Translations under genes and position numbers: made by a program
Shown here: in pieces, positions 1-30,592 of the stretch
How positions within the stretch are numbered: the first letter of the stretch is position 1
Layout of the letters: each line of letters begins with the position of its first letter
The notes under the pieces: model-generated
The model's input: only the letters and a program-made list of their open reading frames with translations
The model's database searches: none
Told to the model about the DNA's origin: nothing
NCBI GenBank assembly: GCA_043753405.1
Contig: JAYUWT010000334.1
Span: forward strand, 1 to 30,592
Source: Saprospiraceae bacterium
GTDB lineage: Bacteria > Bacteroidota > Bacteroidia > Chitinophagales > Saprospiraceae
Length of the DNA stretch: 30,592 bases
Direction: 5' to 3'

Positions 1-1
1 C

Positions 2-193
2 AACTTTTTATATCTTAATTGTATGGAGAAAAAATTTGTTGTAGATAGTTTCAACCATTTGGACAATTATAAAAATTTCAGGACTTTCTCAGCTTCTCCT
101 GAAAAAATTGCTATCAAAAGAAACAAATTAATAACTAATTCCAAAACAGAAAATTATAAATTGAAAACAATTTATAAAAAAGAAATTCTTTAA
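2..193 (+). CDS. probable 3' end of an upstream CDS (partial, unknown product)
   Basis: Frame is open from the window edge to TAA at 191-193 (NFLYLNCMEKKFVVDSFNHL...YKKEIL). No recognisable motif; the sequence is AT-rich, so a chance ORF is possible. Confidence 0.4.
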   Translation, partial: NFLYLNCMEKKFVVDSFNHLDNYKNFRTFSASPEKIAIKRNKLITNSKTENYKLKTIYKKEIL

Positions 194-212
194 TAAGTAA
201 ATTTAAATCTAA

Positions 213-563
213 ATGATAAAAACCTCAATTTTCTTTCTAGTATTCCTCTTTCTTCACATCTCTTCCTTCTCCCAAACCCAGGCGGAAATGAACCTGGAAG
301 CACATGAAAACTATAAAAAAGCAGATGCAGAATTAAATAAAGTTTATAAGGAATTGATGAAATTGCTTGATAAAAACGATGTAGAATTATTAAAGAAAGC
401 CCAAAACAATTGGATCAGATATCGCGATTCTCATTGTACGTTCGAATCTCAGCCATATGAGGGAGGAAGTATTCAGTCTTTGATCCAGAATGCATGTCTT
501 GAAGCCGTTACAAAAACCAGGATCGATGAGTTGAAAGTAAGCATTTCAGATCGGGATATGTGA
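213..563 (+). CDS. LprI/DUF1311 lysozyme-inhibitor-like exported protein
   Basis: Signal peptide, then AQTQAEMN-like SQTQAEMN...ADAELNKVYK...LKKAQNNWIRYRDSHC...CL pattern typical of DUF1311. Confidence 0.85.
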   Translation: MIKTSIFFLVFLFLHISSFSQTQAEMNLEAHENYKKADAELNKVYKELMKLLDKNDVELLKKAQNNWIRYRDSHCTFESQPYEGGSIQSLIQNACLEAVTKTRIDELKVSISDRDM

Positions 564-712
564 TCTCATCCCTCATAGGCTTTAATAAAAACTGGTAAAT
601 GATTAATATTCTTAATGGATTTTTTACAAAAAATTATAATTTATATTGAATTCAACAGTAATGCAGGCATATGGGAAAGTTTTGGCAATGGGATCGATCC
701 AAAGACATAATT

Positions 713-1195
713 ATGGAAAAAGCTTTAACGGATAAAAACTATTTACTCGAGAAATACCCGGGCAAGGGTGGCTGGACGTATGTGATAATTCCTGAAGTCG
801 AGCAAGATAAAAAAGCTCCATTTGGATGGGTAAAAGTGAAAGGAACAATAGACAACTTTGAGATAAAAAATTATAAATTAATGCCTATGGGAAACGGTAG
901 ATTATTCCTGCCGGTAAAAGCGGAGATCAGAAAAAAAATCAAAAAAGAAAAAGGAGATTGGATAAAGGTCGTTTTATATGAGGATCATGATGAAATGGAA
1001 ATCACTGAAGAACTCATTCTATGCCTGAAGGAAAGCGATACTTACCAACTTTTCATGGCCAGCTCAGAGGGTGAAAAGAAAGCTTTTGTGGACTGGATCT
1101 ATGAGGCGAAAACTGAAAAAACAAAGGTGGACCGCATCACGAGGACTATTTATAAACTGCAGATGGGATTAAAATTTGCCGATAAAATTAATTGA
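713..1195 (+). CDS. DUF1905 + YdeI/OmpD-associated domain protein
   Basis: GKGGWTYV, GWVKVKGTID, LMPMGNGRLFLPVKAEIRKKI (DUF1905) and C-terminal WIYEAKTEKTKVDRI. Start moved to ATG 713 rather than 671. Confidence 0.85.
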   Translation: MEKALTDKNYLLEKYPGKGGWTYVIIPEVEQDKKAPFGWVKVKGTIDNFEIKNYKLMPMGNGRLFLPVKAEIRKKIKKEKGDWIKVVLYEDHDEMEITEELILCLKESDTYQLFMASSEGEKKAFVDWIYEAKTEKTKVDRITRTIYKLQMGLKFADKIN

Positions 1196-1212
1196 TCAAA
1201 GTTTGGAAGGTT

Positions 1213-1220
1213 TATATTTG
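1213..1220 (+). promoter_or_regulatory. Bacteroidota sigma-ABfr -7 element (TATATTTG)
   Basis: Exact TAnnTTTG match upstream of ATG 1286, with TTG at 1192-1194 as a possible -33 element. Confidence 0.55.
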
Positions 1221-1285
1221 TTAGCATTATATATCTGGTCAACATTAACTTCTTTTTTATTCTCCAATCCAAAAATTATAAAAGA

Positions 1286-2167
1286 ATGATACATCAAAAT
1301 AAACTATGGATCTTGTTACTCTTTAGTATGATGATTTCGTGCAAGAAATCTGAAACTTCTCAAAATGTTACGAACGATCCATCAATTACGATAGACAACA
1401 ATGGCGTCAATATTGAATATGAGGACAGCGGACTGGGCGATACTACCCTCCTCCTTGTTCATGGATGGGGTATCAACAAGGAATATTGGGTAGACCAGGT
1501 CAAATATTTTTCTGATGAATACAGGGTCGTCACTGTTGACCTGCCTGGTTTCGGGCAGTCAGGAAAAAACAGAAAAAACTGGTCAGTAGAAGAATATGGA
1601 AAAGACCTCACCAAGGTTATTAATAAACTTGATCTTGAAAATGTGATCATTGTAGGTCATTCCATGAGTGGGGCTATTGTGCTCGAGACCGCTTTAAAAA
1701 ACCCTGAAAAAATAATCGGTGTCGTGAGTATTGACAATTTTAAAAATACAGGAGTGCCTGTAACTGCCGAATCAAAAGCCGAAAATGAAAAGATATTTGC
1801 ATCGATCCGGGCCAGATTTAAGGCTTCGATAGCTGGGTATGCCAATCAGGCTTTATTTTCTAAAGAAACCGATACGCTTATCAAACAAAGGGTGGTCAAC
1901 GATATGATCAGCTCTGATTCTATCATAGCCGTGGACTGTATGGAGGAGGGTGAAAAATATCCACTGGATGACAAGCTAAGATCTTTGGATAAAACACTCT
2001 ACCTCATAAACAGTACGTATTATCCAACAGATACTGTGGCTTTTACCAGAAATAAAATTGATTTTAAATTGTTTCAACAAAATGGTGTAGGCCACTATGG
2101 CATGATCGAAAAACCGGATGACTTCAATTTGCTTTTAAATAAAGTGATCCGGGATATAAAACAATAG
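1286..2167 (+). CDS. alpha/beta hydrolase, lipoprotein
   Basis: Lipobox MISC, oxyanion motif LVHGWG, nucleophile elbow GHSMSG, C-terminal His motif GVGHYGM. Confidence 0.9.
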   Translation: MIHQNKLWILLLFSMMISCKKSETSQNVTNDPSITIDNNGVNIEYEDSGLGDTTLLLVHGWGINKEYWVDQVKYFSDEYRVVTVDLPGFGQSGKNRKNWSVEEYGKDLTKVINKLDLENVIIVGHSMSGAIVLETALKNPEKIIGVVSIDNFKNTGVPVTAESKAENEKIFASIRARFKASIAGYANQALFSKETDTLIKQRVVNDMISSDSIIAVDCMEEGEKYPLDDKLRSLDKTLYLINSTYYPTDTVAFTRNKIDFKLFQQNGVGHYGMIEKPDDFNLLLNKVIRDIKQ

Positions 2168-2403
2168 TTTAGCGGATTTTGGGATATTGGCAGGATATAT
2201 TCTCGTCCTCTGGTTTTTGGCTTCGTTTACTTTGAAGGAATCTGAATGAAATGATCCATCGAATTACGAACACCGAAAGTTGATCAGCGAACAGTTGCTC
2301 AGAATATACTGTTGTTTAAAATTCGTTCAACTCCTTATTTGCATTTATTTAAATACAGGAATTCTTTTAGGAAAAGTGGCATTATAGTTAAAATGAAAAA
2401 ATT

Positions 2404-2850
2404 ATGGATCCAAAGAAAATACTTACCTCAGCGATCGTTGGAACTTCAGCCATGTCCTTGTTCAGTTATATTGTTTCAAAATTGGAGGACAAAGATTTCC
2501 GCGAACCTGTAGTACTTGCAAAGCTCCTAAAAAAACTCCCACTGGAAATGGACAAACATGAAAGGTTAATAGCTGGGTGGATCGGCCATTATGGTGTAGG
2601 TGTTATGTTTACCACGCTGTATGACCAATTGTGGGGTCGAAAAATAATTAAACCCGGCATTGGATCCGGTTTGTTGTTTGGGGCCCTGGGAGGGCTAACG
2701 GGAGTTATCGTATGGAAGATCACTTTCTTGTTACATCCACGCCCACCCTCAAAAGACCTTAAAGCTTATTTTAGTCATTTACTACTCGCACATCTGGTGT
2801 TTGGGGCGTTTTCAGCTGTGGGGTATAATTTGGTGGATGGGAAGGAGTAG
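2404..2850 (+). CDS. hypothetical 4-TM membrane protein (DUF2938/DUF1440-like)
   Basis: Four hydrophobic segments; GTSAMSLFSY, GWIGHYGVG, AHLVFG motifs. Confidence 0.75.
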   Translation: MDPKKILTSAIVGTSAMSLFSYIVSKLEDKDFREPVVLAKLLKKLPLEMDKHERLIAGWIGHYGVGVMFTTLYDQLWGRKIIKPGIGSGLLFGALGGLTGVIVWKITFLLHPRPPSKDLKAYFSHLLLAHLVFGAFSAVGYNLVDGKE

Positions 2851-2962
2851 TGATATAAAATCAATCTCTAAGAATAGGTTGAACCTAGTATTATGGGAAT
2901 ATTCTTCACACGGGCACGAGTTAAAAACTCGCGCCAGCGTTGGAATGAGGAGTAAAGAACAC

Positions 2963-2993
2963 AAAAAAAGCCGATCAAAATTGACCGGCTTTT
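2963..2993. terminator. intrinsic (bidirectional) terminator downstream of tRNA-Asn
   Basis: AAAAAAAGCCGATCAA-AA-TTGACCGGCTTTT hairpin with A/T tracts on both sides. Confidence 0.75.
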
Positions 2994-2994
2994 G

Positions 2995-3068
2995 CTCCCC
3001 CTGCAGGACTTGAACCTGCGACCCTCTGATTAACAGTCAGATGCTCTAACCAGCTGAGCTAAGGAGGA
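2995..3068 (-). tRNA. tRNA-Asn(GTT)
   Basis: Reverse complement folds as a full cloverleaf: TCCTCCT/AGGGGGA acceptor, anticodon loop CTGTTAA, T-loop TTCAAGT. CCA is not encoded. Confidence 0.97.
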
Positions 3069-3112
3069 ATGTTATTTTAATCAGAAACCTAGTTCCTTCT
3101 TAAAAAGCTCGG

Positions 3113-3120
3113 CAAAAGTA
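3113..3120 (-). promoter_or_regulatory. -7 element (TACTTTTG) for tRNA-Asn
   Basis: Exact TAnnTTTG on the minus strand about 45 nt upstream of the tRNA. Confidence 0.6.
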
Positions 3121-3164
3121 AGTTTTATTATTTTAATTTTACAATCTTTGCGAAAATATTTTTA

Positions 3165-4079
3165 ATGAAGTTAGTAACTGTTGGAACAGTAGCATTTGAT
3201 GATATCGAAACACCTCGCGGAAGAGCAGAAATGGTCATAGGAGGTGCAGCAACATATATAAGTAGGTCAGCATCTTTTTTTATTGAGAGTCAGGGTATTG
3301 TATCTGTAATTGGAGGTGACTTTCCTGAAAAGGAATTGGATGAAATGAAGTCCCTGGGAATTGATATTGATGGAATCCAGATAAAGAAAGATGAAAAATC
3401 GTTTTTCTGGGCAGGAAGATATCACGACAATATGAACAAAAGGGACACCCTGATCACTGATCTGAATGTCCTGGCTAACTTTGAACCTAAACTTCCGGAG
3501 TCATACAGGTCAGCTGAATACCTAATGCTTGGGAACCTGACACCTGATATTCAGATGGATGTTCTTAAGCAGATGCATTCACGTCCCAAATTGGTTGTCC
3601 TTGATACAATGAATTTCTGGATGGATGTAGCTTTTGACGGTTTGGTTTCGGTTTTAAAAAAGATCGATGTCCTTACGATCAACGATGAAGAAGCCCGCCA
3701 ATTAAGTGGTGAGTACTCTTTGGTCAATGCTGCAGCTGTGATACACAATATGGGCCCAAAATACCTAATTATTAAAAAAGGTGAACATGGAGCACTTCTA
3801 TTTCACGAAGGTTTGGTATTCTCATTCCCGGCATTACCAATTGCAGAAGTAATGGACCCAACAGGTGCAGGCGATACCTTCGCCGGAGGATTCATTGGAT
3901 ATTTGGCTAAAACCGAGGATTTGTCTTTCAATAATATGAAAAAGGCTATAGTTTACGCTTCTGTCATGGCCTCCTACTGTGTTGAGGATTTTTCCTTGAC
4001 TAAACTTAAGGAATTAACACAGCTGGATATTTCAAACAGGGTGGATGAATTCAGGTCACTTACGCAGTTTGCTATTTAA
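3165..4079 (+). CDS. PfkB/ribokinase-family carbohydrate or nucleoside kinase
   Basis: GGAATY N-terminal motif, INDEEA, DPTGAGDTFAGGF PfkB signature. Confidence 0.93.
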   Translation: MKLVTVGTVAFDDIETPRGRAEMVIGGAATYISRSASFFIESQGIVSVIGGDFPEKELDEMKSLGIDIDGIQIKKDEKSFFWAGRYHDNMNKRDTLITDLNVLANFEPKLPESYRSAEYLMLGNLTPDIQMDVLKQMHSRPKLVVLDTMNFWMDVAFDGLVSVLKKIDVLTINDEEARQLSGEYSLVNAAAVIHNMGPKYLIIKKGEHGALLFHEGLVFSFPALPIAEVMDPTGAGDTFAGGFIGYLAKTEDLSFNNMKKAIVYASVMASYCVEDFSLTKLKELTQLDISNRVDEFRSLTQFAI

Positions 4080-4191
4080 AAACATAAATTGAGAAATTGA
4101 TTTCCTAATGACTTTCCCTTTTTAGGACGAACTGTTACAATTTGCGGACTAAACGTTGGCAAGGCATAAAAGAAGTAAGGTTCAGATAGTT

Positions 4192-4199
4192 TATATTTG
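4192..4199 (+). promoter_or_regulatory. -7 element (TATATTTG)
   Basis: Exact TAnnTTTG 30 nt upstream of ATG 4230. Confidence 0.55.
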
Positions 4200-4229
4200 T
4201 TTATTGTTTTACACATAAATAAATATAAT

Positions 4230-5258
4230 ATGAATAAGCTTTTTATTTGTTTAGTATTTTTATTCTCCGGTCTTGGTGCAATAGGACAAACACAATTGAC
4301 CGTGCCTGAAGCAAGCCAGTCTGCATCTATTTCTCAGCGTATCGGGATCACTGATATAAGGATCGATTATCACAGTCCCCTTGCCAAAGGAAGGGAAGTA
4401 TGGGGCAAGTTAGTACCTTACAATGAAGTTTGGCGTGCAGGAGCCAACGAGAATACTACTATTACATTTACTCATGATGTCAAAATCGAAGGTACTCCCG
4501 TACCGGCCGGAAGATATGGCCTTCATATGATACCTACTGAAAAAGAATGGACCGTTATTTTATCCAAAAACGCTGATGCCTGGGGTAGCTTTTTTTACAA
4601 ACAGTCCGAAGATGTTGCCCGTGTTAAGGTGATACCCACCGCAGGTAATATGCAGGATTGGTTAAGTTATACATTTATGGACCCTAAGGATCAGTCTGTC
4701 ATCGTCGCTCTGAGATGGGAAAAAATATCCGTGCCTTTTAAGATCAATGTAGATGTTCCTGAGATTGTGTTCCAAAATATGAACAAAGAATTAACAGGGC
4801 TCAATGGGTTTTTCTGGCAAGGTTACAATCAGGCTGCTGCTTATAGTTTCCGAAACAATGTACATATGGATAAAGCATATGAGTGGGCAGACAGATCTAT
4901 TAACATTCAACCCAATTTTACTAACCTAACCACAAAAGCAAAGATGCTTGAAAAGCAGGGAAAAAAAGACGAAGCTACTGCATTGCATGCAAAGGCAGTT
5001 CCATTGGCAGATGAAATTCAGTTGAATGCTTACGGTTACGAATTGATGGGTGCCGGCAATACAAAAGAGGCCATTGAAATATTCAGATTGAATGTAAAAA
5101 AATATCCCGGTTCATGGAATGTTTATGACAGTCTTGCCGAGGCCCTCCAAAACATGGGTGATAAAAAAGGAGCGTTGGAAAATTATAAATTGGCCCTGAC
5201 TAAAGCTCCGGATAATCAGAAAAAACGCTTGCAGACCACGATCAATTCTCTGATGTAA
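4230..5258 (+). CDS. DUF2911 domain protein with C-terminal TPRs
   Basis: Signal peptide; IDYHSP..KGREVWGKLVPYNEVWRAGANENT (DUF2911); TPR-like end (AIEIFRLNVKKYPGSWNVYDSLAEA). ATG 4230 preferred over 4197. Confidence 0.9.
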   Translation: MNKLFICLVFLFSGLGAIGQTQLTVPEASQSASISQRIGITDIRIDYHSPLAKGREVWGKLVPYNEVWRAGANENTTITFTHDVKIEGTPVPAGRYGLHMIPTEKEWTVILSKNADAWGSFFYKQSEDVARVKVIPTAGNMQDWLSYTFMDPKDQSVIVALRWEKISVPFKINVDVPEIVFQNMNKELTGLNGFFWQGYNQAAAYSFRNNVHMDKAYEWADRSINIQPNFTNLTTKAKMLEKQGKKDEATALHAKAVPLADEIQLNAYGYELMGAGNTKEAIEIFRLNVKKYPGSWNVYDSLAEALQNMGDKKGALENYKLALTKAPDNQKKRLQTTINSLM

Positions 5259-5332
5259 GCTTTTTGATTTCTAAATATGTGATCACAAACAACTATTAAT
5301 CGGTACATAATTTTAATTCATCCCAGCGAGCT

Positions 5333-5361
5333 AAAGCCGGTCATTTTTGATCGGCTTTTTT
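5333..5361 (+). terminator. intrinsic terminator of the DUF2911 gene; near-identical to the reverse complement of 2964-2992
   Basis: AAAGCCGGTCA-TTTT-TGATCGGCTTTTTT hairpin followed by a T-tract. Confidence 0.75.
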
Positions 5362-5396
5362 AATTATATCAATTAACAAAATTTAACCTGGGAAAT

Positions 5397-5436
5397 AAAA
5401 AATCCGGTTAAAAATTAATCTTTAACCGGATCTTTT
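5397..5436 (-). terminator. intrinsic terminator of the vWA gene
   Basis: 11-bp stem ATCCGGTTAAA/TTTAACCGGAT (5402-5412/5421-5431) with flanking A/T tracts. Confidence 0.75.
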
Positions 5437-5454
5437 AGAAATATTCAGATTTCA

Positions 5455-6084
5455 TTACTTCGTAAAATATCCCGAATTTGTCTCCTCCTTATTCCTGATC
5501 TTCTCACTATACATTTTGCGAGCCGTGTGTTCCTTTTGGAACATTTCAGTCATGCCCGCTTCCGTTTTCTGCCATGTCAAAGTATTCTCAATTGAAATAG
5601 ATCTGGCAAATTTTTCTACATCATGATCAGCTCCGATGTAAGTAAATGTCCACTTCTTTTGTTTCAACTCTTCGATCAGTGTTTTTATAGCCGGACCTGT
5701 AAATTCCTTTGAAGCATTTTCTGCTCCATCTGTCAAAATGGTTACCAAAACATTGTATTCAGATACATTTTGAAGGATCTGTCTTAATTTTCCAAAACTA
5801 AATCCCATTGCATCATAAAGCGGCGTCGAGGCATTTGGTTGATACCTATTAGCATCGATCTCATTCAATTTACTGACGGGGTCCATGTAGTGCAGGATCT
5901 TGTGACCAAGACCATTAAAAGAAACCAGTGATATGAAGTGTTCCTGTTCCTGATATCCGGATTCAATGCCTTTGATGGTCTGGACGATCTCGTTGAATCC
6001 CTTTATAATGTTGTCTTTGATCCCATGCATGGAACCACTTTCGTCCAGGATGATGAGGTTGTGCACGTGATGTTTGTTGCTCAT
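5455..6084 (-). CDS. stand-alone vWA domain protein with intact MIDAS
   Basis: IILDESGSM (DxSxS), STPLYDA, ILTDGAENAS. ATG 6084 (MSNKHH) preferred over 6141. Confidence 0.88.
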   Translation of the reverse strand: MSNKHHVHNLIILDESGSMHGIKDNIIKGFNEIVQTIKGIESGYQEQEHFISLVSFNGLGHKILHYMDPVSKLNEIDANRYQPNASTPLYDAMGFSFGKLRQILQNVSEYNVLVTILTDGAENASKEFTGPAIKTLIEELKQKKWTFTYIGADHDVEKFARSISIENTLTWQKTEAGMTEMFQKEHTARKMYSEKIRNKEETNSGYFTK

Positions 6085-6567
6085 TTTTAAATTTTTTAAA
6101 TGATGATGAAATAATAAATAGCAATCAAACCAAACAACCAAATATCATGGATTACCGGATGATGAAATATAACTACTAACAATAAATAACCCGCGTTTTT
6201 AAAATTAGTTCCTAAATTATTTTATTTAATTTTTGGAGGAATATACTCTACTGAAGGTCCCTTTGGAGGGGGAAGGCAAAAGTCTTTGATATGGTTTTTT
6301 AAAATACTATCCAGCTTGATAGTGTCTACTGTAGCCATTCCAACCCTACTCTACATCAAATAAGTTAATTTTTTAATCCTTGATCTAGATAAATTCTGAT
6401 TTTATAAATGTAATCAATCCTGTTCGCTTTCGCCATTCAAATGTCTTTTGATTAAATTTTATTTCAATAATATGAAGCACTTTTATTTTGATTGTCAGCA
6501 CTTTACAAATATTTTACACATTATAAAAAAATTTATGTGTTAAATTGTTTTCCCTAAGATAATAAAC

Positions 6568-6585
6568 GTACGAATTATTTCGTAC
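6568..6585. promoter_or_regulatory. putative BlaI operator palindrome GTACGAA-TTAT-TTCGTAC
   Basis: Perfect 7-bp arms, 31 nt upstream of the blaI start; BlaI/MecI/CopY repressors autoregulate through TAC..GTA palindromes. Confidence 0.65.
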
Positions 6586-6616
6586 CTTTATCATATTGTT
6601 AATCAAAACAGGTAAA

Positions 6617-6988
6617 ATGAATTTCGATCCAACCAAATCCGAACTGGAGATCCTACAAGTCCTCTGGCAACATGGCCCCTCCACGGTGCGGTTTATCAAC
6701 GATAAACTCAACGAAACGAAGGAGGTGACCTATACTTCTACGCTAAAGCTCATGCAGATCATGGCAGAAAAAAAGATATTAAAAAGGGACGAAAGTAACA
6801 TGAAGCACATCTACCACGTCATAGAAAAGGAAGAAAAAGCAAAAGAGTATCTCCTGGATAAATTTGTGGATACCATGTTTGGAGGTTCGGCGAGTGGCCT
6901 GATGATGCAACTACTCGGTAATAAATCCACTTCCAAAGATGAGATCCAGGCCATCAGATCTTTATTGGAAAAAATGGAAGAGGAATAA
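6617..6988 (+). CDS. BlaI/MecI/CopY family transcriptional repressor
   Basis: PTKSELEILQVLWQHGPSTVRFINDKL...YTSTLKLMQIMAEKKILKR...FGGSASGLMMQLL. Confidence 0.95.
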   Translation: MNFDPTKSELEILQVLWQHGPSTVRFINDKLNETKEVTYTSTLKLMQIMAEKKILKRDESNMKHIYHVIEKEEKAKEYLLDKFVDTMFGGSASGLMMQLLGNKSTSKDEIQAIRSLLEKMEEE

Positions 6989-7015
6989 TTATTATAAAAA
7001 TCAAAAACATCAGCA

Positions 7016-9052
7016 ATGATCTCTAAAGTTATATTTTTCACTTTGATACATTCCCTCTGGATAGGACTCGTAGTAGCTATCATTTGCGGAATAATATTAT
7101 TGTCCACAAAAAAAGCAACACCCCATTTTCGGTACAATTTATTAAGCGCGAGCCTGACCCTGTTCACTTTAGGAATCACCTATGCGGCATGGTATGAATT
7201 CAATATTGCGGCCACATCTGCTGAATTACAAGGGCTAAACTTTTACTGGCGTGAAATAGATACTATGATCCCCGCATTCTTTTCTCCCGAAAAAAATTCA
7301 GTTTATGAAAATATCATACAGATCCTTTCTGATTGGAAAATGAGCTTACTGGAATATTCCAATCCCCTCCTATGGATCTGGTCCATCGTGATGAGTTATA
7401 AGGTCCTACAATTATTCAGGTCAATGCAACACATTAACAAACTTAAAAAAACGGGTTTATTGGCCTTGGACGAACAACTCTTATTAAAGTCTGAAAGCCT
7501 CAGGGAGCAATTTAAGATCAGCGCCGCAGTAAAACTATTTTACTCAAGCATGGCCGCCGTTCCACAGGTCATTGGCTGGCTGAAACCTGTGGTCCTCATA
7601 CCCATCGGACTTATCAACCATCTGAGTCCTCAACAGGTAGAAGCAGTGATCGCCCATGAACTGGCCCACATCAAGCGCAGGGACTACATCATTAATTGTC
7701 TTCAATATGTGCTGGAAATATTCTTCTTTTTCAATCCATTTCTGTTATGGATCTCCTATAAGATCAAAGAAGAAAGAGAACATTGCTGTGATGATCTCGT
7801 AATGGTCACCCACTACCGAAAAAAAGATTATATCAAAGCACTCATCGTGTGCAGCGAATATTCTGCTTATACACCGGTGCAAGCACTAACACTTATAAAA
7901 GGAAAAAATCAATTATTAAAAAGGGTAACCCGATTACTAACCAATCAAAATCTAACATTTAATAACATGGAAAAATTTGTATTGATCTGCTTGTCATTAT
8001 TTATGATAAGTTTCGCCAGCCTGTATGGAACCAAAATCAAAGACCTTCCCGTCATCGAATATCTTAGCGACAAAATCAATGAATTTCAATCCGATACCAT
8101 TAAACCAAAAGTGGAACATAAGATCAGGATAGAAAAAAGCACCATTACCACAGATAAAGATGGTGTAAAAAAAGAAGAAAAAATACTGATAGACACATCA
8201 TACACGACAGATGAAGAAAACCTGGGGCATGGGCCCATCATTCTGGATGGTGGAAAATTTATTTTTCCTCCTTCAGAACCTTTTATGGTGCCATTCCCTA
8301 ATAATACATTTACCTGGAAAGGCTTTCCCGAAAATGAACTTTTTGAAGAGGGTTTATCTGATGAAGACCGAAGGCAACTAAATGATGAGATGAAAGATGT
8401 GACCATTTATCTTAGAGAAAATGGCAAGGTCATCGAGCGTCACATCAAAGATGCCACCGTCCATTTTAATGAATGGAATAAGGCAAACAAACAACAACAA
8501 AAGGAATTATTCAGGTACCATAAAGAGGGCAATGAGCACAGAATAAATATCAATGAGGAAGAAATAAAAAGAATGGCGGAAGAGGCCGGACGTTACTTTT
8601 CAGAGCATGCAGAAGAATTGAAAAGAGAACTTGGCAAATTGGATCAATTAAGAGATTTGGAGATTAATATAAGAGTGCCGGGTGAACATCCTGAAAACTT
8701 CAATTTTAATTATAATAAATCAGACATTGAAGAAAGGCATATCAAACTGAAAAGAGAAAAAGAGATGAAGCAAAAGGACAAAGAAATGTTAAAAAAAGAT
8801 TTTAAAATGAATTTCGGACCTGACAGGATGTTTATGGAAAGACCATCTAAGATGAATGATCCTAAGATGGAACAAATACACAATATGCTGATCCTTGACA
8901 AGATCATCACGGCAGGCTCACTGAGGTCTATCAGCCTGGACGACAATCAATTCATAGTCAATGGTGTGATCCAGTCTAAGAAAGTTCATAAAAAATATAA
9001 AAAAATGTTCCTCAAAGGAGATGATGATCGACTTAAGTTAAATTACATGTAA
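7016..9052 (+). CDS. M56 family (BlaR1-like) membrane metallopeptidase / signal transducer
   Basis: N-terminal TM helices, PQVIGWLKPVVLIP, zinc motif HELAH, FFFNPF, EREHCCDD. Long charged C-terminal region without a penicillin-binding domain. Confidence 0.92.
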   Translation: MISKVIFFTLIHSLWIGLVVAIICGIILLSTKKATPHFRYNLLSASLTLFTLGITYAAWYEFNIAATSAELQGLNFYWREIDTMIPAFFSPEKNSVYENIIQILSDWKMSLLEYSNPLLWIWSIVMSYKVLQLFRSMQHINKLKKTGLLALDEQLLLKSESLREQFKISAAVKLFYSSMAAVPQVIGWLKPVVLIPIGLINHLSPQQVEAVIAHELAHIKRRDYIINCLQYVLEIFFFFNPFLLWISYKIKEEREHCCDDLVMVTHYRKKDYIKALIVCSEYSAYTPVQALTLIKGKNQLLKRVTRLLTNQNLTFNNMEKFVLICLSLFMISFASLYGTKIKDLPVIEYLSDKINEFQSDTIKPKVEHKIRIEKSTITTDKDGVKKEEKILIDTSYTTDEENLGHGPIILDGGKFIFPPSEPFMVPFPNNTFTWKGFPENELFEEGLSDEDRRQLNDEMKDVTIYLRENGKVIERHIKDATVHFNEWNKANKQQQKELFRYHKEGNEHRININEEEIKRMAEEAGRYFSEHAEELKRELGKLDQLRDLEINIRVPGEHPENFNFNYNKSDIEERHIKLKREKEMKQKDKEMLKKDFKMNFGPDRMFMERPSKMNDPKMEQIHNMLILDKIITAGSLRSISLDDNQFIVNGVIQSKKVHKKYKKMFLKGDDDRLKLNYM

Positions 9053-9170
9053 TCCGTTCAAAGAAAAAATTACTTTCAAAACGGTAATTTGTTATATGGT
9101 TATATCAAGTTTTTAACTGCAAAAGAAGTAAAAATTCATCAGAGTTAACTTCCGGCATATTAAGCAGTAA

Positions 9171-9204
9171 AAAGGGGTTGCCTGCCGGCAACTCCTTTAT
9201 TTTT
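9171..9204 (+). terminator. intrinsic terminator after the BlaI-M56 operon
   Basis: AAAGGGGTTGCC-TGCC-GGCAACTCCTTT followed by ATTTTT. Confidence 0.7.
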
Positions 9205-9210
9205 AGTTTG

Positions 9211-9250
9211 TATCACAAAGTTTCGCGAAGAAAAGCAAAGTTGCACAAAA
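9211..9250 (+). repeat. degenerate 10-bp-period C(A/G)CAAAG repeat array
   Basis: TATCACAAAG TTTCGCGAAG AAAAGCAAAG TTGCACAAAA. Confidence 0.5.
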
Positions 9251-9493
9251 GGATTATCGAAGGGAACTCTGACATCTGAACTCTATTTTACCGCAAAGAT
9301 TTTTTGATCACCAATTATCACTTCCTTGAATATCTAAAATCTACCTGAAATGAAATTGGGCTTGAGAGATATAAACTGATATTATTTTAATACAAAAAAT
9401 ATGAAACCAATATAATCTATTCACCATCCTTCTCATCCCGCAACTCCGTTCCTCCGTGCGGGACTTCCACTTCGTTCCAGCCTTCTAACTAGC

Positions 9494-11272
9494 TTACACC
9501 ACCGCAAAATCAATCAATTTCCGCCTATATACAGACAAAACCTTTGACTTCGAAACAAAACCAAGATAAATACCATTTTCACAAACAGGCAGGTTCCATG
9601 CGCTGCTGCTTTGAAACTTGTCCATTACCTGTTCCATACTATCAGAAGATTGGATGATCTCAGGAGCCCCATGCATTAATTGAGAAACCATTAAAGTATC
9701 ATACTGAGCCTGGTCAAACATGATCGTGCGTATATCATCCAAAGTTACTACCCCAAGAAAATGATTGGTCTCATCAAGAACAGGATAAATATTACGCGTA
9801 GAATGCTCTACCGCATTAAACAATACTTCTCTCAGTGTCATATCGGGCGTGATCGGAATAAAATTGGTTTCTATGACCTTGTCCAGAGCCAACATAGTCA
9901 GGACAGCCTTATCCTTATCATGGGTGATCAATGAACCCTGCTGAGCTAATTTTTCCTGATAGACATTATATTCGGTAAAGTACCTGTTGATACTATAACT
10001 AATAGCTGAACAGACCATCAATGGAAGCATCAATTCATACGTACCTGTCAATTCAGATATCATGAATATTGCTGTCAAAGGAGCATACATCACTCCGGCC
10101 ATTTGAGTTGCCATCCCCACCAATGCAAAATTAGTTTCTGAAACATGTCCTATCTGGGAATAATTGATCAGCAAAGCAACGCCGTAACCCATACAAGCTC
10201 CCGACATCAGTGAAGGCCCGAATATTCCTCCTACCCTTACAGCTCCGATGGTGGCAGAGGTCGCAAAAGCTTTAAGTGTAACCAGCGTAAACATTAATCC
10301 TGCTACCAACAATTTGTTTTGCGAACCAAACCAGCTATTATTGCCCATCACGATATGATGTTTTCCGATGAGCAAGGCTTTGATGGTTGAATAACCTTCT
10401 CCATACAACGAAGGAAACCAGAAAACGAGTCCTCCCAGGATCAATGCACCTACTGCCAAACGCATCCCTTTGCGCCGGATCAAGGCAAACATGATGCCCA
10501 TTTTTTTATAAATAGTGATAAAATAAAGGGAGGTCAATGATCCAATGATGCCAAGGACAACATAAAATACCAGATCCTTGGGTGCGAACTTGTCCTGAAC
10601 GACAAATTTAAATATGGTGTCGTCACCATACATCCATATGGATGTGATCGCCCCTGCAGAAGAGGCAAGTAACATTGGGACGAGGCTTGCCAATGTCAGG
10701 TCCAGTGAAAATATTTCTATTGCAAAAATTATTGCCCCAAGTGGGGCGTGGAAAACTGATGCCAATGCCCCCGCTGTGGCACAGCCTATCATAAGATTGA
10801 CCGTCTTTTGATTGAGGTGAAATAAACGCGCCAGATTAGATCCAATAGAAGAACCCATAAATACTGTGGCGCCCTCCAAACCCACAGAACCACCAAAACC
10901 TACCGTCAATGGAGCAGTGATCAGCGGAGAATACATCCCCTTGCGCGGCATTACTCCGTTGTTTTTGGAGATCGCATACAATGTGTCTGAGATACCCTGT
11001 CCTGCCATCTTTCCCAGGATAAATTTTGAGGCCAGATAAGTCAGCGTCAATCCCAGGGCAGGAAAAATAAAATAAAATATGGTGAAATAATTTTGAACAA
11101 ATTCCTGCTGCACGATCCATTTGATCTCGTAAGTCAGATTTTTGATCAGTACTGCTCCAAGTCCACTTATAAAACCAATGAGGATACTGCAAAATAATAC
11201 AAATTGCCTCTCCGGAATGTGTTTAATTCTCCAGATCAAAAAAACTTTTAACCGACTTCTAAGATAAGACAT
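9494..11272 (-). CDS. ClC-family chloride channel/transporter with C-terminal CBS pair
   Basis: GGSVGLEGA (gating Glu), FHAPLGAIIFAIE, GGIFGP, APLTAIFMISELTG; CBS domains (RNIYPVLD..GVVTLDDIR; NLPVCENGIYLGFVSKS). Confidence 0.93.
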   Translation of the reverse strand: MSYLRSRLKVFLIWRIKHIPERQFVLFCSILIGFISGLGAVLIKNLTYEIKWIVQQEFVQNYFTIFYFIFPALGLTLTYLASKFILGKMAGQGISDTLYAISKNNGVMPRKGMYSPLITAPLTVGFGGSVGLEGATVFMGSSIGSNLARLFHLNQKTVNLMIGCATAGALASVFHAPLGAIIFAIEIFSLDLTLASLVPMLLASSAGAITSIWMYGDDTIFKFVVQDKFAPKDLVFYVVLGIIGSLTSLYFITIYKKMGIMFALIRRKGMRLAVGALILGGLVFWFPSLYGEGYSTIKALLIGKHHIVMGNNSWFGSQNKLLVAGLMFTLVTLKAFATSATIGAVRVGGIFGPSLMSGACMGYGVALLINYSQIGHVSETNFALVGMATQMAGVMYAPLTAIFMISELTGTYELMLPLMVCSAISYSINRYFTEYNVYQEKLAQQGSLITHDKDKAVLTMLALDKVIETNFIPITPDMTLREVLFNAVEHSTRNIYPVLDETNHFLGVVTLDDIRTIMFDQAQYDTLMVSQLMHGAPEIIQSSDSMEQVMDKFQSSSAWNLPVCENGIYLGFVSKSKVLSVYRRKLIDFAVV

Positions 11273-11315
11273 GGAATTTCAAAAAATATTGTACAAAGAT
11301 GCTGAATATTAATGG

Positions 11316-11378
11316 AATTATAAATGATGAATGCTAAATGGTGAATTATAAATGGTGAATTATAAATGATAAATGAGT
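11316..11378 (+). repeat. 9-unit heptamer tandem array AATNNT(A/G)
   Basis: AATTATA AATGATG AATGCTA AATGGTG AATTATA AATGGTG AATTATA AATGATA AATGAGT. Confidence 0.85.
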
Positions 11379-11420
11379 CCGGATCATTGTTGCGATGCTT
11401 ACAGGCTCCGATATCTATTG

Positions 11421-11446
11421 AAGTTAAGAGGTTAGGAAGTTAGGAG
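11421..11446 (+). repeat. 3-unit octamer array A(A/G)GTTA(A/G)G
   Basis: AAGTTAAG AGGTTAGG AAGTTAGG AG. Confidence 0.65.
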
Positions 11447-11475
11447 ATCGTTTTGAATTTAAAATATTAGATTGT

Positions 11476-11543
11476 CAATTACTTATTACCAATTACCTAT
11501 TACCTATATCTAGAATCTAGAATCTAGTGTCTAGTATCTATCT
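11476..11543 (+). repeat. two abutting heptamer arrays, YWATTAC x4 and TCTAGNN x4
   Basis: CAATTAC TTATTAC CAATTAC CTATTAC (11476-11503); TCTAGAA TCTAGAA TCTAGTG TCTAGTA TCTA (11509-11540). Confidence 0.8.
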
Positions 11544-11549
11544 TCTGAT

Positions 11550-12476
11550 TCAAACCCAATCCCTGGGATGCAAGCACACCTCCACCAATTTTTCTTCCTC
11601 ACTTCCCGGCTCTATATGATAATCATAATCAAACCTGACTCTTGGAGGAAGGCTCATCAATATACTTTCAGTGCGACCGTTTGTCTTTAAGCCGAAGATC
11701 GTCCCCCTATCATGTAATAAGTTAAACTCGACGTATCTGCCTCGCCTGATCTCCTGCCAATATCGATGACTTTCATCCCATGGGATTTCTTTTCTTTTAT
11801 CTACAATGGGTAAATAAGCATCTAAAAAATATGACCCGTTTGCTTTTTGAAATTCAAAAACTGAAACAGGATCGGACGCTTTTAGATAATCATAAAAAAT
11901 ACCTCCTATACCACGCATCTCATTGCCCCGGTGACTGTTTGTAAAATATTCATCACATTGAATCTTGTATTTAGGATACAGGTCTGATCCAAATGCATCG
12001 AGCGTTCTCTTCAAAGTGTTATGAAAGTGTACAGCATCTTCTTCAAATAAATAATATGGTGTAAGATCTGTACCTCCTCCCCACCATCTGTCAATGACTT
12101 CATGCTGAGCATTATACAATTCGAACAATCGCCAGTTAGCATGAATAGTCGGCACAAAAGGGCTTTCAGGATGTAAAACCAGGCTAAGGCCGCAGGCAAA
12201 CCAAAATTCACCTTTAATACCCAGTTGCTTTTCCATTGTTTCACTTACCGGTCCATGCACGACTGAGGTATTCACACCTCCTTTTTCAAAGATATTTCCA
12301 CCGGATATCACCCTTGTGCGTCCTCCTCCACCTTCGGGTCGTTCCCACAGATCCTCCCTAAACATTGCTTTCCCATCCACACTTTCAAGAGCCGCACATA
12401 TCTCATCCTGGAGCGATGACACATAAGAGATCCAGGATTCTTTAGAAAATTCTTCGTTTTGATTTTGCCCGTCCAT
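11550..12476 (-). CDS. hemF: oxygen-dependent coproporphyrinogen III oxidase
   Basis: WERPEGGGGRTRV, FEKGGVNTSVVHG, PTIHANWR, GGGTDLTP, RGIGGIFYD, RRGRYVEFNLLHDRGTIFGL. Confidence 0.98.
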   Translation of the reverse strand: MDGQNQNEEFSKESWISYVSSLQDEICAALESVDGKAMFREDLWERPEGGGGRTRVISGGNIFEKGGVNTSVVHGPVSETMEKQLGIKGEFWFACGLSLVLHPESPFVPTIHANWRLFELYNAQHEVIDRWWGGGTDLTPYYLFEEDAVHFHNTLKRTLDAFGSDLYPKYKIQCDEYFTNSHRGNEMRGIGGIFYDYLKASDPVSVFEFQKANGSYFLDAYLPIVDKRKEIPWDESHRYWQEIRRGRYVEFNLLHDRGTIFGLKTNGRTESILMSLPPRVRFDYDYHIEPGSEEEKLVEVCLHPRDWV

Positions 12477-12482
12477 CAGTTG

Positions 12483-13526
12483 TTAATTATTTTCCACAGC
12501 CAATTTAGAATAATCAAATTCTTTTACTGTATCCACAAAAGTTCTGGCTGCATCGACGGGTACAGTAGGAAGGATGCCGTGGCCAAGATTTGCAATGTAT
12601 CTACCGGGTCCAAATGACCGGATCATCGACTTAACTTCTTTTTTAATGACATCCAATGGTGCATATAATTTTGCCGGATCAAAATTACCTTGCAAGGTTA
12701 TATCTTTCCCTGCAAATTGACGTGCCATAGAAGCCGGTATGCACCAGTCTATTCCCAGACCTGCCGCACCCGTATCAGCCATAGCACCCAGTGAGTGCCA
12801 TGCCCCTTTCGCAAAGATGATCGTCGGTGCGAGGTCTTTCACGGCTGTTACGATCTGTCGCATATATCTTAATGAATAAGTTTCAAAATCCTGAGGACCC
12901 AGTAAACCACCCCAGCTGTCAAATATTTGAACAACATCGGCACCTGCTTCTATCTGGCCTTTGAGATAAGCTATGGTCGTATCTGTGATCATTTGTAACA
13001 ACAAATGGGCTTCTGCAGGTTTGGTATAACAAAATGCCTTAGCTTCATCAAAAGTCTTGCTTCCTTTACCCTGCACCATATAACACAATAATGTCCAGGG
13101 AGAACCGGCAAAACCGATCAATGGTACCTTGCCATTGAGTTCTTTTTTGATCATCCTGATCGCATCAAAAACATATTCCAGGGTTTCATGTACATCAGGT
13201 ACCCTGATCCGGGCAAAATCTTCTTTGTACCTGATGGGGTCAGGCAAGATGGGTCCCTGACTTTCGATGAGTTGCACTTCAAGGCCCATTGCCTGAGGAA
13301 TAACCAGAATATCCGAAAAGAGTATCGCGGCATCCACACCAATTATATCTACTGGTTGCAGCGTAATCCTGCAAGCCAGCTCAGGTGTTTGACAACGTTC
13401 GAAAAAGCCATACTTAGCCCTGAGTACCATGTATTCAGGTAAATACCTGCCTGCCTGGCGCATCATCCACACAGGTGGACGTTCAGTAATTTCTCCTCTC
13501 AGGGTCCTTAATAAAAGATCATTCAT
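12483..13526 (-). CDS. hemE: uroporphyrinogen decarboxylase
   Basis: PVWMMRQAGRYLPEY, DAAILFSDIL, LIGFAGSPWT, QIFDSWGG, NLGHGI. Confidence 0.98.
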   Translation of the reverse strand: MNDLLLRTLRGEITERPPVWMMRQAGRYLPEYMVLRAKYGFFERCQTPELACRITLQPVDIIGVDAAILFSDILVIPQAMGLEVQLIESQGPILPDPIRYKEDFARIRVPDVHETLEYVFDAIRMIKKELNGKVPLIGFAGSPWTLLCYMVQGKGSKTFDEAKAFCYTKPAEAHLLLQMITDTTIAYLKGQIEAGADVVQIFDSWGGLLGPQDFETYSLRYMRQIVTAVKDLAPTIIFAKGAWHSLGAMADTGAAGLGIDWCIPASMARQFAGKDITLQGNFDPAKLYAPLDVIKKEVKSMIRSFGPGRYIANLGHGILPTVPVDAARTFVDTVKEFDYSKLAVENN

Positions 13527-14224
13527 TTCTTAAAATATTTATTTAACTCCAGCAACATTGCCTGCTGATCCGGAGTGGTATTTAGTATTATTGGATTATC
13601 TGTATTTTCACTGAGTTTGTTCATAGTGGACCTTCCGAAAGCGAAGCAAACTGTATTTTCGGAAATTGTATTAGTTTCAAAATAACTTTGGACTGCACTT
13701 GGACTGAAAAATAATATACCATCATAATAACTGTCGATATTATGATGATTCAAACGAGTATTATATACGACCACTTCATGCCATTGGATCTTTAAATCTT
13801 TCAAAACATCAGGAAGAATGTCCAATCTTTTATTCCCACAGAAATACCATGTTTCTTTTAAATCATTTTGTTCTTTCAGCAAGTCTGCTAAAAACCTGGC
13901 ATCAGAAGCTGATATGATATGAGTCATCAGTGAAAAATAATTTTGGACTGCCTCAAGCGTAGCACCATTGATGCAATAGATCTCCCAATCCGGAGATAAC
14001 GCTAGATGCTTTTTAACAGCTTCAACAGCATTTTTACTAGTGAAGATCGCACGGATTCCTGTGGTTGGTATTGCATTTATATCAGACCTTAATTTATCAG
14101 TTTCAAGGATCGATGTTGTGATAAATGGCAATTGATCAAATTTAATTCCTCTCTTCAGTGCTTTGGAAATTATATCCGGCTTTAAAATTTTAGTACTTAG
14201 AATATTAATTACTCCCGTTTCCAT
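13523..14224 (-). CDS. hemD: uroporphyrinogen-III synthase
   Basis: IFTSKNAVEAV, FCGNKRLDILP, VVYNT, FFSPSAVQSY; ATGA overlap with hemE, between hemC and hemE. Confidence 0.92.
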   Translation of the reverse strand: METGVINILSTKILKPDIISKALKRGIKFDQLPFITTSILETDKLRSDINAIPTTGIRAIFTSKNAVEAVKKHLALSPDWEIYCINGATLEAVQNYFSLMTHIISASDARFLADLLKEQNDLKETWYFCGNKRLDILPDVLKDLKIQWHEVVVYNTRLNHHNIDSYYDGILFFSPSAVQSYFETNTISENTVCFAFGRSTMNKLSENTDNPIILNTTPDQQAMLLELNKYFKK

Positions 14225-15119
14225 CTCTTATTGATTTCACGATCTCTGCACCACCATTTCCAAGTACCTCTTCACCTGCCCTCATGCCCAAATCTGTAGC
14301 TTCAAAAGCATTTGACTTTTTTGATATTTCAACGATTTGTTTACCATCAAGGGATAAAATAATTCCTTCAAAAACAACGTCATCACCTACTATTCTCGCA
14401 TATGCGCCCACAGGTGTTGAGCATCCACCCATAAGGGTCCTGAGAAATTCTCTTTCTATCTTTGTACACAGCTCAGTGGTTTCATCATTCAGTTCTGCTC
14501 CAATCTTCATCATATCAAGGTCATTTTCCCGGCACACGATTATAATGGCACCCTGAGCAGGCGCCGGCAGCATCCAGTCCAGAACCTCGGCATCTACGGG
14601 CAGAATTTTGATTCGTGATAATCCCGCTTCCGCAAATATGGCCCCGATCCAATTACTTTGTTCGAGTTTCTTTAACCTTGTCTGTACATTTCCACGTAGA
14701 TTTTCAATTTTGTCTTCAGGATGTTTATGTAACCACATGGCTGAACGTCTCGTCGATCCGGTGCCTATCATCCGGTTATTCAGATCTGCATTTTTACCCG
14801 GGACAAACACATCCCTATGTGATCCCCTTTTTAAAACTGCAGCTTGCAGAATCCCTCCTGCCATTTGCGTTGGAACATCCTTCATGGAATGAACAGCTAT
14901 ATCGATGCGTCCATTAAGCAAAGCAGCATCAAGGGTCTTTGTAAATATGCCTTCCACGCCCATAGCATAAAGTGGGGTAATGAGGTCAAGATCACCTTCA
15001 CTTTTTACCATTACGAGTTCACATTTTAATCCGAGCGTTTCGATTAGATTCAGTACCAATGTGGCTTGCCAAAGTGCAAGTTCACTATCCCGGGTTCCTA
15101 TTTTGATCGGAGTATGCAT
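14205..15119 (-). CDS. hemC: hydroxymethylbilane synthase (porphobilinogen deaminase)
   Basis: IGTRDSELALWQA, GIFTKTLD, DIAVHSMKDVP, LRGNVQTRL, LPAPAQGA, cofactor Cys in LMGGCSTP. Confidence 0.98.
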   Translation of the reverse strand: MHTPIKIGTRDSELALWQATLVLNLIETLGLKCELVMVKSEGDLDLITPLYAMGVEGIFTKTLDAALLNGRIDIAVHSMKDVPTQMAGGILQAAVLKRGSHRDVFVPGKNADLNNRMIGTGSTRRSAMWLHKHPEDKIENLRGNVQTRLKKLEQSNWIGAIFAEAGLSRIKILPVDAEVLDWMLPAPAQGAIIIVCRENDLDMMKIGAELNDETTELCTKIEREFLRTLMGGCSTPVGAYARIVGDDVVFEGIILSLDGKQIVEISKKSNAFEATDLGMRAGEEVLGNGGAEIVKSIRDGNGSN

Positions 15120-15158
15120 AATGCTCTTATCTGGTGTAAAAAATGGATGTAACTAAAC

Positions 15159-16400
15159 TTACTTGGCAGTAATACTCATGAACTCATTGATTGCTTCGAG
15201 ATACTGACATCCTTTTTGATTTTTTTCTTTCAATTTGCAAGCCATTCCATTGACCACTTTCTGGATCAATTCTTCATGTTGACTATTTTCCGATTCGGAA
15301 GTGTTTCGTATACTAAAGTTAGGATCATGACTGATCTCGTACAATTTATTTTTAACATCATTTAAGACAGCTGTTTGCTTCCTTAGTTCATACCATTTAA
15401 AGAAATCCTTTTTGCTTTCTTCCAGGATCTTTTGGGCTTTAGGCACCTCGGATGCTCGCTGCATCATGGTTTGATTAGTGAGTACAGACAATTCGTCGAC
15501 GTTGAGCAACTGGATTCCCTCTATAGAAGCTACGGTCCTTTCCACACTGAAAGGAATTGAGAGATCAATGATCAGTTTATTACCTGAAATATTTAAATGT
15601 CTGGCCTCAATAGTCTGATGAGGATTGGCGGAAGCAACTATAATAATATCAGACTTTGAAATTTCCGCATACAAATCTTCATAAGAAGCAGTTTGTAATC
15701 CCAGTTCTTTTGCAAGAGCTGCTGCTTTTTGTTCTGTCCTGTTGATCAGGGTTATGTTACTTGCATAAGCATATTCAACCAAATTTTTGCAGGTAGCACG
15801 ACCGATCTCACCCGTACCAATGATAAGTATTTGCTTTTGTAGATAATCCCCTACATTTTCTTTTATATACTGAGCTACGGAATAAGAAATCGAGACAGTT
15901 CCATCACTCAGCGTGGTTTTGTTTTTAATAGACTTGGACGCCTGCATCATATGATTGAACAGACGCTCAGTAAAGGAGGAAATCAATCCTCTTTCTTTGG
16001 AGGTTTGTACTGCTTTTTTGATCTGGCCGACGATTTCATAATCGCCTAAGATCTGAGAATCAAGACCGCTGCCTACTTCGAAAAAGTGTTTGATAGCTGA
16101 ACTTCCCCTTTTCACATAAAACATTTGCCTGAATGCCACTTCACTACCGGAAGACTGAGACAGGATCAATTGTATAAAAAGTTCTATCTGATGAACACAT
16201 CCGTAGATTTCAGTCCTGTTGCAAGTAGACAATATGAAAAAATCATTGAGCCCAAGTGCAGGAGCTATATCGAGGATGGTTTTGTATTGTTCCTCATTAA
16301 TAGCATATTGACCACGCACATCGGCAGCAGATTTCCGGTAGTTGATCCCAACTACACTAAAATCTTCAACCTGATTAGCATATAAGCCACTATTAATCAT
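15159..16400 (-). CDS. hemA: glutamyl-tRNA reductase
   Basis: VVGINY, catalytic LSTCNRTEIY, GLDSQILGDYEIVGQIK, Rossmann IIGTGEIG, IDLSIP. Confidence 0.97.
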   Translation of the reverse strand: MINSGLYANQVEDFSVVGINYRKSAADVRGQYAINEEQYKTILDIAPALGLNDFFILSTCNRTEIYGCVHQIELFIQLILSQSSGSEVAFRQMFYVKRGSSAIKHFFEVGSGLDSQILGDYEIVGQIKKAVQTSKERGLISSFTERLFNHMMQASKSIKNKTTLSDGTVSISYSVAQYIKENVGDYLQKQILIIGTGEIGRATCKNLVEYAYASNITLINRTEQKAAALAKELGLQTASYEDLYAEISKSDIIIVASANPHQTIEARHLNISGNKLIIDLSIPFSVERTVASIEGIQLLNVDELSVLTNQTMMQRASEVPKAQKILEESKKDFFKWYELRKQTAVLNDVKNKLYEISHDPNFSIRNTSESENSQHEELIQKVVNGMACKLKEKNQKGCQYLEAINEFMSITAK

Positions 16401-16545
16401 TCTTTACATTTTCTTGGTTCATCTAAATCAGATAACACAAATGGAAAAGATATTATAAGAAAAATACTTTTTTTTGATCATGAAATTATAATTTTTTAAT
16501 AATTATATCTTCAATTGATAAGGTAATTCCATTTCTAAATGAACG

Positions 16546-16553
16546 CAAAAGTA
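16546..16553 (-). promoter_or_regulatory. -7 element (TACTTTTG) of the hemA operon
   Basis: Exact TAnnTTTG, with a TTG about 20 nt upstream (plus-strand CAA at 16574-16576). Confidence 0.6.
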
Positions 16554-16702
16554 TAATACTTTATCCTTACTTACAAGTTTTAATAACGTGCTTATCGCAT
16601 TTAAAGTTTTTATTATTTACTGAATCGGGAAAATTGCAGGATCAATAGGAAAAAATGTTATTTCGGAAAGAATTACCTTTAGTTTTTTAATAAATAAAAG
16701 AA

Positions 16703-17725
16703 GTGATAGAAAATAAAGCGATCGTATTGATGAATCTTGGTTCACCTGACAGCACTTCAGTCAAAGATGTCAGATCATACTTGAATGAGTTTCTCATGGA
16801 CGAACGGGTCATTGATCAGCCATATTGGAAGAGGTTTTTGTTGGTCAGAGGCATTATAACGCCTTTCAGGGCACCCAAATCTGCCCATGCTTATGAAAAA
16901 ATATGGACAAAAGATGGATCTCCCCTCATAGTGATCACAAAACAACTCAGGGATGCGCTGCAAAAATTAACCGCTATGCCCGTGGAGATTGCGATGCGTT
17001 ATGGGAATCCGGATCCTAAAACCGCTTTTGATCGATTAGGGGCCAATTCAGAAATTGATGAAGTGATATTGGTCCCTCTTTACCCACATTATGCCATGAG
17101 CAGTTATGAGACAGCAGTGGAGGATGCAAAGGATGTTTATAAAAAGAATAATTATTCTTTCAGGATTTCCATACTGCCGCCTTTTTATAAAGAGCCCCAA
17201 TATATAGATGCTTTGGCTAAGAGTATGCGTGAACATATCAATAAGCCTTTTGACCATCTGCTGTTCAGTTATCATGGCTTGCCACAAAGGCATTTGGAAA
17301 AGACCGATCCAACAGGAAATCATTGTTTTTCCAATAGTAATTGCTGCTCCATTGACTCGGTCGCCCATAAAACATGTTACCGGCACCAGGTATTTACAAC
17401 AACTCGACTGATCGCCGAAAAACTTCAGATACCAAAAGATAAATACAGTATATCCTTTCAGTCAAGACTGGGCAAAGGATGGCTGGAGCCTTTTACCGAT
17501 GTGCGCCTTCAGGAACTACCAAAAGAAGGGGTCAAAAATCTACTAGTCGTCAGTCCCGCCTTTGTCAGTGATTGCCTGGAAACATTGGAAGAACTGGTAA
17601 TGGTGGGTAAAGAAACTTTTGTGGAAGCAGGAGGTACTTCTTACAATGTGATCCCATGTATGAATGTTCAACTACAATGGGTGGAAGGTTTACTTGAAAT
17701 GATCACTGATCAACCCAAAAAATAA
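16703..17725 (+). CDS. hemH: protoporphyrin ferrochelatase (GTG start)
   Basis: LMNLGSPDS, AMRYGNP, PLYPHYAMSS, SYHGLP, FQSRLG, FVSDCLETLEEL. Confidence 0.97.
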   Translation: MIENKAIVLMNLGSPDSTSVKDVRSYLNEFLMDERVIDQPYWKRFLLVRGIITPFRAPKSAHAYEKIWTKDGSPLIVITKQLRDALQKLTAMPVEIAMRYGNPDPKTAFDRLGANSEIDEVILVPLYPHYAMSSYETAVEDAKDVYKKNNYSFRISILPPFYKEPQYIDALAKSMREHINKPFDHLLFSYHGLPQRHLEKTDPTGNHCFSNSNCCSIDSVAHKTCYRHQVFTTTRLIAEKLQIPKDKYSISFQSRLGKGWLEPFTDVRLQELPKEGVKNLLVVSPAFVSDCLETLEELVMVGKETFVEAGGTSYNVIPCMNVQLQWVEGLLEMITDQPKK

Positions 17726-17838
17726 AAATCGTAATTAATCATTCAATAATTAAGTTTAGTCTAAAAGACAAAATTTTATTTTAATTATTACTGATTGTAC
17801 AGTATTTTTAACGCGTCAATTTTATAAAATATATTCAA

Positions 17839-20016
17839 GTGAAAAAATTACTTTATTTATTACAGGTATGCTTTGTCCTAATAAGCTCTCAGGCTATTGC
17901 TCAAAAAACTTATGACCTGGACGACATTTTCAAAAAAGGAACTTTCAAAACGAAATCACTTCCGGGTTTTGCATATATGAATGACGGAAAGTCATACATT
18001 ATTAATAAAGGGACTTCACTGCAGATCAACAACGTAGTAGATGGTAAGACGACCGGTACCTATATTAGTGAAGACCAGTTGTTCAAAATGACTGAAAATA
18101 AACAAAATGGTATAGAAGAATATCAGTTTAACGGGGATGAGACCAAAGTGATCATCTACAGTGAATCACAGGGTATATACAGACACAGTTCAAAAGGAAA
18201 AACATACGTTTTCGATAAAAATAAAGGCAAAGGAAGTATTATTAACGGAGGAAAACTCATAAGTAATCCCACATTCAGCCCGGACGGCAATAAAGTAGCT
18301 TACACCTTTGAAAACAATCTATATTTTACAGATCTCGCATCCGGAAAAATAACGCAGATCACGGATGATGGTAAATGGAATCACATCATCAATGGAATGT
18401 GTGATTGGGTGTATGAGGAAGAATTTAGTTTTACCAGAGCTTTTCAATGGTCTTCTGACAGCAAAAAACTTGCTTTTCTAAGATTTGATGAATCTGCGGT
18501 CAACGAGTTCACGCTTCAATATTTTCATGATGAAGTTTATCCGGAACCTTATTCCTTCAAATATCCCAAGGTAGGTGAGGACAATTCAACAGTAGTGGTC
18601 AAAATATTCAACCTTGACAATGGCATGACTTTCTCCATCGATCAGACACCTGACAAAGAAGTTTATTATCCAAGGATCAAATGGACACAGGATGCAAATA
18701 AACTTTGTGTTTTCAAGATGAACAGGCATCAGAACAAACTTGAGTTATTACTTGCAGACGGCACCAACGGTAAGACAAGCCCATTGATGACAGAAGTGAA
18801 TAAATATTATATAGAAATTAATGACAACCTGACTTTCCTCAAAGACGGCAAACATTACCTGTGGGTCAGTGATAAGGGCGGATTTAACCAGGTATTTCTG
18901 TATGATATGAAAGGTAAAATGATCAATTGCCTTACTCAAAGCACCGCAGATGTGGCAGATGTGTATGGATATGATGAAAAGCATAAAGTATTGTATTATC
19001 AGCTCATCGCTCCTACACCTATGCAAAGGGAAGTTTATAAAGTAGGAGTAGATGGTAAAAAACCAACCTTACTTTCTACCCGGACAGGTACAAATGGGGC
19101 TCAGTTCTCCACAACTTTTGATTATGTGACATTAAGTTATTCCAATGTCAATACTCCTACCATCTGGGAGCTCTATGATAATAAAAATAAGCTGGTCCGT
19201 ACTATTGAAGATAATAAACCGGCCGCCGAAAAATTTAAAGAGTACAGGACAGGCAAACAAGAGTTCTTCAGTTTTAATACTTCTGAAAAAGTAAGTTTGA
19301 ACGGGTGGATGATTAAACCTTCAAATTTTGATCCATCTAAAAAATACCCCGTTTTTATGTTTTTATATGGTGGTCCCGGCAGCCAGCAGGTATTGGATAA
19401 ATGGAGCGGTGGACAGATGTGGTGGTTCAAACTCATCGCTGAAAAAGGATATATCGTAGCATGTGTTGACAACAGAGGCACGGGAGGACGCGGCGAAGAG
19501 TTTAGAAAAATGACTTATTTACAATTAGGCCACTATGAAACAATAGACCAGATAGAGGCTGCTAAATATTTAGGTAAAATGGCTTTTGTGGATAAAGCCC
19601 GCATAGGTATCTTTGGCTGGTCATACGGTGGCTATATGTCAGCATTGTGTATCCTGAAAGGCAATGATGTGTTCAAAGCTGCACTTGCAGTAGCACCCGT
19701 GACCAACTGGAAATGGTACGATTCTATATATACGGAGAGATATATGAGGACAGAAAAAGAAAATCCTGAGGGATTTAAAAACAATAGTCCTGTATATTTT
19801 GCTGACAGGTTGAAAGGTAATTTTTTTCTGGCCCACGGTATGGCTGATGATAATGTTCACTTTCAGAACAGCGCAGAAATGAATAAATCCCTGATCCGTG
19901 CCGGCAAATCTTTTGAATTTCATATGTATCCTAACAGTAATCACGGCATATACAGTGAAAATGCAACACCACAATTATACGACCAAATGACTAATTTTAT
20001 CCTGACTAAAATCTAA
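17839..20016 (+). CDS. dipeptidyl peptidase IV (S9B), exported (GTG start)
   Basis: Signal peptide, DWVYEEE substrate motif, YGGPGSQ, GWSYGG nucleophile, DDNVH, HGI. Confidence 0.95.
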   Translation: MKKLLYLLQVCFVLISSQAIAQKTYDLDDIFKKGTFKTKSLPGFAYMNDGKSYIINKGTSLQINNVVDGKTTGTYISEDQLFKMTENKQNGIEEYQFNGDETKVIIYSESQGIYRHSSKGKTYVFDKNKGKGSIINGGKLISNPTFSPDGNKVAYTFENNLYFTDLASGKITQITDDGKWNHIINGMCDWVYEEEFSFTRAFQWSSDSKKLAFLRFDESAVNEFTLQYFHDEVYPEPYSFKYPKVGEDNSTVVVKIFNLDNGMTFSIDQTPDKEVYYPRIKWTQDANKLCVFKMNRHQNKLELLLADGTNGKTSPLMTEVNKYYIEINDNLTFLKDGKHYLWVSDKGGFNQVFLYDMKGKMINCLTQSTADVADVYGYDEKHKVLYYQLIAPTPMQREVYKVGVDGKKPTLLSTRTGTNGAQFSTTFDYVTLSYSNVNTPTIWELYDNKNKLVRTIEDNKPAAEKFKEYRTGKQEFFSFNTSEKVSLNGWMIKPSNFDPSKKYPVFMFLYGGPGSQQVLDKWSGGQMWWFKLIAEKGYIVACVDNRGTGGRGEEFRKMTYLQLGHYETIDQIEAAKYLGKMAFVDKARIGIFGWSYGGYMSALCILKGNDVFKAALAVAPVTNWKWYDSIYTERYMRTEKENPEGFKNNSPVYFADRLKGNFFLAHGMADDNVHFQNSAEMNKSLIRAGKSFEFHMYPNSNHGIYSENATPQLYDQMTNFILTKI

Positions 20017-20059
20017 CTTCCATCCAGGAATATGTAAGTATATTATCAAAATAAGATCT

Positions 20060-20548
20060 ATGAAATTAAGACCGCTGACCCTTTTGTTAATTATCATCTC
20101 AGGTGTATTGATCTTCTATTCCTGCAGAGTATCCAAAGAAAATAAAGTGGTCTCACTGCAAAGCGTAGAATGGTTAAATGGAAGATGGGCCAGTTCACTT
20201 AAAGGACAATATGAAAATTTTGTTCCGATCAATGACAATTACATTGAACGGGTCATATACAACATAGAGGATGGACAACCTGTCATAAGTGAGCGTGGTA
20301 AGATCTTTGAAAATGATGCCTCACTGGCACTTACAACAACTATATTTGAATCAAAACAAAATGAATTTTCAAAGTTTGAACTTATTGAACAAAACTTTAA
20401 TAAAATAACCTTTCAAAATATTCAACACGAAAATCCTTTTCTGATTACTATAGAATTATTGAATAATGGTAAGATGGATATTAAGGAAAGTTCGAAGTCG
20501 GGAAAAATATTAAAATCATATGAATTAACACGGCAAAATTTACCTTAG
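20060..20548 (+). CDS. hypothetical lipoprotein (DUF6265-like)
   Basis: Lipobox IFYSC; VEWLNGRW and FQNIQHENP motifs resemble DUF6265. Confidence 0.65.
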   Translation: MKLRPLTLLLIIISGVLIFYSCRVSKENKVVSLQSVEWLNGRWASSLKGQYENFVPINDNYIERVIYNIEDGQPVISERGKIFENDASLALTTTIFESKQNEFSKFELIEQNFNKITFQNIQHENPFLITIELLNNGKMDIKESSKSGKILKSYELTRQNLP

Positions 20549-20594
20549 GCCTCTTTTTGATATTAAATGTAAAAATCCATCCTTGTAAAGATTG

Positions 20595-20602
20595 TATATT
20601 TG
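20595..20602 (+). promoter_or_regulatory. -7 element (TATATTTG) for the RidA-family gene
   Basis: Exact TAnnTTTG about 37 nt upstream of the ATG. Confidence 0.55.
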
Positions 20603-20638
20603 TTCGGTAACGCAATCTAAAAAATCAGGGAAAGAACT

Positions 20639-21061
20639 ATGCACATGAATGAGGATTCAAAAGTACTGGACAACAAAGCTACACCTCGTGGCAAGTTTCC
20701 TCACATCAAACGGGCAGGTGATCTGTTATTCATCTCCGGCACTAGCTCAAGAAGGTCTGACAATAGCATAAAAGGGTCAGAAGTGGACGAGTTCGGAGCT
20801 GTCACGCTTGACATACGTGCTCAGACCAGAGCCGTTATAGAAAATATTGCAGATATATTACGATCTATGGATGCTGACCTAAAGGACCTTGTGGAATTAA
20901 GTGTATTTTTAGTAAACATGAATGATTTTAAAGCATATAATGAAATTTATGGGGAGTTCTTTGACAGTACAGGACCCGCCCGAACTACGGTGGCTGTCCA
21001 TCAGTTGCCACATCCACATCTGCTCATAGAAATAAAAGGCATAGCTTACAAAAAGCGTTAA
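20639..21061 (+). CDS. RidA family protein, 2-aminomuconate deaminase-like
   Basis: [58 protein letters not shown], characteristic of the AmnD/NbaF subgroup. Start may be 20645. Confidence 0.88.
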
Positions 21062-21170
21062 TAAAACAACCCACATATGCAAAGCAAATGTGGGTCGAAA
21101 ATCCCTGTTAATTAGAAACACTTATAAGAAGAACTGTTTGATGAAGACAGTCTTTCAGTAAGTTATTCTG

Positions 21171-21365
21171 TTATTTCTTTCTGCTGTATGCCAGGATGGC
21201 TTCTATTGTGGATTTCTTAGGTTCAAAATGACAGCCCGGCAGTAGCTCGTTTAAAGTTTTAATGGATCTGGGTTTGTCCAAAGTTTCATTAACAAAGGCA
21301 AGTGGATAGTGTTTTGATTTTTTGGAAGTTGTAATCGGAATGTTATTTGTAATTATGTTATTCAT
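21171..21365 (-). CDS. small hypothetical protein (64 aa)
   Basis: ATG start with an exact -7 element (TAGATTTG, 21413-21420, minus strand) upstream. C-terminal PKKSTIEAILAYSR resembles a motif of small conserved Bacteroidota proteins (recall only). Confidence 0.55.
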   Translation of the reverse strand: MNNIITNNIPITTSKKSKHYPLAFVNETLDKPRSIKTLNELLPGCHFEPKKSTIEAILAYSRKK

Positions 21366-21493
21366 ACTACTTAAGGTTAATACTTTTAAAAAATAGTCAT
21401 AGGTTAAAAATTCAAATCTAAAACATTAAATTAGATATAAATATTGTGTTTATGTAAAATATATTCAATTCTAAAATAATTTATATTCTTTCT

Positions 21494-21823
21494 TCATAAG
21501 GAAATATCTGCCGGATCCCAAAAATACTTCTCAAACCCAACTATAACGCTGTCTTTTATATCTATTCCTTCATCACTTAACCTTGATTGCATCGGGTATT
21601 CAGGTGAGAAATGCAGTTGGCCGCTAAGAACCCCTTTTCTATTGACCACCCTATGGGCAGGAATAGCAAAAGACGCTGTATCACAATGGTTTAAAGCCCA
21701 GCCCACCATTCTTGCAGACCCCAAACCGAGAGCATTGGCAATGGCACCATAAGTGGTAACCCTGCCCTTTGGAATCAGGCATACTATCTGAAATACTGAC
21801 TGAAAATAGGACTGGTCTGCCAT
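21494..21823 (-). CDS. MGMT-family alkyltransferase-like protein (ATL)
   Basis: IPKGRVTTYGAIA, ARMVGWAL, and IPAHRVV in place of the catalytic PCHR. Confidence 0.92.
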   Translation of the reverse strand: MADQSYFQSVFQIVCLIPKGRVTTYGAIANALGLGSARMVGWALNHCDTASFAIPAHRVVNRKGVLSGQLHFSPEYPMQSRLSDEGIDIKDSVIVGFEKYFWDPADISL

Positions 21824-21895
21824 GATTGATTATTTTAATACTTATTAACTAACGCTAATGCATCAATTTCTCATACTTGAAGACAAGGTTGATGA

Positions 21896-22082
21896 AGTTC
21901 ACGCAAAGAGGCTTAGAAGCGCTATGGACGCCAAGGTTATATCAAAGTTATTTAATTAAAAAAACTCTAATTAACAATTTGATTAATCTTTCCAAAAAAT
22001 ACTCAACTTTGCGGCCTTTGAATGTCCTCTCCTGCCTCCATTTCTCATTTTGGCAGGCAAGCTTTGCGGCTTTGCGTGAACT
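21896..22082. repeat. 187-bp element bounded by perfect 13-bp inverted repeats (REP/MITE-like)
   Basis: AGTTCACGCAAAG (21896-21908) / CTTTGCGTGAACT (22070-22082); extra CTTTGCGG at 22007 and 22062; internal CCTGCC/GGCAGG (22031-36/22052-57). Confidence 0.7.
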
Positions 22083-22119
22083 CCTACTTTATATACTATT
22101 TTTATTAAAGCGTAGTCTT

Positions 22120-22127
22120 TACCTTTG
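22120..22127 (+). promoter_or_regulatory. -7 element (TACCTTTG)
   Basis: Exact TAnnTTTG followed by C, 14 nt upstream of ATG 22142. Confidence 0.6.
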
Positions 22128-22141
22128 CCACATATAAAAGC

Positions 22142-22669
22142 ATGCTTTCAATGTTAAAAATCGCACACAATATAAGTAATTTATCAGATGCCCGCTATTT
22201 TGCAGCGTATGGATTTGATTGGTTGTTGTTCAACTTTGGACCCGGATCTTCAGAGCATAAACATATTATCTATGGGATCTCGGAATGGATCTCAGGCAGT
22301 AAGATCGGCATAGTGGCTCATAACATGGAGGAATTGAATTTTTATATAACAAATATTCCTGAGTTGAAAGGTTTCTGGATCAATGTGGATATAGGTAAAT
22401 TGAGCAATTTACCGGATGACATTACAATATTTAATAATACAATTGATCAGGATTACGCCAATTCATTTAAAATTATGTCTTCCTCGAAAGAGCTAAATTA
22501 CCATCAAAATAAGCTTATCCTGGATCTGACTACCCAGAATCCTTCCACTTTAGATCTAACTGATCTTTCATTAGACGGTGTGTGCATTTCCGGGACTGAT
22601 GAAGATCAACCCGGGTCTAAAAGCTATAGCAATATGGAGGAGTGGATAGAAATTCTTGAAGAAATGTAG
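22142..22669 (+). CDS. TrpF (phosphoribosylanthranilate isomerase)-like barrel protein, degenerate
   Basis: ISNLSDARYFAA..DWLLFNF..ISEWISG N-terminus and EDQPGSKSY..ILEE C-terminus match the Bacteroidota TrpF-like family. Short and lacks the KICG Cys. Confidence 0.7.
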   Translation: MLSMLKIAHNISNLSDARYFAAYGFDWLLFNFGPGSSEHKHIIYGISEWISGSKIGIVAHNMEELNFYITNIPELKGFWINVDIGKLSNLPDDITIFNNTIDQDYANSFKIMSSSKELNYHQNKLILDLTTQNPSTLDLTDLSLDGVCISGTDEDQPGSKSYSNMEEWIEILEEM

Positions 22670-23011
22670 TTGTTTTAACTAAACTTGCTCCTGATGTAAT
22701 GAATGAAATATATATTTGAAAATATCATGCTGCATTTAAATAATTCTCCTTTTGAGTAGTGGCTGGCTGTGGTATAATATAATTGAACAAACAATAAAAA
22801 TTATTAAAACCCACAAGTTTTTAACCATCTTTGTACTTGACAATCAAATATTTAGATAAATTATTTTACTCCTCATCGAAAATATTTGCATGTTAAAGCG
22901 ACTTTTATTTCAAACTGGCGTTTATGAAGTTATGGAAACGTTAAAATCCCTTTAATCCTTTGTCTGAATGCGCTCCCTTTCGATTTTGTTAAATCATAAA
23001 ATTCATACAAC

Positions 23012-24361
23012 ATGTCAGTAAACATTTTAGATCTTTTCAACAATCAGGTAGAAGGAACATTGGCTCCATTAGCTGCAGGATTTTTAGGAGAGAGCGAATC
23101 TTCAACAAGAAACGTTTTAGAAACTATATCACCTACATTGTTAGGAGGTGTAGTTCAAAAAGGTTCTACAGAATTAGGTGCTTCCAGTGTCTTAAACATG
23201 TTAAAACAAGACAATTATGACACATTTGTCTTAAATGAACTTAGCGGCCTTACTGCAGATGATGGAAGTAAGATGAATAACATTATGAATATGGGGCTCC
23301 CTATTGTCAGGTCATTGTTGGGAGATAAAGTAGAAGATATTATACAATGGATCGCCGCTAAACATGAAGTGAAAGAAAATTCAGTTTCTTCCTTAATGAG
23401 TCTCGCAGCACCTTTTCTAATGGGTATATTAGGCAGAGTTGCAAAAGCAGACAATCTTAATTCAGAAGGGCTGGTGTCTTTATTAAATGCTCAAAGCCCT
23501 TACATTAGGTCATTGTTGCCTGCCGGATTAGCTTCTATAACCAATTACACAGCTTTAAACAATCCACCGCCATTTACTACGCCCGATGCTCCGGTATATG
23601 CTCCCATACCTGATACAGTAAATGTTAATACTTCAAGACCGGCATCAGGAGGTGGACTTGGAAATTTTTTACCGTGGTTACTGCTCATTATAGGAATTGG
23701 ACTTTTATGGTACTTTATGAGGGGTTGCAATGATCCTGATGTGGATGACGCCAGAGATAATACTGAGGTCATAATGGACTCAACTAAGGAAGATATAAAA
23801 GATGCAGTGGATACTATTAAAGACGGAGCATCTGAAGTTGCTGCAGCCTTTAAAGGTAAGGTGGATGATTTAGGCAACTGGGTTTCAGATCTGGGTAAAG
23901 ATTATACAGTCATACTGCCCAATAAAAAAGAGCTCAAGGTCAACGAAAGTTCTATAGAGCGTAATCTTGTTGAATTTATTAATTCGGGTACAACAGATGA
24001 AGAAATGCTTAAGAATAAATGGTTCTCTTTTGACAGGTTATATTTCCGCTCAGAAAAATCAGAGTTAGTCAATTCTTCTAAAAAGCAATTGGACAACATT
24101 GCTGATATCCTAAAAGCCTATCCTAAGGTGAACATTAAAATGGGTGGATATACAGATTCTGATGGAGAAGAATCAATGAATCAAAAACTTTCACAGGAAC
24201 GTGCAGAAACTGCTAAAAATGAATTGCAGAAAAGAGGTGTGGGTGGCAACAGAATTGAAGCTGAAGGTTATGGAGAGCAGTTCCCAAGATGTCCTGATAA
24301 TGATACAAGGGAATGTAAATCACAGAATAGGAGAATTGATATAAGGATTACTAAAATGTAA
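23012..24361 (+). CDS. DUF937 + OmpA-like peptidoglycan-binding domain membrane protein
   Basis: N-terminal helical DUF937-like region, TM FLPWLLLIIGIGLLWYFM, C-terminal OmpA-C (GGYTDSDG..NQKLSQERA..EGYGEQ..NRRIDIRI). Confidence 0.92.
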   Translation: MSVNILDLFNNQVEGTLAPLAAGFLGESESSTRNVLETISPTLLGGVVQKGSTELGASSVLNMLKQDNYDTFVLNELSGLTADDGSKMNNIMNMGLPIVRSLLGDKVEDIIQWIAAKHEVKENSVSSLMSLAAPFLMGILGRVAKADNLNSEGLVSLLNAQSPYIRSLLPAGLASITNYTALNNPPPFTTPDAPVYAPIPDTVNVNTSRPASGGGLGNFLPWLLLIIGIGLLWYFMRGCNDPDVDDARDNTEVIMDSTKEDIKDAVDTIKDGASEVAAAFKGKVDDLGNWVSDLGKDYTVILPNKKELKVNESSIERNLVEFINSGTTDEEMLKNKWFSFDRLYFRSEKSELVNSSKKQLDNIADILKAYPKVNIKMGGYTDSDGEESMNQKLSQERAETAKNELQKRGVGGNRIEAEGYGEQFPRCPDNDTRECKSQNRRIDIRITKM

Positions 24362-24384
24362 TAATCTAATTATCCTCAGGTTAT

Positions 24385-24418
24385 AAAAAGGGTCATCTCA
24401 CCAGGATGATCCTTTTTT
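24385..24418. terminator. bidirectional intrinsic terminator between convergent genes
   Basis: AAAAAGGGTCATC-TCACCAG-GATGATCCTTTTT. Confidence 0.8.
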
Positions 24419-24459
24419 CATAATTCCTTAGATATCTTAATGACATTTTTTGAAATTAA

Positions 24460-25584
24460 TCAAATAACCAAAAACGGTATTTTTATTTCCTTATTCACTC
24501 TTTTGTCCACCATCATCTCTTTGAAAAGATCAATGTAAGACAAACGGTTTTCAAGCATGGTTCCATTCTCAAAAGATATTGATGAGAATTTTTTTACCGG
24601 GGTCTCGTTTTTCATTTTAATGCGCTTAAAAAACTCAGGATAGAATATAAGTGGGAAGTGTTCAAAATCTTTAGAGCTATTTGCTTTTAAGAAAGCACGT
24701 TCTATTGAGGCACAGTTTATTTTCTTCTGTTCCGGGCTAAGGGATGATTTTTCATTTGCCGCATCATTCCAGACCATAAAATGAGCTGAAATATCTTTAA
24801 TATTCTTTAATATGCAATGCAGGTTTTCATCCAGAGGATAGAGGATCTTAACATTGACACCAACGATAAGATCAGCCGATTTGACTTTCAAAACAAGTTC
24901 AGAAAGTGCGGTCCGGTTATAACCCATATTTTCTGTGTTTATCATATTGTTTTCTGCTTCCCCCAAATTTATAATTACACCTTTCAGGCCTTTTTCAGAG
25001 AGAATGTCGAAAGCAATATCCTGGCTTTTAGCATCTACTACCAGCCAGGGTTCACAATTGGCCGGGCACCCACTCAGGAATCTTCCCAGCATATAAAGCA
25101 TGGATTTATTCTGTTCCCATTTAATATAAACCTTGTGGGTATTTTCGTTGAGTTTGAATTTGCCGGTGGTGAAAAGATCTATCGTAGTATTAAGTCTGCT
25201 TTTACTTCCGCAGGATGAAAAATCTATGTAGGTCACACCCGGATTGAATATCTGGATATCATCATTAAGTTGTTCAAATTCATTTATGATATATCGTTCA
25301 AAAGATTCCCCAAAGAAGAGCGGAATGAAAGGATTCCAAAAGAACTTACCGTTATGCTTGAGCACCTTGTCAAAATAAAACGGACTTGCTATTCCATTGT
25401 ATTTTTTATCAAGGTTTTTAAAATATTTGATCGCGGTATTAAGGCTTTTTGTTTCACCTAATCCTACTATAAAGATTCTTGTAGAAAGGGCTGACATTAA
25501 GTATTGTTTTTCGAATCTGCTGGAACTTAATATTTTGGAAGCATGTTTTTTATTGACAATGCTGATTTTTTCGTTATTCTCCAT
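24460..25584 (-). CDS. hypothetical protein, probable degenerate radical-SAM-fold homologue
   Basis: 374-aa ORF. Segments resemble a Bacteroidota radical SAM family (KHNGKFFWNPFIP..FERYIINEF; KGLKGVIINL; FPLIFYPEFFKR) but there is no CxxxCxxC. Confidence 0.7.
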   Translation of the reverse strand: MENNEKISIVNKKHASKILSSSRFEKQYLMSALSTRIFIVGLGETKSLNTAIKYFKNLDKKYNGIASPFYFDKVLKHNGKFFWNPFIPLFFGESFERYIINEFEQLNDDIQIFNPGVTYIDFSSCGSKSRLNTTIDLFTTGKFKLNENTHKVYIKWEQNKSMLYMLGRFLSGCPANCEPWLVVDAKSQDIAFDILSEKGLKGVIINLGEAENNMINTENMGYNRTALSELVLKVKSADLIVGVNVKILYPLDENLHCILKNIKDISAHFMVWNDAANEKSSLSPEQKKINCASIERAFLKANSSKDFEHFPLIFYPEFFKRIKMKNETPVKKFSSISFENGTMLENRLSYIDLFKEMMVDKRVNKEIKIPFLVI

Positions 25585-25744
25585 GCAGACAAAAACATTA
25601 ATTTATTTGAGACAATTTGTATAAATTGCGTCTATAAATGGTTGTGGAAATAGATTAATTCGATGTAAATAATAGTTATAAAATAACAACATTTCCCATA
25701 CATTTCTTTGAAAGGTAATCTTAAAATTTTGTTAAAATACATAT

Positions 25745-27166
25745 ATGCACTTTGAGAATTTGTTAACGGGCCTGATACTAAACATGTTAGTTTTTACTGC
25801 TCTTAGTTTGCCCGGACAATCCATCACTTTGTCCAATGAAATTAACATGGTTTCTGACAATAATTATGATTTGATCGGATATTTTAACAATCGGATCACC
25901 TTACTTGAGGATAACGGTCGTAATATAACGCTGCATGAATTTGATGACAATCTGAAGAGTCTGAATGCCCCTATGATCACTAATGATAATAAAAAAAGCA
26001 GATTATTTGGCTATGTGCCTCAAGACACGGTATTGACACTTTATTACAAGTACTTTGAAGAAGGACAGCATGTCATTTCCCTTGTCAATTATAATTCAGG
26101 ACTTCAAGTGACAGATGGTCTCATCCTGCAGCAATATGATAAAAACCAGCATCGAGTCCTGCCCATCAATGTTTCAGAAGACAAATCCTACCATCTGATC
26201 ATGATAGATGAAGGTTCAGGTCGCACTACAAGGTATATGATGTACGATGCACTCACCAATAAGATCATCTGGAACTACCATGACCCGGGCATTGATGTGA
26301 ATCTGTATGAAGAGGACAGGATCGCCAAGATAGTTTCGAACAAGGGTGTTTATTTCGCTTTATATGTCAATGGACATAACCGTTTTAAAAATAATTATAC
26401 TCTGGTGCGCATAGACCCCGGCGGCTATAAAAGGATGGAAGTACCGTTAAATCAGCTTCCATTATCAGACATTTATCTGGATTATGATGACGATCTTGAC
26501 AGGCTGTCACTGTTTGGGATTTATATGGACGAGGGGAATGCCGCGCAGGAAGGTTTGCTTCGTGTCGACGTGAACCCGGGATTAACAGCTTACGGTGAAA
26601 TGAAGAAAATACCTTTCGGAAGACAAACTATCATTGATTATTTTGGACAGAATCAGAGACAAAAGATGGGTATAGTAGATCTTGAATTAAACGAAGTACA
26701 GAAAAGAAAAGATGGCGGTAATCTGGTCATATGTGAACAAAAAAAAGAAGTCAACAGGGTCAACAATACGGGTAGAAGTGCATTCCTTCCTGTCAGTACC
26801 AGTACCGACTATTATATAGAAGATATAGTCCTGACCAGTCTTGATAAGGAAGGTAATCTGGAATGGCAGAAAGTGTTACAAAAAAAACAATACTCTTATG
26901 ATGATGACGCCTCCTATTCTTCATATTATATCCATGCCAATCCATCTCACCTGCGTTTGTTATACAATGATGAGATCAAATCAGAAAACACCATCAGTGA
27001 ATACATAGTTAATCCTTTGGGTAATGTAGACCGGCGAGTAATGTTCAATACCGCAGGTTCAGACCTACATGTTCAGATCAGGAACGCAAGGCAGATCAGT
27101 GCCAATTCTACCATCCTGCCTAGTATCCGTAAGGGAAAATTGAGGTTGTTGAAAGTAACTTACTAA
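25745..27166 (+). CDS. conserved exported hypothetical protein of Bacteroidota (beta-rich)
   Basis: Signal-like N-terminus; RKDGGNLVICE, YYIEDIVLTSLD..EWQKVLQKKQYSYDDDASYSSY motifs. Confidence 0.8.
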   Translation: MHFENLLTGLILNMLVFTALSLPGQSITLSNEINMVSDNNYDLIGYFNNRITLLEDNGRNITLHEFDDNLKSLNAPMITNDNKKSRLFGYVPQDTVLTLYYKYFEEGQHVISLVNYNSGLQVTDGLILQQYDKNQHRVLPINVSEDKSYHLIMIDEGSGRTTRYMMYDALTNKIIWNYHDPGIDVNLYEEDRIAKIVSNKGVYFALYVNGHNRFKNNYTLVRIDPGGYKRMEVPLNQLPLSDIYLDYDDDLDRLSLFGIYMDEGNAAQEGLLRVDVNPGLTAYGEMKKIPFGRQTIIDYFGQNQRQKMGIVDLELNEVQKRKDGGNLVICEQKKEVNRVNNTGRSAFLPVSTSTDYYIEDIVLTSLDKEGNLEWQKVLQKKQYSYDDDASYSSYYIHANPSHLRLLYNDEIKSENTISEYIVNPLGNVDRRVMFNTAGSDLHVQIRNARQISANSTILPSIRKGKLRLLKVTY

Positions 27167-27204
27167 AAAAAAGGAAGAAAAATATTTTAATTCCGCAAAA
27201 GTAA

Positions 27205-27212
27205 TATCTTTG
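27205..27212 (+). promoter_or_regulatory. -7 element (TATCTTTG) driving the tRNA-Val locus
   Basis: Exact consensus TATCTTTGC, 31 nt upstream of the first tRNA-like copy. Confidence 0.7.
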
Positions 27213-27243
27213 CCTCACTTTTGAAGAAAAGTAATTTTATTTA

Positions 27244-27305
27244 GGGAGCATAGCTCAGCTGGTTCAGTATCCCGATTTAATATCGGGAGGGTCCGCGGTT
27301 CGAAC
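27244..27305 (+). pseudogene. tRNA-Val pseudo-copy with the anticodon arm replaced by a palindrome
   Basis: 27244-27267 and 27287-27305 are identical to 27348-27371 and 27391-27409 of tRNA-Val; the intervening 19 nt differ; no 3' T-stem or acceptor strand. Confidence 0.85.
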
Positions 27306-27347
27306 TCCAACAACTTCGGGAAAGACTGAAGAAAAAAGAAATACATT

Positions 27348-27422
27348 GGGAGCATAGCTCAGCTGGTTCAGAGCATCTGCCTTACAAGCAGAGGGTCCGC
27401 GGTTCGAACCCGTGTGCTCCCA
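27348..27422 (+). tRNA. tRNA-Val(TAC)
   Basis: GGGAGCA/TGCTCCC acceptor, GCTC/GAGC D-stem, TCTGC-CTTACAA-GCAGA anticodon arm, CGCGG-TTCGAAC-CCGTG T-arm. Confidence 0.98.
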
Positions 27423-27433
27423 CAAACATTGAC

Positions 27434-27463
27434 AAGGGTCTTGAGAAATCGGGACCCTTTTTT
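27434..27463 (+). terminator. intrinsic terminator of tRNA-Val
   Basis: AAGGGTCTTGA-GAAA-TCGGGACCCTT followed by TTTT. Confidence 0.8.
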
Positions 27464-27471
27464 ATTTATAG

Positions 27472-27494
27472 AGGTTAAACAATAGGTTAAACAA
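27472..27494 (+). repeat. 11-bp direct repeat AGGTTAAACAA x2 (12-bp period)
   Basis: AGGTTAAACAA-T-AGGTTAAACAA immediately after the tRNA terminator. Confidence 0.7.
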
Positions 27495-27517
27495 GCATGT
27501 TTTTACTTTGAGTTATA

Positions 27518-27534
27518 TGTACAAATTTTGTACA
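27518..27534. promoter_or_regulatory. operator-like palindrome TGTACAAA-T-TTTGTACA over the kinase start
   Basis: Perfect 8-bp arms; contains the TTG at 27528. Confidence 0.5.
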
Positions 27535-28547
27535 CTACTAATAAAAATAACGTTTTGGGAATAAAATTCACACAGCCTGAAAATTATACAGGATTTAACT
27601 TTGAAACGAATAAAATCAAGAGGCTTAAAAAGAAAGATTTCGTAGTAGAGGATATTAAGGTTGGAGGTGATGCGCCAAAAATATTCATTAGAGCAAAATT
27701 TTATGAACACGGCCGAAGAAGAGATCATGGGACTAAGAAAAATTATATTGCAAAAGTTGGACATAAATGGTATTGTAATGAATCTATTACTGAACATCTA
27801 TTAAATAGGCTTGGCAAGTGCGTAGGGGTCAAAATTGCAAACTCTCAACTTAAATTTATTAATGGGCAACTTTATTTTTTAAGTGAGTATTTTTTACAAG
27901 CAGATCAGCAATTAATACATGGGGCAGAGATTTATAGAGGTTTCTACAAAGATGATTCCAACTTTGTAGAGGAAATTGAAGAACAAAAGCAATCTAAAAG
28001 TTTGTTTACCTTTCAAGAGACCCAACAAGCTTTAAGTGAGATATTTGGACAAAAAAATACTACAATTTATACTAACTTTGTAAAAATGCTTTTGTTTGAT
28101 GCTTTTGTTGGTAACAATGACAGACATTTTTATAATTGGGGAGTAGTAAGGCATGTTGCAAATAAGCATGAACCTTATTTTTCACCAATATATGATACCG
28201 CTAGGGGATTATTTTGGAATAAAAGTGAAGAATCCATTAATAGTTTCTTATCAAATAAGGATTCATTAGAATCAAGAATTGAAAAATATGCAATTAAGTC
28301 AACACCTAAGCTGGGTTGTTCTAAGACGGATGTAGATAATCATTTCGATCTTGTAAAAAGCATTTATGTTTGTAGCTCTAAATATCTACAAGAAATTATA
28401 AAAAACTTTATAAGCTCACTTGATTTAAATGTTTGCTTTCAGCTTATAGATGAAGAATTTATAAGTATTCTTTCATCAAACAGAATGATATTAATAAAAA
28501 AGTTATTAAAGTTTAGGCACTTAAAACTTTTAGATATCGTTAAATAG
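27528..28547 (+). CDS. HipA-family (HipT/CtkA/Stk-like) Ser/Thr kinase, core domain only
   Basis: Gly-loop VGGDAPK(46-51), YIAK76, E89, catalytic GNND198RHFYNWG, SPIYD223. Start uncertain (TTG; the first in-frame ATG is codon 187). Confidence 0.9.
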   Translation: MYTTNKNNVLGIKFTQPENYTGFNFETNKIKRLKKKDFVVEDIKVGGDAPKIFIRAKFYEHGRRRDHGTKKNYIAKVGHKWYCNESITEHLLNRLGKCVGVKIANSQLKFINGQLYFLSEYFLQADQQLIHGAEIYRGFYKDDSNFVEEIEEQKQSKSLFTFQETQQALSEIFGQKNTTIYTNFVKMLLFDAFVGNNDRHFYNWGVVRHVANKHEPYFSPIYDTARGLFWNKSEESINSFLSNKDSLESRIEKYAIKSTPKLGCSKTDVDNHFDLVKSIYVCSSKYLQEIIKNFISSLDLNVCFQLIDEEFISILSSNRMILIKKLLKFRHLKLLDIVK

Positions 28548-28552
28548 TAACA

Positions 28553-28960
28553 ATGAAAAAAATTGTCAATAATATAAAAAAGTATTTTGCAAAGCCGGAA
28601 GGCCTTGAAGACACTTATGCACCAAAGGATGTAAATGCAAAATTTTTATTAATGTATAAAAATACTGCTGTTGGAGAACTCACATTAAATGATGCTATGT
28701 GGGAGTTTAAGTATACTCCTATGTTTAAAACACAAAAAGAAGTATTACCAATTGTAGATTTTCCTGATGTAAATAAAGTTTATAAACTAGATCATTTGTG
28801 GCCATTTTTTGTGAGCCGGATTCCTGGATTAGGTCAACCAGAAGTGCAGAATGTAATTAAGAGGGAAAAAATTGATAAAGAGAATGAATTTGAACTTTTA
28901 AAGAGGTTCGGAATAAAATCTATTGCAAATCCTTTTACTTTAGAGTTATCTATAAGTTGA
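28553..28960 (+). CDS. HipS-like / HipA N-terminal (couple_hipA) domain protein
   Basis: LMYKNTAVGELTLND..WEFKY..FPDVNKVY..LWPFFVSRIP..EFELLKRFG; 5 nt after the kinase stop; no HIRAN or HTH extension. Confidence 0.85.
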   Translation: MKKIVNNIKKYFAKPEGLEDTYAPKDVNAKFLLMYKNTAVGELTLNDAMWEFKYTPMFKTQKEVLPIVDFPDVNKVYKLDHLWPFFVSRIPGLGQPEVQNVIKREKIDKENEFELLKRFGIKSIANPFTLELSIS

Positions 28961-29143
28961 AAATCAAAGCAGAAATAGCTAGATGGGAAGGACATTATGT
29001 GCCTCAAAAAATTGATCAGAAAACAATAGATATAAAGCAAGTGAAGTAACATATGTTTTGAGGTAGATCGATTCTAAATGTAAAAAGATGTATATGATTG
29101 AATCTCAAAGCAAGTAACCTTATTGTGAAGCTTTACAAACTTT

Positions 29144-29166
29144 CCTGCCGGTTTTTACATACAGGC
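29144..29166. repeat. CCTGCC-type REP-like hairpin remnant
   Basis: CCTGCCGG-TTTTTACAT-ACAGGC; shares CCTG..CAGG arms with 22031-22057. Confidence 0.35.
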
Positions 29167-29177
29167 TAGTCTACTTT

Positions 29178-29384
29178 TTACTTCAATGAATCTTTAGGCA
29201 AGTATACTGGCAATTTATCTTTGTCTAGTATAATACGCTTACTCATAATGCTATTATCAATTTCCTTTTGATATTCTTTGGGATACTGGATGTAAACATC
29301 ATTATCAGAAATATTTTTGGGAGCAGTTGTTTTATTTGAACAACTACATAAAATTAAAATAAAAAACCAAGAAATATTTTTCAT
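29178..29384 (-). CDS. small putative lipoprotein (68 aa), possibly truncated
   Basis: MKNISWFFILILCSC signal II/lipobox; ATG 29384 preferred over 29417. Confidence 0.55.
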   Translation of the reverse strand: MKNISWFFILILCSCSNKTTAPKNISDNDVYIQYPKEYQKEIDNSIMSKRIILDKDKLPVYLPKDSLK

Positions 29385-29564
29385 CGCGATTGTATTAGTA
29401 TGTACACTGCAAGTCATCTACTTTATTGATGTCCGGTAGTTGCTTTGATCCACTCAAAATATAACGTTTACTTATAACTTTTAATTATTTAACTTAAATA
29501 GGACACTTCTAAACTTTATAAAGTTAATCAGGACTAGGACTATTTTAGGTGAAGTTAGCTGAGG

Positions 29565-30590
29565 TTATTCAGAAACCTTCACAAACCTGCCTGAATACGC
29601 TCCATTCAATAAAACATTGTAAATCCCACTATTCAGATCTTTTATATCAATTCCTTCTTTCAAATGGAGAGCTTTACCACTCCAAACAACTTTACCATTC
29701 TGATCCACAATTTTAGCTAGATAGGAATCATATTGATTAGAGAATGAACTTTTAATATAATCACAAGCAGGATTTGGATAAGGCTGATGAATAAAATAAT
29801 CATAAGATTTTTTACTCATTAATACATTATATTTCAGTTTTACCACTGCGGAAGTTTCCCCTCCCTGTAACCCGTTATCATAATTAGACCCAATAATAAT
29901 ACCCGAGTTAATCAATACTAAAAAAGCTGGAGAAACATTTTTGAAGCCCAAACTAAATTTAAATAAACCCTGATCAGCAAAACTTTCAACTAAAGTTCCG
30001 TTATCATCTATATTTAAAATTATTTGTTCAAACCTCGGTTGGTTAAATTGATCTCTGAAAACTGCTGTTCCATGAAAAATGATTGTTCCATTTTGCATTT
30101 CTTCAGCAGTTACAACAAATGAGTCGAATTCACCTAACGGCAAATTAAGAACTCCCTCCTCAGCAAAATCCGAGTCAAGTATTCCATTGTTTTTAAATTT
30201 GGCAATTGTTATTTCTAATTTAGTAGTAAAAGTAACCCCAGATGTAATTATAGAACCATCATTAAGTATTATAGATTCAAATCCATTACTACCTATTACA
30301 CCTTGAATATCTACAAAACTCTTACCGATCGTATTATATGAATTATCATATGATCCCTGATTATTAAAACGTGCTGTGAATATTTTGTAAATTTCTTCCT
30401 CTGAATCTCCTGAGTGACCAGTTAATAAAATATTTGATTCTTTATCAATATTTAAATTTATAAAGGACTCAAATTCATTTATATATGGCTTAATATAACC
30501 ATCAGTTCCGAAATCTAAATCCACAACACCATCTTTATCGAATTTATAGATAATCCCTCGTTCTGATTCTTCTCCTTCTAAATTACCACA
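29565..30590 (-). CDS. T9SS type A sorting domain protein with delta-60 (DUF5122-like) repeats; 5' part beyond the window
   Basis: Frame stays open to the window end; repeats DKDGVVDLDFGTDG, NNQGSYDNSYNTIG, KNNGILDSDFAEEG, DDNGTLVESFADQG; CTD YPNPA..IVDQNGKVV..LNSGIYNV..RFVK. Confidence 0.88.
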   Translation of the reverse strand, partial: CGNLEGEESERGIIYKFDKDGVVDLDFGTDGYIKPYINEFESFINLNIDKESNILLTGHSGDSEEEIYKIFTARFNNQGSYDNSYNTIGKSFVDIQGVIGSNGFESIILNDGSIITSGVTFTTKLEITIAKFKNNGILDSDFAEEGVLNLPLGEFDSFVVTAEEMQNGTIIFHGTAVFRDQFNQPRFEQIILNIDDNGTLVESFADQGLFKFSLGFKNVSPAFLVLINSGIIIGSNYDNGLQGGETSAVVKLKYNVLMSKKSYDYFIHQPYPNPACDYIKSSFSNQYDSYLAKIVDQNGKVVWSGKALHLKEGIDIKDLNSGIYNVLLNGAYSGRFVKVSE

Positions 30591-30592
30591 AA

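Follow-up and report, generated by a model that had tools for sequence, protein, structure and literature searches.

Known systems at tRNA genes

Few bacterial loci are as conserved or as highly transcribed as tRNA genes. The rtT repeats of the E. coli tyrT operon are tandem repeats that contain part of a tRNA and lie inside a tRNA transcription unit; they are located downstream, carry the tRNA 3′ end, and include neither an arm-replacing hairpin nor a nuclease gene. Partial tRNA copies beside an intact tRNA gene are likewise produced as the attL/attR duplications of integrases, a feature shared with the locus described here, which lies in a contig of 30,592 nucleotides from a Saprospiraceae bacterium (the whole stretch analysed, hereafter the window). 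Unlike att duplications, which copy the 3′ end and bracket an island, the copy in the window (hereafter the ghost) is a 5′ copy located 104 nt upstream of its tRNA, with one arm exchanged, and the flanking ORFs showed no integrase domain. Elsewhere in the same genome, exact 3′-end copies of tRNA-Ala(GGC) (46 nt; C446:1272-1317) and tRNA-Met(CAT) (43 nt; C129:383-425, 1.65 kb from its tRNA) are typical of integrase att sites.

The small nuclease gene that accompanies many relatives of the ghost has counterparts of its own. UPF0213/YhbQ-like mini GIY-YIG proteins (1ywl and 1zg2) share its size and domain and are the only PDB matches with E below 0.01, each of them weak (E 0.002-0.003). We know of no link between these proteins and tRNA genes or hairpins, and the window encodes nothing of the kind. 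Likeness to REP elements and RAYTs (REPINs; PMC8049555) lies in a short GC-containing palindrome within non-coding DNA and in the Y1 genes of the host genome; unlike those of REPINs, the palindrome of the ghost is single-copy, is unpaired in the REPIN sense, and differs from the hairpins beside the Y1 genes.

The closest published system found is SegB of phage T4, a free-standing homing endonuclease of the GIY-YIG type whose gene lies within the T4 tRNA gene cluster (PMC2330249). As with SegB, the relatives of the ghost bear a GIY-YIG gene among tRNA genes that is inherited together with flanking tRNA sequence, and by analogy SegB offers a plausible model for the spread of these cassettes. In contrast to SegB, the ORFs of the cassettes are only 80-100 aa in length, comprise the catalytic domain alone and are chromosomal, and the window has no nuclease gene. 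The cassettes also possess hairpin-substituted tRNA copies and leader arrays, which the abstract of PMC2330249 does not mention for SegB. A full-text literature search found no account of bacterial chromosomes in which mini GIY-YIG genes accompany hairpin-substituted tRNA copies, and the cassette family, found in at least five families of Bacteroidota, appears to be undescribed in the searchable literature.

A partial tRNA-Val copy ahead of the intact gene

The host genome is a MAG of 658 contigs, 3.36 Mb, 37.7% GC and 78% completeness, and the protein encoded upstream of the locus is 74% identical to one in Candidatus Brachybacter algidus (Saprospiraceae, Bacteroidota). A single tRNA is called at the locus by ARAGORN and Rfam, the intact tRNA-Val(TAC), which scores 69 bits with the latter. 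As the first-pass annotation had described from the sequence, a partial copy of this gene precedes it at an offset of 104 nt with a perfect hairpin in its middle, and both BLAST and pattern searches bear this out (Table 1). Positions 1-24 of tRNA-Val recur in the ghost with 24/24 identity (24 nt; E 7e-7 by BLAST against its own genome), as do positions 44-62 (19 nt identical; E 7e-4), each at the same offset, and these two blocks are the only matches to tRNA-Val outside the gene in that genome, where no other hairpin-bearing ghosts were found. Between the blocks lies TCCCGAT-TTAAT-ATCGGGA, a perfect hairpin (stem 7 bp, loop 5 nt), matched once by the pattern search against 0.06 expected even with two mismatches allowed.

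Table 1. Layout of the tRNA-Val locus, in window coordinates
Feature	Position	Strand	Remarks
Bacteroidota-type -7 promoter box TATCTTTG	27205..27212	+	sole such box upstream of ghost and tRNA
Ghost 5′ block: acceptor 5′ strand, D-stem 5′ strand, D-loop	27244..27267	+	24/24 identity to tRNA-Val 1-24
Remnant of D-stem 3′ strand, TA where other members have AGCA; D stem lost	27268..27269	+	
Hairpin replacing the anticodon arm; member of the TCCCGAY...RTCGGGA arm family	27270..27288	+	
Variable region, T-stem 5′ strand and T-loop, as in the real tRNA	27289..27305	+	identity block 27287-27305
A-rich spacer, acting as second leader	27306..27347	+	no significant similarity to the tRNA 3′ end or trailer; no box or terminator
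Intact tRNA-Val(TAC)	27348..27423	+	ARAGORN, Rfam
Intrinsic terminator, 11-bp stem with G-U pairs, then T run	27434..27465	+	stem 27434-27459

The 3′ strands of the D stem, T stem and acceptor are absent from the ghost, again as first described, and beyond position 62 its similarity to the 3′ end of the real tRNA is no better than that of shuffled sequences (p about 0.55). A model in which a 7-nt deletion would relate the 3′ part of the ghost to the tRNA 3′ end and terminator was dropped, its alignment being no better than shuffles. The hairpin arm measures 19 nt against the 17 nt of a normal anticodon arm, and the D-stem 3′ segment reads GTA here against GAGCA in most other members of the arm family, a shortening by 2 nt. 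The swap does leave the net length unchanged, as the first-pass annotation had noted, but this equality is a coincidence, the sum of the two differences (+2 and -2). The D stem is destroyed, unlike that of most members of the arm family. ARAGORN makes no call on the ghost, the Rfam tRNA model does not match it even at E≤10, and no other Rfam family reaches its gathering score here; the ghost itself cannot become a tRNA.

The TATCTTTG box and the start of the leader are kept in congeners. Neither a second -7 box nor a terminator lies between the ghost and tRNA-Val, and the unit has a single terminator, of the ordinary type that follows tRNA-Val in congeners. From this layout of box and terminator, the ghost is almost certainly part of the 5′ leader of pre-tRNA-Val and co-transcribed with it, in agreement with the original proposal. 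A further proposal, that the TCGGGA in the terminator is linked to the hairpin, found no evidence: this hexamer is one of seven on the + strand of the window, and the idea that the terminator is a diverged copy of the hairpin was rejected since it is of the congener type. The occurrence of three TCGGGA within 170 nt looks enriched, in a count that was made post hoc.

The ORFs neighbouring the locus encode a protein of unknown function and a HipA-like pair. The latter lies directly after the terminator (27528-28960) and consists of a 339-aa HipA_C kinase ORF and, after it, an ORF of 135 aa whose product has the HipA N-terminal (Couple_hipA) domain. In congeners the sequence downstream of tRNA-Val differs, which marks this as a variable site. 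The tRNA-Asn locus also present in the window is plain.

Recurrence of the hairpin arm among Bacteroidota

A search of Bacteroidota for tRNA 5′ halves followed by the hairpin, suggested by the first-pass annotation, yielded further hybrids. A pattern of the D-loop end followed by a CCGAY...RTCGG hairpin located the specific arm A-TCCCGAY-loop-RTCGGGA-GGGTC in at least 16 of 401 Saprospiraceae genomes, within copies of tRNA-Val that are partial or variant, and every specific-arm locus examined adjoins a real tRNA-Val(TAC). The units are often arranged in tandem in leaders as arrays of 2-5, with periods of 75-113 nt. A scan of metagenomes for CCCGAY preceded by a Brachybacter-type 5′ half yielded 18 contigs, in which the promoter leads to 1-5 ghost units and, where the contig reached that far, the real tRNA. 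A stricter motif of 27 bases was matched in 4 of 250 further Bacteroidota genomes, representing four other families and, in one case, another class; all of these matches lie beside tRNA-Val(TAC), and reversed-pattern controls gave none. Altogether the same 7-bp stem sequence is present at more than 40 loci in at least five families, and in addition at a tRNA-Pro gene. On the strength of these matches, it is close to certain that the ghost is a member of a hairpin-arm family, and the view that the swap is not the outcome of random decay, also advanced at the outset, is upheld by the recurrence of the same arm at tRNA-Val in many genomes and at tRNA-Pro.

Within this family, the loops of the arm range from 3 to 24 nt, and their sequence varies as freely as do the number of units and the break point. 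Hairpins of the CCGA type also occupy other sites of spare tRNA copies, namely the D loop in the congener G001 and the T loop or T arm in L042 and L068. The individual hairpins of CCGAT type lie in the T loop of L042 (about 1083-1700, minus strand), after the T loop in L068 (560-660 and 960-1060), and in the D loop of L009 (1316-1500, from G001). Judged by its varied positions in spare tRNA copies, the hairpin behaves like an insertable module. At two further loci (L059/L065, 2724-2871, and L071, 5304-5459), the acceptor strand of the ghost reads GGGAGCA against GGGAGTT in the adjacent real tRNA-Val; ghost and neighbouring tRNA therefore differ in origin, and the differing acceptor strands suggest that these ghosts are chimeric or horizontally acquired.

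The presence of the ghost varies at the syntenic site itself. Behind the same upstream gene in three congeners (G002, G006 and G007), the promoter is followed directly by the tRNA and there is no ghost. The contig L057, continued by L055, is syntenic with window positions 23844-27377 at 71% nucleotide identity and bears at least four units of 109 nt; L055 is Brachybacter-like, and its at least four units are homogeneous and unaccompanied by a GIY-YIG ORF. The ghost comes and goes at this site, with none in G002, G006 and G007, one in the window and at least four in L057/L055. A synteny search by the upstream gene among genome contigs gave four loci and no further ghosts. G001 carries two tandem ghosts before tRNA-Val, behind an upstream flank that has no match to the window, and each features CCCGAC-CAAAGC-GTCGGG in place of the anticodon arm together with a second, CCGAT-type hairpin in its D loop.

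Stem covariation and predicted folding

In an alignment of 32 distinct arms (A1), all 224 of 224 stem cells hold standard pairs; four inner pairs are fixed by the search patterns and are thus uninformative, leaving three free. Compensatory double changes occur at 3/3 of the free pairs (U-A to C-G, C-G to U-A and U-A to C-G) and in 17 cells, a number reached in none of 500 shuffles. One U-G pair is present in alignment A1 and a second in L063.

The proposal that the 5′ strand of the ghost could pair with the 3′ strand of the real tRNA finds agreement in thermodynamic folding, where the real 3′ acceptor strand is predicted to pair with the ghost 5′ strand at p about 0.99 in the window, and the same mispairing is predicted in 11 of 17 loci folded. 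The predicted MFE is -65.9 kcal/mol, compared to -56.3 kcal/mol for a fold constrained to the native structure, in calculations that ignore co-transcriptional order and tRNA tertiary structure. As evidence of function the folding was discounted, since a duplicated unpaired strand yields such mispairing trivially.

Mini GIY-YIG genes and complete cassettes in relatives

Many hairpin-bearing loci carry an ORF of 80-100 aa in which PF01541, the GIY-YIG domain, scores 48-61 bits (cut-off 22.6). With an HMM built from these ORFs, the gene is found to adjoin 19 of the 27 hairpin loci with enough flanking sequence, three ORF starts at contig ends being counted, and none of 18 tRNA-Val loci devoid of a ghost (L002-L020; same HMM). 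The loci were chosen by their hairpin and not by the ORF, and they are related, so no formal p-value is attached to this contrast. The other eight of the 27, L055 among them, are ghost-only loci.

The complete layout is plainest in L063, whose T arm is equal to that of the window and whose ghost likewise ends after GGTTCGAAC. Here the ghost is followed by a 23-nt spacer, the intact tRNA and its terminator, the GIY-YIG ORF, a further tRNA copy and a second terminator. The stop codon of the ORF lies inside the D arm of the next unit, and this downstream tRNA copy is truncated at its 5′ end, carries the same long hairpin as the ghost and retains its whole 3′ half. That 3′ half and the corresponding half of the intact tRNA thereby form a direct repeat of 36 identical nt on either side of the terminator, ORF and hairpin.

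Cassettes are also found at other tRNA genes within the same genus. In G001, a tRNA-Pro cassette combines the same hairpin type with a GIY-YIG ORF (L075, about 155-880, minus strand): the ghost of tRNA-Pro(TGG) has TCCCGAC-TGAAAC-GTCGGGG as its anticodon arm, and the locus further comprises several short acceptor-only fragments, the intact tRNA, a terminator, the GIY-YIG ORF and a decayed downstream copy. In G006 (L076, about 1200-3200), at least two upstream ghost units and an intact tRNA-Asn are joined by four tandem repeats with a period of 431 nt, each composed of a GIY-YIG ORF and a variant tRNA-Asn with a different palindrome, CATGGAATTCCATG; these variant copies are miscalled as tRNA-Trp by ARAGORN. 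The hairpin therefore goes with the cassette and not with tRNA-Val, since the tRNA-Pro locus of G001 shares the hairpin type whereas the tRNA-Asn locus of G006 differs.

Compared with these cassettes, the locus in the window has a partial tRNA copy in the transcription unit of an intact tRNA and an arm replaced by the hairpin type of the cassette; an adjacent GIY-YIG ORF of 80-100 aa and a downstream hairpin-bearing tRNA copy are lacking. No mini GIY-YIG gene was detected by tblastn in the window or in the assembled genome, which is 78% complete, where PF01541 occurs only in frames of 610 aa and 462 aa situated elsewhere than at this locus. No second hairpin-bearing tRNA copy follows the terminator, and the metagenome scan revealed no ORF-carrying allele of this exact locus. 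With two parts of the cassette present and the nuclease ORF absent, the locus is consequently classed as an orphan remnant and not as a full member.

Origin of the ghost

The reading that we favour, at a probability of about 0.6, is that the ghost is an orphan remnant of a tRNA-associated mini GIY-YIG cassette, which implies a nuclease gene formerly present at this locus. The complete cassette comprises a promoter, at least one 5′ ghost unit, the intact tRNA and its terminator, the GIY-YIG ORF of 80-100 aa and a second tRNA copy with the same hairpin. The nuclease gene would most likely have been lost when the intact tRNA recombined with the downstream variant through their identical 3′ halves; a single crossover, or a slip during replication, at a repeat of the L063 type would leave a ghost, a tRNA and a terminator, as in the window, a deletion product that may be likened to a solo LTR left behind. 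The ghost would now be transcribed from the TATCTTTG promoter in the leader of pre-tRNA-Val and presumably freed by RNase P cleavage at 27348. As for the hairpin, our preferred guess is that it represents a structure needed by the cassette, either for recognition by the nuclease or to bar the spare copies from serving as substrates or tRNAs. The recurrence of the arm, its association with GIY-YIG genes, the layout of L063, the cassettes of G001 and G006, the patchy presence at the syntenic site and the acceptor mismatches all speak for an orphan remnant, and the destroyed D stem fits the decay of the ghost. Against it stand the lack of a mini GIY-YIG gene in the 78%-complete assembly and the eight of 27 hairpin loci that are equally without an ORF; the L055 array suggests that such arrays may be maintained or amplified in the absence of the nuclease. 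The covariation of the stem and the flanks of the ghost, 100% identical to the real tRNA, further argue against a dead relic, and such clean sequence would not be expected in a purely dead relic unless explained by gene conversion or a recent origin. Possible, if unlikely, is the stronger proposition that the hairpin is a working part of a new mobile element targeting tRNA genes, in which a GIY-YIG enzyme reduced to its catalytic domain would read structure and not sequence, and that leader ghosts, the orphan included, would still act in cis on the folding or processing of pre-tRNA-Val.

A somewhat different role, which we consider unlikely, would make the ghost units a functional RNA module of the tRNA-Val leader, for example a pro-sequence whose unpaired 5′ acceptor strand vies for the 3′ strand of the real tRNA and thereby adjusts its maturation, or a decoy that binds some factor specific to tRNAs, with the GIY-YIG genes as hitch-hikers. 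Such a module would account for a stem that is 100% paired in 32 arms with compensatory changes at all three free positions, for the arrays of 2-5 near-identical units in leaders, some of them ORF-less, and for the predicted pairing of acceptor strands (p about 0.99 here; 11/17 loci). It sits poorly with the absence of the ghost from the syntenic locus in three congeners, with the free variation of unit number, break point and loop sequence, and with a D stem that is often weakened and here destroyed; moreover, folding that leaves out co-transcription and tertiary structure would predict pairing for any duplicate unpaired strand, and template switching that corrects palindromes in DNA can mimic covariation. 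Ordinary tandem duplication of tRNA-Val followed by decay and gene conversion, with no mobile element and a hairpin that arose by chance or by quasi-palindrome correction, is a rather improbable alternative. Relatives commonly have tRNA-Val genes in tandem at a spacing of about 100 nt, gene conversion would give flanks identical to the real tRNA, and no nuclease gene is present here; yet the hairpin is strongly associated with the GIY-YIG ORF, and the recurrence of the same 7-bp stem at more than 40 loci, in at least five families and at tRNA-Pro, makes an independent chance origin not credible.

An artefact is very improbable. The assembly is a fragmented MAG of 658 contigs at 78% completeness and the metagenome scan turned up no independent assembly with exactly this sequence, both of which would be compatible with a chimera, but the hairpin and spacer make up about 60 nt of unique sequence embedded in a contig of 30.6 kb, and the same architecture recurs in dozens of independent assemblies, including single-contig genomes. 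Least tenable is the mechanism put forward in the first-pass annotation, an HUH-type editing of a DNA stem-loop by REP/RAYT elements that would have exchanged the anticodon arm for a REP-like palindrome. The swap does follow the boundaries of structural elements, and the genome encodes five Y1_Tnp proteins (L083-L087; contigs C63, C116, C590, C261 and C584) that are IS200/IS605 or RAYT-like. The palindrome, however, occurs once in the 3.36-Mb assembly by regex, and a census of perfect hairpins with stems of at least 8 bp across the genome disclosed no family with the stem of the ghost, the commonest GC-containing 8-bp stems (11 and 6 copies) being unrelated; a REP family was rejected on these grounds, and a RAYT link because the hairpins that flank the Y1_Tnp genes are likewise unrelated. 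The companion of the hairpin in relatives, for which a co-occurring RAYT had been proposed as a check, is the mini GIY-YIG gene and not Y1. Some of the Y1_Tnp genes are flanked by hairpins of their own (AGCATTGG..CCAATGCT and AAGCGTAGG..CCTACGCTT), and the stem CCCGGTGC, present in 11 hairpins genome-wide, may represent a small REP-like family.

Significance

The orphan remnant in the window is, on its own, probably an inert or mildly costly relic. Scars of this kind are open to misreading by annotators, tRNA finders, predictors of integrase att sites and small-RNA studies. The cassettes of its relatives form a family of small elements that rebuild tRNA genes, placing ghosts in the leader, keeping the tRNA intact and adding a mini nuclease gene and a second hairpin-bearing copy, and the ghost would exemplify what such an element leaves behind. 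If the hairpin is indeed the recognition structure, these elements would represent a structure-guided means by which selfish DNA may target tRNA genes without destroying them.

What the first reader, a model, noticed from the sequence alone, without database searches (positions are those of the whole stretch)
27528..28960. hipB-less kinase->HipS module with non-canonical control residues: candidate TA / anti-phage system
Seen: an intact HipA-type kinase core followed 5 nt later by a stand-alone HipS-like gene, in the reverse of hipBST order, with no HTH antitoxin and no HIRAN domain, as first cargo after a tRNA. Known: HipA/HipT phosphorylate aminoacyl-tRNA synthetases; HipS neutralises HipT via the Trp of its PEGW motif; Gly-loop Ser autophosphorylation regulates HipA; bicistronic kinase-HipS and kinase-HipS-HIRAN operons were reported in phylogenomic surveys but are largely untested; Stk2 shows that Ser/Thr kinases can mediate abortive infection. 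Here, by my manual alignment, the HipA S150-equivalent is Lys (IKVGGDAPK vs ISVAGAQEK) and the HipS PEGW reads PGLG, so both known off-switches appear absent. Inference: a different neutralisation mode, or a phage-triggered kinase in which the HipS-like protein is a sensor or activator.
Basis: partly seen in the sequence, partly recalled or inferred. Interest (0 to 1): 0.78.

Follow-up and report, generated by a model that had tools for sequence, protein, structure and literature searches.

The report
HipA-type kinase plus HipS-like partner
Right after a tRNA-Val gene, this Bacteroidota genome carries a two-gene cassette, a short HipA/CtkA-type protein kinase followed by a small HipS-like protein, of a layout described on paper in 2021 ("hipJS") but never tested; the two "missing control residues" are real here but are ordinary variation in the family.

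Summary
ORF 27528-28547 is an intact HipA-superfamily kinase. Five bases later, ORF 28553-28960 is a stand-alone HipS-fold protein. There is no HTH and no HIRAN, and it is the first gene after tRNA-Val. Lys44 sits at the HipA Ser150 position, and PGLG sits where E. coli HipS has PEGW.

- **Conservation:** the pair is a conserved operon. 79 of 80 related genome loci have the same kinase-then-130-aa-HipS order. 152 clusters at 50% identity match at E<=1e-30.
- **Known layout:** it matches the "hipJS" organisation of Gerdes et al. 2021.
- **P-loop Ser/Thr:** this site is labile in the family. 43 of 195 members have none, with at least 13 changes on a 76-tip tree.
- **Trp:** no member has it. All carry a family motif, RIPGLGQP. 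Trp-less Legionella HipS still neutralises its kinase.
- **Binding:** a complex model (ipSAE 0.85, best control 0.00) puts that motif on the kinase P-loop, as in HipS-HipT.

Most likely this is a kinase toxin held off by HipS-like, serving as a toxin-antitoxin or abortive-infection module. It is untested, and the target is unknown. The scan has found this module type before in other genomes (e.g. e1-2154513) and reached the same verdict. It is a new, divergent member of a known kind, of modest interest.

The parts
27348..27423 (+). tRNA-Val (anticodon TAC). The cassette is the first gene after it.
   Evidence: ARAGORN. Rfam tRNA, 69.1 bits. The same 473-aa gene plus tRNA-Val is conserved in three same-genus genomes, but the genes after the tRNA differ in each.
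27434..27459 (+). Intrinsic-terminator-like hairpin with a T-run, between the tRNA and the kinase gene.
   Evidence: 11-pair stem, and the only such site found in 27200-29300.
27528..28547 (+). Short HipA/CtkA-type Ser/Thr kinase gene (339 aa from TTG 27528, or 330 aa from TTG 27555). It lacks the HipA N-subdomain-1. Putative toxin.
   Evidence: Pfam HipA_C. PADLOC PDC-M03A, E 1.6e-32. AlphaFold model pLDDT 90.5. Foldseek top hits are CtkA (TM 0.69/0.78), then HipT(Lp), HipA and HipT(Ec).
27654..27680 (+). Gly-rich (P-) loop, I43-K51 (IKVGGDAPK). K44 is at the HipA S150 / HipT S57 position and G46 at the HipT S59 position.
   Evidence: Mapping through the Pfam HipA_C model. G47, A49, P50 and K51 are invariant in the family. 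All of residues 43-51 lie in the predicted interface with the HipS-like protein.
28119..28136 (+). Catalytic loop D198-R-H-F-Y-N203.
   Evidence: hhalign puts D198 on HipA D309. D198, R199, H200, Y202 and N203 are invariant.
28194..28196 (+). Mg-binding Asp, D223 (IYDTAR).
   Evidence: Aligned to HipA D332. Invariant in the family. The motif is present in 199 of 199 family members.
28553..28960 (+). Stand-alone HipS-like gene (135 aa), the putative antitoxin or kinase-binding partner. It begins 5 nt after the kinase stop.
   Evidence: Couple_hipA and TIGR03071 above their cut-offs. Model pLDDT 89.5. Best PDB folds are HipS(Lp) 8ezr_A (TM 0.80, rmsd 2.4 A), the HipA N-domain, and HipS(Ec) 7ab3_B. 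dN/dS against a 75%-identical relative is 0.16/1.93.
28817..28840 (+). Family motif R89-I-P-G-L-G-Q-P96, in place of the PEGW (Glu63/Trp65) loop of E. coli HipS.
   Evidence: R89 and P91 are invariant; I90 and Q95 are at least 90% conserved. Alignment to 7ab3_B. Residues 88, 90-92 and 94-97 lie in the predicted interface.

Best explanation
This is a self-contained two-gene operon of the 'hipJS' type: a short HipA-superfamily Ser/Thr kinase, followed by a separately encoded copy of the domain that HipA carries at its N-terminus (HipS-like).

Shown:
- Both genes are intact and conserved as a pair.
- The kinase keeps all catalytic residues.
- The small protein has the HipS fold.

Supported by modelling only: the two proteins form a complex in which the conserved RIPGLGQP loop and the C-terminal FG..NPF segment of the HipS-like protein sit on the kinase P-loop (residues 43-51) and next to the catalytic loop (200-202).

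Inferred by analogy with HipS-HipT:
- This contact holds the P-loop in a state that cannot bind ATP, so the HipS-like protein acts as antitoxin.
- When it is lost or displaced (phage infection, or loss of the locus), the free kinase phosphorylates an essential host protein. That is most likely a translation factor such as an aminoacyl-tRNA synthetase, as for HipA and HipT. Growth then stops.

In this copy, control by P-loop autophosphorylation is unlikely because the loop has no Ser or Thr. Regulation would then rest on HipS-like binding alone. The cassette is an accessory, horizontally moving element, not core genome.
For: - **Domains and folds:**
- **Pair conservation:** 79 of 80 genome loci have the kinase followed at once by a ~130-aa HipS-like gene on the same strand. 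26 of them have a 4-nt overlap.
- **No third partner:** no family occurs in more than 3 of about 70 flanking genes.
- **Family size:** 425 of 185,579 species genomes hold a relative. 152 clusters at 50% identity match at E<=1e-30.
- **Complex model:** ipSAE 0.85 against a best control of 0.00. This mark was reached by 58 of 80 solved complexes and 2 of 110 mismatched pairs. Own alignments were used, so these counts are rough.
- **Conserved residues at the interface:** conserved HipS-like residues are enriched in the predicted interface, 13 of 26 against 22 of 109 (p 0.005).
- **Precedent:** Trp-less HipS(Lp) neutralises HipT(Lp) through the P-loop (PMC9325769).
- **Patchy distribution:** the kinase was found in 0 of 7 same-genus genomes, 4 of 24 in the family and 0 of 16 other families of the order.
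- **Composition:** GC drops from about 0.37-0.40 to 0.29 across the cassette.
- **Decayed copies:** these have a broken kinase (L008, L038, L084, L075) with HipS-like still intact in L008 and L075. The reverse was never seen.
- **Defence-type neighbours:** some relatives are flanked by type I and IIG RM, GajB-like, AbiE, Abi_2 or PD-T4-6 genes.
- **Related systems:** HipA-family kinases have been validated as anti-phage effectors with other partners, e.g. HipAD/DS-6 (PMC13092281).
Against: - No experiment exists for any kinase-then-HipS module (PMC8262856; literature searches).
- Toxicity, neutralisation, the target and any phage phenotype are all inferred.
- In HipA the homologous N-subdomain contacts the kinase without inhibiting it, so binding near the P-loop does not prove inhibition.
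- Both HipS(Ec) residues that reach into the HipT active site (Glu63, Trp65) are replaced here.
- The complex model may score well from memory of the solved HipS-HipT structures.
- In this window the neighbours are not defence genes.
- No integrase or att repeat was found.
- No own promoter was recognised.
- The window kinase sits on a long branch: 1.03 against a median of 0.31, with at most 48% identity to any other member.
Confidence: 0.6

Rival explanations
1. Split HipA: the HipS-like protein is an obligate structural subunit (the 'lid', N-subdomain-1) that completes the kinase, not an inhibitor. The heterodimer would be the working enzyme, and its activity would be controlled by something else, such as expression level, a ligand or a substrate.
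For: - HipS is homologous to HipA N-subdomain-1, which is non-inhibitory in HipA (PMC10627512).
- In E. coli HipS, antitoxin function depends on Trp65 (W65A loses it; PMC10627512), and no family member has a Trp there.
- The HipS-like protein is as conserved as the kinase (mean column identity 44-53% against 51%), which is unusual for an antitoxin.
- There is no DNA-binding autoregulator.
Against: - HipS(Lp) also lacks the Trp and still neutralises (PMC9325769).
- The predicted interface covers the whole P-loop and touches the catalytic loop.
- Decayed loci lose the kinase first.
- The patchy accessory distribution and the defence-type neighbours in some relatives fit a toxic cassette better than a housekeeping kinase.
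Confidence: 0.2
2. One reading: because the Ser and Trp switches are absent, this copy uses a new neutralisation mode, or the HipS-like protein is a phage sensor or activator of the kinase.
For: - K44 and PGLG are confirmed.
- Lys at the S150-equivalent is rare in the family, 2 of 195.
- PADLOC candidate-defence models hit both proteins.
Against: - Neither feature is specific to this copy's biology. Ser/Thr is absent in 22% of members and flips at least 13 times on the tree.
- The loop motif is family-wide.
- The modelled binding mode is the HipS-HipT one.
- Nothing in the sequence suggests a sensor domain. The HIRAN domain that prompted the sensor idea for hipIN is absent.
Confidence: 0.1
3. 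A decaying or domesticated remnant: a diverged copy that has lost regulation and possibly activity, kept by chance in this MAG.
For: - Long terminal branch, and no relative above 50% identity for the kinase.
- Non-ATG start, and no recognisable promoter.
- Decayed copies exist in related genomes.
Against: - Both frames are open.
- All 33 family-invariant kinase residues and all 12 invariant HipS-like residues are kept.
- HipS-like dN/dS is about 0.08 against its nearest relative.
Confidence: 0.05
4. An exported effector kinase acting on another cell, like H. pylori CtkA, which is the closest solved structure.
For: CtkA is the best sequence and fold match in the PDB. It is reported as an ICE-encoded pro-inflammatory Ser/Thr kinase (PMC5536186).
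Against: - No signal peptide or T9SS sorting domain was seen in the kinase (Pfam).
- Strict coupling to an intracellular-type HipS partner in 79 of 80 loci.
- The hosts are mostly free-living environmental Bacteroidota, Verrucomicrobiota and Latescibacterota.
Confidence: 0.03

Closest known systems
[quoted passage not shown]
   Same: - Short kinase without N-subdomain-1, with the Gly-rich loop near the N-terminus.
- The kinase gene comes first, with a stand-alone HipS-like gene directly downstream.
- No HTH and no HIRAN.
- Predicted toxin plus antitoxin, and never tested.
   Different: - That paper had only 2 hipJS modules and gave a size range of 279-321 aa. This family is 328-345 aa, has 152 clusters at 50% identity, and is centred on Bacteroidota.
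- Sequence relatedness to the two published HipJ proteins could not be checked, because those rows are cut from the stored Table S1.
- The paper says HipJ mostly has Ser/Thr near the loop. This copy has none.
hipBST (E. coli O127:H6, Legionella pneumophila); PMC10627512, PMC9325769
   Same: - A split HipA: a kinase core plus a separate HipS-fold protein.
- The HipS-like fold matches HipS(Lp) and HipS(Ec).
- The kinase fold matches HipT.
- The modelled contact is on the P-loop.
   Different: - Gene order is reversed (kinase then HipS), and there is no HipB.
- The kinase is closer to CtkA than to HipT. A family profile finds no HipA or HipT chain at E<=0.01.
- No P-loop Ser (K-V-G instead of S-I-S).
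- The HipS loop is RIPGLGQP instead of PEGW or PEGI.
- The HipS-like protein has an N-terminal extension of about 30 aa.
hipIN = PADLOC candidate PDC-M03 (HipA-domain kinase plus HipS-HIRAN protein); PMC8262856, PMC13245101, PMC11706625
   Same: - Kinase first and a HipS-like domain second.
- Both window proteins hit the PDC-M03 models (A: E 1.6e-32 over nearly the full length; B: E 8.5e-14).
   Different: - The partner matches only model positions 22-108 of 232, so the HIRAN half is missing.
- True hipIN pairs in the same phylum (L096, L097, HIRAN confirmed) have kinases only 23% identical, E about 1e-10, to the window kinase.
- It is therefore a separate clade and not a recent HIRAN deletion.
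CtkA (JHP0940) of Helicobacter pylori, PDB 3akj/3akk/3akl
   Same: Closest solved structure by sequence (profile E 1.3e-12) and by fold (E 9.5e-13, TM 0.69/0.78). It has the same GN(N/F)DRH catalytic loop.
   Different: CtkA is described as an ICE-borne pro-inflammatory kinase acting on host cells (PMC5536186). Identity is only 17-19%. No HipS partner was examined here.
HipAD / DS-6 (HipA-family kinase plus DUF3037/DUF1829 protein), a validated anti-phage system (PMC13092281)
   Same: A two-gene system with a HipA-family kinase whose catalytic residue is needed for defence, proposed to work as a toxin-antitoxin-like abortive-infection system.
   Different: The partner protein is unrelated (no HipS fold). 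Homology of the kinases was not tested here.

Membership tests
HipA-superfamily Ser/Thr kinase (Pfam HipA_C) | Match to the family model above its curated cut-off | tested here: met
   PF07804: 48.7 bits against a cut-off of 30.5, residues 44-237.
HipA-superfamily Ser/Thr kinase (Pfam HipA_C) | Four core motifs: Gly-rich loop with Lys, catalytic D-x-H-x-x-N, and the Mg-binding Asp | tested here: met
   GGDAPK (G47-K51), D198-R-H-F-Y-N203 and D223 are all family-invariant. D198 and D223 align to HipA D309 and D332.
HipA-superfamily Ser/Thr kinase (Pfam HipA_C) | HipA/HipT/CtkA kinase fold | tested here: met
   Model pLDDT 90.5. The top 35 Foldseek PDB hits are all CtkA, HipT or HipA chains.
HipA-superfamily Ser/Thr kinase (Pfam HipA_C) | Autophosphorylatable Ser/Thr at the P-loop (HipA S150; HipT S57/S59). 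A regulatory feature, not universal. | tested here: not met
   K44 and G46 occupy these positions, and there is no Ser or Thr in residues 37-57. In the family this site is variable.
HipS / HipA N-subdomain-1 (Couple_hipA) | Match to the domain model above its cut-off | tested here: met
   PF13657: 28.8 bits against 22.5. TIGR03071: 29.6 against 27.8. hhalign to HipA residues 8-99, E 1e-4.
HipS / HipA N-subdomain-1 (Couple_hipA) | HipS fold | tested here: met
   Model pLDDT 89.5. 8ezr_A HipS(Lp): TM 0.80, rmsd 2.4 A. 7ab3_B HipS(Ec): TM 0.78.
HipS / HipA N-subdomain-1 (Couple_hipA) | Trp65 wedge of E. coli HipS. [quoted passage not shown] | tested here: not met
   G94 is at that position. No member of the family has Trp there.
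hipJS module (Gerdes 2021; the family is defined by gene organisation) | Short kinase lacking N-subdomain-1, with a stand-alone HipS gene directly downstream, no HTH and no HIRAN | tested here: met
   for the window. The same layout is seen in 79 of 80 relatives.
hipJS module (Gerdes 2021; the family is defined by gene organisation) | Kinase falls in the HipJ subclade of main clade XI, next to HipI | not testable with these tools
   The two HipJ sequences are not in the stored part of Table S1. The kinase is only distantly related to HipI-type kinases of the same phylum.
hipBST tripartite system | Operon order hipB-hipS-hipT, with an HTH HipB | tested here: not met
   The order is kinase then HipS. 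No HTH gene is adjacent. The only hipB found in the genome is paired with its own canonical hipA on contig C103.
PADLOC PDC-M03 / hipIN | Second protein is HipS-like plus a HIRAN domain | tested here: not met
   PDC-M03B models match only their positions 22-108 of about 232-255. There is no HIRAN hit.
Type II toxin-antitoxin system | Toxin arrests growth, and the cognate protein neutralises it by direct binding | not testable with these tools
   Only a binding model is available: ipSAE 0.85 against 0.00 for the controls.
Anti-phage defence system | Enrichment next to known defence genes, and protection in a phage assay | tested here: inconclusive
   Some of the 140 nearest neighbours in relatives are RM, GajB-like, AbiE, Abi_2 or PD-T4-6 genes, but most are unrelated and no background rate was computed. 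There are none in this window.

The most novel reading that the evidence does not exclude
In this large Bacteroidota-centred clade the HipS-like protein is not a classical antitoxin. It lacks both E. coli HipS residues that enter the kinase active site (Glu63, Trp65) and carries its own invariant RIPGLGQP loop. It could be an obligate activating or specificity subunit of a split kinase, or a switch that a phage product displaces. In copies such as this one, with no P-loop Ser/Thr, it would be the only control on the kinase.
Probability: 0.2. Interest if true: 0.6.

Novelty: new member of a known kind. Interest (0 to 1): 0.3.

Why it matters
Kinase-first Hip modules (hipJS, hipIN, hipL) were predicted in 2021 and are listed as defence candidates, but none has been tested. 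This clade is much larger than the two hipJS examples in the literature, with hundreds of species in Bacteroidota, Verrucomicrobiota, Latescibacterota and Balneolota. It offers a natural series in which the P-loop Ser/Thr is present or absent while the HipS loop motif stays fixed. That makes it a convenient system for asking two questions: whether HipS-type inhibition needs autophosphorylation or the Trp wedge at all, and what these kinases phosphorylate. For this single locus the gain is modest, since it mainly corrects the idea that the two substitutions mark a new mechanism.

Tried and rejected
1. **HipJ sequences.** I looked for the published HipJ/HipS sequences for a direct comparison. 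The stored Table S1 is cut before clade XI, and no accession appears in the text.
2. **Kinase profile against HipA.** Profile-profile alignment of the kinase family to E. coli HipA covered only the catalytic and Mg loops. The S150 mapping therefore rests on the shared Pfam model coordinates and on the G-x3-K spacing.
3. **Island borders.** No direct repeat of the tRNA 3' end and no integrase were found. The genes after tRNA-Val in same-genus genomes are housekeeping genes, not defence genes, so this is a synteny break and not a demonstrated defence hotspot.
4. **tRNA adjacency as a family trait.** Only 6 of 80 loci have a tRNA within 1.5 kb.
5. **Promoter.** There is no sigma-70-like site and no Bacteroidota TAnnTTTG box between the terminator and the start codon. 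Motif counts are at chance level.
6. **Co-variation.** The link between the kinase P-loop state and the HipS loop motif in 79 pairs is weak (Fisher p 0.04, not corrected for phylogeny), so it is not used.
7. **A third conserved gene or HipB in relatives.** None was found.
8. **Insert in L023.** Rfam found nothing in the 1.7-kb insert that splits the pair.
9. **Literature.** No experimental work on hipJS, hipIN, hipL or PDC-M03 was found.
Full report
**What is there**

The window is a whole 30.6-kb contig of a 78%-complete MAG. At its right end lie, in order:
- a 473-aa gene (25745-27166);
- a degenerate copy of tRNA-Val;
- the real tRNA-Val(TAC) at 27348-27423;
- a terminator-like hairpin at 27434-27459;
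- two co-oriented ORFs, 27528-28547 (339 aa) and 28553-28960 (135 aa), separated by 5 nt.

The first ORF starts with TTG. A second TTG at 27555 gives the 330-aa product held in the protein database and fits the N-termini of relatives better. GC falls from about 0.37-0.40 to 0.29 over the two genes.

**The kinase**
- It matches Pfam HipA_C above the cut-off and PADLOC PDC-M03A at E 1.6e-32 over nearly its full length.
- A 36-sequence alignment shows 33 invariant positions. These include GGDAPK (the Gly-rich loop), DRHFYNW (the catalytic loop) and IYDTAR (the Mg site).
- hhalign puts D198 and D223 on HipA D309 and D332.
- The AlphaFold model is confident (pLDDT 90.5).
- Its best PDB neighbours are CtkA of H. 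pylori (TM 0.69/0.78). HipT of Legionella, HipA, and HipT of E. coli follow.
- By sequence, only CtkA is found, even with a family profile.
- So it is an intact member of the HipA superfamily, of the short CtkA-like kind that lacks N-subdomain-1.

**The small protein**
- It passes Couple_hipA and TIGR03071.
- It aligns to HipA residues 8-99.
- It is modelled with pLDDT 89.5.
- It superposes best on HipS(Lp) (TM 0.80, 2.4 A), the HipA N-domain and HipS(Ec).
- It matches only the first half of the PDC-M03B (HipS-HIRAN) models, and there is no HIRAN domain.

- *Lys44.* Window residue 44 and HipA residue 150 both fall on position 2 of the HipA_C model. The Gly-to-Lys spacing of the loop is the same as in HipT(Lp), which reads MSVQGVQKK (PMC9325769). 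Lys44 is therefore the Ser150/Ser57 equivalent, and Gly46 is the Ser59 equivalent.
- *PGLG.* The family profile aligns the window's WPFFxxRIP with HPYFASLAP(62) of E. coli HipS. P91-G92-L93-G94 therefore stand for P62-E63-G64-W65.
- Both observations are correct.

**Why they do not carry the proposed inference**
- *P-loop Ser/Thr.* Among 195 family members, 105 have Ser/Thr at the first position and 85 at the second. 38 have both and 43 have neither. On a tree of 76 genome-derived kinases, the state 'any Ser/Thr' needs at least 13 changes. The site is simply labile in this family.
- *Trp.* No member has a Trp at the W65 position. Instead R89 and P91 are invariant, and I90 and Q95 are at least 90% conserved, within a motif WPFFxxRIPGLGQP. 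[quoted passage not shown]
- *Precedent.* Legionella HipS reads PEGI there. It nevertheless neutralises HipT by forcing a loop-to-helix change in the P-loop that blocks ATP binding (PMC9325769).

**Is it a unit?**
- A scan of one genome per species found 425 relatives, and 80 were fetched.
- In 79 of 80, a ~130-aa HipS-like gene follows the kinase on the same strand. The gap is usually 0-26 nt, with a 4-nt overlap in 26 loci. The remaining locus ends with its contig.
- No third gene is conserved. The commonest Pfam family among the nearest upstream or downstream genes occurs in 3 of about 70.
- The exhaustive search finds 152 clusters at 50% identity with E<=1e-30 and 351 with E<=1e-10.
- True kinase plus HipS-HIRAN pairs (hipIN) also exist in the phylum (L096, L097; HIRAN confirmed). 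Their kinases are only 23% identical to this one. This clade is therefore not a recent HIRAN-loss derivative.

**Do the two proteins bind?**
- The complex test gave ipSAE 0.85, 0.84 and 0.85, against 0.00 for all three controls. This mark was reached by 58 of 80 solved complexes and 2 of 110 mismatched pairs. My own alignments were used, so those counts hold only roughly.
- The confident interface contains the whole kinase P-loop (43-51), residues 125-138, and H200-Y202.
- On the partner it contains 83-85, 88, 90-92, 94-97 and 119-128.
- Conserved HipS-like residues are enriched in that interface: 13 of 26 against 22 of 109, p 0.005.
- Solved HipS-HipT complexes exist. The pass therefore shows likeness to them, not proof that this pair binds.

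**Function**
- *Accessory element.* The kinase was not found in 7 same-genus genomes. It was found in 4 of 24 genomes of the family and in none of 16 other families of the order.
- *Local context.* The upstream 473-aa gene and tRNA-Val are conserved in three same-genus genomes. The genes after the tRNA differ in each and are housekeeping genes. No integrase or att repeat was found.
- *Defence neighbours.* In relatives, some immediate neighbours are type I or IIG restriction systems, GajB-like helicases, AbiE, Abi_2 or PD-T4-6 kinases. Many others are ordinary genes. In this window the neighbours are not defence genes.
- *Decay pattern.* Decayed copies have stops in the kinase while HipS-like is still intact (L008, L075). 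The reverse was never seen, though the sample is small and the kinase is the larger target.
- *Selection.* The HipS-like gene is under purifying selection against a 75%-identical relative (dN 0.16, dS 1.93).
- *Related systems.* HipA-family kinases have been shown to act in phage defence with other partners (PMC13092281).
- *Reading.* Together this favours a toxin-antitoxin or abortive-infection cassette in which HipS-like holds the kinase off (confidence 0.6). The main rival is that HipS-like is a non-inhibitory obligate subunit, as N-subdomain-1 is in HipA (0.2).

**Comparison with what is known**
- The gene organisation is exactly 'hipJS' of Gerdes et al. 2021, who had two such modules and no experiments (PMC8262856).
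- Whether this clade contains those two kinases could not be tested.
- The same genome also has a canonical hipBA on another contig, with a Ser in its P-loop. That hipB belongs to its own hipA and is not a partner of this cassette.
- The scan has met this module type repeatedly in other genomes, with the same conclusion (e.g. e1-2154513 for Bacteroidota).

**Verdict**
- This is a new, rather divergent member of a known but untested kind.
- The 'non-canonical control residues' are real, but they are family-level variation and not a sign of a new mechanism.

Noticed in passing
window 27244-27320: A degenerate 'ghost' copy of tRNA-Val lies 104 nt upstream of the real one. Blocks of 24 nt and 19 nt are identical to the tRNA, but the anticodon arm is replaced by a hairpin. 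Neither ARAGORN nor the Rfam tRNA model at E<=1 calls it. A Bacteroidota-type TAnnTTTG box sits at 27205-27212, upstream of both copies. The scan already noted this as e1-5301846.
   Followed up: partly
L106 (own genome, contig C103) 666-956 and 958-2211: The same MAG carries a separate canonical hipBA pair: a 96-aa HTH protein and a 417-aa full-length HipA with a Ser-containing P-loop (SSLGGARPK). HipA_C matches at E 1.3e-50.
   Followed up: partly
L023 6937-8658 (Lewinellaceae MAG): In one relative a 1.7-kb stretch without any long ORF separates the kinase, whose C-terminus is cut short, from an intact HipS-like gene. No Rfam family matches it. Its nature is unknown.
   Followed up: partly
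L008, L038, L075, L084 (related genomes): These are decayed copies of the cassette. The kinase has in-frame stops or an N-terminal truncation, while the HipS-like gene is intact in L008 and L075. In L038 both genes are broken.
   Followed up: partly
window 27424-30592, compared with L093, L094 and L095: Three same-genus genomes share the 473-aa gene plus tRNA-Val, but each has different genes after the tRNA: SurA-like PPIases, thrA-thrB-thrC, or a T9SS-sorted protein plus a GIY-YIG protein. This is a synteny breakpoint at the tRNA.
   Followed up: yes
window 24460-25584 (-) and 25745-27166 (+): Two large ORFs upstream (374 aa and 473 aa) have no Pfam hit at E<=0.01. The 473-aa one is conserved across the genus at 57-74% identity.
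   Followed up: no
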